A stretch of DNA of 64,000 bases from Candidatus Latescibacterota bacterium (GTDB taxonomy: Bacteria > Latescibacterota > UBA2968 > GCA-2709665). Made by a program: the position numbers and the translations under genes. The notes under the pieces were generated by a model. It was not told where the DNA came from, did not search any database, and worked only from the letters and a program-made list of their open reading frames with translations. The stretch lies in contig CBDCOX010000002.1 of assembly GCA_965219995.1 (NCBI GenBank), forward strand, positions 320,001 through 384,000, in the 5' to 3' direction. This document shows positions 1 through 64,000 of this stretch, in pieces; the stretch's first letter is position 1, and every line of letters begins with the position of its first letter.

Positions 1-2
1 GC

Positions 3-335
3 GGCGTGGTGGAGCAGGCAACGGACCAGGAACTGGCGGATGCGGCTGCTCGGGCGGATCGAACCGGGTTGTTTTCGTGTCCGCATACGGGAGTGGCCTT
101 TGCGGCGCTGTTCAAGCTGGTCGAACGAGGCGTCATTCGAAAAGATGAGCGGGTCGTGGTCATATCCACCGCGCATGGACTGAAATTCACCGAGTTCAAG
201 ATCGGGTACCATCAGGCGCAGCTGGCATCGTTCGACGTAGACCCGACCCATGCGAATCTGCCCGTGGAGTTGCCGGCGGAATACGGACCGGTTCGGGACC
301 GGATCTTTCGCACGCTTGATCTGAACGGTGGTTGA
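3..335 (+). CDS. thrC: threonine synthase, C-terminal part (5' truncated by window), plant-type
   Basis: [23 protein letters not shown] motifs of fold-type II PLP threonine synthases; closely resembles the plant TS C-terminus. Confidence 0.88.
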
Positions 336-360
336 CAGAGATGTAAGAATTGGTTACATT
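332..360 (+). promoter_or_regulatory. sigma70-type promoter for the metB leader
   Basis: TTGACA(332-337)-N17-TACATT(355-360); the -35 overlaps the thrC TGA stop. Confidence 0.7.
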
Positions 361-377
361 GGTTGCCCATGTTCAGC

Positions 378-428
378 GTAGTGGTGATTTGAGGCATATT
401 GCAGCCACTATAAAGAAATCGCTAAAAA
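378..428 (+). ncRNA. SAM-II (SAM_alpha-type) riboswitch aptamer
   Basis: GTAGTGG-TGATTTG...TTGCAG-CCACTAT-AAAGAAATCGCTAAA: P1 378-384/405-411, pseudoknot TGATTT/AAATCG, terminal CTAAA; directly upstream of a Met-biosynthesis gene. Confidence 0.85.
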
Positions 429-468
429 GCTGATGACCGGTACGATCGATGCCTGCGTATTCAGGTTC

Positions 469-499
469 TCTGGGGCTTTTTAGCTTCAGATTTTTTTTT
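469..499 (+). terminator. intrinsic terminator, riboswitch expression platform
   Basis: Stem TCTGGGGCT(469-477)/AGCTTCAGA(482-490) with 2 G-U pairs, then T9 (491-499). Confidence 0.75.
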
Positions 500-517
500 G
501 TGGATACGGAGGAGGCA

Positions 518-1711
518 ATGAAAAAAAGCCCATCGACGGATGGCGACTGCAGTTCCACCCGTGCGGTCCACGCCGGAGAAAAGGGCGGTCATTGGGGCCA
601 TTCCCTCACCGTCCCGATCGCGCAAACGTCGACCTACGTGTTCGAGAATACGGAGGCGGTGGACGATTTCGTGTCCGGGCGATCGCCCCGCCTCGACTAC
701 GGGCGCTACGGTAACCCGACCCAGCAGATTGCGGAGCGTAAACTGGCCGAGCTCGAGGGAGGCGATGCGGCGCTGTTGTTTTCGTCCGGCATGAGCGCCG
801 TAACAACGACGCTTCTTGGCATGTTGTCCACGGGTCACCACGCCGTGATTGCGGACGACTGCTATCGAAAGACCGCTCAGTTCTGCGAACAGGTGCTGAA
901 AAAGTTCGGAATCGCCACAACCTTTGTACCAGCGGGTGACTATGAGCGGTTGGCTTCGGCCATGCAGGAGAATACGAGGGTCGTGATTGCGGAGTCTCCG
1001 ACCAATCCGCATCTGAACGTGATGGACCTGGAAAGGGTTGTTCCCATCGCAAGGTCAAACCGTGCGAAGGTCGTAATAGACAGCACGTTTGCCACACCGT
1101 TCAACCAGCGTCCCCTCGAGTTCGGCGTCGACCTGGTCATTCACAGCGCAACCAAGTACCTGGGGGGCCATAACGACCTGATTGCAGGCGTTGTAATCGG
1201 CCCCGAGCCCCTGGTATCGGCTATAAAGGACTATCGAGGTATCCTGGGCGGGGTGATCGACCCCCACTGTGCCTATCTGCTGATCAGAGGCATCAAGACA
1301 TTTCCATTGAGGATGGCGCGTCAGAACGAAACGGCGCTGGCGCTCGCCCGCTTTCTGGAAGGGAACGTCAAGGTGCGCCAGGTATACTATCCCGGTCTGG
1401 AGAACCACCCGCACCACGGGGTCGCGCGGGAACAAATGCGTGGGTACGGCGGTGTGGTGAGTTTCGACCTCGATGCGGATCTGGGCGGAACCATGGCGTT
1501 CCTGGATCGCCTGAAGGTCCCGTGCATCGGGGCGAGCCTGGGCGGCGTGGAGAGTATCGTCTCCCATCCGTCAACCATTTCCTACTATGAAATGGCGCGG
1601 GAAGACCGGATCGCCGTCGGGATCAAAGACGAACTGGTACGCTATTCCGTTGGTGTCGAGGACGCGAAAGACCTGATCGAAGACATGGAACGGGCCCTCG
1701 AGGCCATTTAA
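518..1711 (+). CDS. metB: cystathionine gamma-synthase (Cys/Met PLP enzyme), plant-like
   Basis: YGRYGNPT, DCYRKT, ESPTNP, HSATKYLGGHND (PLP Lys), SLGGVES; SD GGAGGAGG before ATG 518. Confidence 0.85.
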   Translation: MKKSPSTDGDCSSTRAVHAGEKGGHWGHSLTVPIAQTSTYVFENTEAVDDFVSGRSPRLDYGRYGNPTQQIAERKLAELEGGDAALLFSSGMSAVTTTLLGMLSTGHHAVIADDCYRKTAQFCEQVLKKFGIATTFVPAGDYERLASAMQENTRVVIAESPTNPHLNVMDLERVVPIARSNRAKVVIDSTFATPFNQRPLEFGVDLVIHSATKYLGGHNDLIAGVVIGPEPLVSAIKDYRGILGGVIDPHCAYLLIRGIKTFPLRMARQNETALALARFLEGNVKVRQVYYPGLENHPHHGVAREQMRGYGGVVSFDLDADLGGTMAFLDRLKVPCIGASLGGVESIVSHPSTISYYEMAREDRIAVGIKDELVRYSVGVEDAKDLIEDMERALEAI

Positions 1712-1734
1712 CGAGATTAGGGAGCGAGGCCGCG

Positions 1735-2511
1735 GTGACGCGGCCCTTCGAATGTATGTTCGGTCCGTTTCTGATGTTTGCTTTGCGGGCGCCGTTACAG
1801 GACGTGCGCTGGAGGCAGAAGATCCTGCTGGGGGGGTTGCTGTCCCTGCTGCCAAGTCTGGCGCTGCTCCTCGCCGTCTTTATGGCGCTCGGGAAAGTCA
1901 CCGTGTTGCTGACGCCCGTCGCGGTGGTATTCTTCATATTTCCGACGCTCGTTTCCTGGGGGTATATATATCGGATCTTTGTCGACGCGTTAAACGGAAT
2001 GGAGTTCAGGAAACTGCCCGATTGGGGCGCATGGAAGCAATACGCGGGCGTGGGAGTGCGGCTGGGCGTTATTTTCTTCGGATATCTGTTTCTGGCCGGC
2101 CTGGGCGCGCTTGCCGTTATGGCAGTCCTGGGACTGGTACCGCCCGGAGAAGATCCGGCCCGGCTCAGCGCGGTCACACTAGTCGTAATCGTCGCCGCAA
2201 TGCTGCTCTACGGGCTCCTGCCCGTGGTATTTGCGAGGTTTGCAGCCGAGCGCAAGATATGGGCTTCATTCGATCCCGGCGCAATCCTGTCGGACATTCG
2301 GCGGGTGATTCGGGGCGGGAAGTATACACAGGCGTGTCTTGCGTTTTATCTCACTTACGGAATGCTGCTCTTCGTGAACCTGCTGCTGGGAGCCGTACCG
2401 CCGGTGGCGATGTTCATCGGTTCGATTGGCTCGTTCTACCTGATGGTGGTTTTTGCCTGGGTATTCGGATGGCTGCTCGGGGTCAGGGGCGCGGAGCGTT
2501 CAGACCGGTAA
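1735..2511 (+). CDS. multi-pass membrane protein, DUF4013-like
   Basis: Several hydrophobic helices; K.LLGG, GY..R, LPDW..W pattern; start codon uncertain. Confidence 0.65.
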   Translation: MTRPFECMFGPFLMFALRAPLQDVRWRQKILLGGLLSLLPSLALLLAVFMALGKVTVLLTPVAVVFFIFPTLVSWGYIYRIFVDALNGMEFRKLPDWGAWKQYAGVGVRLGVIFFGYLFLAGLGALAVMAVLGLVPPGEDPARLSAVTLVVIVAAMLLYGLLPVVFARFAAERKIWASFDPGAILSDIRRVIRGGKYTQACLAFYLTYGMLLFVNLLLGAVPPVAMFIGSIGSFYLMVVFAWVFGWLLGVRGAERSDR

Positions 2512-2583
2512 CTTCGTTCTTCGGCTGCCTGGGACTCGGGGTGCGGCCGGACATCGCGGTCGCGCGCCTTGTCTTCGGCCACA

Positions 2584-2626
2584 ATGAATCGGCGGAAGAA
2601 TGGTGAGGTATTTTCGGGACAGGACA
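2584..2626 (-). mobile_element. partial copy of MITE family A (see 20567-20733)
   Basis: Reverse complement matches 20570-20612 at 42 of 43 nt. Confidence 0.75.
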
Positions 2627-2631
2627 TCGGA

Positions 2632-3546
2632 TCAGACCTGCGCCCAGGCAGCGTCGAGAACTCTTTTTGCATTGGCGATGACGATTTCAGCTGACTCTCC
2701 CTCCATCGGAGAAACTTCGAAGCTGAGAATGGGGCGTTTCTCAGGATTCAGAAAACCGATGTCGAGCAGTTCACTGAGGAATTCAACGGCTTCGGGAATG
2801 TCGTTCTCGCCGTCTTCGCAACCGAATCGGGGGTGGTTGTCCCCGTATGCCGGATGATTGGGGTTCCGCATCACGCAGTTGCCGATATGGGCATGAACCA
2901 GGTGGTCGCGAGCGACTCGAAGCGCATATTCCGAGGTTTCGCCCTGCAGGGGGAAATGACTCAGGTCCAGCATCAATCCAAAGTTCGGGTACTCCCGCCT
3001 TACCCTGGAAGAAACTTCGACCGCCAGCGCATTCGGACCGACGAGACAGTTCTTGCCAAAGGGCACGCGATCGAATGTCTCGAGTACGATGTTCATGTTT
3101 CTGGCGGCCGCTTCTTCGCAAAGGCGATAGAGAGAGTCGACCAGCAGGTCCACGCCCCGCTCGCGGGCTCCGGGACCGGGATCGGCGCCCGAAAGCAGGG
3201 CAACCCCCGGGGCCCCCAGCGCTTCGGCCTGCCGGATGCCCGCGATGACCGCGTCCACCGCGCCGAGCCTGTGGTCCTCGTCTTCGTCGTTGATGTTCAG
3301 GTTGCCGCCAAGAAGAATCGGTTGGGCGCCGAAGGCCACGTCCAAATGGGCGGCCTCCAGCAGTTCGGCGGCTTCCGCAAGTACCCCTTCGTCCTTCATA
3401 TGGGTGACTTCCACCGCCTGGAAATAGGGATCGAGCGCGATCCTTTCGAGTGTCTCCACAATCGGGCCGTCGCCGCCGATGCAGGATTTGTAGGCCATAA
3501 AGTGTACGATGCCGATTCGAGCGTAGTTCTGAATGGGTTCGGTCAC
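2632..3546 (-). CDS. sugar phosphate isomerase/epimerase (xylose isomerase-like TIM barrel)
   Basis: Metal motifs VLETFD, LDLSH, HAHIGN, SFEV. Confidence 0.75.
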   Translation of the reverse strand: MTEPIQNYARIGIVHFMAYKSCIGGDGPIVETLERIALDPYFQAVEVTHMKDEGVLAEAAELLEAAHLDVAFGAQPILLGGNLNINDEDEDHRLGAVDAVIAGIRQAEALGAPGVALLSGADPGPGARERGVDLLVDSLYRLCEEAAARNMNIVLETFDRVPFGKNCLVGPNALAVEVSSRVRREYPNFGLMLDLSHFPLQGETSEYALRVARDHLVHAHIGNCVMRNPNHPAYGDNHPRFGCEDGENDIPEAVEFLSELLDIGFLNPEKRPILSFEVSPMEGESAEIVIANAKRVLDAAWAQV

Positions 3547-3711
3547 AACAACGACTCCTTTCCTGCCTCGCGATTTCGTGGGTCCGAATCGTGAGGGGAG
3601 CGACTTGGTAAACGGGCATGCGAGGCCGATTCCTTATCAGCCGGAACGCGGCGGGCAGACGGTTCGGTCGAATGCCCGGGGAGGCATCGGCGCTGGAGGA
3701 ATGGCGGGGCA

Positions 3712-3740
3712 AAAATACGCATTCATGCCGGTTTTGTCAA
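3712..3740 (-). promoter_or_regulatory. sigma70-type promoter for the TIM-barrel gene
   Basis: Minus strand TTGACA-N17-TATTTT. Confidence 0.55.
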
Positions 3741-3762
3741 ACGGCAATTCGCACTTTTCCGC

Positions 3763-3791
3763 TTGACTTCAGGGACGTCGGCCTGTATTTT
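3763..3791 (+). promoter_or_regulatory. sigma70-type promoter for tRNA-Tyr
   Basis: TTGACT-N17-TATTTT ending 25 nt upstream of the tRNA. Confidence 0.6.
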
Positions 3792-3815
3792 TTCTCCTTC
3801 GATATTCCAGCCTGT

Positions 3816-3901
3816 GGGGAGGTACCCAAGCGGTCAACGGGGGCAGACTGTAAATCTGTTGGCTGACGCCTTCGGTGGTTCGAATCCGCCCCTCCCCACC
3901 A
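3816..3901 (+). tRNA. tRNA-Tyr(GTA)
   Basis: GGGGAGG/CCTCCCC acceptor, CTGTAAA anticodon loop, long variable arm, GTTCGAATC, encoded CCA. Confidence 0.97.
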
Positions 3902-3916
3902 TTTTCCTGGCCCTGC

Positions 3917-3944
3917 GCCCCTCCTCACACGGGGGGCTTTTGTT
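3917..3944 (+). terminator. probable intrinsic terminator after tRNA-Tyr
   Basis: GCCCCTCC-TCACAC-GGGGGGC followed by TTTTGTT. Confidence 0.55.
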
Positions 3945-3949
3945 GTCTG

Positions 3950-4492
3950 TCGCGCTTTTCGGCGTTCATCCCGTTCCTCCTGTCCACCCATGTCAATTGC
4001 AGCAGGTGAAAATGACTGCAAAAGACGCCAAACATGGATACACAGGATAGGCAGGATGAAAAGCAAAATTCGGAAAAAACCAACCTCAATTCGAAAAAAG
4101 ACAACCGAAAAATCAGCCACAAAAAGCACAAAAGACACAAAGGGCATGGCTGCGAAACGGCGTGTAGAGGTCGTTCAAAGGCCTGTATTCTCGGTTCACG
4201 TTCAGTGACCTGAAGGTTCCTGAAAATCCGACGTCAGATCGTCTTCATTCACCTGCATATTTTTCGTGTGTTTCGTAGGTCCAGGTGTTTGTATTTTCCC
4301 GCTTTTCGGTTTTTATCCTGTCCATCCTGTTTATCCATGTGAGTTGTGGTTTTTTGAATTCATGGGTTAGTCACGGTGTTTTCGTATTTTTCGCGTAATT
4401 CGTAGTTTCTGGTGTTCGATTTTTCCCGTTTTTTGATCTTTCATCCTGTCCATCCTGTTTATCCATGTGAGTTCTGGGTTTTTGAATTCATG
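3950..4492. repeat. AT-rich array of 9-mer triplet repeats (ATCCTGTCC-ATCCTGTTT-ATCCATGTG type and TTTCGTG/CACAAAA type)
   Basis: Identical 31-nt core at 4315 and 4443 (period 128); degenerate copy at 3968; inverted copy at 4031-4057; related copy at 59485. Confidence 0.85.
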
Positions 4493-4531
4493 AGTGGTGA
4501 AGTTTGCGAGCGCGATTATTGACAAAAATTC

Positions 4532-4560
4532 TTGACATCCGTACACGTATATTATAACTT
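4532..4560 (+). promoter_or_regulatory. sigma70-type promoter for tRNA-Gly-Thr-rpmG-Trp-secE
   Basis: TTGACA-N17-TAACTT; second TTGACA at 4519. Confidence 0.65.
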
Positions 4561-4631
4561 CTTAAGTCTGGAAACTTTCCGCGCCGGCATTCTTGCGTGT
4601 GCGGCCCGCAAGGAATCGTTTCCTGTTTTGC

Positions 4632-4708
4632 GCGGGAATAGCTCAGTTGGCTAGAGCGTCAGCCTTCCAAGCTGAATGTCGCGGGTTCGAGTCCCGTTTC
4701 CCGCTCCA
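4632..4708 (+). tRNA. tRNA-Gly(TCC)
   Basis: GCGGGAA/TTCCCGC acceptor, TTCCAA anticodon loop, GTTCGAGTC, CCA. Confidence 0.97.
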
Positions 4709-4762
4709 ATTTCCTACGGGCTGCGTTATCAGCCTATTTCTGTCGTACAGACAGGGTACAGG

Positions 4763-4838
4763 GCCCATGTAGCTCAGTCGGTAGAGCACCTCCTTGGTAA
4801 GGAGGAGGTCACCGGTTCGAGTCCGGTCGTGGGCTCCA
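4763..4838 (+). tRNA. tRNA-Thr(GGT)
   Basis: GCCCATG/CGTGGGC acceptor, TTGGTAA loop, GTTCGAGTC, CCA. Confidence 0.97.
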
Positions 4839-4860
4839 CAATAACGTCCGGTCCCCATCG

Positions 4861-5013
4861 ATGCCCAGAGATCTGATTACATTGGCATGCGCCGACTGCG
4901 CGCGCCGGAATTATACGACGAACAAGAATCGGCGATTACACCCGGACCGCGTCGAATTCAAGAAATATTGCAGGTTCTGTCGTAAGCATACCCTGCACCG
5001 GGAGACTCGCTGA
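4861..5013 (+). CDS. rpmG: 50S ribosomal protein L33 (Zn-binding type)
   Basis: Translated by hand (not in ORF track): [50 protein letters not shown]. Confidence 0.95.
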
Positions 5014-5044
5014 AATTTCATGAATCACTGCAGATTTTGGGGTT

Positions 5045-5120
5045 AGGGCAGTAGCTCAATTGGTAGAGCACCGGTCTCCAAAACCGGTGGTTGCGGGTTC
5101 GATTCCTGCCTGCCCTGCCA
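5045..5120 (+). tRNA. tRNA-Trp(CCA)
   Basis: AGGGCAG/CTGCCCT acceptor, CTCCAAA loop, GTTCGATTC, CCA; canonical position before secE. Confidence 0.97.
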
Positions 5121-5283
5121 TTTTCCTCCGAAACAGACACCTTACCCGCGCCTGAGTTCCGCTGGAAATTGCAGGAGCCGGGTTTCTTCTACGAATCCCC
5201 ATCTGCCTTTGTCGACTGCGGCATACGCGAGCCCGTTTCCGGGCTGTTTCAGGTGTTGGGACGTTTTCCTGGCGGTGTACCCG

Positions 5284-5469
5284 ATGTTCGCGAAAGTGGC
5301 GCAGTTCATTAAAGACGTCCAGCTGGAAATGGGCAAGGTGACGTGGCCGACCCGTGACGAGCTGATCGCTTCGACAACGATTGTGCTGGTGGTTTCGCTG
5401 GCGCTTTCCGTATTCATTTTCGCCGTCGACTTCGTGCTTTCGCTGGTTCGCAGATTTGGTATGAGCTGA
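5284..5469 (+). CDS. secE: preprotein translocase subunit SecE
   Basis: EMGKVTWPTRDEL motif plus one TM helix; upstream of nusG. Confidence 0.93.
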   Translation: MFAKVAQFIKDVQLEMGKVTWPTRDELIASTTIVLVVSLALSVFIFAVDFVLSLVRRFGMS

Positions 5470-5503
5470 CGGCCTCCGGCTTCCCAACTGAGAGTGATAC
5501 ACC

Positions 5504-6043
5504 ATGGCAATGCGCTGGTACGTCGTGCATACCTATTCAGGACACGAAAACAAAGTGCGTTCCTATCTCGAGAGTGCCAAGGAAGGCACTGAGGTTGCGG
5601 AGAGGATCAACCGGGTCGTCGTACCTACCGAAGAGGTTGTCGAGATGAAGGACGGACGGAAGACAACCTCCTTCAGAAAATTTCTTCCCAGTTACATTCT
5701 TGTCGAAATGGAAATGGATAAGGAGACCATGCACTTCGTCACGAATGTGCCTGGTGTCACGAGCTTCGTCGGGCCCGGGAAGCGCCCCCAGCCGCTTCAC
5801 GAAAAAGAGGTGGAACACGTGCTGGGTCACGTCGACCGGCGGCAGGTTCAGGACGATCAGGAAATCCCCTATCAGGTCGGAGACCGTGTTAAAGTGATCG
5901 ACGGGCCCTTCAGCGAATTCATCGGGATGGTCGACGTCGTGAACCCCGAGAAGAGAAAGATCAAGGTGATGGTGAGTATCTTTGGAAGGAATACCCCCGT
6001 GGAACTGGACGTCCTGCAGGTCGAAGAGGCCGTGGAAGGGTAG
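5504..6043 (+). CDS. nusG: transcription elongation factor NusG
   Basis: [14 protein letters not shown]; [14 protein letters not shown]; [10 protein letters not shown]. Confidence 0.97.
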
Positions 6044-6047
6044 CGTA

Positions 6048-6473
6048 ATGGCGAAGAAGATCATGACAACCATCAAACTGCAGATTCCGGCTGGCCAGGC
6101 GTCCCCGACGCCGCCAGTCGGTCCGGCGCTTGGCCAGCACGGAGTCAACATCATGGAATTCTGCCAGGCGTTCAACGCGCAGACCAAAGACAAGCAGGGA
6201 TTGATCGTTCCCGCGGTCATTACCGTTTTTACCGACCGCAGTTTCTCGTTTATAACAAAAAGCCCGCCGGCCGCGGTGTTGCTGAAGAGGGCCGCGGGAC
6301 TCGAGAAGGGATCGCCCGAATCCAACCGGACCAAGGTCGGCAGCGTCAATCGGGATCAGGTTCGGGAGATCGCCGAGATGAAAATGGAAGATCTGAATGC
6401 GAGCAGCGTGGAAACCGCCGTACGCATGATCGAAGGAACGGCGCGCAGCGCCGGTATCACGGTTGAAAATTAG
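6048..6473 (+). CDS. rplK: 50S ribosomal protein L11
   Basis: [18 protein letters not shown]. Confidence 0.97.
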
Positions 6474-6486
6474 GAGGTAACTCATC

Positions 6487-7185
6487 ATGGCTGGGCGCAA
6501 CGGGAGACGATTCAAGACGGCGCTTTCACAGATTGACCGACGCGCGCAATATTCGATTGAAGACGCCGTAACGCTGCTGAAAGACATGCCGGCGCCTAAA
6601 TTCGATCAGACGGTCGAAATGGCCATGCGGCTGGGCGTGGACCCGCGCCAGGCCGACCAGCAGGTCCGCGGTACGGTGATGTTGCCCCACGGGCTTGGCA
6701 AGACGATTCGCGTGGTCGTGTTCGCCAAAGGCGAACAGGCGGCTGCGGCCGAGGGTGCCGGGGCGGATATCGTGGGCGCCGACGACCTGGCCGAACGCAT
6801 CAACGGGGGTTGGACCGATTTCGACGTAGCCATCGCGGCGCCGGACATGATGAGGGTTGTCGGACGTTTGGGAAGGATACTCGGGCCCCGCGGGCTGATG
6901 CCCAATCCCAAGAGCGGCACGGTCACGCCGGACGTGGCGCGGGCGGTGGCGGAGGCCAAGGCGGGTCGCGTGGAGTATCGGGTCGACCGGAATGGAAACG
7001 TCCACGCGCCCGTGGGCAGGGTCTCGTTCGAGAAGAACCGGTTGGTTGAGAATGTCCGAACGCTCTTCGAAACGATTCTGCGCGCGCGTCCTTCTTCTGC
7101 AAAAGGGCAATTTGTCCGTTCGGTTACCCTGGCGACCACGATGGGCCCGGGTGTCCGTATCGATCGGTCCAGTGTGACCAGCTGA
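6487..7185 (+). CDS. rplA: 50S ribosomal protein L1
   Basis: [29 protein letters not shown]. Confidence 0.97.
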
Positions 7186-7217
7186 CGGGGCGTGTGCCCG
7201 TAACGGAAGGGAACAGG

Positions 7218-7772
7218 ATGCCAACGGCTGGAAAAATCAGTGCGGTCGATGAATTGACCCAACTCATGAGCAGGTCCCAGGGATTCTGTCTGGCCGATTT
7301 TACCGGTCTCGATGTCCCTGAGGTGACGCGGCTCCGTAAACGGCTGCGCGATGAGGATATAACCTACAGGGTCGTCAAGAATCGCCTGGCGTTGATCGCG
7401 GTAAAAAACGCGGGGATTCAGGGTCTGGAAGAGGTATTGCGGGGGCCAACCGGTCTGGCCAGTTCGGAAATCGACCCGGTCGCACCGGTGAGGCTGCTTC
7501 ACGATTTTGCCGAGGAGTCGAACGGCCTCCCAAGGGTCAAGGGCGGCTTTGCGGACGGACGGGTCTATCGGGAAGATCAGCTGGAGGCGCTTGCCAGACT
7601 GCCCTCGAGGGAAGTGCTGTTGGGGCAGGTGGTGTCGTCGGTCCAGAGTCCATTGAGCGGGCTGGTATTCTGTCTGGGCGGCCTGCTGCAGAACCTCGTT
7701 CTGATTCTGAACGAAATTGCCAAGAAGAAGGGTGAGGCCGGTGTGGATGACCAGGCATTCCGGATCACCTAA
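7218..7772 (+). CDS. rplJ: 50S ribosomal protein L10
   Basis: [20 protein letters not shown]; lies between rplA and rplL. Confidence 0.95.
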
Positions 7773-7813
7773 AACCGTTTCAATCATCAGGATAAGACGT
7801 TTGGAGGAAATCC

Positions 7814-8194
7814 ATGGCAATCGCAGACATTATCGATGAAATCGAAAAGCTCTCCGTTCTGGAACTGGCCGAACTGGTCAAGGCGCTCGAAGATAAATTC
7901 GGCGTGAGCGCCCAGGCGATGGTTGCCGCACCGGCGGCCGGCGCCGGCGCCGTCGCCGATGGAGAGGTCGAGGAAGAGGAACAGACGGAATTCGACGTGG
8001 TTTTGAGCGCCATCGGCGACAAGAAAATTCAGGTCATTAAAGTGGTACGCAGCGTCACCAGCCTGGGCTTGAAAGAAGCCAAGGAACTCGTCGACGGTGC
8101 GCCTCGCAGCGTGAAGGAAGGCGTTTCCAAGGAAGAGGCCGACCAGATCAAGGCCGAGTTGGAGGAGGTTGGAGCCGTGGTTGAAATCAAATAG
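7814..8194 (+). CDS. rplL: 50S ribosomal protein L7/L12
   Basis: [21 protein letters not shown]. Confidence 0.97.
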
Positions 8195-8248
8195 ACTCGC
8201 TTCACAGCATTCCTGCCTTCAATCAATGGTCGATTTCACCGGAGGAGC

Positions 8249-11200
8249 GTGATCATCTTGGCGAAAAATGGACTTATAGACAGGAAGTCTTACGGAAAAA
8301 TCGCTTCAGCCATCGAAATGCCGAATCTTCTGGACATCCAGATAGATTCCTACAATTGGTTCTTGCAGAAGGACGTACCGCCTGGTGAACGTGGAAAACA
8401 GGGCCTCCAGGCGGTTTTCCATAGTATCTTTCCGATCAGCGACGTCCACAGGCTTTTTTCACTCGAGTTCGTCGACTATTCCATTGGCACACCCAAGTAC
8501 GACGTGGGTGAATGCCTGGAGCGGGGAACAACCTACGCGGTTCCGTTGCGAGCCACGTTAAGGCTGATTTCCCGCGAAAAGCAGGACAACAAGGAGTTCC
8601 GGATCAAGGATATCGTGGAGCAGACGGTATTCCTGGGCGAACTGCCGCTGATGACGGACGAAGGCACGTTTATCGTCAATGGTTCAGAGCGGGTGATCGT
8701 AAGCCAGTTGCACAGGTCTCCCGGCGTCTTTTTCGATGAAACCATTCACCCCAACGGAAAGCGGCTCTATTCCGCGCGGATCATACCGTACAAGGGCGCC
8801 TGGCTGGAGTTCAGCCTGGATATCAACGATATCATGTACGTGCATATAGACAGGAAGCGGAAGTTGCCGTTTACCACGTTTCTGCGCGCCCTGGGTTTCA
8901 GCCGGAACGAAGAGATTCTAAGCCTGTTTCACGAGAACACGACAGCGAAGGTCGACGAAGACATGGTCGGCGCCGTCGCGATGGAGGACGTGGTCGACAG
9001 GGAAACCGGCGAAGTCATCGTTGAGTCCCGCCAGACGATAACGGAAGAACACTTGCAGGCGCTGACGGACGCAAAGATCGACCGCCTGACCGTACTCGAC
9101 GTGAATGCCGATAACGATGGCGGCGTGATTGCCAATACCCTTCAGAAAGATCCTTGCGACAACGAAGAAGAGGCCCTCTCACGAATCTACAACCTGCTGC
9201 GACCGGGCGATCCGCCGAATCTGGAGACGGCGCGCGGTCTGCTTGAGCGACAGTTCTTCAGCCCCAAGCGCTATCAGTTGGGCGAAGTCGGGCGTTATCG
9301 TCTGAATCAGCGGCTGAATCTCAACATTCCGCTGGAATTCACCACCCTGTGCATTGAGGATTTTCACAGGGTCATCCAATACCTGCTGGTCCTGTTCAAG
9401 GGCGAAGGCTATACGGACGACATCGACCATCTCGGCAATCGGCGCATCCGGACCGTGGGCGAGCTCCTGTCATACCATTTTTCAACCGGCCTTGTACGCA
9501 TGGCCAGAACGATCAGAGAGCGGATGAGTCTCAGGGATACGGAGCAGATTACACCGCAGGATCTGGTCAATGCGAGGACCGTGTCGACCGTGGTTCAGGC
9601 GTTCTTCGGCAGCAGCCAGCTTTCCCAGTTCCTTCAACAGACCAATCCCCTGGACGAGTTGTCGCACAAGCGGCGGCTGTCCGCGCTGGGTCCCGGCGGA
9701 CTGACGCGCGACAGGGCCGGCTTTGAGGTACGTGACGTTCACCATACCCACTACGGGCGGATTTGCCCCATCGAAACGCCGGAAGGTCCCAATATCGGCC
9801 TTATCGCAAACATCTCCACGTACGCCAAGATCAACGCCCTCGGATTTCTTGAAACGCCGTACCGGGTTGTAAAAGACGGAAGGGTGACATCGGAGATCAG
9901 GTATTTGTCCGCGGACGAGGAAGACAAACACACCATCGCCCAGGCCAATGCAATGCTCGACACTGACGGGCGATTCCAGGATTCCGCGGTGCAGGCCCGC
10001 CGGCGAGGCGACTTTCCCCTCGTCGCGCCTACGGAAGTCGATTATATGGACGTCTCACCGTGCCAGCTGGTCAGTACGGCTGCGTCCCTGATTCCGTTTC
10101 TGGAGCACGACGATGCCAACCGCGCCCTGATGGGCTCGAATATGCAACGACAGGCTGTGCCGCTGCTCCGGACAGAAGCGCCGTTCGTAGGTACCGGAAT
10201 GGAACACGCGGTCGCCGTGGATTCCAAGGCGGTCGTAACGGCGAAGAGCCCGGGAACGGTCACCTACGTGAGTGCGGACAAGATCGTGGTGAAGCGTCGA
10301 AAGGGCCCCAGCCTCGAATTGATCGATTTGTTCGACGACGATATTTACAGCCTTATCAAATTCAAACGGTCGAACCAGGATTTCTGCATCAGCCAGAAGC
10401 CGCTCGTGAGGGTCGGCGACAAGGTTAAAGCCGGCGATCTCCTGGCGGACGGCTGCGCCACGGACCGGGGGGACCTTGCCCTCGGAGCAAACGTGTTGTG
10501 CGCGTTCATGTCCTGGAACGGGTACAATTTCGAAGATGCGATCATCGTTTCCGAGCGGCTGTTGAAGAAAGACATATTTACGTCGATATCCATTGAGGAA
10601 TTCGAGCTCCAGGTGCGTGACACCAAGCGGGGTGTGGAGGAGATAACGAGGGAGATTCCGAACGTCAGCGAACAGGCGGTGCGCAACCTGGATGAGCAGG
10701 GCATCGTCCGGTCCGGCGCCGAGGTGACGTCCGGCGATATTCTCGTCGGTAAAGTCACTCCCAAGGGAGAAACCGAACTGTCTCCCGAAGAACGCCTTTT
10801 GCGCGCAATTTTCGGAGAGAAAGCGGGAGACGTCAGAGATGCGTCCTTAAAGGCGCCGTCCGGAATGGACGGGGTTGTCATGGACCGGAAGGTTTTTTCG
10901 CGAAAAGACCGGGAAAAGACCCGCAAGGCAGATAAGGAGAAGACAGCCACCGTCAAGACACGGATCCAGGAGAAAGTCAAAGCGATAAAGTCCAGCAGGG
11001 ACGAACAGGTGGCGGAGCAGCTGCGGGGCAGAAAGCTGAAACTGTTGCGGAATACCGAAGACGGCTCCGTCGCGGCCCGTTCCGGAAGGGCATTCGATGA
11101 GAAGCTGGCCCAGAAGCTCGACCTGGATGTCGTTCGGCCGGACGACGCATGGGTCGACGATGCCGACGTCGACCGGAAGGTCGCCCGCATCATCGAACTG

Positions 11201-12025
11201 GCGGAGAAGCTGATCCGTGCCGCGGAAGACGAACTGGAGCGGGAGCTGGAAAAAATCGCACGGGGCGATGAGCTTCCTCCGGGAATCGTCCAGCTCGTCA
11301 AAGTGTACATCGCCCGAAAGCGCAAGCTGATGGTCGGCGACAAGATGGCCGGACGCCATGGCAACAAGGGTGTCGTTTCGATCATCGTACCGGAAGAGGA
11401 TATGCCTTATCTTCCCGATGGCACCCCGATCGACATTATCCTTAACCCGCTGGGTGTGCCGTCACGCATGAATCTGGGGCAGATTCTCGAGACCCATCTC
11501 GGATGGGCCGCACAGGCGCTGGACCTTCACGTCGCCACGCCCGTTTTCGACGGCGCTACGCTCGAGGACATCAAGTCGGCGTTGGGCAAGGCCCGGTTGC
11601 CGGAAACCGGAAAAACCGTGTTGTACGACGGCAAGACGGGAAAGCCCTTCGACAAAGAGGTCATGGTCGGTTTCATCTATATGTTGAAACTGTCACACCT
11701 GGTCAGCGACAAGATCCATGCCCGTTCCATCGGACCCTATTCGCTGGTGACGCAACAGCCCCTTGGCGGAAAGGCGCAATTCGGCGGCCAGCGGTTCGGC
11801 GAAATGGAGGTCTGGGCGCTCGAGGCGTACGGCGCCGCATATATGCTGCAGGAGATGCTGACCGTCAAGTCCGATGACGTTGCAGGACGTTCAAAGATCT
11901 ACGAAGCGATCGTAAAGGGCGAAAATCCGCCTGAACCGGGGGTTCCGGAATCCTTCAACGTATTGGTGAAGGAATTGCAGAGCCTGTGTCTGGACGTGGT
12001 TCTGGAGAACGGCCAGGGCGGGTGA
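8249..12025 (+). CDS. rpoB: RNA polymerase beta subunit
   Basis: [45 protein letters not shown]; start GTG 8249 or TTG 8258. Confidence 0.99.
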
Positions 12026-12083
12026 ATTCTTCTAGCTGGGGCATCTTTTTTAGAATTTCGATCGCAAAAAGGGGGTAAGGCCC

Positions 12084-15000
12084 GTGGCGGACATCAACAC
12101 TTCCAAGCGGCCCACAGAGTTCAATTCGATCCGTATTCAACTGGCTTCTCCGGAGACGATCCGGGGCTGGTCCCGCGGTGAGGTGACCAAGCCGGAAACC
12201 ATCAATTACCGCTCGTTCAAGCCGGAACGCGACGGTCTCTTCTGCGAACGCATCTTCGGTCCGGTTAAAGATTGGGAATGCAGCTGCGGCAAATACAAGA
12301 GGATTCGTTACCGGGGCGTGGTCTGCGACCGGTGCGGCGTTGAAGTCACCCAGTCCAAGGTGCGACGCGAGCGTCTGGGCCATATCGAACTCGCGGTGCC
12401 GGTTACGCATATCTGGTTCTTCAAGTCGCTTCCTTCCCGCATGGGTTATCTGCTGGACATCACCATTCGCAACCTTGAACGGATCATCTATTACGAGTCA
12501 TACGTTGTATTGGATCCGGGAGACGCGCCCGATCTGAAGTATAAGGACCTTCTCTCCGAAGACGAGGCATTTGAACTTGAAGCGAAGGGGTACAACTTTA
12601 CTGCGGACATGGGCGCGGTCGCGCTCAGAAAGCTGCTCAGCGAAATAGACGTTGAGGAACTTTCGGCCGAGTTGCGCACCCAGGCGCGCATGGAAACCTC
12701 GGTTCAGCGTAAGCAGGAGGCATTGAAACGGCTCAAGGTGGTCGAGGCGTTTCGACAGTCCGACAATCATCCGTCATGGATGATCCTGGACGTCATCCCC
12801 GTGATTCCACCGGACCTTCGGCCGCTGGTTCCTCTGGAGGGCGGAAGGTTTGCCACGTCGGATCTGAACGATCTCTATCGGAGAGTCATCAACCGGAACA
12901 ACAGGTTGAAGAAACTGATCGAAATCAAGGCGCCGGAAGTTATCCTCCGTAACGAGAAACGCATGCTTCAGGAGGCTGTCGACGCGCTCTTCGACAATGG
13001 CCGCAGGTCTCGCGCGGTGCGCGGCGACGGCAATCGTTCCCTGAAGTCGCTCTCCGATCTGCTCAAGGGAAAACAGGGCCGCTTCCGCCAGAATCTGCTC
13101 GGCAAGCGGGTCGATTATTCCGGCCGGTCGGTAATCGTCGTCGACCCCAATCTCAGGCTGCATCAATGCGGGCTTCCAAAGCACATGGCGCTTGAACTGT
13201 TCAAGCCGTTTATCATCAAAAAGCTGGAAGAGCGTGGATTGGTCCAGACCGTGAAAAGCGCGAAAAAGCTGGTCGAGCGCGAACGGGTCGAGGTATGGGA
13301 CATTCTCGAAGACATCATTCAGGATCACTACGTCCTGCTGAACCGTGCGCCCACGCTGCATCGGCTGGGCATCCAGGCGTTCCAGCCCGTGCTTGTGGAA
13401 GGAAAGGCGATTCGAATTCATCCTCTGGTGTGCGCGGCGTTCAATGCGGACTTCGACGGAGACCAGATGGCCGTCCACGTGCCCCTGTCTTTCGAGGCGC
13501 AGATCGAAGCCCGAATCCTGATCATGTCCGCGAACAATATGCTCAAGCCGGCAGACGGATCGGCGGTGATCGTACACAACCCGCAGGACATCGCCATGGG
13601 CTGCTATTATCTGACCAAAATCGTCCAGCAGCCCGACGGGAAGCAGCTCAAGGCGTTCGGCAGCCCCAACGAAGCGTTGATTGCGCACGATTACGGCAAG
13701 ATTGACCTGCACGAAGCCATTCGTGTCCGGGTCGACGGCGAGCTGTTGACGACGACCGTAGGCCAGGTGATTTTCAATGAGATCCTGCCCGACGGAATGC
13801 CCTTTATCAATCAGATGGTTGACAAGCCGGTAATACAGAAGGTTACCACGGACGTCCATCGGCGATTCGGCAATCGGGCGACCGTGGAATTCGCCGACGG
13901 CCTGAAGCGCCTGGGTTACGACTACGCCACCCAGTCCGGCGTGACGGTCTCGATGGACGACGTCGTGGTTCCGCCCAGGAAACAGGAACTCATCGACAGG
14001 GCCAAGGGTGAGGTCGATCGAATCCAGCAACAGCACGGCCACGGCGTCATCACGGAGGGCGAGCGATACAACAAGGTCATCGACGTCTGGCAGCACACCA
14101 CGAACAATATCGCCGAAATGATGAACGAGGCCCTGGAGCATTCCGAGGCGGGTTTCAACTCCATCTACATCATGAAAGACTCCGGCGCTCGCGGCAGCGA
14201 CGATCAGGTGAAACAGCTGGGCGGCATGCGCGGGCTGATGAACAAACCCCAGAAGAAGCTCACCGGAGCGATCGGTGAAATCATCGAGACGCCCATCGTT
14301 GCCTCCTTTAAAGAGGGTCTCTCGGTACTGGAGTACTTCATATCCACGCACGGGGCAAGAAAGGGGCTGGCCGATACGGCGCTGAAAACCGCCGAGGCAG
14401 GGTACCTTACCCGCCGTATGGTGGACGTGGCGCAGGACGGCGTGATCAACGAAGGCGACTGCGGCACCATCATGGGCATTGAACTCGAAGCGCTCAAAGA
14501 GGGCGAGGAGGTGGTCGAGCCCCTGGCGGATCGCATCGTCGGCCGAACCCTGCTGGAAGATGTTTACGATCCCATCGGAGGCGAGATCATCGTGGAAAGC
14601 GGTAAGCTGCTCGACGAGGCAACCGCCGCCAGAATCGCCGATGCGGGTGTGGAACGGGTGAATGTACGGTCGGTACTGACGTGCGAGGCCCGGCGGGGCA
14701 TCTGCGCCAAGTGCTATGGTCGTAATCTCGCCACCGGGAGGCTCGTCGATATCGGCGAGGCCGTCGGAGTGATTGCCGCACAGAGCGTCGGCGAGCCCGG
14801 CACCCAGCTCACGCTCCGTACATTCCATATCGGCGGCACGTCCAGCCGAATCGCAGAGCAGGCCGAAATCGTGGCGAAGCGGGCCGGCGTGGTGCGGTTC
14901 ATCAACATCGACTGCGTGACCCGAAGCGATGGGCAGCGCATTGCGGTCGGCAGGAATGGCGAGTTCGAGGTTCAGGACGATCAGGGACGTCCCCGGGGCG

Positions 15001-16172
15001 GCCACTATTATGTGCCCTACGGCGCCGTGTTGAAAGTCGAGCACGAGCAGGTGGTGGACGAAAGCCAGGTCCTTTACGAATGGGATCCCTACAACAATAT
15101 TATCGTCTCCAACCGGCCCGGCACCGTCGAATTCGTCGATCTTGTGGAAGGGGTAACCTACCGCGAAGAGGCCGATGAGACCACGGGTCTGGCGGCACAG
15201 GTGGTCACCGAGCACCGCGACCGTACGCTCTCCCCGCGGATTCGCATTGTGGATGCCGCGGGCAATGAGGTCGGCCACTACATTATTCCCGTAGGCGCTC
15301 GTCTCGTTGTACACGACGAGGACCGGATCGGCGCCGGCGATACCCTGGCGAAGATTCCGCGCGAACGCAGCAAGACGCGGGACATCACCGGCGGGCTGCC
15401 CCGCGTTGCGGAACTCTTCGAGGCGAGGCGACCCAAGGATCCCGCCGTGGTCACGGAGATCGACGGTACCGTCAGTTTCGGCGGACTCGTACGGGGTTCC
15501 AGGACCGTAATTGTCACGTCTGACGACGGCGAAGAGCGGAAATATACGATTCCCTATGGTAAACACCTCCGGGTTCAGGAGAACGACCGGGTGCAGGCCG
15601 GCGAACAGCTTTCCGAAGGGTCGGTGAATCCGCACGACATACTGCAGATCCAGGGCATTCAGGCGGTGCAGGAGTATCTGGTGAACGAGATCCAGGCCGT
15701 GTATCGCATGCAGGGCGTCCGGATCAACGACAAGCATATCGAGTGCATTGTCCGCCAGATGCTGCAAAAGGTTCAGGTTACGGATCCGGGCGATACGAAT
15801 TTCCTGGAAGGAGAAACCGTAGACCGCTTCCGCTTCCGCGACGAAAACGACAAGGTGATTGCCGAAGGCGGCGATCCGGCAACGTTCCACCCGGTGTTGC
15901 TGGGCATTACAAGGGCCTCGCTGATGACCGACAGCTTTATTTCCGCCGCGTCGTTCCAGGAGACCACGCGCGTCTTGACGGAGGCATCCGTCCAGGGCAA
16001 GATGGACGGCCTGCTCGGATTGAAGGAAAACGTCATCATAGGTCACCTGATTCCGGCCGGTACCGGTTCGGAACGGTATCGCGAGGTCCAGGCGGTGTCT
16101 CTGGAGAAGGATGCCGAGGAGGTACCCGACGAAGGTCTCGAAAACGTCGGCCTTCCGCCGATAAATGCTTGA
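12084..16172 (+). CDS. rpoC: RNA polymerase beta' subunit
   Basis: [12 protein letters not shown] catalytic motif; N-terminal Zn finger. Confidence 0.99.
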
Positions 16173-16197
16173 CAAGCAGGCTTCAAATTGTTATAAT
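16169..16197 (+). promoter_or_regulatory. consensus sigma70 promoter of the str operon
   Basis: TTGACA-N17-TATAAT with extended TGn; the -35 contains the rpoC TGA stop. Confidence 0.85.
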
Positions 16198-16276
16198 GCA
16201 AGTCTATGGCCGAATTTAGCCGTTAACGGCAAAGTCGACCGCGTCGGTCCGGATGTGAACCATACAGGAGGTTGTT

Positions 16277-16648
16277 TTGCCCACCATCAACCAGCTGGTG
16301 CGCAAAGGTCGCAAGTTAAAGGCGAAGCGGTCGTCCGCCCCGGCATTGCGGGGATGTCCGCAGAAGCGGGGCGTCTGTACGCGGGTGTATACCACAACCC
16401 CCAAGAAACCGAACTCAGCTCTGCGTAAGGTTGCCCGCGTCCGCCTGACGAACGGGATGGAGGTCACAGCCTATATCCCTGGCGAAGGCCATAACCTCCA
16501 GGAACACTCAGTTGTGCTCATTCGGGGAGGGCGGGTACGGGATCTGCCGTCGGTTCGTTACCACATTATCCGCGGCGTTCTGGACACGACCGGTGTCTCC
16601 GACCGAAAACAGAGTCGGTCCAAATACGGTGCCAAGACACCTCAATAG
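16277..16648 (+). CDS. rpsL: 30S ribosomal protein S12
   Basis: [20 protein letters not shown]; TTG start with AGGAGG SD. Confidence 0.98.
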
Positions 16649-16735
16649 GACTTGCGGGTTTATGTAAGGGTTTGTTTCGGGGGATAACGCTGGAGTCGGC
16701 AGTAAACGGTGTGTCCCCCTTGTTTTGAGGGCGTT

Positions 16736-17203
16736 ATGAGAAAGAGGCGGGCCGAGAAAAGAGCGCTTTCGCCCGATCCCAAGTACGGCAGCGTTCTGGT
16801 GACGCAGTTCGTAAACAGCCTGTTTCGAAAGGGCAAGAAAAGCATCGGCGAGAAGATACTGTATCGAGCGCTGGACCTGATCGCCGAGCGTACGGACAAG
16901 ACGGGGCTGGAAGTGTTCGAGCAGGCGGTTGAAAACGCCAAGCCGATCATCCAGGTAAAATCCCGGCGTGTGGGCGGCACGACCTACCAGGTGCCGGTCG
17001 AAGTAAGGTCGGATGAGCGGCTTTCTCTATCGATCGGCTGGCTGATTACGTTCGCGCGCGGGCGCGGCGAGAAAACCATGTCACAAAGACTCGCCGGTGA
17101 GTTGATGGACGCGGCAAGCGGCCGCGGACGGGCGATGCAGCGAAGAGAAGAGACACACCGCATGGCCGAGGCAAACCGGGCGTTCGCACACTATCGTTGG
17201 TAA
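16736..17203 (+). CDS. rpsG: 30S ribosomal protein S7
   Basis: [26 protein letters not shown]. Confidence 0.97.
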
Positions 17204-17208
17204 CGGAA

Positions 17209-19278
17209 ATGTCACGCAGAGAACAACTGGAACGGATTCGCAACATCGGCATCATGGCGCACATCGATGCGGGTAAGACCACAACGAGCGAGCGGATTCT
17301 GTACTATACGGGTCGGCTGCATCGCATGGGTGAGGTGCACGACGGCGCGGCGACAATGGACTGGATGGACCAGGAACGGGAACGGGGAATCACCATCACG
17401 TCGGCTGCCACCACCTGTTTCTGGGACGGACACCGGATCAACATCATCGATACGCCCGGACACGTGGATTTTACGGCCGAGGTAGAACGGTCACTTCGGG
17501 TTCTGGACGGGGTTATCGGGATTTTCTGTGCCGTCGGCGGCGTGGAACCGCAGTCGGAAACCGTCTGGCGGCAGGCCGATAAGTACAGGGTGCCCCGGAT
17601 TGCCTTCGTCAACAAGATGGACAGGACGGGCGCCGACTTCTTCCGCGTACTTGAAATGATGAGGGAACGGCTGGCTTCGAATTTCGTGCCGGTGCAGATT
17701 CCCGTGGGCGCGGGGGAGTTATTCACGGGGTTGATCGATCTGGTGAAGATGAAAATGGTTTCCTATCAGGAAGACACGCTGGGCACGGTCTTTACCGAAA
17801 GCGAAATTCCTCACGACCTGATGGATCGTGCGCAGACCTATCGCGAGCAGATGCTGGAGGCGGTCTCCGATTTCGACGACACGCTGATGGAGAAATTCCT
17901 CGAAGGCGAGCACATCGCCGAAGAAGAAATCAGACAGGCGCTTCGTCTGGCAGCCATCAACGTTCACGCCGTGCCCGTCTTCTGCGGGTCGGCTTTCAAG
18001 AACAAGGGGGTCCAGCGGCTGCTCGACGGCGTTCTGGACTATCTCCCGTCGCCGCTCGACGTCCCGGCTGTAAAAGGGTTCGATCCGGACTCGGGGGCAG
18101 AGGTTACCCGGGCGCCGTCCCATGACGAACCGTTTTCAGCGCTTGCGTTCAAAGTGAAGACCGATCCTTATGTGGGGCATCTGACCTATTTCAGGGTTTA
18201 TTCGGGTTGTCTCAAAACCGGTTCGTACGTAAGGAATTCCAACAACGGGAAACGGGAGCGAATCGGCCGGGTTCTCCAGATGCATGCCAACAAGCGCGAG
18301 GAAATCGATGAGGTCGTTACCGGAGATATCGCAGCTGCCGTGGGATTGAAGGCGACGGCCACGGGGGAGACGCTCTGTGATATCGATCATCCGGTGATTC
18401 TGGAGTCGATGGACTTCGCGAAACCGGTCGTGTCCGTGGCCATCGAACCCAGGACAAAGGCCGACCAGGATCAGCTTGGGACGGCGCTGGGAAAGCTGTC
18501 CGAAGAGGACCCCACGTTTCATGTCTCCACAGACGAAGATACCGGGCAGACAATCATCTCGGGTATGGGAGAACTGCACCTGGAGATCATCGTCGACCGC
18601 TTGATGCGGGAATTCCGCGTTGCCGCCAATGTAGGCAAACCGCAGGTGACCTTCAAAGAGGCGATTCGCGAGACGGTCAAAGTCGAGGGGCGGTTCGTGC
18701 GGCAGACGGGCGGCAGGGGGCAATGGGGCCACGTATGGCTGGAGATGGGTCCGGGCGAGCCGGGCAGCGGCCTCGTATTCGAGAACAAGGTCGTGGGAGG
18801 GTCCGTTCCGACCGAATATATCCCTGCTGTCAGGCAGGGTGTTCAGGAGGCCATGCAGTCCGGCGTTCTGGCCGGATACCCGGTAGAAGACGTAAAGGTT
18901 GTGCTTTACGACGGATCGTACCACGACGTCGATTCTTCTGAGGTGGCGTTTAAGGTGGCCGCATCCATGGCGTTTAAAAACGGCGCCCGAAAAGCGGATC
19001 CGTACCTGATGGAACCCCTGATGGATGTTGAGGTCGTCGTACCCGAAGAATATATGGGCGATGTCATGGGCGACCTGAATGCCCGGCGCGGACACATCGT
19101 GGGCATTGTGATCCGTCCGGATGCCCAGGTGATCACGGCAATGGTCCCGCTAACCGAGATGTTCGGCTACGCCACGCGACTGCGCTCCCTGACCCAGGGG
19201 CGCGCGATCTATTCGATGGAATTTTCAAGGTTCCAGGAAATTCCCAAAGCGCTTGCGCAGGAACTTACCGACAATTAG
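17209..19278 (+). CDS. fusA: elongation factor G
   Basis: [29 protein letters not shown]. Confidence 0.98.
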
Positions 19279-19372
19279 CGATCGGGACGCCCGTTCCACT
19301 TTGACGGCGGGCAACCACAAGAGCCCAACAAAAGGATTTTCGGGACGTTTTTTGCACAGGAGGTAAGGTCAT

Positions 19373-20566
<1,194 letters not shown>

Positions 20567-20569
<3 letters not shown>

Positions 20570-20733
20570 TGTCCTGTCCCAAAAATACCTCACCATTCTT
20601 CCGCCGATTCATCCCGTCTCGCGGCGTTGCCTTCGCTCGACGACCTGGCCAGGTCGCCTGCGCTCCGGCGCCTTGCGAGCCGGGCGACTCGACGGCCGAA
20701 TTTAGGCAACTTATTTCCGGGACAGAACACTAG
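20567..20733. mobile_element. MITE family A, full copy at the tuf stop codon
   Basis: Terminal inverted repeats TAGTGTCCTGTCCCAAAAATA / TATTTCCGGGACAGAACACTA (18 of 21); TA(G) on both flanks; internal palindrome CGACCTGGCCAGGTCG; other copies in window. Confidence 0.8.
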
Positions 20734-20750
20734 GTCCGACGGAGGGGCAG

Positions 20751-21059
20751 GTGCCCGCACAAAAAATACGAATTCGGTTGAAGGCTTACGATCATTTTGC
20801 CCTTGATCGGTCCGTCGACGAGATCGTGCGAACGGCGAAACGGACAGGGGCCCTGATTTCCGGCCCCATTCCATTGCCCACCAAGCGTTCGTTGTACACG
20901 GTCCTTCGAGGCCCGAATATCGACAAGAAATCACGGGAGCAGTTCGAGACCCGTGTACATAAGCGCTTAATCGACATTCACAACTCGACGCCACAGACGG
21001 TGGATGCATTGATGAAACTGGATCTGCCGGCAGGGATCGACATCGAAATCAAGGCGTAG
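20751..21059 (+). CDS. rpsJ: 30S ribosomal protein S10
   Basis: [24 protein letters not shown]. Confidence 0.97.
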
Positions 21060-21063
21060 TGAC

Positions 21064-21690
21064 GTGCTGGGATTGATTGGAAAGAAAATCGGAATGACCC
21101 AGGCCTACGACCAGGACGACAACCTGGTCCCCATAACCGTGGTTGAGGCGGGGCCATGTCCGGTTGTACAGGTCAAGGAAGACGGATCGGATGGATACCG
21201 CGCTGTGAAGCTCGGCTTCGGCGCGACTTCAGAGCGGCGCCTTACTCGGCCGCACCTGGGCATTCTCAGGGAATCCGGCGCGGGCCCACACCGCGTCCTG
21301 AAGGAGTTCCGGGTAGCCGACACGTCGGAATTCGAGGTCGGCCAGATTCTCGATTCCGGTATATTCGAGCCCGGAGAAACCGTCTCGGTAACCGGGCGTA
21401 CCAAGGGCAAGGGCTTTCAGGGCGGGGTCAAGAGGCACCATTTCAAGGGCGGTCCGAAAACACACGGGCAATCCGACCGGCATCGGGCACCCGGATCCAT
21501 CGGTCAGAGTTCCGATCCCTCCCGGGTATTCAAGGGGATGCGGATGGCGGGCCATATGGGCCATCGCCGGGAAACCGTGAAAGGGCTGAAGGTTGTCCGG
21601 GTGGACACAGCGCGCAACCTGTTGCTGCTCAAAGGCGCGGTACCCGGCCCCAACGGCGGCATCGTAAAGGTGCAGAAGCAGCGCAATTAA
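21064..21690 (+). CDS. rplC: 50S ribosomal protein L3
   Basis: GKKIGMTQ, KGKGFQG, HRAPGSIG. Confidence 0.97.
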   Translation: MLGLIGKKIGMTQAYDQDDNLVPITVVEAGPCPVVQVKEDGSDGYRAVKLGFGATSERRLTRPHLGILRESGAGPHRVLKEFRVADTSEFEVGQILDSGIFEPGETVSVTGRTKGKGFQGGVKRHHFKGGPKTHGQSDRHRAPGSIGQSSDPSRVFKGMRMAGHMGHRRETVKGLKVVRVDTARNLLLLKGAVPGPNGGIVKVQKQRN

Positions 21691-21707
21691 CGGGAACCAA
21701 TTGGGTT

Positions 21708-22340
21708 ATGGCGTCAGTTGAGGTAACGAACTTCGAGGGTGAGGTCGTGGGATCCGTCGACCTCCCGGAGACGATCTTCGGAATCGATCCGTCCCACCAT
21801 GCCATTTATCACACGGTCAAGATGTATCTGACCAACCAGCGCCAGGGCAACGCCCACGCCAAGACCCGTGCGGAAGTCCGGCGCAGCAAGCGGAAGATGT
21901 ACAGACAAAAAGGCACCGGACGAGCGAGAGCCGGCACCGCGTCGTCCCCGATTCGGGTCGGCGGCGGGGTCGCTCACGGTCCCAGGCCGCGGGAGTTGAA
22001 CGAGCGCGTACCCCGGAAGGTGCGGCGCCTGGCGCTGAAGTCGGCATTTTCGCTGAAGGCTCCGGTCGGGGCCATCAAAGTGGTGGAAGACTTCACGTTC
22101 GACGCGCCCCGGACGAAGCGGATGGCGGGGATGACGCAGGCCATCGAGGTCGACGACCGCAAGGTTCTGCTGCTCACGCCGGAAGCGGCGCCGAATATTC
22201 TGAAGTCATGCCGGAACTTATCCAACGTCCGGGTGGTGCCGGTCGCGCAGGTATCGACATACGACGTTGTCAACGCGGACGCGGTCGTCTTCACCCAGGA
22301 AGCCCTGGGAAGGCTGCAGGCCATCTGGGGGTCGGCATGA
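21708..22340 (+). CDS. rplD: 50S ribosomal protein L4
   Basis: RQKGTGRARAG, GGGVAHGPRPR; ATG 21708. Confidence 0.96.
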   Translation: MASVEVTNFEGEVVGSVDLPETIFGIDPSHHAIYHTVKMYLTNQRQGNAHAKTRAEVRRSKRKMYRQKGTGRARAGTASSPIRVGGGVAHGPRPRELNERVPRKVRRLALKSAFSLKAPVGAIKVVEDFTFDAPRTKRMAGMTQAIEVDDRKVLLLTPEAAPNILKSCRNLSNVRVVPVAQVSTYDVVNADAVVFTQEALGRLQAIWGSA

Positions 22341-22630
22341 AAAAAGACTTCAGAGAGGTCATCCGCAGACCGCTGATCACCGAACGGGCTTCCGAGCTGC
22401 AGGAAGATCACAACAAATTCGTGTTTGAAGTTCGGGTCGATGCCAACAAGCTGGAAATCAAAAGGGCCGCTGAAGCGATGTTCAATGTACGGGTGCTGAA
22501 CGTCAATACGTCTGCCGTATCCGGAAAGCTGAAGAGAATGGGGCGGTTTCAGGGCCGACGCGCCAACTGGAAGAAGGCGATCATCACGCTTGCGGCCGGC
22601 GACGTCATTGACTTTTTCGGAGAATCCTGA
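22337..22630 (+). CDS. rplW: 50S ribosomal protein L23
   Basis: RPLITERA, ANKLEIKRA, WKKAIITL. Confidence 0.96.
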   Translation: MKKDFREVIRRPLITERASELQEDHNKFVFEVRVDANKLEIKRAAEAMFNVRVLNVNTSAVSGKLKRMGRFQGRRANWKKAIITLAAGDVIDFFGES

Positions 22631-22633
22631 TCG

Positions 22634-23464
22634 ATGCCTGTAAAGACGTTCCGACCGTTTACGCCGTCGCTGCGGTTCAAAACCGTCTCCTCGTTCGAGG
22701 AAATCACCCGTTCCGACCCCGAGAAATCCCTGGTCGAGGCGAACAAGAAGAGCGGCGGCCGCAACAACATGGGCCGCATTACGAGCCGTCGTCGCGGCGG
22801 AGGACATCGACGGCACTACCGTATCATCGATTTCAAACGCAACAAATTCGGTGTTCCGGCAACGGTGAATTCCATCGAATACGATCCGAATCGCTCAGCG
22901 CGAATTGCACTGCTCCATTATGTCGACGGTGAGAAACGGTATATTCTGGCGCCCACGGGACTGAACGTTGGCGCTCAGGTGGTATCCGGGCCGGAGGCCG
23001 ATGTGCGGCCCGGCAACGCGCTGCCTCTGGAGAACATCCCGCAGGGAACCCATGTTCACAACGTCGAATTGCAGCCCGGCAAGGGAGGGCAGTTGGGCCG
23101 ATCGGCCGGATCCGAAATCCAGATCATGGCCAAAGAAGGCAGGTTCGCGCAACTCCGCCTGCCCTCCGGCGAGGTACGGCTGGTCCCGGTCACGTGCTAT
23201 GCCACGGTAGGTCAGGTGGGAAATCAGGAGCACGAAAACGTCGTTCTGGGAAAGGCGGGGCGAAACAGGTGGCTGGGGAGGCGGCCGTCGGTGAGAGGAG
23301 TGGCGATGAATCCCATCGATCACCCGCATGGAGGAGGGGAGGGACGCGCGTCGGGCGGCGGACATCCGGTAACGCCCTGGGGGGTGCCCACGAAGGGATA
23401 CAAAACGAGAAAACGCAAGAAACAGTCCAGCAAACTGATCGTAAGAAGACAGAACAAGAGATAG
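22634..23464 (+). CDS. rplB: 50S ribosomal protein L2
   Basis: [26 protein letters not shown]. Confidence 0.98.
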
Positions 23465-23485
23465 ATTTCCCCAGGCGAGGATTGA

Positions 23486-23773
23486 ATGGCACGGTCGCTC
23501 AAGAAAGGTCCCTACGTTGACGCGGGTCTTCTGACGAAGATCGAGGGAATGAACAAGTCGGGCAACAAGCGCGTGATACAGACGTGGGCCCGCCGTTCGA
23601 CCATTTCTCCCGAATTTGTGGGTCATACGCTCGCGGTGCATAACGGAAACAAGTTCATTCCGGTGTACATTACGGAAAATATGGTGGGGCACAAGCTGGG
23701 TGAATTCGCCCCTACAAGGACGTTCCGTGGGCATTCGGGAAGCCTGACAGAGCGATCGACGGGGCTGAAGTAG
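23486..23773 (+). CDS. rpsS: 30S ribosomal protein S19
   Basis: [23 protein letters not shown]. Confidence 0.98.
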
Positions 23774-23963
23774 CTCCGGTAACCCGTTCCGGCCGACGCC
23801 CGCCTGTCGATGTTCGGCGTTGGACCGGGGCAGGCAGAATGAACCGGCTGAGGGGCGGTTGGCAGTCCTTTGAAGAAACCGCTCTGCAGGGTTTCGGCCA
23901 TAAGGGCCGGACGCAGCCCGGATGGACTTTTGCGACGGGATGTCAGGGTCAGGAAGGGATTTG

Positions 23964-24305
23964 ATGACGGCCAGGGCAGTCACCAGATACGTCAGGATTT
24001 CGCCCCGAAAAGCGCGTCAGGTGGTGGACCTTGTGCGCGGTAAAGGGGTCGAAGAGGCGTTTCATATCCTTCAGTTTACGCCCAAGAAGGCGGCCCGGAT
24101 CGTAGAACGCACGTTGCGGTCGGCGGTAGCCAATGCCGCCAACACCGAGTCGTCCACGGTTCGAGAAGAAGACCTTTACGTTCAGGAAGCGTTCGTGAAC
24201 GGCGCCATCGCAATGCGTCGTATTCGCCCCATGCCGCGTGGCGCCGCGGGATTTATCCGAAAGCGCTGCAGCCATATCACGCTGGTCGTATCGGACGACG
24301 ATTAG
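23964..24305 (+). CDS. rplV: 50S ribosomal protein L22
   Basis: [29 protein letters not shown]. Confidence 0.95.
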
Positions 24306-24323
24306 TCGTCGGGAGGATTACGT

Positions 24324-24980
24324 TTGGGCCAGAAAACACATCCAACCGGATTCCGACTGGGCATTGTAAAAGACTGGCGTTCCCGCTGGTTTGCCGGTAA
24401 CGATTTTGCCGAGCTGTTGAAGGAAGACCTGATGCTGCGACGTTACATCCATAGCAGACTCCAACGTGCGAGCGTGTCTCAGATCGAGATCGAACGCGCA
24501 CCGAAACGGGTGACCATTTCGGTGCATACTGCTCGTCCGGGTATCGTGATCGGCCGTAAGGGGCAGGAAGTGGACAAGCTCAGGGACGAATTGAAACACA
24601 TTACCGGCAAAGAGATTTATATAAATATCCAGGAAATCAAGCGGCCGGAACTGAATGCGCAACTGGTCGCAGACAACATCGCGCGCCAGCTGGAGCAGAG
24701 AGTTTCGTTCCGCCGGGCGATGAAAAAAGCGATCGCTTCGGCGATGCGCATGGGTGCCGACGGCATCAAGATTGTATGTGGCGGACGCCTGGGCGGTGCG
24801 GAGATGGCCCGGATCGAAAAGTCGGAACCCGCCGGCCGAGTGCCGCTGCATACGCTCAGGGCGGATATAGACTATGCCACGTCCACGGCCTTCACAACTT
24901 CAGGCACGGTCGGGGTCAAGGTGTGGGTGTGCCACGGAGAGGTCGTGGATCGTCGCGCTCCGGGAGGACCGGGTCAGTAA
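24324..24980 (+). CDS. rpsC: 30S ribosomal protein S3
   Basis: [33 protein letters not shown]. Confidence 0.97.
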
Positions 24981-25011
24981 GCCGAACCGGGTATTGTAAG
25001 GATAAGACTCC

Positions 25012-25431
25012 ATGTTGATGCCGAAAAGGGTGAAGTGGCGAAAACAGCAGCGCGGCCGTATGCGCGGCGTGGCGTACCGGGGCAGCAGTATCGCTTTTGG
25101 AGAATTTGCGCTTCAGGCGCTCGAGCCGGCCTGGATTACCAGCCGGCAGATCGAGGCCGCGCGCGTGGCCATAACGCGCGCGCTCGGACGTGGAGGCAAG
25201 GTGTGGATCCGTCTGTTTCCCGACAAGCCGGTCACCATCAAACCCGCCGAGACCCGGATGGGCAAGGGTAAAGGGAATCCGGAATACTGGGTGGCCGTCG
25301 TCAAACCGGGCCGGATCATGTTCGAAATCGACGGTGTCGAGCGGGCGAGCGCGCGGGAGGCCATGCGAAAGGCGGGCCACAAGATGCCCATCAAGACCCG
25401 GTTTATCGAACGCGGAGAAAGTGAAGAATGA
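25012..25431 (+). CDS. rplP: 50S ribosomal protein L16
   Basis: [20 protein letters not shown]. Confidence 0.97.
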
Positions 25432-25664
25432 AAGCCAGCGAGATTCGCCAGATGACCCCGGGCGAGGTTGACGAGTTGTTGGTCGACAGGCTCGAGGAGT
25501 TGTCCAATTTGAGAATTCAGCTTGTCACGCAGCAGCTCGACAATCCGCTTCAGGTCAAGTCGGTCCGACGGGATATCGCCCGGATCAGAACGGTACAGCG
25601 GGAGCGCGCAGAGGATTCGATCGTCGCAGTCGGCGGCGACTCCCGGGGATCGGAAGGAAATTAA
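25428..25664 (+). CDS. rpmC: 50S ribosomal protein L29
   Basis: [17 protein letters not shown]. Confidence 0.94.
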
Positions 25665-25667
25665 ACC

Positions 25668-25934
25668 ATGGCACAAACCGCCGCGCGCGGCCGTCGCAAG
25701 ACCCTTGTGGGCCGGGTGCTGAGCAATCAGGCCAACAAGACAATCGTCGTGGAAGTCACCTGGCGCACCCCCCATCCGCTTTACGGCAAGGTGGTGCGGC
25801 GCCGTTCGAAATTCGCCGCACACGACGAAAATAACTCGGCGAATTCAGGCGACACCGTGTTGATTTGCGAAACCCGCCCGATCAGCAAGACCAAACGATG
25901 GCGTCTGGCCGAGATTCTGGAAAAGGTCCAATAG
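25668..25934 (+). CDS. rpsQ: 30S ribosomal protein S17
   Basis: [24 protein letters not shown]. Confidence 0.96.
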
Positions 25935-25946
25935 GAGTATTACGGA

Positions 25947-26315
25947 ATGGTTACGGAGCAGACGGTTCTGAACTGCGCCGACAACAGTGGCGCCCGCAAG
26001 GTGATGTGCTTCCGGGTGCTGGGCGGGTCCCGGAGAAAATACGCCGGTCTCGGCGATACGATCGTGGTAGCCGTGAAAGATGCCCAGCCCAACAGCGCCG
26101 TGAAAAAGGGAGAAGTTGCGCGGGCGGTCATTGTTCGGACCAGGAAGGAGGCGCGTCGCTCCGATGGTTCTTACATCCGGTTCGACGACAATGCCGCGGT
26201 GTTGATCAATGCGGAGGGCGAACCGCGGGCAACGCGCATCTTCGGCCCGGTTGCACGGGAGCTGCGCGACAGGCGATTCATGCGAATTGTGTCTCTGGCG
26301 GCCGAAGTGGTCTGA
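25947..26315 (+). CDS. rplN: 50S ribosomal protein L14
   Basis: [25 protein letters not shown]. Confidence 0.97.
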
Positions 26316-26342
26316 CGTTTCCACAGCAGGGAGAGTCGAACG

Positions 26343-26672
26343 GTGAAAGTTCATGTGCGCAAGGGCGATCAGGTCGAGGTCATCGGCGGGGTGGATGCGG
26401 GGAGGAGAGGGCGCGTCCTGAAGGTATTTCCCAGGAAAGCGCGGGCGCTGGTGGAGGGCATCAATTTCATAAAGCGGCATACCCGCCCCGGCCCCAAGAA
26501 CCAGCAGGGCGGTATTATCGAAAAAGAAGCGCCCGTGCATATTTCCAGGCTGATGTTAATCGATCCTCAAACCGACGAGCCCACCCGGATACGCCGGAAG
26601 CGATTGGAGAACGGTGAACGGATACGGCTCGCGATCAAGAGTGGCGAACAGATTTCCGAAGCGAGTACATAG
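26343..26672 (+). CDS. rplX: 50S ribosomal protein L24
   Basis: [13 protein letters not shown] motif, [11 protein letters not shown]. Confidence 0.96.
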
Positions 26673-26682
26673 AGAGGGATGA

Positions 26683-27237
26683 ATGGCTGCGCGGCTTAGA
26701 GAAATGTACAACAATGAGATCGTCCCGGCGATGGTTTCGCATTTCGCCTACAAGAACAGGATGCAGGTGCCGAGGCTCGAGAAGGTTGTCATGAACATGG
26801 GTCTGGGAGAGGCCGTACAGAACCCGAAGGCGATCGACAGCGCCATCGCCGACCTGTCAACCATTTCGGGACAGCGACCTTCCATTCGTCGGGCGAAGAA
26901 GTCGGTCTCGAATTTCAAACTGCGCGAGGGCATGCCCGTCGGGTGCGCCGTTACGCTCCGACGCGATCGGATGTACGAATTCCTCGATCGTTTCTTCACC
27001 TTTGCCATACCCCGCACACGCGACTTCAGAGGGTTGTCTCCCAATGCCTTCGACGGTCGCGGGAATTATACTGTGGGTGTCCGGGAGCAGATTATTTTTC
27101 CGGAGATCAACTATGACCAGATCGACCAGATCCGCGGGCTGGACGTGACCATCGTAACTACGGCCCGGACGGACGAAGAGGCATTTGAATTGCTCAAGCG
27201 CTTTGGCATGCCGTTCCAGGCTGCCGAAGCGGCCTGA
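26683..27237 (+). CDS. rplE: 50S ribosomal protein L5
   Basis: [26 protein letters not shown]. Confidence 0.97.
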
Positions 27238-27259
27238 AACCAAGAAAGCGAGCGTACCT

Positions 27260-27445
27260 GTGGCAAAAAAGACATTGATTGTCAAGGCAAACAAAAAGCC
27301 GAAGTTTGCCGTTCGCCGTTATAATCGTTGCCATCGTTGCGGACGCCCCAGAGGCTACATGAGGCAGTTCGGAATCTGCAGGATCTGCTTTAGGGAACTG
27401 GCGTTGCTGGGTGAGATTCCAGGGGTCGCGAAGGCGAGCTGGTAG
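27260..27445 (+). CDS. rpsN: 30S ribosomal protein S14 (Zn-binding type Z)
   Basis: RCHRCGR..CRICFRE; GTG start at 27260. Confidence 0.95.
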
Positions 27446-27476
27446 CAGCTCTGACAGACAGGAGGCTGTTGACGCT

Positions 27477-27875
27477 ATGAGTATGAGCGATCCGGTTGCC
27501 GATATGCTGACCCGTATTCGGAATGCGGCCCGTGCAGGGCACCGCAAGGTAGACATTCCGGGTTCCCGGATAAAAACTGAAATTGCCCGAATTCTGAAGA
27601 CCAAGGGGTTTATCCACAATTACGCGTCCGTGGAAGACAACAGGCAGGGCTACATCCGGCTGTATCTCAGGTACAGTTCGGACGACGAGAGCGCGATACA
27701 AGGATTGGAACGCATCAGCCGACCGGGGCTGCGTCGTTACGTAGGAGCCGGCGAAATCCCGAGGGTACTCAACGGTCTCGGCGTGGCCGTGCTTTCCACG
27801 TCGCGGGGTATTCTCACGGATAGCGAGGCTCGTACGGCCGGGGTTGGCGGCGAAGTCCTCTGCCACCTCTGGTAA
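27477..27875 (+). CDS. rpsH: 30S ribosomal protein S8
   Basis: DPVADMLTRIRNA, ISRPGLRRY, GGEVLC. Confidence 0.97.
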   Translation: MSMSDPVADMLTRIRNAARAGHRKVDIPGSRIKTEIARILKTKGFIHNYASVEDNRQGYIRLYLRYSSDDESAIQGLERISRPGLRRYVGAGEIPRVLNGLGVAVLSTSRGILTDSEARTAGVGGEVLCHLW

Positions 27876-27890
27876 ACGGGAGGATTCAAG

Positions 27891-28457
27891 GTGTCACGCG
27901 TTGGAAAACAACCGATTCCCGTTCCGGATGGGGTTCAAGTACAGGTTGGACCGGACGGCGTGCAGGTGAAGGGGAGCAAGGGAGAGTTGACGGTGCGGAT
28001 TCATCCGTTAACACAGTTACGCCAGGAAGACGGGACGCTGCGCGTCACGGTTGAGAATACCAACGACAGGGAGTCAAAGGCGGTATGGGGCTTGACCCGG
28101 GCGTTGCTCGCCAACGCGGTTGAGGGCGTGCGCAACGGATTTGAAAAACGGCTCGTAATCGTGGGAGTGGGGTATCGCGCTGAGATGAAGGGCAGGAATC
28201 TGGATTTGCAGGTCGGTTTCAGCCATCCCGTGATCATAGAGCCACTCGACGGCGTTGAAATAAGCATTGAGGCGGCCCCCGCCGAAATAGACACGGCCCA
28301 GGCCTCAATTGTCGTCCGGGGACCAGATAAGGAACGAGTGGGACAGATGGCCGCCGATATTCGAAAGGTCCGTCCCCCGGAGCCATACAAGGGTAAAGGG
28401 ATCAGATACTTTAACGAGTACGTGCGTCGCAAGGCCGGCAAGGCCGCTGTTACATAG
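27891..28457 (+). CDS. rplF: 50S ribosomal protein L6
   Basis: SRVGKQPI, GVGYRA, RPPEPYKGKGIRY. Confidence 0.97.
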   Translation: MSRVGKQPIPVPDGVQVQVGPDGVQVKGSKGELTVRIHPLTQLRQEDGTLRVTVENTNDRESKAVWGLTRALLANAVEGVRNGFEKRLVIVGVGYRAEMKGRNLDLQVGFSHPVIIEPLDGVEISIEAAPAEIDTAQASIVVRGPDKERVGQMAADIRKVRPPEPYKGKGIRYFNEYVRRKAGKAAVT

Positions 28458-28484
28458 TATCGATTACCCAAGGAGCGGATTTTC

Positions 28485-28853
28485 ATGGCAAACCCACAAA
28501 TACAGAAGGCCAACCTGCGACGTCGCCGCCGATTGCGAATCCGAAAGAAGATTCGCGGAACCCCCGGGCGGCCCCGGTTGGCGGTTAGCAGGAGTCTGAA
28601 CCACATCGAGGTGCAGCTGATCGACGACACGACGGGTCGATCCCTTCTGGGGCTCTCGAGCAATTCCCGTGAAATCCGCGATACGCTCTCGGGCAACAAG
28701 AGCGAGAAGGGGCGTGAGGTGGGCCGTGCGGTGGCAACGAAAGCGCTCGAGGCCGGCATCAAAACCGTTGTATTCGATCGGGGCGGCCGCCTGTACCACG
28801 GCCGGATCAAGGCGTTGGCCGACGGCGCACGAGAAGGTGGACTGTTGTTTTAG
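28485..28853 (+). CDS. rplR: 50S ribosomal protein L18
   Basis: RPRLAVSRS, VVFDRGG.LYHGRI. Confidence 0.96.
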   Translation: MANPQIQKANLRRRRRLRIRKKIRGTPGRPRLAVSRSLNHIEVQLIDDTTGRSLLGLSSNSREIRDTLSGNKSEKGREVGRAVATKALEAGIKTVVFDRGGRLYHGRIKALADGAREGGLLF

Positions 28854-28883
28854 GCTGGTTGCCGGATATAAAGGAGTACGCAT

Positions 28884-29399
28884 TTGAAACGTATAGACCC
28901 TTCGGGACTGGACCTGACTGAAATCGTCATCAACAACAGCCTCAAGCGGGTATCCCATGTGCGCAAGGGCGGACGTCGCTTTGCCTTCAATGTGATGGTG
29001 GTCGTCGGCGACCGACAGGGTCACGTCGGCGCCGGAATGGGCAAGGCGGGAGAAGTGGCCGAAGCCATTCGCAAAGCCACCGAAAATGCAAAAAAGGAAC
29101 TGGTGCGCATACCGGTCATCAACGGAACATTGCCGCACGAGATCATCGGTGTCTTTGGCGCCTCCAGGGTACTGTTAAAGCCCGCGGCGCCGGGAACCGG
29201 GGTGATCGCCGGAGGGGGTATACGAGCGGTTCTGGAACTGGCAGGTGTGCAGAACGTGCTGACCAAATCTCTGGGTTCCCAGAATACCCACAATACCGTC
29301 AAGGCGACGCTCCAGGGTCTGGCTAGCCTGCGCGACGCACGGGCGTTCGCGCGGCTGCGGAATGTCGACGAAGCAGAGTTTACCGGCGTTCGGGAGTAA
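28884..29399 (+). CDS. rpsE: 30S ribosomal protein S5
   Basis: [22 protein letters not shown]. Confidence 0.96.
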
Positions 29400-29405
29400 T
29401 GCGGA

Positions 29406-29603
29406 ATGGCAGACGACGGGAAAAAACTGAAGATCACTCAGGTTCGCAGCATGATCTCGCGCAATGAAAAACAGCGGCGTACGCTCGTGGCGCTTGGCAT
29501 TCGACGTATTCGTCACAGCGTGATCCACAACGATACCGTGCAAATCCGCGGAATGGTCAATGCAGTAGCGCACCTCGTCGAAGTGAAACCGGCGGACGGC
29601 TGA
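29406..29603 (+). CDS. rpmD: 50S ribosomal protein L30
   Basis: [20 protein letters not shown]. Confidence 0.94.
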
Positions 29604-29678
29604 TTTCGGATAGGGTCGTTCCATGGTCGCGACGGCCGGACCGGGCCCGCGTACTCTCACGCGTAAGGACTCAGGAAG

Positions 29679-30140
29679 ATGGAACCAGGAAAGTTCAAGC
29701 CCCCCAAGGGCGCGGTCACGAATCGGAAACGGCTTGGCTGCGGCGTCGGATCCGGCTGTGGAAAGACCAGCGGAAAGGGACACAAGGGTCAGAAGTCGCG
29801 TTCGGGCGCCAAGTTGAGGCCGTGGTTTGAAGGCGGGCAGATGCCGTTGCAGCGCAGACTTCCCAAAGTCGGATTCAACAACCCGTTGAAGGTGGTCTAT
29901 CAGGTCGTTAATCTGGACGATATCGTCAAACGGGGATTGTCCGGGCCGGTGACACCCGAACAATTGAAACAGTCGGGTCTGATACGGTCGATCCGGCGGC
30001 CGGTGAAAGTTCTGGGGCGAGGTGACGTCTCCGATCCCTTACAGGTTCATGTGCATGCGGCATCCAGGTCGGCCAAAGAGAAAATCGAATCGGCCGGAGG
30101 AAGCGTCACTCTGATCGACGCGGGTTCCGGGGCGGGTTAA
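29679..30140 (+). CDS. rplO: 50S ribosomal protein L15
   Basis: GKTSGKGHKGQKSRSG, FEGGQMPLQRRLPK. Confidence 0.96.
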   Translation: MEPGKFKPPKGAVTNRKRLGCGVGSGCGKTSGKGHKGQKSRSGAKLRPWFEGGQMPLQRRLPKVGFNNPLKVVYQVVNLDDIVKRGLSGPVTPEQLKQSGLIRSIRRPVKVLGRGDVSDPLQVHVHAASRSAKEKIESAGGSVTLIDAGSGAG

Positions 30141-30158
30141 TCGGCAGAGGAGGCGGCG

Positions 30159-31496
30159 GTGCTCCAGAGTTTCCAGAGTGCCTTTCGAATCCCCGAGTTA
30201 CGGAATCGTATCCTGTTTACGCTTGGGATTCTGGTGATCTTCCGGGTTGGGACGTATGTGACCATACCCGGCATCGATCCCAGGGCCCTGGACGAATACT
30301 TCAGCAGTGCCGCAACGGGCGTCCTGGGATTCTACGACATGTTTGCGGGCGGCGCATTCGGCCGCGCGACTGTCTTTGCGCTGGGTATCATGCCGTATAT
30401 CAGCGCCTCGATCATCCTTCAGCTGATGGGCGCCGTCATTCCCTTTTTGCAGAAACTGCAGAAGGAGGGTGAAGAGGGGCGGAAGAAGATCACCCAATAT
30501 ACCCGCTACGGGACCGTTGCGCTGGCGGCCGCTCAGTCGTTCGGTGTCAGCCTGTTTATGGAAAGCCTCCGGTCGCCCATCACGGGAATGCTGGTGGTTC
30601 CGGATCCGGGCCTGGGCTTTCGCCTGCTGACGATACTGACGATTACCGCCGGTACCGTATTCGTTATGTGGCTGGGAGAACAGATCGATGACCGGGGTAT
30701 CGGCAACGGCATGTCGATGTTGATCTTCATTGGGATTATCGCCCGCGCGCCCGCGGCCGTGATTCAGGAGTATCAGGACTTCGTGGCCAACAATAAGCCT
30801 ATCCTGCTCGAGCTGTTCGTGGTCGTCATCATTGTCGCGGTTACCGCGCTGGTGGTTCTCATTACGCAGGGTACGAGAAAAATACCGGTACAATATGCCA
30901 AACGTGTCGTGGGCCGGCGTGTATACGGAGGCCAGAGCACACACATTCCGCTGAAGGTGAATACCTCGGGAGTGATGCCGATCATATTCGCGCAGGCCAT
31001 CATGTTTTTGCCGTCCACTTTGGCCAATTTCTTCCCGATGAACGAGTGGGTGCAGGATATGGCATCCCGGTTTTCGCCGGCAACCACCCTGCATGCGCTT
31101 CCGTACTGGATACTCTATTCCTCAATGATCATCTTTTTCGCATATTTTTATACGGCAATCGTCTTCAACCCTGTAGACCTGGCCGATAATATGAAGCGGC
31201 AGGGCGGGTTCATTCCCGGCATCCGTCCCGGCAAGCGCACCTCCGATTTCATCGATCGGATTCTGACCCGGATAACGCTTCCCGGGTCCATCTTTCTGGC
31301 GGCGATCGCGGTCTTCCCGTTTTTCGTCATCAGTTGGGCCGATGTGAATCCCGGTCTGATCGACTTCTTCGGGGGCACCGGGCTTTTGATTATCGTGGGT
31401 GTGGCGCTCGACACGTTACAGAGGGTGGAATCACATCTCCTGATGCGCCACTACGACGGCTTTATGAAAAAGGGCAGGCTCAGAGGCCGAAGGTGA
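30159..31496 (+). CDS. secY: preprotein translocase subunit SecY
   Basis: [33 protein letters not shown]. Confidence 0.98.
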
Positions 31497-31512
31497 TCGA
31501 AAGGATTTCAGA

Positions 31513-31629
31513 ATGAGGGTTCGCGCGTCGGTCAAGAAACGATGCAATCACTGCAAGATCATCCGGAGAAAGGGCGTGGTCCGGGTGATATGCAAACACG
31601 ATCCAAGTCATAAACAGCGACAGGGCTAG
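31513..31629 (+). CDS. rpmJ: 50S ribosomal protein L36
   Basis: Translated by hand: [38 protein letters not shown]. Confidence 0.95.
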
Positions 31630-31803
31630 TGTTCCGTCCCGATAACAGGCGACCCGAGTTCGGCCGTCGAATCGCCCGTCCGGTATCCCTTCGACCCTTT
31701 GACGACCCTTCGGCAAGTTCAGGCCGGGGATCGGGGAACCGCGCATGAGCAGGACGGGATGAATCGGCGGATGAATGGTGACATTTCCCCGGGGCGGGAA
31801 CCG
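31626..31803 (-). mobile_element. degenerate MITE family A copy at the rpmJ stop codon
   Basis: Starts CTAGTGTTCCGTCCC; TTCGGCCGTCGAATCGCCCG and GACGGGATGAATCGGCGGATGAATGGTGA match the reverse complement of segments of 20590-20703. Confidence 0.7.
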
Positions 31804-31837
31804 GGACCCTCGGAAACCGAACAAAGGAGGAGAATCC

Positions 31838-32218
31838 ATGGCACGTATCGCAGGGGTAGACGTGCCGCGCGATAAGCGGGTGGAAATCGCGCTGACATAC
31901 ATTTACGGTATTGGCAGAAGTTCCTCAAACCGGATTCTGGAGAAGACGCAGATTTCCCCGGATACACGCGTTGACGCGTTGAGCGAGGAAGACGTTACCA
32001 AACTCCGGAGTGTGATCGAGGGCGAATACCGTGTGGAGGGCAACCTGAGGAGCGAGGTGGCCATGAACATCAAGCGTCTGATGGACATCGGCTGCTACCG
32101 CGGACTTCGCTGGCGGCGGGGGCTTCCGGTGCGCGGACAGCGCACCCGGACGAACGCCCGTACGCGAAAAGGACCGAAGAAGGGCCAGATTGCCAAGAAG
32201 AAGAAAGCGCAGGTTTAA
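31838..32218 (+). CDS. rpsM: 30S ribosomal protein S13
   Basis: [26 protein letters not shown]. Confidence 0.97.
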
Positions 32219-32240
32219 ACACGATCAAGGAGGCGATCAG

Positions 32241-32630
32241 TTGCCGCCGGAACAAAGAAAAGGCCGACGAAGGAGCAAGCGGGTCGACGGTCAGGGTGTT
32301 GCCCACATTAAAGCGACGTTCAACAACACCATCGTCACCCTGACCGACAGAGACGGGCACGTGATTTCGTGGTCCACAACTGGAAAGGTGGGTTTTAAGG
32401 GTTCACGCAAGAGTACGCCCTTTGCCGCCCAGTTGGCTGCGGAAGCTGCGGCAAAAGAAGCAATGTCCATGGGGCTGCGACGTGTTGAGGTTTGGGTAAA
32501 GGGCCCGGGCGTCGGCCGGGAAGCCGCCGTACGCGCGTTGCAGGGCGCCGGACTGGAAATCGCGGCGATTCGCGATGTCACCCCGATTCCTCACAACGGC
32601 TGCCGTCCGCCCAAGCGACGTCGGGTGTAA
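32241..32630 (+). CDS. rpsK: 30S ribosomal protein S11
   Basis: [35 protein letters not shown]; TTG start. Confidence 0.96.
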
Positions 32631-32657
32631 CGGTTTCCGACCGAGGAGGTCTATCGC

Positions 32658-33287
32658 ATGGCAAGGTATACGGACTCGAGTTGCAAATTGTGCCGCCGCG
32701 AAGGAGTCAAGCTGTTCCTGAAGGGCGAGCGCTGCTACCTGGATAAATGCTCGTTCGAAAAGCGCAGCTATGCGCCGGGCATGCACGGGCAGCGCCAGGG
32801 CCGCAAACCTTCGGAATATGCGCTGCAGCTGAGAGAGAAGCAAAAGGCCAAGCGCCAGTACGGTGTGCTCGAAAGCCAGTTCCGCGGCTATTATCACAAG
32901 GCCGCCCGCCGGAAAGGCGTGACCGGGGAGCTTCTCCTGCAGACGCTGGAAAGCCGCCTGGATAACGTCACCCACAGACTGGGGTTCGCGCCTTCTCACA
33001 AGGCGGCGCGTCAACTGGTGCGGCACCGGCACATTATGGTGAACGGGCGTATCGTGGACGTCCCTTCTTTTCAGGTCACGCCCGGCGATACAATTCAGGT
33101 ACGGGAAAAGAGTCGGCAGTTGGCGTTGATCCACGAGTCCATCAAGCGGATCGGCGAGGGGCGACAGGCGGCGTGGCTGTCTCTGGACAAAGTAAATCTC
33201 ACCGGCACCGTACTCGACGTTCCCGCCAGGGAAGGGATTCCGACGCCTGTAGAAGAACAACTCATTGTGGAATTGTATTCGAAGTAA
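32658..33287 (+). CDS. rpsD: 30S ribosomal protein S4 (Zn-binding type)
   Basis: CKLCRREG..C....C, LESRLDN, IVELYSK. Confidence 0.97.
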
Positions 33288-33377
33288 TCGCGTCGGCTCC
33301 AATGACGAGCGGCCCCGTGTGCCTGGAAAACCGGGGATGCCGCGTTGCTTCTTAGTTGATCCAAGGAGAATGCTTGT

Positions 33378-34394
33378 ATGAAGCCCAAGAACTTCCAGAT
33401 GCCCAGGTCCGTCCAGATCGATGAGGACAGCCTCACCAGTTCATACGGAATGTTTACGGTGCAACCTCTGGAACGTGGATTCGGAACCACAATCGGCAAC
33501 GCATTGCGCAGGGTATTGCTCTCTTCCATAGAAGGCGCCGCCGTGAAGGCCATTCGGGTGAAAGGGGTCCAGCACGAGTTCTCCGTTGTCCAGGGCGTTG
33601 TCGAAGACATGACTGAAATCGTCCTGAATCTCAAAGAGGTCAATCTGCGCATGCATTCGGAGGAAGACAAACAGCTACGAATCGACAAGGCGGGGCCGGG
33701 CGCCCTGACCGCCGCGGAGCTGGAAGTGGACGCGGACATCGAGGTCATGAATCCCGATCAGCACATCGCGTCTCTCGATCAGGACGGCCACCTGGAACTG
33801 GAGATCACCGTGGGCAACGGACGGGGGTATGTTCTTGCCGAAGAGAACAAAGTCGCCGATCCCGCTACCGATACGATCATGCTCGATTCCGCATTTTCTC
33901 CCATCCGGAAAGTGCATTACGAGGTGGACAATGCCCGGGTGGGCCAACAGACGGACTACGATAAACTGACGCTGACCGTCTGGACCAATGGAACGGTCCG
34001 GCCGGACGACGCCGTGGCTCATGCGGCAAAGATACTGAAGGACCATCTGGAACTCTTCATTCACTTCGAGGAAGAGCCGGAGGAGGAGTACGAGGAAGTC
34101 ATCGACGAAGACACGCAGCGTGTGGCCTCGCTTCTTCAGATGCCGGTAGAAGAACTGGAATTATCGGTACGTTCGGCGAATTGTCTCAAGGCTGCCAATA
34201 TTCTGACCCTCGAAGACCTCGTACAAAAGACCGAGACGGAGATGCTGAAGTTCCGGAATTTCGGCCGGAAATCGCTGAACGAGCTGACGGCCATCCTGGA
34301 GGGTCTGGGACTTCAGTTCGGCATGGATATTGCGAAATACAGCGGGATTGCCGCCAGGAGTGATGAGGTGGCGGTGTTGGAAGATGAATTCTAA
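33378..34394 (+). CDS. rpoA: RNA polymerase alpha subunit
   Basis: PLERGFGTTIGNALRRVLL, LELSVRSANCL, NFGRKSL. Confidence 0.98.
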   Translation: MKPKNFQMPRSVQIDEDSLTSSYGMFTVQPLERGFGTTIGNALRRVLLSSIEGAAVKAIRVKGVQHEFSVVQGVVEDMTEIVLNLKEVNLRMHSEEDKQLRIDKAGPGALTAAELEVDADIEVMNPDQHIASLDQDGHLELEITVGNGRGYVLAEENKVADPATDTIMLDSAFSPIRKVHYEVDNARVGQQTDYDKLTLTVWTNGTVRPDDAVAHAAKILKDHLELFIHFEEEPEEEYEEVIDEDTQRVASLLQMPVEELELSVRSANCLKAANILTLEDLVQKTETEMLKFRNFGRKSLNELTAILEGLGLQFGMDIAKYSGIAARSDEVAVLEDEF

Positions 34395-34409
34395 CGGGAA
34401 AGACAAGCT

Positions 34410-34961
34410 ATGAGACACGGAAAGCGGGGGCGCAAGCTCGGACGTACAGCAAGCCACAAGAGAGCGATGATGAATAATATGGCCGCGTCGCTGTTCACGT
34501 ACGGTTCGATACGTACGACCCACGCCAAGGCCAAGGAGTTGCGCGGTCTGGCCGAACGCCTGATCACGTTTGCCAAGCGGGGCGATTTACATGCCAGACG
34601 ACAGGTTCTGCGGCGAATTCGAAACCAGCGTGTGGTGGCGAAACTCTTCGACGAGATCGCAACGTCCTATACCGAACGGAACGGGGGTTACCTGCGATTG
34701 CTCAAACTGGGCCCACGCCGCGGCGACCGCGTCGAAATGTGTCTGGTGGAGATGGTCGGAGAGGAGTCGAGGGCCGATTTCGCCGCGCGTTCGGACTCAC
34801 TCGACGAAACCGATACCGGGCCTGACGGCGTGGAGGCCGAAGAAGGTACCGCTGAGGAGGTCGCGGGCGGATCGGGCGGGCCCTCGCCGGCTCCGGCCGT
34901 TGAGGGAGATTCCGGGGAAGCCGTCGAATCCGGAGAGGAACATAAGCGCACGAAAAAATGA
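34410..34961 (+). CDS. rplQ: 50S ribosomal protein L17 with acidic C-terminal extension
   Basis: MRHGKRGRKLGR, RNGGYLR. Confidence 0.96.
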   Translation: MRHGKRGRKLGRTASHKRAMMNNMAASLFTYGSIRTTHAKAKELRGLAERLITFAKRGDLHARRQVLRRIRNQRVVAKLFDEIATSYTERNGGYLRLLKLGPRRGDRVEMCLVEMVGEESRADFAARSDSLDETDTGPDGVEAEEGTAEEVAGGSGGPSPAPAVEGDSGEAVESGEEHKRTKK

Positions 34962-36268
34962 TCCCGTCGCGTCGTCACAAGTTCAGGATGAGAGGGCAAA
35001 TCGACAAGCCGGTCGATTTGCCCTTTGTCTTCCGGCACGTACCCGGCAGCGGACTCGCCTGTCTCTGCCTCGTGCTTTGCCTTTGGTCGACTGCCGTTGG
35101 CGGGACAGGCAGGCCGAATGACGAATTCCGCGGATTGTGGGTGGTTCGCCACTGGCTGAAGGATCGGGAGCAGGTAACGCGCGCGGTGCGCACCGCCGTG
35201 GAGGCGCGGATGAACGCCCTTCTGGTGCAGGTCCGGGGCCGGGGAGACGCCTTCTACGCCAGCCGACTGGTGCCGCGTGCCGAATCTCTGTCCGAGCCGG
35301 ATTTCGACCCGCTTGCGCTTCTCGTGGAGGAGGGTCACCGGGCGGGGCTGGAAGTGCACGCCTGGGTGAACATCTACCTCACCTGGCACCCGACAGAGCG
35401 CCGCCCTGAGTCGGCGCGGCACATATTTCTGCAGCATCCAGAATGGTTCATGCATTCTGCGGACGGGATCGACCTCGGGCGCGTAGCGCTGAACGGGGTG
35501 GACCTGGTCAGACGTTCCGTGGAGGGGCGGTACCTTTCGCCCGGTAATTCCGAAGTCAGGACCCACTTGCTGGCGGTCATAGAAGAGATCGTCACGAAAT
35601 ACGACGTCGACGGAATTCACATGGATTATGTCCGGTATCCGAATATCCACTATGACTACAATCCGGCCGTGACGGCGGAGTTTACGAGGCGTTTCGGGTT
35701 CGATCCCGCGGAATCGAAAAAAAACAGGCAGAAGCCCAGTGGCGACGGGTCGGGCGCGAGCGAAGTACGAGTGGCATGGGAAAAATGGCGAAGCGGGCAG
35801 GTCAGCGTACTGGTCGGGCAGGTACGCGAGCTGCTTTCGCGCCTGAAGCCCGGCACCAGGCTGTCGGCGGCAGTCAAACCCGACATAGAATTGGCATATA
35901 CGCAATATGGCCAGGATTGGACCAGATGGATAAACGGGGGGCTGGTGGATTTTGTGGTACCCATGTTCTACGAAGGATCCACCGCCGATATCGGACGTCA
36001 GATGACCGAGGCCCGGAAGCGGGTGAAAGCAGGGAATCTGTACGCCGGGATCGGCATATGGAATCAGGAAGCCGACGACACGGTCGCGCAGATTGACGTC
36101 GCTCGCCGCGCGGGCCTGCAGGGCGTGGTGTTGTTTTCCGCCGATGGATTCGTACAGCAGAAGGGTCTGGCGGGCCGTCTGCTGGAGGGTCCGTTTCGTG
36201 AGCCGTCGCCGCTTCCGGCGCGGAAAGCGAAAGAGGAGGGCACCCGTGCTGAAACCCAGGCGCGGTGA
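34958..36268 (+). CDS. GHL10/YddW(DigH)-like glycoside hydrolase, probably exported
   Basis: EFRGLWV, QVRGRGDAFY.S, FDPL, LEVHAW, YDVDGIHMDY.RYP, QDW..W; start uncertain (may be 34988 or 35018). Confidence 0.8.
   Translation: MIPSRRHKFRMRGQIDKPVDLPFVFRHVPGSGLACLCLVLCLWSTAVGGTGRPNDEFRGLWVVRHWLKDREQVTRAVRTAVEARMNALLVQVRGRGDAFYASRLVPRAESLSEPDFDPLALLVEEGHRAGLEVHAWVNIYLTWHPTERRPESARHIFLQHPEWFMHSADGIDLGRVALNGVDLVRRSVEGRYLSPGNSEVRTHLLAVIEEIVTKYDVDGIHMDYVRYPNIHYDYNPAVTAEFTRRFGFDPAESKKNRQKPSGDGSGASEVRVAWEKWRSGQVSVLVGQVRELLSRLKPGTRLSAAVKPDIELAYTQYGQDWTRWINGGLVDFVVPMFYEGSTADIGRQMTEARKRVKAGNLYAGIGIWNQEADDTVAQIDVARRAGLQGVVLFSADGFVQQKGLAGRLLEGPFREPSPLPARKAKEEGTRAETQAR
34993..35031 (+). terminator. probable terminator of the alpha operon
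   Basis: 13-bp stem AGGGCAAATCGAC/GTCGATTTGCCCT followed by TTGTCTT. Confidence 0.6.
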
Positions 36269-37610
36269 CCGGATAGAGATTGACATCGATAGGCTCGACA
36301 GGCGGGGAAATGGCGTGGGCCGCGCCGGCGATTACACGCTGCTGGTTCGCGGTGCGGTGCCCGGAGACCGGGTCCGGGCGCGGGTGCGCAAGGTCCGAAA
36401 CCGGTTGAGAAGGGTCGAAGCCAGGGTGGAGGAACTTCTTTCCTCCGAAATTCGGCGTATCGGTGCAAGCTGTTCTCACTTTGGACTTTGCGGCGGGTGC
36501 CTGTGGCAGGATATCCCATACGAATCACAGGTCCGACTGAAGCAGGACATGGTGAGGAACTGCCTGCTTGAGGCCGGTATCGATACGGAACCCGACGCGC
36601 CGATACCTTCCGGGGAGCCGTTCTTCTACCGGAACAAGATGGAATTCTCGTTTGGCTCGGCGCCGGACGGGCGAAACGAGGTGGGGTTGCACGTCTGGGG
36701 GCGATTCGACCGTGTATTCGACCTGGACGCCTGTCATCTGCAGTCGGAATCGTCCAACCGGATCGTTGAACGCGTGCGCAACATCACCAGGTCTCTCCCC
36801 GTTTACCATTTGAAACGGCACGACGGCCTGCTCCGGTTCCTGACCATACGTGAAGGTAAACTGACGGGTGAAACGATGGTTGTGCTGACCACGTCGGGAG
36901 ACGGGTTTCCCGGGGCGGAGACGTTGGGAAGAACGCTGAGGGAGTCGTTCCCGGAGGTGAAAAGCGTGATCCGCAGCGTAAACCTTCGGCGGGCTCAGGT
37001 GGCGACCGGCGACCGCGAAGAGGTGCTTGCCGGAACGGGCTCGGTGAAAGAAAAACTGGGGGACTTTACGTTCGAGATATCGCCGGGTTCGTTCTTTCAG
37101 ACCAACACCCGACAGGCCGAGCATCTCTACCGGCGGGTCGTCGAGTTGGCAGAGCCCGGTTCGGACGACCGGATTCTGGATGTGTATTGCGGAACGGGCG
37201 CAATTTCGTTGTATCTTTCGCGGAAGGCAGGATACGTACTGGGCATCGAGGTCGTTGAAGGGGCGGTTCGGGATGCGATTCGCAACAGCGCCATCAACGG
37301 CGTGTCCAACTGCCGTTTCATTGCGGGTGCGGCGGAAGATATCCTGTGGCAGATCCGGGAGCAGGGCGAGCGGTTTGAAACCGTGGTCACCGATCCCCCG
37401 CGACCGGGAATGCATCCAAAGGCGTTAACCGCGATCTGTGATCTGCGCCCGGAGCGCATCGTTTACGTCTCGTGTAATCCGGAGGCGCTGGGTTCGGACT
37501 TGAAGCGCCTGGAGGCGGGGGGCTACAGGACGGACTACGTGCAACTCGTGGATATGTTTCCCCACACGCCCCATTGCGAGGTTGTGGCCCGGTTGGCGTA
37601 TACGGCCTGA
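36246..37610 (+). CDS. rlmD: 23S rRNA m5U1939 methyltransferase (TRAM plus 4Fe-4S)
   Basis: CSHFGLCGGC, YRNKMEF, SFFQTN, DVYCGTG, DPPRPG, YVSCNP, DMFPHT.HCE; GTG 36246 with GAGGAGG. Confidence 0.9.
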   Translation: MLKPRRGDRIEIDIDRLDRRGNGVGRAGDYTLLVRGAVPGDRVRARVRKVRNRLRRVEARVEELLSSEIRRIGASCSHFGLCGGCLWQDIPYESQVRLKQDMVRNCLLEAGIDTEPDAPIPSGEPFFYRNKMEFSFGSAPDGRNEVGLHVWGRFDRVFDLDACHLQSESSNRIVERVRNITRSLPVYHLKRHDGLLRFLTIREGKLTGETMVVLTTSGDGFPGAETLGRTLRESFPEVKSVIRSVNLRRAQVATGDREEVLAGTGSVKEKLGDFTFEISPGSFFQTNTRQAEHLYRRVVELAEPGSDDRILDVYCGTGAISLYLSRKAGYVLGIEVVEGAVRDAIRNSAINGVSNCRFIAGAAEDILWQIREQGERFETVVTDPPRPGMHPKALTAICDLRPERIVYVSCNPEALGSDLKRLEAGGYRTDYVQLVDMFPHTPHCEVVARLAYTA

Positions 37611-37640
37611 CGATCCGGAATGCCGCACGACACGCACAGT

Positions 37641-37680
37641 AAAGCAGAGGACGCGGGCGCCCTCTGCTTTTTTATTTTTT
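37641..37680. terminator. bidirectional terminator between convergent rlmD and greA
   Basis: AAAGCAGAGG...CCTCTGCTTT followed by a T-run. Confidence 0.7.
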
Positions 37681-37692
37681 GGAACGGAAGGG

Positions 37693-38166
37693 CTAATCCC
37701 TGCTGATATCCAGAATTTCGTACGCCAGCGTACCCACGGGAACCTTCGCTTCCACCTGCTCTCCAACGCCTTTGCCCAGAAGCGCCCGGCCCACGGGGGA
37801 TTGTGTCGAGATTTTGTTCTGTTCGAAATCGGCCTCGTCGGTGGATACCAGCGTATACCGGATCTGCTCGCCGGTTCTGCGGTCCTTCAACGTGACCGTA
37901 GCGCCAAGATATGCCTTGTCCTTGGCAATCAGGCTTTCGTCGATGATTTCAGACCTGACCAGCTTGTCCTGCAGTTCGGCGATCTTCTTTTCGACGAACA
38001 TCTGACGCTCTTTCGCGCTGTGGTATTCCGCGTTCTCACTCAGGTCTCCGTGTTCCCTGGCGCTGGCGATGGCCTCGATAACCGCCGGCCGTTCCCGGGT
38101 TCTGAGACGCTCCAGTTCGTTCCGGATCTTGTTATAGCCGTCTTTCGTGAGGTAAAGCCGATCCAT
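37693..38166 (-). CDS. greA: transcription elongation factor GreA
   Basis: HGDLSENAEYHSAKE, ISTQSPVGRALLG. Confidence 0.96.
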   Translation of the reverse strand: MDRLYLTKDGYNKIRNELERLRTRERPAVIEAIASAREHGDLSENAEYHSAKERQMFVEKKIAELQDKLVRSEIIDESLIAKDKAYLGATVTLKDRRTGEQIRYTLVSTDEADFEQNKISTQSPVGRALLGKGVGEQVEAKVPVGTLAYEILDISRD

Positions 38167-38318
38167 TGTCCTGTCTCACTTCCTCAGTCACGAGTCGCAG
38201 GGCCTCACGCGCCCTGAAATTTTCCGAAAAAATATCGGGGGTCCGGTTCTGCGGACAACCCCGCTGCGTGTGTCGAAAACGAATTTGGTGAATCCGAAAA
38301 TGGACGCTAAGGTGCTCA

Positions 38319-38347
38319 AAAATAAGGTCTTTTTTGAATAAAGTCAA
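38319..38347 (-). promoter_or_regulatory. sigma70-type promoter for greA
   Basis: Minus strand TTGACT-N17-TATTTT. Confidence 0.55.
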
Positions 38348-38374
38348 GACCAAAAGATCCCTGGCAGGTTCGGT

Positions 38375-38403
38375 TTGACATCTTTCACAAAGGTTGGTAT
38401 ACT
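38375..38403 (+). promoter_or_regulatory. sigma70-type promoter for the dapA-like/adk operon
   Basis: TTGACA-N17-TATACT with TG extension. Confidence 0.7.
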
Positions 38404-38461
38404 ATACGTCTCGTGAGTCCTTCCACCTGAAAAAGTGCCTCACAACACCAACGAGGGGGGA

Positions 38462-39373
38462 ATGGATACCACGTTTGTGCGTGGGCTGATACCGGCACTG
38501 ATTACCCCGATGACCTGCGATGAAGCGCTGGATGAAGCGGGCCTGGAGCGTCTGCTGAATTTCGTGATCGCCGCGGGGGCGCATGGCGTATTTGCAGGGG
38601 GTACCGCCGGAGAGTCCTGGGCCTTGAGCGTGGAAGAGAAGATACGGCTCTACGAGTGGACCGTGGATTATACCGCCGGACGGGTGCCTGTCTACGCGGG
38701 TACCTCGGCGAATTGCACGGCCGAAGCCGTGCGACTGGCCGAAGCGGCGCAGGAGGCGGGGGCCGATTGCCTCTCCGTGCTCACGCCATACTTTATCACG
38801 CCCGGTCCCGGCGAGATGTACGACCACTTCGCCGCCATCGCGCGCGCGGTGGACCTGCCCGTGCTCTTGTACGATCTCCCGGACAGAACGGGAAACAGCC
38901 TTTCGGTAGATCTGGTCATGCGGCTGGCGGCGGCATTCGGCAACATCGTCGGAATCAAGGAAAGTTCGGGCGACTTTTCCCGTACACTCGAGTACCTGCG
39001 GATCGCCCCGGAGGGCTTTCGCGTGATTATGGGCCGCGATACGCTGATCTACGCCGCCCTCGTTCACGGCGCCGCAGGGGCAATTGCAGCAAGCGCCAAC
39101 GTGGCGCCCGAACTCGGGGTTGGCGTCTATGAGCGGTTCCGGGCGGGAGACGCAGACGGCGCGCTGGATTTCCAGCTGCGGCTGGCTCCGCTGAGGTCCG
39201 CGTTTTCGCTTGGAACCCATCCCGCGATGCTCAAGGCCGGGGCAGACCTCGTCGGCGCCTGTGGAGGACCGCCCCGGCGACCCGTGAGCCGTCTGGCGGG
39301 CAGCGATCTGCAAACGTTGAAAACGGTACTTGCAAGGATGGGAAAGTTCCAGGCCAATGCGCCAATTGAGTGA
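38462..39373 (+). CDS. dihydrodipicolinate synthase (DapA/NAL) family protein
   Basis: IPALITP, GTAGE, LLYDLP, VGIKES (Schiff-base Lys). Confidence 0.8.
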   Translation: MDTTFVRGLIPALITPMTCDEALDEAGLERLLNFVIAAGAHGVFAGGTAGESWALSVEEKIRLYEWTVDYTAGRVPVYAGTSANCTAEAVRLAEAAQEAGADCLSVLTPYFITPGPGEMYDHFAAIARAVDLPVLLYDLPDRTGNSLSVDLVMRLAAAFGNIVGIKESSGDFSRTLEYLRIAPEGFRVIMGRDTLIYAALVHGAAGAIAASANVAPELGVGVYERFRAGDADGALDFQLRLAPLRSAFSLGTHPAMLKAGADLVGACGGPPRRPVSRLAGSDLQTLKTVLARMGKFQANAPIE

Positions 39374-39414
39374 ATCGGAAGGGCGGAGACCTGGACATAT
39401 CCACGAGCGGGGGA

Positions 39415-40029
39415 ATGATGGATCGACGGGAGAAGCATCGGACGATTCTGGTGGTTGGTGCACCCGGTTCGGGCAAGGGAACGCAGGGGAAAATCCTGGG
39501 AAGGATACCGGGATTCCACCACCTGGCCTGCGGAGACGTTTTCAGGTCGCTGGATCCGGGCAGCGAGCTGGGCAAGATATTTCTGGCCTATTCCGGCAAG
39601 GGCCGCCTGGTTCCGGACCAGTTCACTGTGCAGCTGTGGCTGGACCACATACGAGGCGCCATTCATAACGGCGGTTTTCGACCTGAAGAGGAAGTGCTCG
39701 TTCTCGACGGCATTCCACGCAATCTGCGCCAGGCCGAAATGATGGTGAACTATATCGACGTCAACCTGCTCATTCACCTGGATACAGCCGACGACAACGT
39801 CCTGGTTGAACGCGCGCTTCGCAGAGCGCTCAGAGAGAACCGGCTCGACGATGCCAGCGAAGCCGTCATCAGGCGGCGGATGCGCGAATTCGAGCGGGAG
39901 ACCGCGCCTCTGCTGGACTATTATCCTGCAGAAGTGATTCGTCGGGTAGACGGAGAACAGAAGCCGGTAGACGTTTTGCATGACGTCATCGGAATCATCC
40001 AGGAAGTCGATGCCGTGACAGGATTCTGA
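39415..40029 (+). CDS. adk: adenylate kinase / nucleoside monophosphate kinase (short, no large LID)
   Basis: GAPGSGKGTQ P-loop, GDVFR, LVPD, LDGIPR..RQA, RLDD. Confidence 0.8.
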   Translation: MMDRREKHRTILVVGAPGSGKGTQGKILGRIPGFHHLACGDVFRSLDPGSELGKIFLAYSGKGRLVPDQFTVQLWLDHIRGAIHNGGFRPEEEVLVLDGIPRNLRQAEMMVNYIDVNLLIHLDTADDNVLVERALRRALRENRLDDASEAVIRRRMREFERETAPLLDYYPAEVIRRVDGEQKPVDVLHDVIGIIQEVDAVTGF

Positions 40030-40231
40030 GACACGCTGTCAATCGGTATGGATGACGGTCGCCTGTTCTCGGGCGGCCGTCGCATTTTAACAGCCCGTTG
40101 ATTACGTCCATCCGGGCTGTTAAGGGTTCGGGAGTTCCGGATCCCGGTTCCGGGTCTCCGCGTTCCCGGCGCACCCCGCCGGCCTTTGGTTTGCGGGCCG
40201 GTTCCATCTCGACGCAGGAGCGAAAGCAGAG

Positions 40232-43200
40232 ATGACTCGTTTGAGTTTCGGCCTGACATTACTGTTCCTGGCGTCGCCGGCCGTGGCGTCGCGTGCGATG
40301 ACGGATTGGGCGGTCTACCAGCAGGACGACGGGCTTGCACACAACGTCGTGACCGCAGTCGTGCAGACGCAAGACGGCGCAATGTGGTTTGCCACACGCG
40401 GGGGTATCTCCCGATACGACGGCAGGACCTGGCGGACGTTTACCGAAAAGCAGGGATTGCCCGGCAACGGTTTCAGTGGACTGTACGAAGCCGAGGATGG
40501 CACCCTGTGGGCCACCGGTGGACTCGGATTTCGCGGGCAGATCGAAAACCACATCGCCCGGCTGGCCGGGGACCGCTGGGAGCCGGTCGAATTGCCCGGA
40601 AACCTCGCGGATGTAAACGTGGGGCCGGTGATCGGCGTCGGCGGTGGCGGCCTGTGTTTTGCGACCGGGGGTATGGGAATACTCCACTTTACCGGTGACG
40701 AATGGAAGACGATCGATGAAGTGGATGGGCTTGCGTCCAACTACGTGCAATGCCTCTTGCGGTCGAAAGACGGCGCCGTATGGGCCGCGTACACGGGGCG
40801 GCGTCCGGGTGTGCCGTCTCCGGCCCGTCCGAGGCGGGGTGGGGGTGGGGGCATGAGCCGGTTCGACCCCGCAACCAATGAATGGGCGGACGTCCACCCG
40901 CCTGGCGAACTGTCGGGTGGAGCGGTCACGACGATGGCACAGGCGGTTGACGGCGCCGTATGGCTGGGCACACTGAATCGCGGCGTCATGCGTTACGACG
41001 GATTGCATTGGCAGGGATTCACCGTCGCGGACGGACTGCCCGCGGACCGGGTGTTGTCCGTGGCCGCGGCGCCCGACGGGTCGATCTGGGTGGGAACCGT
41101 GGGGGGCGTGGTGCGGTTCGCGGCATCCGAAAGTGAATCGCAGGTGGGGGATCGCGGGCCGGTTCTTCAGGTCTTTACGGAGGAGAACGGGCTTCCCAGC
41201 AATCTGGTGACGTCCGTCAGCACAAGCACAGACGGTTCCGTCTGGGTGGGAACGGCATGGGGTGTGGCGCGGTACGGCGCTACCGGCTGGGACCACCATA
41301 CCCGTTGGGCGGGAGCGTCCGACCGTGGCGGGGTGGCCCTTGAACGTACGGCGGACGGCCGCTTGTGGGCGGCCACCGGAGAGCGGGTCTACGAATATGA
41401 CGGCGCCAACTGGAACGAGGCGTACCGGATTCGGAGGAACGGCCGCAGAAGGCCCGGGCGCATCGTGGCGCTGAAAAAAGGACGGGGCGGTACGCTCTGG
41501 GCCGCCGTCGGCCGGCGAGTGTTACGGTATGACGGCGTCTATTGGAAGGAATTCGGACTGCCCCTGTCGGGCCCCGGGTCGCGGATTCTCTCTATGTTTC
41601 CCGCGCGTTCCGGCGGGGCGTGGGCAGGCACGCGCGCCGGGCTCTTTAGACTCGACGGGGAGGAATGGTCCGCGCACACACCCGGGGTGTCAGGTGGAGT
41701 GAATGCGGTATACGAGTCAGGCGATGGCGCCCTCTGGCTTGGCGCCGCGGCCGGTGTCGTTCTGGAGAAAGACGGCGAACGAAGGACGTTCACCACTGTC
41801 CACGGGTTGCCCGACGAGCCGGTCATCGCGCTGGCGGAAGCGCACGGCGCCGTGTGGGCCGCAACCCGATTTAAGGGCATGTTTCGGTACAATCGGGGTG
41901 CGTGGGAGGCCGTTCCGAGCGGAGATCAGACCGTTTTCGGCGGGGCGCACAGGCTTTTCGTGGATGACGACGGCATACTCTGGCTGGCGTCTCTTGCAAT
42001 AGGCGCCGTCCATACCGACGGGGAGACCTGGACGCGATACACGACGCGCAGCGGCCTGCCCGGCGCCAGCGTGTGGGACATCGCACAGGACAGGCACGGC
42101 CGTTTCTGGTTTGCAACGGACAGGGGGCTGGGATGCTATACGAGAGATGCGATCGCACCGGAAACAACGCTATCCATGCCTTCCAACGAAGTGGCGCCCT
42201 ACCAGAGTGTGTTGTTCAAGTTCTCCGGTCAGGATGCATGGAAGGAGACCCCAACGCGGGATCTGAAATACGCGTGGCGGGTGGACGGCGGCGACTGGTC
42301 GGTGTTTTCGGGCGAGGACCAGGCGCTCCTCGGCCGCGTTGATCCGGGACCTCACACGTTCGAGGTGCGTGCGATGGACCGGGTATTCAATGTAGATCCG
42401 ACGCCGGCGCGCCGCACGTTCGTGGTTCTGGCGCCGGTCTGGCAGCGGCCGTGGTTCGTGGCGCTCAGTGTATTTTCTTTCGTGGCCCTTTGCGTATCGT
42501 CCGGCTACGCGCTGCACCGTCATCGGCGGTGGCGGGAGGCGCAGGCGCGGCAGATTCAAGAGCTGGAATCCGAGTTGCAGCAGGCACACAGGATGCAGAT
42601 GGGTCTGCTGCCCACAGGCCCGATCCGGGACGAATCCTTTGAAATCGCGGGGGTGTGCGCGCCCGCGAACCACGTAGGCGGCGACTATTTCAATTATTTC
42701 TGGCTTGACGAGCGTACGCTGGGCTTCGGCGCGGCGGACGTATCGGGAAAGGCGATGGAGGCCGCGGTTCGCGCGATGCAGTTGAGCGGAATATTCAGGT
42801 ACGAATTTCGAGGCCGGAGGCCGCTGAACGAGGTAGCAATGCGGCTGGACGAGGATCTGAAAGAGCAGATGGACGAGGCCAGTTTCGTCACCTGCTGCCT
42901 CGGCACGCTGGACCTCGACACACGGTGTGTGCAACTGATCAATGCCGCCCATCCCTTCCCGTATCACTATTCCGCCAGCGCTCAGGAGTTGCGCGAAATT
43001 CACCTGCCGTCCATACCATTGGGCATGGTGTTGCCCCCGGGAAGCCCCGGCGGGCACGCGGAGGCCGCCATCCGCGTCGCACCGGACGACTTGCTGGTGT
43101 TCTACAGCGATGGTGTAACGGATATGAGGAACCCGGAGGGGGAATTCTACGAGGCGGATCGGCTGGAACAGACCATCAAGGCGCACATTCAGGCAGGCGC

Positions 43201-43324
43201 CGCGGATCTGGTTTCGGTGATCCTCGAGGATGTAAACCGTTTCAAGGGAGAGGCGTCTCAGTCAGACGATATCACGCTTCTGGTGATTCGAATGCTGAAG
43301 GGCGGCCGCGCGGAAACCGGCTGA
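40232..43324 (+). CDS. membrane sensor: beta-propeller repeats, Ig-like domain, TM and SpoIIE/PP2C phosphatase
   Basis: Signal peptide; repeated DG..W..T..G and GLPSN motifs; HTFEVRA.D; PVWQRPWF TM; VGGDYF, ADVSGK, YSDGVTD, SDDIT. Confidence 0.85.
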   Translation: MTRLSFGLTLLFLASPAVASRAMTDWAVYQQDDGLAHNVVTAVVQTQDGAMWFATRGGISRYDGRTWRTFTEKQGLPGNGFSGLYEAEDGTLWATGGLGFRGQIENHIARLAGDRWEPVELPGNLADVNVGPVIGVGGGGLCFATGGMGILHFTGDEWKTIDEVDGLASNYVQCLLRSKDGAVWAAYTGRRPGVPSPARPRRGGGGGMSRFDPATNEWADVHPPGELSGGAVTTMAQAVDGAVWLGTLNRGVMRYDGLHWQGFTVADGLPADRVLSVAAAPDGSIWVGTVGGVVRFAASESESQVGDRGPVLQVFTEENGLPSNLVTSVSTSTDGSVWVGTAWGVARYGATGWDHHTRWAGASDRGGVALERTADGRLWAATGERVYEYDGANWNEAYRIRRNGRRRPGRIVALKKGRGGTLWAAVGRRVLRYDGVYWKEFGLPLSGPGSRILSMFPARSGGAWAGTRAGLFRLDGEEWSAHTPGVSGGVNAVYESGDGALWLGAAAGVVLEKDGERRTFTTVHGLPDEPVIALAEAHGAVWAATRFKGMFRYNRGAWEAVPSGDQTVFGGAHRLFVDDDGILWLASLAIGAVHTDGETWTRYTTRSGLPGASVWDIAQDRHGRFWFATDRGLGCYTRDAIAPETTLSMPSNEVAPYQSVLFKFSGQDAWKETPTRDLKYAWRVDGGDWSVFSGEDQALLGRVDPGPHTFEVRAMDRVFNVDPTPARRTFVVLAPVWQRPWFVALSVFSFVALCVSSGYALHRHRRWREAQARQIQELESELQQAHRMQMGLLPTGPIRDESFEIAGVCAPANHVGGDYFNYFWLDERTLGFGAADVSGKAMEAAVRAMQLSGIFRYEFRGRRPLNEVAMRLDEDLKEQMDEASFVTCCLGTLDLDTRCVQLINAAHPFPYHYSASAQELREIHLPSIPLGMVLPPGSPGGHAEAAIRVAPDDLLVFYSDGVTDMRNPEGEFYEADRLEQTIKAHIQAGAADLVSVILEDVNRFKGEASQSDDITLLVIRMLKGGRAETG

Positions 43325-43379
43325 TGAAACCCGAGACACCCGGTGTTTGCAGGCCGCGTCACGTCGTGTGACAGGGTGC

Positions 43380-44258
43380 CTATACGCGTTCGTTTTCGTC
43401 CGCAGGCCCGACCCCGGGATTCCGCGCTTCCGCGGATTTCACTGTCTGGGCGATCAGGGTGGCAATGGTCATCGGCCCGACGCCACCGGGAACGGGCGTG
43501 TATGCCGCGCATCGGCCCACGACAGCAGAGAGTTCCACGTCGCCGACCGGCCCCGGATGGTAACCGGCGTCGATGACGACCGCGTCGTCCGCGATCCAGT
43601 CGGCCCTGATGAACTCCGGTCGCCCGACCGCCCCGACGACAATGTCGGCCCCACGGACAATACCTGGCAGATTTCGGGTTCTGGAATGACAAATGGTCAC
43701 GGTGGCGTTCGCGTTCAGCAGCATCATGGCCATCGGTTTGCCCAGAATGGGGCTCCGACCGACCACAACGGCGTTTCGGCCCTCCAGTGGAATCTCGTAA
43801 TGTAGAAGAAGCCTCATGACACCCGCCGGTGTCGCCGCGCCGTAGGCGGACGCACCCATCGCCATCAGACCGAAGCCGTGCGCCGTGACGCCGTCCACGT
43901 CTTTGTGGGGCGAGATCCGGTCGAAGCACGTCCGCTCGTGGATATGGGCTGGCACCGGATGCTGCAGAAGGATTCCGTGTACGCGGGGGTCCGCGTTGAG
44001 TCTGTCGATTTCAGCCAGGAGTTGGCGCGTGGTTGTTGCTTCCTTCAACAGGACTCGATTTGAATCCATGCCCACCCGTTTGCAGGCGTAGCCTTTCATT
44101 CGCACATAGGTGGCCGAGGCGGGGTCGTCACCCACCAGAATGGTGGCCAGTACGGGGACCATGCCGTCCGCCCGGTCCCGTATGCGCGCCACCCGTTGTT
44201 TCAGATCGAATTCAATCTGTCCGGCGAGTCTCTTTCCATCCAGAACCGTTGCAGGCAT
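43380..44258 (-). CDS. folD: methylenetetrahydrofolate dehydrogenase/cyclohydrolase
   Basis: [38 protein letters not shown]. Confidence 0.95.
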
Positions 44259-44371
44259 CGCGCCTCCCTGTCTGCGGTCTATCACCCTCGCGCGTCCTCC
44301 GGTTGTCCAAACCGGCCCCCGGACGTGACGGCGCCGGCCCGTTCACACCTCGTCATGTCTCCTGTTCCCTC

Positions 44372-47300
44372 CTACCCTTCTTCGCACCACTTCCGGGCAT
44401 TCTGGAACAGCTGCAGCCAGGGCGAAGCGCTCAGGCACTGTTTCCAGGATTCCGGCATCCAGCCCCATTGCCACTTCAGGAACGTCCTCTCCGGGTGCGG
44501 CATCATCGCCAGGTGTCGACCGTCCGGGGAACAGAGGGCGGCGATGCCAAGGGGAGAGCCGTTGGGATTGAACGGATAGGCTTCACTGATTCGATTGGCG
44601 TCGTCGACGTATCGGATGGGGGCCAGGCTGTCCTGAATGACCCCGTCGAGCGTTTCGACGTCCGGAAAATGGACTCGGCCCTCACCGTGCGCAACCCAGA
44701 TCCCGAGGGAAGCGCCCGTCATGTCTTTGAGCATCACCGCCGGACTCTCCTGGATCTGTACCGTGACAAAGCGTGACTCGAAACGCCCGGACGTATTCTG
44801 AATGAAGCGAGGCTGACTCCCGGTTTCGATGCCCGGCCGGGGTACCCATCCGAGCAGGGCCATCAGCTGGCAGCCGTTGCAGACGCCCAGGCTGAATGTG
44901 TCGCGCCGTTCGTAGAACGATTGAAACTGATCATGCATCCCCGGACTGAACCGGATGACTCCCGCCCATCCCTTGGCGGAGTCCAGGACGTCCGCGTAAC
45001 TGAAACCACCGACAAACGCGATGCCGCGAAAGGCATCCAGTCGGACCCTGTCTTCCTGAAGATCCGACATGGTCAGGTCCCAGGGCTCCATGCCTGCCGC
45101 ATGGAACGCCGAGGCCATCTCACGGTCGCCGTTGCTGCCTTCCTCGCGGACGATGGCAACCGGAATCTTTGTCCGGGACGCCAGAATCTCGGGCGCGGTC
45201 GGCGCCGGCGTGAACGGTACCGTGTACGGGGGCGCCACTCGCTGCCTCAGCGAGTGGCGTTCCTGTTCCACACACAGCGGGTTCGCCTGTAGCCGTTCGA
45301 GACGGTAGCTCGTTTCCTCCCACAGGTCACGCAGGGCCGCCATGTCGTCGTCGAGTACGGTCAGGCCGTTCACGTCGATCCGTACCGACGTGTCCTCCGT
45401 GGTTTCGCCAATGGGAATACAGGGCACGTCCGCGGCCTCGAGGGTATTGAGAACATGGGATGCTCTTTCGGCATGTACCTCGAATACCAGGCCCATCTCC
45501 TCGGAAAAGAGGGACGCGATCGGATCTGAAGGCGCCGGAAGTTCGATGCGGATGCCGCAATTTCCGGCAAACGCCATTTCGAGCAGGCAGGTGACGATGC
45601 CGCCGTCGCTACGGTCGTGACCCGCGGCAACGGTGTTCTCGGCGATGAGTCGCTGCATGGCGTTGAACGCGCGTTTAAGCAGTCCGGGGTCGTCCACGTC
45701 GGGCGGCGTATCGCCCGTCTGGCTGTACACCTGGGCAAGGGCGGAGCCGCCAAGGCGGTTCCTTCCGCCTGACAGGTCGATGAAGAGCAGGCGACCGCAA
45801 CCGGGGTGTTTGAGGTCCGGCGTGACAACCCTGGTGACATCCGGACAGGTTACATAGGCCGAAACGACCAGGGCTCCCGGCGCGGTCACGGTTTCCTCGG
45901 TCCCGTCCGGTCCGGGGGCCAGCGCGGCCATGGAAAGGCTGTCTTTCCCGCCGTCGATGGCGATACCCAATTCAAGCATCATGTCCACCATGGACCTGGC
46001 CGCATCGTAGAGCGCGGCGCCTTCGCCCGGCAGTTTCGCTGCCCACATCCAGTTTCCGGAGCACTTGACGTCTTCCAACGCGCTTATCTGAGCCCATACC
46101 AGATTGGTCAGTGCTTCTCCGACGGTCATCCGGGCCATCGCCGCGGGGTCCACCAGACCGATTACGGGCTGCTCGCCGATGGCCGTGGCGGCGCCGGTGA
46201 TGCCGAAGTGGCTCTGCGCGATCACGGCGACGTCCGAGACCGTGAGCTGAAGCGGGCCCGCGCATTGCTGGCGGGCAACCAGTCCGGTGACGCTCCGATC
46301 GACCTTGTTGGTCAGAAAACGTTTGGAGCCAACCGACACGAGGCGCAACACCCTCTCCAATGCGGACTGTACGGTGACGTCTCTGGGCAAACTGAGGGGG
46401 GCCAATTCGGGTTGACTGTGGTATAGTTCGAATTTCTTCCGGGGCATGTCGCCAAGCACTCTGTCCAGTTCCAGGTCAACCGGGGTGGTGTTGTCATCTT
46501 CGTCGTACAGGACGATTCTTCCGCTCCCGGTTACATGGCCCACAAACGCCGCCTGTATCTTTTCGCGACCGCACAGGGCTCTGAACGAGTCCTCGTGCCG
46601 GGGATGCAGAAGCAGGGCGTCGTTTTCCTGGTATTCTGCGCCCCAGATCTCCAGCACGGAAAGTGACCGGTCGCCCACGGGCAACTCGCGAACGTCGATA
46701 CGGGCGCCTTCAGGCTCGACAATTTCCTTGAGCACGTTACAGTTGCCGCCGGCCCCCTGGTCGTGGATGCTGACGATGGGGTTGTCGTCGCCCATTTCCA
46801 CGCATGCGCGGATGACCCGGTTTACTTTCTGCTCCATTTCCGCATCGCCCCTTTGTACCGCGTTGAAGTCCAGTTCGGCCGTATTCTCGCCCTGCACCAT
46901 CGACGACGCCGCCCCGCCTCCCATCCCGATCCGGTACGCGGGACCTCCGAGCTTGACCACCCACATCTTCTTTTCGGGGCTTCCCTTGGTCGCGTGGCGG
47001 GCGTCGATCTGGCCGATGCCCCCGGTGAACATGATGGGCTTGATCCATTCGCGGCGTTGTCCGTTCGGCAGCCGCAGACCGAAGGCGCGGGTATAGCCCT
47101 GAATGAGCGGTTCGCCGAATTTGTTGCCGTAGTCGGACGCGCCGTTGCTGGCTTCAATCTCGATCCGGACGGGAGATGCCAGATTGTCGGGATATTCGAA
47201 CGCCGCGTCCTCCCATGGCATCTCGTAGCCGGGTATGCGGAGATTGCCCACGCAGTAGGCCGCGGTACCGGCAACAACCAGGCCGCCCCGACCAGCGGCA

Positions 47301-48316
47301 TGCACGTCCCGGATACGGCCGCCCGTGCCGGTTTCGGCGCCCGGGAACGGCGCGACTCCGGTGGGGAAATTATGCGTTTCAGCGGTGAAGATTATGTCAT
47401 AATTCCGTTCGGAAGCGGTGAATGGGCTCGGCTCTCCGGGCCTGACGGGCAGGATGGTTCTTGCGGAATACCCTCTGATGCCGCTGGCGTTGTCCCTGAA
47501 CGCGATGGTGCTATTCCCGGGATTGGCCGCCAGGGGCCGCTGAATCATGCCCAGGAGGTGTTCCGGTATCTCCTCGCCGTCGATCGTCAGCCGGCCTTGA
47601 AAAAACCAGTGCCGGGAGTGTTCGCTGTTGGACTGGGCGATGTCGAAACATTCCACGTTCGTGGGATTGCGTCGGAGGTGATCCAGAAAGAGGTCCGTGT
47701 AATAGTCGAGGTCCCATTCGTCGAAGGCCAGTCCCAACGCAGTGTTGATGCGTTCCAGCGCCGGTCTGCCTTCCTGAATGAGCGGAACCTCGGAGACGGG
47801 CTCCGGTTGCACGCCGGTCTCGAAGGACGACTGCGGCGAGGGGTATTCGCATTCGGTCATGCGGTCATGGATCAGTTCGAGGAATGCGGATTCCTGCTCG
47901 TGCGTCAGCCGGGGCCGCAGCAGATAGCGCCTCGAGCGTTCGATGCGAGTGATTCCCGTCAGACCGCATGCGTGGCAGACGGAAACGGCGTTCGTGGACC
48001 AGGCCGTGGTGAAGTTGAGGCGAGGACCCACCTCGATCAGCGTGCCGTCATCGCCCAGAAACGGCGCCGGACCGAACTTTTCCGGTTCGAAGGTCTCGCT
48101 AAGGAGCCACGTGAGCCGTTCCCGTTCAACGGCGGTTAATGAACCCTCCAGTTCGACATTGAAGCAGGCTTCGGTTTCAAGCCGCGCAACACCGTGCCAG
48201 ACTGTCTTTCTGACCTGGCCGATCAGGGTGTCGGTCTGAGCCGGAGACAGGTGCGGTATGCGGTATAGATGAAGAAGACCCACGTTCCGTTTTATTTCCT
48301 TTCCGGCACTTTCCAT
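44372..48316 (-). CDS. purL: phosphoribosylformylglycinamidine synthase, large single-chain form
   Basis: QSNSEHSRHWFF, AETHNFPT, HDQGAGG, GKDSLSM, LGVCNGCQL, AHGEG, MMPHPER; alternative GTG start about 11 codons downstream. Confidence 0.95.
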   Translation of the reverse strand: MESAGKEIKRNVGLLHLYRIPHLSPAQTDTLIGQVRKTVWHGVARLETEACFNVELEGSLTAVERERLTWLLSETFEPEKFGPAPFLGDDGTLIEVGPRLNFTTAWSTNAVSVCHACGLTGITRIERSRRYLLRPRLTHEQESAFLELIHDRMTECEYPSPQSSFETGVQPEPVSEVPLIQEGRPALERINTALGLAFDEWDLDYYTDLFLDHLRRNPTNVECFDIAQSNSEHSRHWFFQGRLTIDGEEIPEHLLGMIQRPLAANPGNSTIAFRDNASGIRGYSARTILPVRPGEPSPFTASERNYDIIFTAETHNFPTGVAPFPGAETGTGGRIRDVHAAGRGGLVVAGTAAYCVGNLRIPGYEMPWEDAAFEYPDNLASPVRIEIEASNGASDYGNKFGEPLIQGYTRAFGLRLPNGQRREWIKPIMFTGGIGQIDARHATKGSPEKKMWVVKLGGPAYRIGMGGGAASSMVQGENTAELDFNAVQRGDAEMEQKVNRVIRACVEMGDDNPIVSIHDQGAGGNCNVLKEIVEPEGARIDVRELPVGDRSLSVLEIWGAEYQENDALLLHPRHEDSFRALCGREKIQAAFVGHVTGSGRIVLYDEDDNTTPVDLELDRVLGDMPRKKFELYHSQPELAPLSLPRDVTVQSALERVLRLVSVGSKRFLTNKVDRSVTGLVARQQCAGPLQLTVSDVAVIAQSHFGITGAATAIGEQPVIGLVDPAAMARMTVGEALTNLVWAQISALEDVKCSGNWMWAAKLPGEGAALYDAARSMVDMMLELGIAIDGGKDSLSMAALAPGPDGTEETVTAPGALVVSAYVTCPDVTRVVTPDLKHPGCGRLLFIDLSGGRNRLGGSALAQVYSQTGDTPPDVDDPGLLKRAFNAMQRLIAENTVAAGHDRSDGGIVTCLLEMAFAGNCGIRIELPAPSDPIASLFSEEMGLVFEVHAERASHVLNTLEAADVPCIPIGETTEDTSVRIDVNGLTVLDDDMAALRDLWEETSYRLERLQANPLCVEQERHSLRQRVAPPYTVPFTPAPTAPEILASRTKIPVAIVREEGSNGDREMASAFHAAGMEPWDLTMSDLQEDRVRLDAFRGIAFVGGFSYADVLDSAKGWAGVIRFSPGMHDQFQSFYERRDTFSLGVCNGCQLMALLGWVPRPGIETGSQPRFIQNTSGRFESRFVTVQIQESPAVMLKDMTGASLGIWVAHGEGRVHFPDVETLDGVIQDSLAPIRYVDDANRISEAYPFNPNGSPLGIAALCSPDGRHLAMMPHPERTFLKWQWGWMPESWKQCLSASPWLQLFQNARKWCEEG

Positions 48317-49044
48317 TGAGAAGCACCGATGCGGTTATGCAACAACTCGGGCAGGGATCGGATGATTCGATCCGGACGAACGTCGCAGTCGTCCGGCAGA
48401 CCCACGCCTTTGGCGTCGTTCCAGATGCAGTAGATGCCCAGCTTCTGCGGAACGGCAACTTCCCATTCCAGGTTGTCGCCCACCATCCACGCTTCCGCGG
48501 GCGCGGCGTCCAGGAGGCGGAGCGCATCCAGATAGATCCGGGTATCCGGCTTTCCGTAACCACATTCTCCTTCGATGAGGACGGCGTCGAAGAGTGGCGC
48601 GAGATTGAACCTGCGTATCTTTTCCCGCTGGGGTTCGGCGCCTCCGTTCGTTACCAGCGCCATCCGCACACCGTTGGCCTGAAGCATGCGCAGGGCTTCG
48701 AGGGCGCCCGGGAACGGCTTGATCGTCTTTCCTCGTTCGCGATCGTACAATTGCGCGATCGTCCCCGCCATTTCCCAGTCTTCAATGCCAAGAAGGCGCA
48801 GGCCATGGTGGATGACTCGCTGATACGCCAGCGGCATGTTCTGGCGGTTCGCCCGGTGCCGTTCGGGATCGGCCCAAAACCACGTTCTGGCCGCGGTCAG
48901 CGTCGTGTAGAGCGACTCCGCATCGACGCCGTCAATCCGGCCTGCGGTATCGTAGCAGACCCGTTTCCAACATGGTCCCGCGTACGTGGAATAGGACACG
49001 ATGGTATCGTCCAGATCAACAAGCATCGCGACGGGCAGATGCAT
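48292..49044 (-). CDS. HAD-superfamily hydrolase (YjjG-like, subfamily IA)
   Basis: DLDDT, LVTNG, GKPD, MVGDNLEWEV. Confidence 0.85.
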   Translation of the reverse strand: MHLPVAMLVDLDDTIVSYSTYAGPCWKRVCYDTAGRIDGVDAESLYTTLTAARTWFWADPERHRANRQNMPLAYQRVIHHGLRLLGIEDWEMAGTIAQLYDRERGKTIKPFPGALEALRMLQANGVRMALVTNGGAEPQREKIRRFNLAPLFDAVLIEGECGYGKPDTRIYLDALRLLDAAPAEAWMVGDNLEWEVAVPQKLGIYCIWNDAKGVGLPDDCDVRPDRIIRSLPELLHNRIGASQWKVPERK

Positions 49045-49280
49045 ATCGGAGTTTCCTGCAAAAATTGAAAACAGCGTTGCGTTGTTCGCGAGGCACGCAC
49101 CGGAACTCGTGGGAGGCGGCAGTACCTCCGTGGAGAAGATCGGTATAAAAGTAGCGAGTCGCGGCCCATATCGCAAATTTATAAATTTGATTAATTCAAT
49201 AAAATATTTTTATATTTCAAGGAGGACCGATTGTCGGCGACGCTCCGGGCGCTCCTTTGGCCTGCCGAACCCGAATTGAG

Positions 49281-49309
49281 TTGACATCCCGATTTGACGG
49301 CCCTATCTT
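49281..49309 (+). promoter_or_regulatory. sigma70-type promoter for the aldo/keto reductase
   Basis: TTGACA-N17-TATCTT. Confidence 0.55.
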
Positions 49310-49416
49310 CTGGTGGCATCCAAGCGATGTCGTTTTCGGCCTTCGATGGGTTCGCCGGGAGGGAACCTTCGGGGGCCGTTTTGACATGACAGTCTTTAGC
49401 CTCGACGGGAGTAAGC

Positions 49417-50370
49417 ATGAATCTCCGTGCGCTATGCAGGGGCGGTCCCAGGATTTCGGAGGTCGGACTCGGCGCCGGACCGTTCCGGGGATTGGACTGG
49501 GGACCCGTGGACGACGAGACATCGGTACGTACCGTGTACCGTGCGCTCGACGTGGGCGTAAACTTCTTCGATACGGCGGACGCTTACGGGAACGGTCGCA
49601 GCGAACGCGTACTGGGCAGGGCGCTGGCGGGAAAGCGGGAACAGGTTGTGCTGGCCACCAAGGGCGGCTGGTGGTACGTGGACGGTGCGCCCTACTGCGA
49701 TTTCTCGTTGATTTACCTGTGCCGCGCGGTAGAGGCCAGTCTGCAGTCTCTGAGAACGGACTATATCGATCTCTACTACATCCACGATCCGGATACCGAG
49801 ACCATTCGGCGAAGCGGGGTCTTCGAATTCCTGAACCGGTTGAAAGAGGCGGGCACCATCCGTTTCGCCGGCGTTTCGGTCGATACGGTCGAGCAGGCGC
49901 GGCTGTGCATCGACTCCGGCTGTGTGGACGTGATTCAAGTTTATTACAATATCCTGGACCAGCGTCCGGACCCCGGTCTGTTCGAAGCGGCACGAGCAGC
50001 GGGTGTCGGAACGGTAATCAAAGCGCCCATGGCGCGGGGTCTGCTGAGCGGGAAGTACCGAGTGGATTCGCGATTTCCGGGAGCGGACTTTCGGTCGGCC
50101 TGGCGCAGAGACGGCCGATTGCAGCGAGCGCTTGCCCGGGTGGCGAGGGTGGAGGCTCAGGTGGGCGACCTGAGTCCCACGCTTGCGCAGACGGCCCTCA
50201 GGTTCGTATTGAGCCATCCGGCCGTGTCGAGCGTGATTCCGGGCGCCAAGACGCCTGAGCAGGCCGAGGCAAATGCGGCGGCGTCTGAATTGGGGTCGCT
50301 GGGCGCCGCTGACGTTGCCGCGTTGAAGTCGCTCTACGGAGAGATGGCGGGGCCGGTTGACGTCCGGTAG
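49417..50370 (+). CDS. aldo/keto reductase
   Basis: FFDTADAYGNGRSE, LATK, TDYIDLYYIH, VIPGAK. Confidence 0.92.
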   Translation: MNLRALCRGGPRISEVGLGAGPFRGLDWGPVDDETSVRTVYRALDVGVNFFDTADAYGNGRSERVLGRALAGKREQVVLATKGGWWYVDGAPYCDFSLIYLCRAVEASLQSLRTDYIDLYYIHDPDTETIRRSGVFEFLNRLKEAGTIRFAGVSVDTVEQARLCIDSGCVDVIQVYYNILDQRPDPGLFEAARAAGVGTVIKAPMARGLLSGKYRVDSRFPGADFRSAWRRDGRLQRALARVARVEAQVGDLSPTLAQTALRFVLSHPAVSSVIPGAKTPEQAEANAAASELGSLGAADVAALKSLYGEMAGPVDVR

Positions 50371-50421
50371 CGGTATTGGGAAGCCAGCGCGTGGATGGGT
50401 GCGCGGGCGTGCATTCGGAAA

Positions 50422-50454
50422 CAAAAGAGGCGGGGTTTAACCCCGCCTCTTTTG
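50422..50454. terminator. bidirectional intrinsic terminator
   Basis: Perfect 14-bp IR CAAAAGAGGCGGGG/CCCCGCCTCTTTTG between convergent ORFs. Confidence 0.8.
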
Positions 50455-50482
50455 CTTGTGGATGCCATTTGCAGATGCGGTC

Positions 50483-50668
50483 TCAGTCGGCGGCGATACC
50501 CAGGGGTTCCACGCCGGTACTCGCCTCGCCCGCCAGGGTCTGCCTGGCATTGTCCATAAACTGCGCGATACGCACCTGAAGATCTTTGGCTTCCGATTCA
50601 AACCGGTCCAACTCGTCCACGAGATCCTCATAGTCGAGGCGTGGCTCGACGCCTGCGCGGTTCGCCAT
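50483..50668 (-). CDS. small acidic helical hypothetical protein (61 aa)
   Basis: SD AAGGGAG; own promoter TTGACC-N17-TATATT (50757-50785); terminator downstream. Confidence 0.55.
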   Translation of the reverse strand: MANRAGVEPRLDYEDLVDELDRFESEAKDLQVRIAQFMDNARQTLAGEASTGVEPLGIAAD

Positions 50669-50817
50669 ACAACACACTCCCTTCGTGCAAGGGGAATCAG
50701 GGAGAGGGGGGAGGTTGATTGCCGTACACGCTCGGATGATTTATGTGAGGGATCAAAATATAGGACAGTGTGTAAGAAGGGTCAAGAGAAAAGGCGAAAA
50801 ATCGGGATTTCCCGCGG

Positions 50818-51765
50818 TCAGGAATGCGGCCCGCGCCGGGTCGGCGCGTCCATCAGCGCCCTGATCTGAGACTCGCGCGGCAGCGCGGCCTGGGCGCCGA
50901 TGCGGGTTACCGAGAGCGCGCCGGCGCTGTTCGCGAAGGCGACAGCATCCGGGAGGGGCCGCGCTGCGCCCAGTGCGGCCGCGAGCGCGCCGTTGAAAGC
51001 GTCACCGGCGCCAGTGGTGTCGCGAACGTCGACCGTGGGCGCCGGAACCAGCATTGCGTTCCGATCCGTCGCCAGAAGCGCGCCGCGTGCGCCAAGGGTG
51101 ATGATCACATTGTCAACCCCCCGGGCCATCAGGATGTCTGCGGCACGCCGCGCCGCTTTTTCGGTATCCGGACGAACGCCGGTCAGAATCTCGGCTTCCG
51201 TTTCGTTCGGCGTGAGTAGAAAGAGATCGGAGAGTAGACGATCCGGGAGGTCCCGCGCTGGCGCAGGATTGAGAATCACCGGGACCCCGTGGTCCCTCGC
51301 AATCCCCGCGGCATGGCGGACCGTCGGCAGGGGGGTTTCAAGCTGCAGGAGGCACACGGAGGCGCGGTCGAAGAGGGAACGCGCGGCGTCAATCTGAACG
51401 GGAGAAAGGGCGGCGTTGGCGCCTGGAACCACGGCAATGGTGTTCTCGCCCCTGCCGTCCACCAGGATCGAGGCGACGCCCGACGGCAGGTCCGGGTCTC
51501 TCATCACGCGGGTCGTGTCGATGCCCTCCGCTTCAAGGCAGCGCAGGGCGTCCGCGCCGTACGCATCCCTGCCGATTCTAGCAACGAAAGAGACGTGCGC
51601 GCCTGAACGGGCCGCCGCGACGGCCTGATTGGCGCCCTTGCCTCCCGGTAACGCGACAAACGTCTCCGCCATGATCGTCTCGCCGGGGCTCGGCAGGCTC
51701 GCCGATCGGACGATCAGGTCGGTATTGGAACTGCCAATGACCAGAACGAGCGGACGCGAAGCCAT
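50818..51765 (-). CDS. rbsK: ribokinase
   Basis: GSSNTD, PGGKGANQAVAA, LQLE, NPAP, PNETEA, DTTGAGDAFNG. Confidence 0.93.
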   Translation of the reverse strand: MASRPLVLVIGSSNTDLIVRSASLPSPGETIMAETFVALPGGKGANQAVAAARSGAHVSFVARIGRDAYGADALRCLEAEGIDTTRVMRDPDLPSGVASILVDGRGENTIAVVPGANAALSPVQIDAARSLFDRASVCLLQLETPLPTVRHAAGIARDHGVPVILNPAPARDLPDRLLSDLFLLTPNETEAEILTGVRPDTEKAARRAADILMARGVDNVIITLGARGALLATDRNAMLVPAPTVDVRDTTGAGDAFNGALAAALGAARPLPDAVAFANSAGALSVTRIGAQAALPRESQIRALMDAPTRRGPHS

Positions 51766-51965
51766 GGTAGTCTCCGAATCAATTGACAGGCGCCGCAACG
51801 TGTGGGCTGCGGGAGAGACCGACCCGGTCTCGACCCGCCCCCGGACGCCACCGAAGCGATTCCGGACTGGAATGCAAGTTAACCCGGGCGGGTCGGTTTC
51901 GTCAAGATGAACCTGTGCGAATTCGTCCGGTGGTGACGGGAGCGTTCGGACCTCATTGTATTCTC

Positions 51966-51994
51966 TTGACTTGCCTGTGGGGTTTGCTTAAGTT
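51966..51994 (+). promoter_or_regulatory. sigma70-type promoter about 260 nt upstream of bamD
   Basis: TTGACT-N17-TAAGTT. Confidence 0.55.
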
Positions 51995-52000
51995 TTTCCA

Positions 52001-52188
52001 ATCTGCCTGAGAAGACGTTACATGAACCGGACGCTTCCGCGTACTCGGTCTGACCGGCCGGCAGGGTTTTCCGCAGGTCTTGTACGGAACCATCCACGGG
52101 TTTCCGGAGTCAAAGGTTAGAGCGTGGGCTTTACCGATTGACTGCAGGGAAAACGCCACTTGAAGACGTCCTGGTTGCAGGGCGGTCG
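52001..52188 (+). ncRNA. candidate structured RNA (6S RNA-like rod)
   Basis: Follows a promoter; nested pairings CTGCCTG/CAGGGCGG, GACGTT/GACGTC, GTTTTCC/GGAAAAC, CCACG/CGTGG; family assignment is a guess. Confidence 0.3.
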
Positions 52189-52257
52189 ATCGCGCCGACC
52201 GTTCGGGGTTGGGATAAACACGGCCCCGATTTTCTGTTATTGCGGGGTATGAAGGGT

Positions 52258-53079
52258 ATGATGACGCGGTGTGTCATCGTTCTGTGTTCAATTGGCCTGC
52301 TGGCATTGGGCGGATGCGCCCAAAACAGGTATCGCCACCCGAGTGCGGACCTTTACCTGGAAAAGGCGAACGAGGCGTTGGAGAAGAAAGACTGCTGGGA
52401 GGCCCAAAAGCTGCTCCGCAATCTGCTGACGGACTTTCCGGGGTCCCATCTCGTCGACCGGGCCCAATATAAACTGGGCTTCGCATTTTTGTGCGACAAG
52501 GACTACGTGACGGCGGTATTTGAATTCGAGCGGCTGCTGAACGAGTTTCCCACCAGCCCGTTTGTCGACCAGGCGCGTTACCAGATCGGCGTGTGTTATT
52601 ACCGTCAGTCCCGGGGCATCCATCACGATCAGGATGAGACCCATAAGGCAATCAGGGAATTCGAACGGTTTATCGAGGATTTCCCCGACAGCGATCTCGT
52701 CCCGAGCACGCGTGACAGAATACTGGAGCTTCGGACCAAACTGGCGCAGAAGAAACTCATGGTTGCCCGGAACTACATTCAGTGGGACATGTTCGAATCC
52801 GCCGCGCGGTATTGTGAGATTGTCCTGAAGGAATTCAACGATACCCCGCTCGCAGCACAGGCCAGGTTTCTTCTCGCACGCGCAAAACACCACCTGGGTG
52901 CCCTGGACGAAGCGCTGGAGATGTTGAGGTTTCTGGCCGCGGACGGGGTCCAGGACGAACTGAAACGCGAAATTGCCGAAGAGATACGCCAGATAGAAAG
53001 ATCCCGGGCCGAACAGAAGACCGAACACCGGAAACCGGCGGCGAAGACGAATGGCTCCAGCGCCGCGAATGCCAGGTAA
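52258..53079 (+). CDS. bamD: outer membrane protein assembly factor BamD (TPR lipoprotein)
   Basis: Lipobox LGGC; TPR repeats; DQDET.KAI.EF..FI..FP.S pattern. Confidence 0.85.
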   Translation: MMTRCVIVLCSIGLLALGGCAQNRYRHPSADLYLEKANEALEKKDCWEAQKLLRNLLTDFPGSHLVDRAQYKLGFAFLCDKDYVTAVFEFERLLNEFPTSPFVDQARYQIGVCYYRQSRGIHHDQDETHKAIREFERFIEDFPDSDLVPSTRDRILELRTKLAQKKLMVARNYIQWDMFESAARYCEIVLKEFNDTPLAAQARFLLARAKHHLGALDEALEMLRFLAADGVQDELKREIAEEIRQIERSRAEQKTEHRKPAAKTNGSSAANAR

Positions 53080-53085
53080 GGCGGC

Positions 53086-53673
53086 ATGGGCGGAAGGATC
53101 GGCATTCTCGGCGGCACGTTTGATCCCGTTCATCTCGGCCATCTGATCATCGCCCAGGAAGCGCTGGCGCAATGTTGTCTGGACCGCGTCCTGTTCGTTC
53201 CCTCAGCGGACCCTCCCCACAAAAACGCCGCCGACGTGGCGCCGGCGGAAGCGCGCTCCAGAATGGTTGCGCTTGCTGTCGACGGTCAGCCCCGGTTTGA
53301 GCTGTGCCGGATCGAATTGGATCGTACCGGCAAGTCCTATACCGTTGAGACCCTGAGGCAGCTGCGTGGAAAACTCGGCTCCGCGACTGAATTCTATCTG
53401 ATCATCGGTGCGGATAACGCGCCGGAGATGTCGACATGGTGCGATCCCCAAGGAGTTCTGGACCTCGCCCACGTAACGGTGATGGGTCGCCCCGGGTTTC
53501 TTCCCGATGAAGTCGACAGACGAATAGCCGCTCGAATGCGTTTCCTGGAAACGCCGCTTATCGAGATCTCTTCGACACAGATCCGTTCCCGTATTCGTAC
53601 GGGCAAACCCATTCGATACTGGGTGCCGGACAAAGTCGTGCGGTATATCGAAGCGCACCGCCTCTACGGGTAG
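53086..53673 (+). CDS. nadD: nicotinate-nucleotide adenylyltransferase
   Basis: GGTFDPVHLGHL, PPHK, SYTVETL, IIGAD, ISSTQIR. Confidence 0.95.
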   Translation: MGGRIGILGGTFDPVHLGHLIIAQEALAQCCLDRVLFVPSADPPHKNAADVAPAEARSRMVALAVDGQPRFELCRIELDRTGKSYTVETLRQLRGKLGSATEFYLIIGADNAPEMSTWCDPQGVLDLAHVTVMGRPGFLPDEVDRRIAARMRFLETPLIEISSTQIRSRIRTGKPIRYWVPDKVVRYIEAHRLYG

Positions 53674-53688
53674 AAGAACGAGAACACA

Positions 53689-53955
53689 ATGGCTGAATCC
53701 TCGGACGGCCATACTCAAAGCAGCGCCCAACTGGGCGGAAGCCCAGAGGGTCGCATCCAGCGGTATTTCTGTGTCGACGATGAAAAATACCACGCATTCG
53801 CCAGAGTTTCCAAAGACGCGACAGTATTGCGTCGGATTCCCAAGCGGATTCGGGTGATGGGCAAGGACGTGGACGGTTGGGTTGTGGAGGTGATGGTGCC
53901 CGCGACAGATGGCGTGGTTCGAGTGGATCCGCTTGAAGCACCGGACAAGATTTGA
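53689..53955 (+). CDS. hypothetical protein
   Basis: 88-aa ORF 15 nt after nadD on the same strand; no recognised motif. Confidence 0.45.
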   Translation: MAESSDGHTQSSAQLGGSPEGRIQRYFCVDDEKYHAFARVSKDATVLRRIPKRIRVMGKDVDGWVVEVMVPATDGVVRVDPLEAPDKI

Positions 53956-54135
53956 GTTCCACGTCCATGGCGTTTGAACGCCAGCCCGGTCTTCCCATAC
54001 CGTAGCGCCACCCAGGGCGGCAATATCGGGGGGCAGGAAACTGCGGGAATATCGGTAGATCGACGGGCGTAGTCGGCGAATGCCGCGGACCATTGACCAG
54101 AGCTCCGAAACTCCGCGAGAAACTCAGGGGGCTGC

Positions 54136-54468
54136 ATGTTACTTTCGGACGGGGCCAACCGGAATGAGACGACCAGCGTGACGATCTTCGGGCGCAAGTA
54201 TCCCGTCCAAAGCCCAGAGTCGTCCGACTATACCCATCGGGTTGCCGATCTGGTCGATCGTCGGATGACGGAGATCGCCTCGCAGCAGAAGCTGGCCGAA
54301 CCCACAAAGATAGCCATCATCGCGGCACTGGATATCGCCGACAGGTTGTTGAAGGTTCGGACGGGACGCGAAGCGGCAGGCAGGCAGGCCGAACAGGCTG
54401 CCATGCGTCTGACCACGCTGCTGGACGACGAACACCGGGGCACTCGCGAGGAGTCGGATACGGCCTGA
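54136..54468 (+). CDS. zapA: cell division protein ZapA
   Basis: VTIFGRKY..., VA.LVD.RM.EI, IAIIAALDIAD. Confidence 0.85.
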   Translation: MLLSDGANRNETTSVTIFGRKYPVQSPESSDYTHRVADLVDRRMTEIASQQKLAEPTKIAIIAALDIADRLLKVRTGREAAGRQAEQAAMRLTTLLDDEHRGTREESDTA

Positions 54469-54501
54469 TTGCGAAGGTCGACGGGTGTGGGCAAGGTCGA
54501 A

Positions 54502-55224
54502 TCAGTGCGGGGCAGCCGGTGAGGATTCTGGCGCCTCCAGGAATCTGTATCTGAAGATCGTGTAGAGGATTTTCCAGCCCGCACGGATCGTCCCGCCTAT
54601 GGTTCCGGTAATCTTGGAAACGCCGATACGACGTCGGTAACTTACCGGAACGTCCAGGTGCCGGAAGCCCATCCGAGCCGCCTTCACCTGCATCTCCACC
54701 GTCCAGCCGAAAGTCCTGTCCTGCATATCGAGCGCGACAAGCGCCGGGTACGTGATGGCGCGAAATGGCCCGAGGTCGGTAAAGTGGGCGCCAAACAGGC
54801 GACGGATGAGCCACGTGGCCAGCCAGTTGCCGAAGCGGGCCTGTGGAAGCAGCGCGCCGGCCTCCCGGACGCCCAGCGTGCGCGACCCGATCACGAGGTC
54901 CGCCCGATTCTCAGCGATGGGCGCCACCAGAAGCGACATTTCATCGGGATGGTCACTGTAGTCGCCGTCCAGGAAGACCACAATATCGGGTTTCTCCAGG
55001 GCGGCGATGCCCGCCAGGCAAGCCCATCCGTATCCCCTTCGATGTTCGTGTACGATTCGGGCCCCCATCTGCCTGGCCAGGTCGACCGTACGGTCGGTGG
55101 AGCCGTTGTCCACCACCACCACGTCGGCATCGAGATGACTCGGAATATCGGACAGCACGTTCTGAATAGCGTCCTGCTCATTGAAAACCGGGATGACAAC
55201 GGAGATTTCGGGACGGGCGCGCAT
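54502..55224 (-). CDS. glycosyltransferase family 2 (DPM-like)
   Basis: VVIPVFNE, VDNGSTD, FLDGDYSD, TDLGPFRAI, YRRRIG.SKI. Confidence 0.9.
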   Translation of the reverse strand: MRARPEISVVIPVFNEQDAIQNVLSDIPSHLDADVVVVDNGSTDRTVDLARQMGARIVHEHRRGYGWACLAGIAALEKPDIVVFLDGDYSDHPDEMSLLVAPIAENRADLVIGSRTLGVREAGALLPQARFGNWLATWLIRRLFGAHFTDLGPFRAITYPALVALDMQDRTFGWTVEMQVKAARMGFRHLDVPVSYRRRIGVSKITGTIGGTIRAGWKILYTIFRYRFLEAPESSPAAPH

Positions 55225-55260
55225 GGAAGGAGAGTCTGTTCGTTTCGGGATGAAACACGT

Positions 55261-55461
55261 TTACTTCCGATCCGGCGGCTTTCGTATCATCCGGTTCGTT
55301 CTGGCGTTGCCTCGCCCCTTCAGGCGGGCGACCAGAATGAAGATGCAGAAGACAATGCCCAGGATAACGGTGCCGGCGACCTTGTCCGGATGGTCCGCAA
55401 GCCACATCAGCGCCAGCGTGATCAGCAGGCAGATGCCTGCGATGGTCGTTTCTCTGGTCAT
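55261..55461 (-). CDS. small two-TM membrane protein
   Basis: Two hydrophobic segments and basic tail; SD GAGG; promoter TTGACA-N17-TAGATT at 55504-55532. Confidence 0.55.
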   Translation of the reverse strand: MTRETTIAGICLLITLALMWLADHPDKVAGTVILGIVFCIFILVARLKGRGNARTNRMIRKPPDRK

Positions 55462-55528
55462 CGGATCCACCTCTTTTTCGGGTCGTGGGAGTCTTTCACC
55501 GGAAATCTAACGGACGACACGAGCATTG

Positions 55529-56734
55529 TCAATGGATTCGGCCGGGAGATGCGCCATCCGTAAGGGTTTCCGGGACGAGAAACGCAAAGGTGCCCGCGGC
55601 CATCAGGCCGAAACCAGCGATTGCAAACGTGGCGGGGGAGAGTCCCAGCAGATCGGCGATTCCGCCCACGACGAGGGGCGCGCCCATATGGCCCGTATCG
55701 CCGACCAGGCGCCAGGCCCCCAGAAATTCTCCGAACGATTCCCTCGGCGCAAGGTCCGCGCCGAGGGTCATCATGGAACCGGAGCCGATGCCGTTGCCCA
55801 GGCCCAGAAGCGTCGTGGCCAGAAGCAGCCCCGTAAAGTTCTGGGTGAGGGGTATGGCCGCCATGGCGACGGCCTGGATCAGGAAGCAGGGTACCATCGC
55901 GAACTTTCTTCCGAAACGGTCCATGACAAGGCCGGCCGGGTAGAAGAGCGACATGTCCGCCAGCGCGGAAACGGTGATGATCAATCCGATGGCCTGGACG
56001 TCCAGGCCGATCACGTCGGCGGCGTAAAGCGGTACGACGACGTGGCGTCCTGCCCGGATGGTCTGTGCGAAGAGCTGCCCCGAACCGGCGACCGCCAATT
56101 CTCGAAAATGCGTTTTGAAGATCGCCAGAACGGGTTTCACCCGGCCGCCGCGGGCCTGCCGGGCCGCGGGCGTCGGTTCGGTTTCAAACCACCATGCGGC
56201 GATGATAACGACAAGAGCCGCCAGAACCCCGAATACGAGAAACGGGGCTTCCAGACCGTAAGATAAGGCGAGTGCGCCGCCCGGCAGGGGACCCGCGAAG
56301 GTTCCGATGCGTTGAATCCCGCCGAAGATCGAGAGCGCCCGTCCGCGGTGAAATACAGGGACGGCGTCCGCCAGATAGGCGTGACAGGAGATATGCCAGA
56401 GGGAACCGCCGACGCCGGCGGCAAGACGGTAGCACACGACTTCGTTGATGTCCTGCGCCCAGAACAGCGCGAGCGTGGACAAGGCGACGCAGCTTACGCC
56501 AAGAACCATCACGGGCTTCCGACCGAAGTTCCCGAGCAGAAACCCTGCAGGCAGCGCGGCGACCAGCCTGCCCACGCCTTCGGCGGCCAGGACGCCGCCG
56601 ATGAGGCCGTACGACGCACCGAAGGTCTTTGCATAGAGCGGAAGGATGGGAATGAGCATTCCGTTGCCGAACATCAACAGCAGCGACGGAACGTAGACGG
56701 GCAAAACGAGGGGATTGCGGATGGGTTTCGTCAT
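55529..56734 (-). CDS. MFS transporter
   Basis: About 12 TM segments; G....FGRK and MDRFGRK motif A; promoter TTGACA-N17-TAACAT at 56772-56800. Confidence 0.9.
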   Translation of the reverse strand: MTKPIRNPLVLPVYVPSLLLMFGNGMLIPILPLYAKTFGASYGLIGGVLAAEGVGRLVAALPAGFLLGNFGRKPVMVLGVSCVALSTLALFWAQDINEVVCYRLAAGVGGSLWHISCHAYLADAVPVFHRGRALSIFGGIQRIGTFAGPLPGGALALSYGLEAPFLVFGVLAALVVIIAAWWFETEPTPAARQARGGRVKPVLAIFKTHFRELAVAGSGQLFAQTIRAGRHVVVPLYAADVIGLDVQAIGLIITVSALADMSLFYPAGLVMDRFGRKFAMVPCFLIQAVAMAAIPLTQNFTGLLLATTLLGLGNGIGSGSMMTLGADLAPRESFGEFLGAWRLVGDTGHMGAPLVVGGIADLLGLSPATFAIAGFGLMAAGTFAFLVPETLTDGASPGRIH

Positions 56735-56871
56735 TGGGTTCCAGAGGGTGCGGGGGATCCGGAAGACGGGTATGTTAAACAGCGGACGGGGTTTTGTCAA
56801 GGAGCGCCTGGGTTTGAACGGGCGCAGTCGTACGACACGCCGTGTACAATTTCGGGAAGGCAGGTTCAACC

Positions 56872-57834
56872 ATGAAGATTGTCCTGTGTCCGCCGGTGAA
56901 CGAAGCGTTGTGTGAGCAAGTGCGCCAGGCCGCGCCCGGGGCGGAAGTCGTGATGGCGGCGATGGATGAAGCCCCCGCGGTCGTGGGAGACGCCGACGTG
57001 ATATTCGGCATGTATACGGAGGAGATCATCCGCGCGGCCCGGCAGGTCAGTTGGATCCAGACCACCAGCGCGGGCATGGACATGTTAATGGACATACCCG
57101 GCGTCCGGGAGGCCGATTTCAGGTTGAGCAACGCCAGCGGGTTGCACGCCCTTCAGGTGGCGGAACACGCCTGGGCGCTGACGTCGGCCCTGTTCCGGGG
57201 CCTGCACGTAACCGTGCGAAATCAGCTTGCGCACGAATGGAAGGGCGCGCCGATCCGGGATCTGTACGGGGCCACGGCCGGGATCGTGGGATTCGGCGGA
57301 ATCGGGCGGCGGTACGCCCGGCTGGCCACGGGATTCGATATGCGAATTCTCGCAGTTGACGTGCAGCAGTCGGAAGTGCCCGATTACGTGGAGGCGCTGT
57401 GGGGAACGGATCGGCTGGAAGCATTGCTGGCGGAATCCGACGTCGTGTTTATCGCTTGTCCCTGTACGCCGCAGACCGAGAGGCTGATCGATGCGCGTGC
57501 GTTTCGCATGATGAAGAATTCGGCCTTCCTGGTCAATACGGCACGAGGCCCGATCGTCGACGAGGCGGCGCTGATCGATGCGCTGATGTCCGGTGAGATC
57601 GCCGGCGCGGGCCTGGACGTCTTCGAGACCGAGCCGCTGCCGGAGACCAGCCCGCTCTGGGAAATGGAAAACGTGATCATCACCACCCACTCGGCGGGTG
57701 TATCGAGCTACCGCCCGCAACGCACGGTCGACTTCTTCTGCGAGAATCTGAGACGGTTTCTGGCGGGGAAGCCGCTGTTGAACGAGACGGGCCGGGAACT
57801 GGGATATCCCACGCTGGAAAGCCGCGTCGATTGA
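56872..57834 (+). CDS. D-2-hydroxyacid dehydrogenase (NAD-binding)
   Basis: GFGGIG, NTARG, LDVFETEPLP, TTHSAG (Arg-Glu-His triad). Confidence 0.9.
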   Translation: MKIVLCPPVNEALCEQVRQAAPGAEVVMAAMDEAPAVVGDADVIFGMYTEEIIRAARQVSWIQTTSAGMDMLMDIPGVREADFRLSNASGLHALQVAEHAWALTSALFRGLHVTVRNQLAHEWKGAPIRDLYGATAGIVGFGGIGRRYARLATGFDMRILAVDVQQSEVPDYVEALWGTDRLEALLAESDVVFIACPCTPQTERLIDARAFRMMKNSAFLVNTARGPIVDEAALIDALMSGEIAGAGLDVFETEPLPETSPLWEMENVIITTHSAGVSSYRPQRTVDFFCENLRRFLAGKPLLNETGRELGYPTLESRVD

Positions 57835-57865
57835 CCTGTACCACCCGATTCCGGAGAGATGGAAG

Positions 57866-59197
57866 ATGGCGGAAATAAGGGCCTTTCGCGGAATCCGATA
57901 CGCGACCGACAGGATAGGCGACGTTGGGGACGTGGTCTCGCCGCCCTACGATGTTATCGACACCTCGATGCAACGGGCGCTGTACAACGCTCATCCCAAC
58001 AACATCGTACGCATTATTCAGGGCGAGGTCTACACAGGAGACTCGGTCGACGAAAACCGGTACACCCGTGCCGCGGAGACTTATCGAAGCTGGCTTGAAC
58101 AGGGTGTCCTGGTCCGGGACCGGGAGGAAGGGATTTATCTGTACGCACAGGATTTCCACGTCAGTACTCCCGATGGGACAACAAAGAAGACAAGGCTGGG
58201 GATCGTCGCGCTGGTGCGTGCGGATGCATTGGGAGAAGGCGCAATCCTGCCGCACGAGAATACGATGCCGGGTCCGAAGGCGGACCGGCTGGCGCTGATG
58301 CGGCACACCCGGGCTGCATTCGGCCAGATCTTTTCGTTATACTCCGACCCCGACGGCCGGGTGGGGGATATCGTGGCGCCGGTCCTGGAAAACGCACCGC
58401 TTTTCGCGTTCACGGGGGATGATGGCGTAGGACACCGCTTCTGGCGGGTAACCGATCGGGCGACCGTAGACGGCGTCGCCCGATCGCTGAAAGACAGGCC
58501 GTTCTTCATCGCCGACGGCCATCACCGATACGAAACCGCGGTGGTCTACCGCGATGAACGCGCAGCGGCCGAAGGCGGGCAGTGGCAGGGCAGGCCCTAC
58601 GGGTACCGGATGCAGACTCTCGTGAACATGGACGATACGGAGGGGATGGCCATCAATGCGATTCACCGGGTGGTCGTGGATCTGGGACCCGGCGGAGTCG
58701 CCGGCCTCGTCAGCCGTATGGCGAAACTCTGTGACGTCGAACGGGCACCCCTCCCGGATACCCGGTCGGTACTGGGGGAGCTGAGACGGCGCGGCGCCGG
58801 CGGAACCGTGTTCGGATTTTGCCATGGAAACTGCGGCGAAGTCCACTATCTGAGATTGAAGCGCGGCGTTCGGCCGTCCGATCTGGATGACGGGGGACAT
58901 TCGGAAGCCTGGCGGGGCCTGGATACGGGTTTGCTGCAACTGGTTCTGGGCAGGGTACTGGATCTGGACCCTGAGACATTGACCAGAGGTGAAAAGGTGA
59001 AATTCGTCAAGGTCGAAAGCGAAGTGCTGGACCTGGTGAGGGCGGCGCCCGATCGGGCGGGTTTCTTTCTGAATCCCACGGGCATGGAGCAACTGCGCGA
59101 CGTTGTGCTGGCCGGCGAGCGTATGCCTCCCAAGTCCACGTTTTTTTATCCAAAAGTGTATTCGGGACTGGTGATACAGGACCTGCAGTCGTTCTGA
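57866..59197 (+). CDS. DUF1015 family protein
   Basis: IRAFRGIRY, SPPYDVI, ILPHENT, FIADGHHRYETA, MPPKSTFFYPK. Confidence 0.9.
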   Translation: MAEIRAFRGIRYATDRIGDVGDVVSPPYDVIDTSMQRALYNAHPNNIVRIIQGEVYTGDSVDENRYTRAAETYRSWLEQGVLVRDREEGIYLYAQDFHVSTPDGTTKKTRLGIVALVRADALGEGAILPHENTMPGPKADRLALMRHTRAAFGQIFSLYSDPDGRVGDIVAPVLENAPLFAFTGDDGVGHRFWRVTDRATVDGVARSLKDRPFFIADGHHRYETAVVYRDERAAAEGGQWQGRPYGYRMQTLVNMDDTEGMAINAIHRVVVDLGPGGVAGLVSRMAKLCDVERAPLPDTRSVLGELRRRGAGGTVFGFCHGNCGEVHYLRLKRGVRPSDLDDGGHSEAWRGLDTGLLQLVLGRVLDLDPETLTRGEKVKFVKVESEVLDLVRAAPDRAGFFLNPTGMEQLRDVVLAGERMPPKSTFFYPKVYSGLVIQDLQSF

Positions 59198-59233
59198 CAG
59201 CGACCGCGAATCCAGGAAAAATCACACGGGAAC

Positions 59234-59259
59234 AAGGGGCGCCATGCGCCCTTTTTTTT
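59234..59259 (+). terminator. intrinsic terminator
   Basis: GGGCGC-CAT-GCGCCC followed by T8. Confidence 0.7.
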
Positions 59260-59288
59260 GAATCGGTCCGAAGGCTGGACTCAACTCT

Positions 59289-59540
59289 TAAGGTGAACTA
59301 TTCACGACCACCCAAGATTTTGATGTATAACGGGTTGTTTTTCAATAAATTCAGTGGAGTATTATGCGACGGCATTTCAAGAATTTCGAAACTGATTGGT
59401 CAGGGTGATGTTTCGTAGCCCACGGAGGCAAGGATCCATCAGTTTGGCCCGGAGTCGTGAGCATTTGTCCTGCTTCTGGTCTTTATCCTGTTCATCCTGT
59501 CCATCCCTGTTAGTTAAGGTTTCGTGAATTATTCAGGTTA
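59289..59540. mobile_element. putative degenerate MITE (family B) carrying a 9-mer triplet repeat
   Basis: Imperfect TIRs TAAGGTGAACTATTCACGAC / TTCGTGAATTATTCAGGTTA (15 of 20); TA ends; AT-rich, no ORF; contains ATCCTGTTC-ATCCTGTCC-ATCCCTGTT at 59485. Confidence 0.5.
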
Positions 59541-59569
59541 CGTGTGTTTCGCAGGAAACCGGAGCGAAA

Positions 59570-60754
59570 CTACAGGACCGGCAATTCCCCGGGGGCGGGT
59601 TCAGACAGGATTTCGCATCCGGTATCGGTCACGACGACATCTTCTTCGAGCATGAAATACGCGCCGTCCGTATAGAGAGAAGGTTCGACGGTGAGCACCA
59701 TGCCTTCCTCGAGAGCTGTGTTGTCTTCGAATTCGATGAACGGGGGTTCGATGATGTCCAGACCGATGGCGTGTCCGATCCCGGTGACCTGCCGCGCCTG
59801 CTTTGCGTAACCCGCCCTCGCCAGCGTTTCGTTCGAAACGCGAACCAGGTCGGATATCGGAATGCCGGGGCGGACCGCGGCATTTGCCGCTTGCAGGCAC
59901 TCATACACGGCGCGGTACGCGTCCTTGTGTTTCTGTTCGGCCCGCCCCACGGCGAACATGCGCGTGTAGTCCGACCAGTAACCCCGGTACACGCCGCCGG
60001 CATCGTGGGCGATGAGCTCGCCTTCGGTCACGACGCGGTCGGTGTGCCGGCGCAGGCTGCGGTTGCTGCTGCGCGCGTTGCCGGGGACGTACGTGGCCAG
60101 AGTGATCGAACCCGGGGCGTCCATCCCCCGTTTCATGTGCTCTACACAGAGCAGGCTATACAGATCCCTTTCCGTCATGCCGGGCCTGACGGTGTCAAAC
60201 AGGGTTCGGTAGGCCTGGCCGGTGATCCGCACGGCCTCGCGAATGTATGCGATCTCGGCGGGGGACTTGGCGAAACGGGTTTTCCAGAGCGTTTGCGAAG
60301 CATCCGTGAATTGTACGCCGGGAAGTTCGTCCTTCAGCCGGCCGAAGTCGTCGTAAGGCATTCGCGACCAGAGGACGCCGCCCAGTTCGGCGCCGATGCG
60401 GGAGCTGTGGAGGCCGAGTTCGCGGATGACTTCGGTCAGGAGCGAGACCCCCGCCCGGATGCGGATGGGCGGCTGATACGTGCGCAGGTCCTGGATCCAG
60501 GCGTCTTCCTCGCACATTCCGGTTTCCAGCGGCGGGACAATGAGCACCGGGTCGCGTTCGAGCGGAAGCAGGGCAAAGAGAGAGGTGAACTTGTGCCCCC
60601 AGCGATGGGTCCAGTGTCCGCTGAAGTAGCGATGGTTCGTGTCCGTGGTAATCAGGACGGCGTCCAGGCGACTGCGCGACATGAGATCCCGCAGCCTGGC
60701 CAGGCGTCGTTCGTATTCATGGGCGTCGAAATCGGCGTAGTCGCTGGTCAGCAT
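59570..60754 (-). CDS. Xaa-Pro aminopeptidase / M24 family (creatinase N-domain)
   Basis: KSPAEI, D.GG.Y.GYWSDYTR, GHAIG, TVEP, LEEDVVVT. Confidence 0.88.
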   Translation of the reverse strand: MLTSDYADFDAHEYERRLARLRDLMSRSRLDAVLITTDTNHRYFSGHWTHRWGHKFTSLFALLPLERDPVLIVPPLETGMCEEDAWIQDLRTYQPPIRIRAGVSLLTEVIRELGLHSSRIGAELGGVLWSRMPYDDFGRLKDELPGVQFTDASQTLWKTRFAKSPAEIAYIREAVRITGQAYRTLFDTVRPGMTERDLYSLLCVEHMKRGMDAPGSITLATYVPGNARSSNRSLRRHTDRVVTEGELIAHDAGGVYRGYWSDYTRMFAVGRAEQKHKDAYRAVYECLQAANAAVRPGIPISDLVRVSNETLARAGYAKQARQVTGIGHAIGLDIIEPPFIEFEDNTALEEGMVLTVEPSLYTDGAYFMLEEDVVVTDTGCEILSEPAPGELPVL

Positions 60755-60898
60755 GAAGGGGGTCCTTAAAGATGGGTTTTGAATTGAGTCCCTTTGTCTC
60801 AGGGTTACGGATGGCGTGCGTACGGACGATCGCAGGGATGTGAGTGGCTACGGGCCCTGAATTTCCCTTGAAGTTACCTGGCGCACCGAGGCGACACG

Positions 60899-61747
60899 AT
60901 GCCGTTGCAGGCCTTCATTCTGGTGATGATCTCCACCGTCCTTCACGCCGCCTGGAATTTTGCGGTCAGGAAGGCGTCCGGAAACCTGGGTGTCTTGTGG
61001 CTGGGTATGTGGTTTGCGTCCGTCCTGTGCCTTCCGGCGGTCTTTCTTTTGCCCCCTGGGTCTGGCGCGCTCGAGGCCGGATGGCCCTTCATTGCGGCGA
61101 CCGGTCTGACGCATTCCCTGTATTTCCTCATGTTGGCCAAAGCCTACGAAGATGGAGAGATTTCGGTCGTATACCCGATTGCCCGCGGCACGGGTGTGGG
61201 AGGTACGGCCCTGGGCGCGTGGTTGCTGATCGACGAGAAGCTCACGGTCCCGGGTGCTGTGGGCATCGTAACCGTCCTGCTCGGCATCATCCTGCTGGGA
61301 CTCGGTGGAGTGGGTACGCGAAAGCGCCGCCGTTCCATACCGTATGCGCTCATCGTAGGCGCATCGATCGCCGTCTATTCCGTCGTGGACAAGCTGGGCG
61401 TATCGCTTGTTCATCCCGTGCATTACGTCTTCTTCCTTTTCGCAATTCCTGGGGTGATCCTTTCTCCGTACGTACTCTTGCGGCACCGGCCCGCGGTTGT
61501 CCGGACCTGGCACGGAATGAAGAAATACGCGCTCCTGGCAGGGCCGGGTTCGATGGTGACCTACCTGCTCGTTCTGTATGCGATGCGCATCGGAAAAGTC
61601 AGCTATGTTCTGGCCGTCAGGGAATTTTCGGTAGTCATCGGCGCCCTGCTGGGAGTGCTTTTACTCGGCGAACGGTTCGGGTGGTATAAAGGTGTGGGCA
61701 TTGCCGCGGTGGTTTTGGGGCTGGTGCTTGTCAAGCTGGGGGGATAG
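60899..61747 (+). CDS. EamA/DMT family transporter
   Basis: LHAAWN, AYEDGEISVVYPIARG, YSVVDK.GV, AVREFSVV. Confidence 0.9.
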   Translation: MPLQAFILVMISTVLHAAWNFAVRKASGNLGVLWLGMWFASVLCLPAVFLLPPGSGALEAGWPFIAATGLTHSLYFLMLAKAYEDGEISVVYPIARGTGVGGTALGAWLLIDEKLTVPGAVGIVTVLLGIILLGLGGVGTRKRRRSIPYALIVGASIAVYSVVDKLGVSLVHPVHYVFFLFAIPGVILSPYVLLRHRPAVVRTWHGMKKYALLAGPGSMVTYLLVLYAMRIGKVSYVLAVREFSVVIGALLGVLLLGERFGWYKGVGIAAVVLGLVLVKLGG

Positions 61748-61760
61748 TCGAACGGCCGCA

Positions 61761-61782
61761 GCGAGACGGGATGAATCCGCGG
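61761..61782 (-). repeat. short remnant of MITE family A
   Basis: GCGAGACGGGATGAATCCGCGG matches the reverse complement of about 20601-20622 at 21 of 22 nt. Confidence 0.5.
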
Positions 61783-61954
61783 TTCAAGATAGCCGGGCGG
61801 AAGGGGAGCGTCAAGCCCTATAGCCCTCTGAGGGGATGCCGTGAGAAAGGGAGATTTCGCTTTACACGCCATTGGCCGATTCGTATCATACGTCGGCCGA
61901 TCATAGAGGTCCGGTACCGCAAGACCACCGAACGGAAACATCGTCGAATTCTCC

Positions 61955-64000
61955 ATGTCGAAAGAGGCAATATACGTCGTTCCGTTTTCGCGATTGACGC
62001 TCTTTGGGTTGGGAGACAAAGAGGCGTGTCTGTCTCGCGGCGCGCAGATTATCGCACGGGTTCTGCGATTGTTGGAGGCCAGGGACGACTTCAGGTTCCT
62101 TATTGAAAATCCGGTTCATCTAAGCGCTTTTCTTGAGAAGCATCCCGACGCCGCGGATCGGGTCCGGGGCGCGGTTTCCGAGGGCCGCCTGGAGTTGGGC
62201 GCCGGCTGGACCCAGATGGATCACCGGCTGTCCGCGGGCGAAGACCTGGTTCGGAATCTGCTCTACGGAAAGTCCTTCGTTCGTGATACGCTTGGCGTCG
62301 ACCCGACCGTTGTGAATCTGGGTGACGGGCGGGGCACAACTTCGCAATACGTTCAGGTTGCCGTCAAGTGTGGTGTCGAACTCGTCGTCCTCCTGGGCAA
62401 CGGGCGGAATCAAGACGTCCTGTGCCGCTGGCCGGGGCCGGACGGATCGCGGGTGATCTGTTGGGACGCTCTGGGCGGCGGACACCTGCTCTGGGAAGCC
62501 AGTCGGGGAACGCCGCAGTCCAGGCGGGCCGCAAACGACGCCATTGCCGGCTGGCGTGAAACGCATAATGGCGGGTTGGCGCTGCACTGGGGCGGGCTGA
62601 TGGTTCAGCCCAACGAAGAAACGCTGGCGCAGCTTGAAGCGTGGGCGGAAGAACAGGACGTCGAGCTTAAGTTGGAGACCCCCTCGGGCATTCTCCCGCA
62701 ATCCCGGACAATGGCACAGCTCACAGAGGTGCGCCGGCAGAATTCGCCCGGAGGACCGCATCCGGAGCCGGTGTTTCCCGAAACGGCGCCGCTGAACGAT
62801 CCAGCCGTCCGCGGGCTGCTGCGGGCGGAGCAGATGGCGGCAATCGCGGAGACGTTTCTTGAGTCGGAATATCCCGGAAAGGCTCTGAAGGCGGCCTGGC
62901 TGCGTCAACTCGAGGCAACGTCGTACCGCTTCAACGGCGCGGCGGCGAAGGAGGGGCTGGAACGGAGGCGGAGCGACCAGCAGGGCGTCATCGACACGGC
63001 GGGTCGTATTTCACGGAACGCAGAGGGGGTGATCGCAGAGCGGATCATTCCCCGCGACGGTCCGGACGGCAGATTGCCCATTGTGGTGTTCAATCCGTTA
63101 TCCTGGCCGCGCACCGACCTGGTGGAAGCGCACGTCACGTTTTACGGTGAAGTGGAGGCGACTGACTTTGCCCGTTACGAAACGTACAGGCTGGTGGATG
63201 CTTCCGGGCGTCCGGTGCCGTTCCAGGAACTGGCGGGAAGGCAGACGGAGACGGCCGAGATACGCCTGGTCTTCGCGGCGCGGGAGGTTCCGGCCAACGG
63301 CTACACAACGTACTATCTGATTCCGGGTGTTACGGAAACGCAGCCGCTCGTTGGCATTCAGCCGCCGGAGATGATGGCGCCGGGACAGATGGCGCCTGAA
63401 TTCCCGGAGCCTTCCTTCGTTCTGGAGGACGTCGAAGACCGCGTGTCCCAAGCATATGGGGGTGTGCGAATCGGCCGCCGGTTCAGGACGGCATCCATCG
63501 ACCTCGAAGTCGACGAAATCACCGGTTGGGTGCGGGTGTCGGACCGAGCCACCGGTGCATTGCTGGTTGACGGCATTCATCTTGCCGGGACGGAGGAGGC
63601 GCTGACCGACGGATGCGCGGTGACGGGAAGGCGGTTCGAGATGGCCGTCGAACGCGTCGATCTCGAAGAAAGCGGCGAGGTCCGGGCAACGGTGCTGGTC
63701 GCCGGGAAGCTGCTGTCGTCTCCCTGTGAGATCAGGTACCGGCTTTACGGCGAACCGGACCGTGTGGACGTGGACCTCCGGCTCCAATGGCGCGATGCGA
63801 AGCCGGTGCGGGTGCAGATGGTCTTCCCGGCCGCCGGTGATACCATCCGGTACGGAACGCCGCACGGACAACAGTTGCTCGAGCAAGACGAGCAAGGGGA
63901 TGATTCATCCGAAGTCAGGCGGGTCTGCCAGGGATGGGTGGCCGTGGAAGGACCGGACACGGGCTTCGTGCTGGCCTCGGACCGGAAGGCGTTTCAGTTC
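61955..64000 (+). CDS. GH38 (alpha-mannosidase)-fold protein with degenerate active site, 3' truncated by window
   Basis: Translated by hand from ATG 61955: IYVVPFS, GRLELGAGW, GEDLVRNLLYG, W.GPDGS, VVFNPLSWPR, VPANGY; absent from the ORF track, consistent with no stop before the window end; promoter TTTACA-N17-TATCAT at 61861-61889. Confidence 0.75.
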   Translation, partial: MSKEAIYVVPFSRLTLFGLGDKEACLSRGAQIIARVLRLLEARDDFRFLIENPVHLSAFLEKHPDAADRVRGAVSEGRLELGAGWTQMDHRLSAGEDLVRNLLYGKSFVRDTLGVDPTVVNLGDGRGTTSQYVQVAVKCGVELVVLLGNGRNQDVLCRWPGPDGSRVICWDALGGGHLLWEASRGTPQSRRAANDAIAGWRETHNGGLALHWGGLMVQPNEETLAQLEAWAEEQDVELKLETPSGILPQSRTMAQLTEVRRQNSPGGPHPEPVFPETAPLNDPAVRGLLRAEQMAAIAETFLESEYPGKALKAAWLRQLEATSYRFNGAAAKEGLERRRSDQQGVIDTAGRISRNAEGVIAERIIPRDGPDGRLPIVVFNPLSWPRTDLVEAHVTFYGEVEATDFARYETYRLVDASGRPVPFQELAGRQTETAEIRLVFAAREVPANGYTTYYLIPGVTETQPLVGIQPPEMMAPGQMAPEFPEPSFVLEDVEDRVSQAYGGVRIGRRFRTASIDLEVDEITGWVRVSDRATGALLVDGIHLAGTEEALTDGCAVTGRRFEMAVERVDLEESGEVRATVLVAGKLLSSPCEIRYRLYGEPDRVDVDLRLQWRDAKPVRVQMVFPAAGDTIRYGTPHGQQLLEQDEQGDDSSEVRRVCQGWVAVEGPDTGFVLASDRKAFQF

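Follow-up and report, generated by a model that had tools for sequence, protein, structure and literature searches.

A probable SAM-dependent transcriptional OFF switch of the SAM-II class, with a conserved antiterminator, upstream of a cystathionine gamma-synthase-like gene in Latescibacterota

Introduction

In transcriptional preQ1-I riboswitches, the 3' tail of a small H-type pseudoknot is held either in the ligand-bound pseudoknot or in an antiterminator that precedes an intrinsic terminator. In SAM-II riboswitches, a GAUUUG segment in loop L1 and a GCUAAA tail build the ligand-binding triple helix. SAM-II is usually taught through its translational metX representative. An earlier note on the locus analysed here stated that SAM-II usually acts by hiding the Shine-Dalgarno (SD) sequence, a view that reflects the structural literature on metX (PMC10907184) but is contradicted by the primary surveys, which describe SAM-II aptamers as often having a terminator downstream (Corbino et al., 2005, PMC1273637; Barrick and Breaker, 2007, PMC2258182). 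In view of these surveys, transcriptional SAM-II control is not unusual.

The transcriptional mode has been predicted since 2005 and, in the reports considered here, its support is only indirect and comes from metZ of Sinorhizobium meliloti. For the SAM-II element of metZ, transcription termination upon SAM binding was predicted. A small RNA, RZ, was detected at this gene; it is approximately 100 nt long and builds up in the rich medium TY, a high-SAM condition (Scheuer et al., 2022, PMC9373788). With terminators after SAM-II published in 2005 and 2007 and the metZ case in addition, presenting a clean transcriptional SAM-II as a novelty, as the earlier note did, was an overstatement.

The present analysis concerns the leader of a gene for a Cys/Met-metabolism PLP enzyme in a 64,000-nt stretch of a Candidatus Latescibacterota genome (hereafter, the window). 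The nearest public relatives of the window genes were found in Latescibacterota metagenome-assembled genomes (MAGs), with 90% protein identity at the best locus, and the description of the host as a member of a poorly studied lineage was fair.

Materials and Methods

The window was scanned with cmscan against Rfam 15 (4227 families) at gathering thresholds. All 68 RF00521 matches of related genomes, comprising 66 above the cut-off and two below it, were collected, and their 54 distinct aptamers were aligned. Since the Rfam RF00521 model contains helix P1 only, the pseudoknot helix P2 was examined on these relatives. The proposed P2 has eight pairs, which join positions 393-395, 397, and 399-402 to positions 421-422, 424-425, 427, and 429-431.

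In the analysis of antiterminators, the tail was defined as the 12 nt xGCUAAAAAGxx. Each leader was examined for an uninterrupted stretch of 8 nt or more complementary to the tail (G-U pairs allowed), located in the next 130 nt and ending no more than 12 nt upstream of a T-run. This combination of tail complement and T-run, alongside a separate RNAfold-based scan, was adopted because a strict perfect-stem definition of terminators missed bulged stems in relatives.

Results

Aptamer, pseudoknot, and flanking signals

The scan yielded a match to RF00521 (SAM_alpha, SAM-II) with a score of 45.5 bits, versus a gathering score of 36, and an E-value of 5e-07. The match spanned the entire model (positions 1-79 of 79; Table 1), and this check with the SAM_alpha covariance model bore out the SAM-II assignment in the earlier note. 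The limits given there for the aptamer, 378-428, were slightly too narrow, with P1 at 380-385/404-409 and the 3' strand of P2 running to position 431. The P1 loop contained the conserved GAUUUG of L1 as well as the 5' strand of P2 (393-395, 397, 399-402). Both the U-rich L1 segment GAUUUG and the A-rich tail GCUAAA agreed with the Rfam consensus and were invariant, or nearly so, in relatives.

Rfam content of the window consisted of this single riboswitch and four tRNAs, the latter forming a gene cluster on the + strand (3816-3898, 4632-4705, 4763-4835, and 5045-5117). Because no riboswitch family except RF00521 reached its gathering score in the window, the SAM-II long-loop model, which the earlier note had also proposed for a search, had no match there. 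In the 5.44-Mb genome of the host (two contigs), the leader was the one match to RF00521, and a search of the same genome for SAM-I (RF00162) found none.

Across the 54 distinct aptamers, P1 and P2 together showed 98.9% paired cells, a value somewhat biased in favour of the P2 scheme, which was drawn by eye from the same sequences and the Rfam consensus. Four pairs in these helices had changed on both sides, and the covariation score was reached by none of 500 shuffles. As a control, the 3' partners of P2 were slid by 1-3 columns, upon which pairing was only 23-61%. The six pairs of P1 were formed in 99.4% of cells over the 54 distinct sequences; its outermost pair varied (AU in 45, CG in four, GU in two, GC in one, and UG in one) and the remaining ones hardly did. 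P2 pairs were 97-100% formed in relatives, and three of the four pairs of the distal P2 helix, including those of positions 430 and 431, displayed compensatory changes (GC/GU/AU). Aptamer columns that were invariant across relatives numbered 22. Since covariation was seen and pairing dropped when the partners were slid, 421-431 was assigned to the 3' strand of P2; as judged by this comparison, the tail through position 431 belongs to P2. Taken as a member of its class, the leader is most likely a genuine SAM-II riboswitch, with SAM sensing as a prediction from its sequence.

A promoter-like sequence that is absent from the earlier note ended 19 nt upstream of P1 (Table 1). Transcription from it would start at approximately position 367, a few bases upstream of the aptamer. 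A comparable TTGAC-like/TAnnnT pair, with a spacing of 16-18 nt, was located 8-35 nt upstream of P1 in 63 of the 68 related leaders. The threonine synthase gene thrC lay directly upstream, with its stop codon 45 nt before P1, and a scan of positions 1-2000 found no terminator-like site between 335 and 469. As the earlier note had read, an SD sequence (GGAGGAGG) was present at about 508-515, with an ATG at 518. These two signals lay outside both the aptamer and the terminator, with the SD 77 nt beyond position 431, where P2 ends. Alignments of same-genus orthologues by tblastn began at residue 1 of the ORF starting at 518.

Table 1. Coordinates of sequence features in and around the leader, in positions of the window. 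Functional names of the switching elements are predictions.
Feature	Position	Strand	Description or basis
thrC (threonine synthase), 3' end	3-335	+	TIGR00260 on full ORF L001:119-1462, 216.2 bits vs cut-off 167.1
Sigma-70-like promoter, TTGACA-17-TACATT	332-360	+	10/12 consensus positions
Rfam SAM_alpha match	371-446	+	cmscan; functional aptamer approximately 380-431
P1 hairpin	380-409	+	Stem 380-385/404-409, loop 386-403; from Rfam alignment
Switching sequence GCUAAAAAGCU	421-431	+	P2 3' strand or antiterminator 5' arm
Anti-sequence GGCUUUUUAGC	474-484	+	Antiterminator 3' arm
Intrinsic terminator	469-499	+	Hairpin 469-490 and U9 at 491-499
Shine-Dalgarno GGAGGAGG and start codon ATG	508-515; 518-520	+	Direct sequence reading
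Regulated gene, Cys/Met-metabolism PLP enzyme, CGS-like	518-1711	+	397 aa; PF01053, 441 bits

An inverted repeat linking the aptamer to a terminator

The sequences GCTAAAAAGC (421-430) and GCTTTTTAGC (475-484) were exact reverse complements, as claimed previously, and no other inverted repeat of 7 nt or longer occurred in the region 360-520. On neither strand of the window did the 10-mer of 421-430 have a second copy, with shuffles predicting 0.10 copies. By inclusion of a U431-G474 pair, the antiterminator could be extended to 11 pairs. Its 3' arm, 474-484, overlapped the terminator loop together with the adjoining inner parts of both stem arms.

The terminator proposed in the earlier note was likewise recovered. 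Its hairpin comprised nine pairs, of which two were G-U, closed by a 4-nt loop and followed by T9; the stem was thus modest. A folding energy of -11.8 kcal/mol was calculated for this hairpin (z -3.57), and one of 200 shuffles was as stable. The element was situated between the aptamer and the start codon, with the end of T9 at 18 nt upstream of the ATG. In 1.5 Mb of the host genome, terminator-like sites numbered 234 by a loose definition, compared with 95-116 in dinucleotide shuffles (2.3-fold), and 45 by a strict definition, compared with 4-9 (approximately 6.6-fold). Judging from this enrichment, the host genome appears to use intrinsic terminators.

Since the same bases, 421-431, take part in P2 and are complementary to 474-484, P2 and the antiterminator are mutually exclusive. 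These sequence relationships supported an expression platform in which an antiterminator shares nucleotides with the aptamer helix P2, the latter being predicted to be stabilised by the ligand.

Conservation of the arrangement in relatives

Among 61 related genomes, taken as far as the class level, 57 had matches to RF00521, and together these 57 contributed the 68 leaders. A tail complement combined with a T-run was found in 60 of these 68 leaders (57 genomes) and in 13 of the 15 genera with matches; as related genomes are non-independent samples, these counts describe conservation and do not provide a test statistic. The arrangement was absent from leaders L010, L029, L130, L132, L135, L137, L139, and L148. 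Four of these eight preceded CGS-like genes and belonged to genera g8 and g9, the tail variant of g9 being AAAAGGCC.

As a control, the tail was compared with the terminator-like hairpins of the host genome, of which 787 were collected over its two strands. The distribution of the longest tail complement peaked at 4, and at least eight tail-complement pairs were reached by the terminator of the window (11 pairs) and by one of the 786 others (eight pairs). The motif CTTTTT[AG]G occurred in one of the 787 hairpins, which was the terminator of the window.

Among 33 distinct combinations of tail and anti-sequence, the antiterminator positions that were not anchored by the search were paired in 28 (G), 28 (C), and 31 (position +1) combinations. 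Tail position +1 switched between T-A, T-G, and C-G. One step outside the helix, at either end, pairing decreased to three and four of the 33 combinations. Few true compensatory changes were seen in the antiterminator core because the aptamer fixes the core of the tail. In the sequences compared, the antiterminator arrangement is conserved across relatives.

In the sister genus g6 (e.g., L016, L017, and L019), two tandem hairpins, each with a T-run, preceded the start codon in 20 of 21 leaders, approximately 20-80 nt past the aptamer tail. The complete anti-sequence, GGCTTTTTAGT, was present in the first of these terminators, and a shortened version, GCTTTT, in the second. Unlike g6, the genus of the window had a single terminator.

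Folding energies and traces of expression

The terminator formed in a constrained fold in which the bound state was approximated by blocking the P1 loop and the tail. Without constraints, the minimum free energy (MFE) structure of 371-505 was the antiterminator (-36.8 kcal/mol), in an extended form in which the U-tract paired with AAAGAAAUC. For 371-500, the MFE structure (-36.6 kcal/mol) combined the terminator with a non-native aptamer helix, 382-390/416-424, and the forced antiterminator state had an energy of -35.2 kcal/mol. Calculated in this manner, the terminator and antiterminator states are within approximately 1.5 kcal/mol of each other, and their ranking shifts with the chosen ends; the outcome would therefore have to be kinetic. 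The leader as a whole was not unusually stable (z -1.26, equalled by 24 of 200 shuffles). Because folding energies were indecisive, conservation was taken as the main basis for interpretation.

Helix 382-390/416-424, which was proposed by RNAfold, involves bases that are fixed by the aptamer, and its one variable position, 418, was not kept paired in other genera on our reading of the alignment. It was treated as an artefact of the model or a transient fold of the apo form.

Contigs of a relative with 90-96% identity were found in four marine metatranscriptome runs from one study. A 512-nt contig from an RNA library mapped to 354-861 and extended from the aptamer through the terminator into the beginning of the gene. 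This contig fits read-through and is uninformative about regulation, with the qualification that such contigs carry neither RNA ends nor expression levels and that DNA may have been present in the library.

The regulated gene and its surroundings

Family models placed the regulated protein among Cys/Met-metabolism PLP enzymes. Its best NCBIfam match was PRK08249, "CGS family", with 396 bits versus a cut-off of 600, and a methionine gamma-lyase model scored nearly the same (391 bits). As all NCBIfam equivalog matches were below their cut-offs, the name metB used in the earlier note is unproven. The closest solved structure was cystathionine gamma-synthase 1i41/1qgn, with 392.6 bits versus 321.5 for the next structure; we take this protein to be the tobacco enzyme, which uses O-phosphohomoserine. 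In the host genome (98.6% complete), no members of the MetA or MetX families were detected, and a second PF01053 paralogue was present elsewhere. The similarity to 1i41/1qgn, the adjacency of thrC, and the absence of detected MetA and MetX hint at a plant-like route to methionine through O-phosphohomoserine; a plant-like cystathionine gamma-synthase acting on this substrate would be a reasonable reading of the sequence data. Nothing bearing on the regulated enzyme was found in a search of the literature on O-phosphohomoserine use in bacteria.

An orthologue of the regulated gene was located downstream of 55 of the 68 related RF00521 matches. Some relatives had two or three SAM-II matches, and in these the extra aptamer preceded a gene whose start resembled L-threonine 3-dehydrogenase (tdh). 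Ten such leaders were identified (L006, L010, L111, L135, L139, L143, L145, and L146, as well as L005 and L112), and seven of them, all but L010, L135, and L139, had a tail complement with a T-run. The three ORFs that were scanned at these leaders all matched tdh models: that of L135 scored 425.9 bits versus a cut-off of 380, and those of L145 and L146, which were incomplete, scored below the cut-offs. We know of no association between SAM riboswitches and tdh.

Approximately 25 nt downstream of the regulated gene, an ORF at 1735-2511 encoded a DUF4013 protein (54.1 bits). No terminator-like site was found between the two genes in the scan of positions 1-2000. The DUF4013 gene may be co-transcribed and co-regulated with the CGS-like gene.

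Distribution of SAM-II in Latescibacterota and other phyla

In a sample of Latescibacterota, 60 of 151 genomes had a match to RF00521, and these genomes were confined to part of one class. By family, matches occurred in 17 of 18 genomes of f1, 30 of 30 of f2, two of two of f4, and 10 of 64 of f3; none was found among the 36 genomes of ten other Latescibacterota families. Two genomes of f3 each contained a pair of matches on the same strand. In G103, these were located at C175:4777-4853 and 4942-5018, with starts 165 nt apart, and in G135 at C159:132-212 and 470-548, with starts 338 nt apart and scores just below the cut-off. Both pairs may represent tandem SAM-II aptamers.

SAM-II was also sought in other phyla by applying a custom model (R1) to the regions upstream of the regulated gene's 80 nearest homologues. 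Nine of the 80 matched, of which six were from Latescibacterota, two from Tectimicrobiota/Entotheonella, and one from an unclassified bacterium. The match of the unclassified bacterium had the same GCTTTTTAG terminator. The two from Tectimicrobiota/Entotheonella (L048 and L052) were SAM-II-like aptamers with R1 scores of 53.4 and 49.7 bits. They lay approximately 150 nt upstream of the orthologue, in leaders that showed no visible hairpin with a T-run.

Discussion

The leader analysed here is interpreted as a SAM-dependent transcriptional OFF switch that acts by competition between a terminator and an antiterminator, a reading to which we assign a probability of roughly 85% from comparative sequence data. 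It has the same outline as the mechanism in the earlier note, in which SAM locks the tail, 475-484 is left free to fold into the terminator, and expression of the gene stops. Comparative evidence supported that mechanism, because covariation places 421-431 in P2 and a complement of the tail is kept inside the terminator in 60 of 68 leaders. An OFF switch would also fit a biosynthetic role of the regulated enzyme. What this interpretation infers from these patterns is that SAM binds, where transcription starts, and that termination depends on the ligand.

Under the proposed mechanism, transcription would proceed from the promoter at 332-360, starting near 367, and P1 would form first. At high SAM concentrations, the tail would pair with positions 393-402 of the P1 loop in a ligand-stabilised pseudoknot P2, upon which 469-490 would fold as a terminator. 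An RNA of approximately 130 nt would be released at the U-tract and the CGS-like gene would be left untranscribed. At low SAM concentrations, the free tail would instead pair with the emerging anti-sequence (11 pairs), thereby sequestering the inner half of the terminator and allowing polymerase to read through into the gene. The 43-nt spacer between tail and anti-sequence would allow time for SAM binding, and the switch, if real, would be kinetic.

An improbable alternative, and the one that survives best, is that the terminator is a constitutive, SAM-independent attenuator that yields a stable riboswitch small RNA, with SAM altering RNA stability or the RNA acting in trans. An idea of this type has been discussed for the metA terminator of S. 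meliloti and the small RNAs RA1, RA2, and RZ (PMC9373788). The near-equal energies of the two states in the present leader, and the terminator state as MFE structure of 371-500, are consistent with it. A constitutive attenuator would have no reason, however, to maintain a complement of the P2 tail in its 5' arm and loop, which 60 of 68 leaders keep and which was found in one of 786 other host hairpins. Pairing was moreover kept at flanking positions that are free of constraint by the aptamer.

Translational control as in metX, in which the pseudoknot would hide the ribosome-binding site and the hairpin with its U-run would be incidental, is considered very improbable. Precedent is in its favour: reviews place SAM-II among translational switches of the "direct occlusion" type (PMC10907184), and an SD is stated to be under control of the metA SAM-II element of S. 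meliloti (PMC9373788). In the window, by contrast, the SD is 77 nt past the end of P2 and not within the aptamer, and it takes no part in the pairing of 421-430 with 475-484, the only inverted repeat of 7 nt or longer between 360 and 520. Across genera, it was the terminator and the anti-sequence that were kept, and not an anti-SD. A third explanation, that the aptamer match is a decayed relic and the complementarity a coincidence arising from the A/T-richness of the terminator loop, might draw on a score just 9.5 bits over the cut-off and on A5/T5 cores of low complexity, but is strongly disfavoured by 22 invariant aptamer columns, by covariation of P1 and P2 over 54 distinct sequences, by matches in 57 of 61 related genomes that almost always precede the same gene (51 + 4 of 68 CGS-like), and by an expectation of 0.10 occurrences of the 10-mer per 64 kb.

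Beyond the switch itself, it is possible, and in our estimate rather doubtful, that SAM-II in this clade attenuates an unusual regulon composed of a plant-type cystathionine gamma-synthase that uses O-phosphohomoserine and follows thrC, together with tdh in sister genera. If true, SAM would gate the branch point between threonine and methionine, which in plants is gated by SAM through other means, and control of tdh would couple the sensing of SAM with threonine as a source of one-carbon units.

A literature search that combined "Latescibacter" with riboswitch gave nothing on a SAM riboswitch, as judged by its listings. As far as this search goes, the new elements are the occurrence of SAM-II in Latescibacterota and an antiterminator that is both explicit and conserved. 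The results extend the SAM-II class to Latescibacterota and leave knowledge of riboswitch mechanisms unchanged. With a length of approximately 130 nt and a conserved antiterminator of 10-11 bp, the leader would be a handy model for termination decisions by H-type pseudoknots.

In its proposed mechanism, the leader is analogous to the transcriptional preQ1-I riboswitch, from which it differs in ligand and aptamer family. With the original alpha-proteobacterial metA/SAM-II element, it shares the fold of P1 and pseudoknot P2 (PMC1273637; PMC2258182) and a near-consensus -35/-10 promoter a few nucleotides before P1 (PMC1273637). The P2a helix of the window is shorter, having three base pairs (GGC/GCU) compared with the GGCC-type helix of the Rfam consensus. 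The metX SAM-II riboswitch from the Sargasso Sea metagenome (PDB 2QWY) is similarly an H-type pseudoknot, with SAM in P2 (PMC10907184; PMC9373788). It is translational, with its SD within P2, whereas the SD in the window is 77 nt downstream with a terminator in between.

In S. meliloti metZ, as in the window, a SAM-II aptamer is followed by a Rho-independent terminator upstream of a methionine gene of the Cys/Met PLP family (PMC9373788). The hosts differ, being alphaproteobacterial in one case and a member of Latescibacterota in the other. The same source also contains data on mRNA stabilisation by the riboswitch in S. meliloti (PMC9373788). The RZ RNA of metZ, at approximately 100 nt, has the size expected for termination (PMC9373788), and its predicted counterpart in the window would be a terminated RNA of approximately 130 nt.
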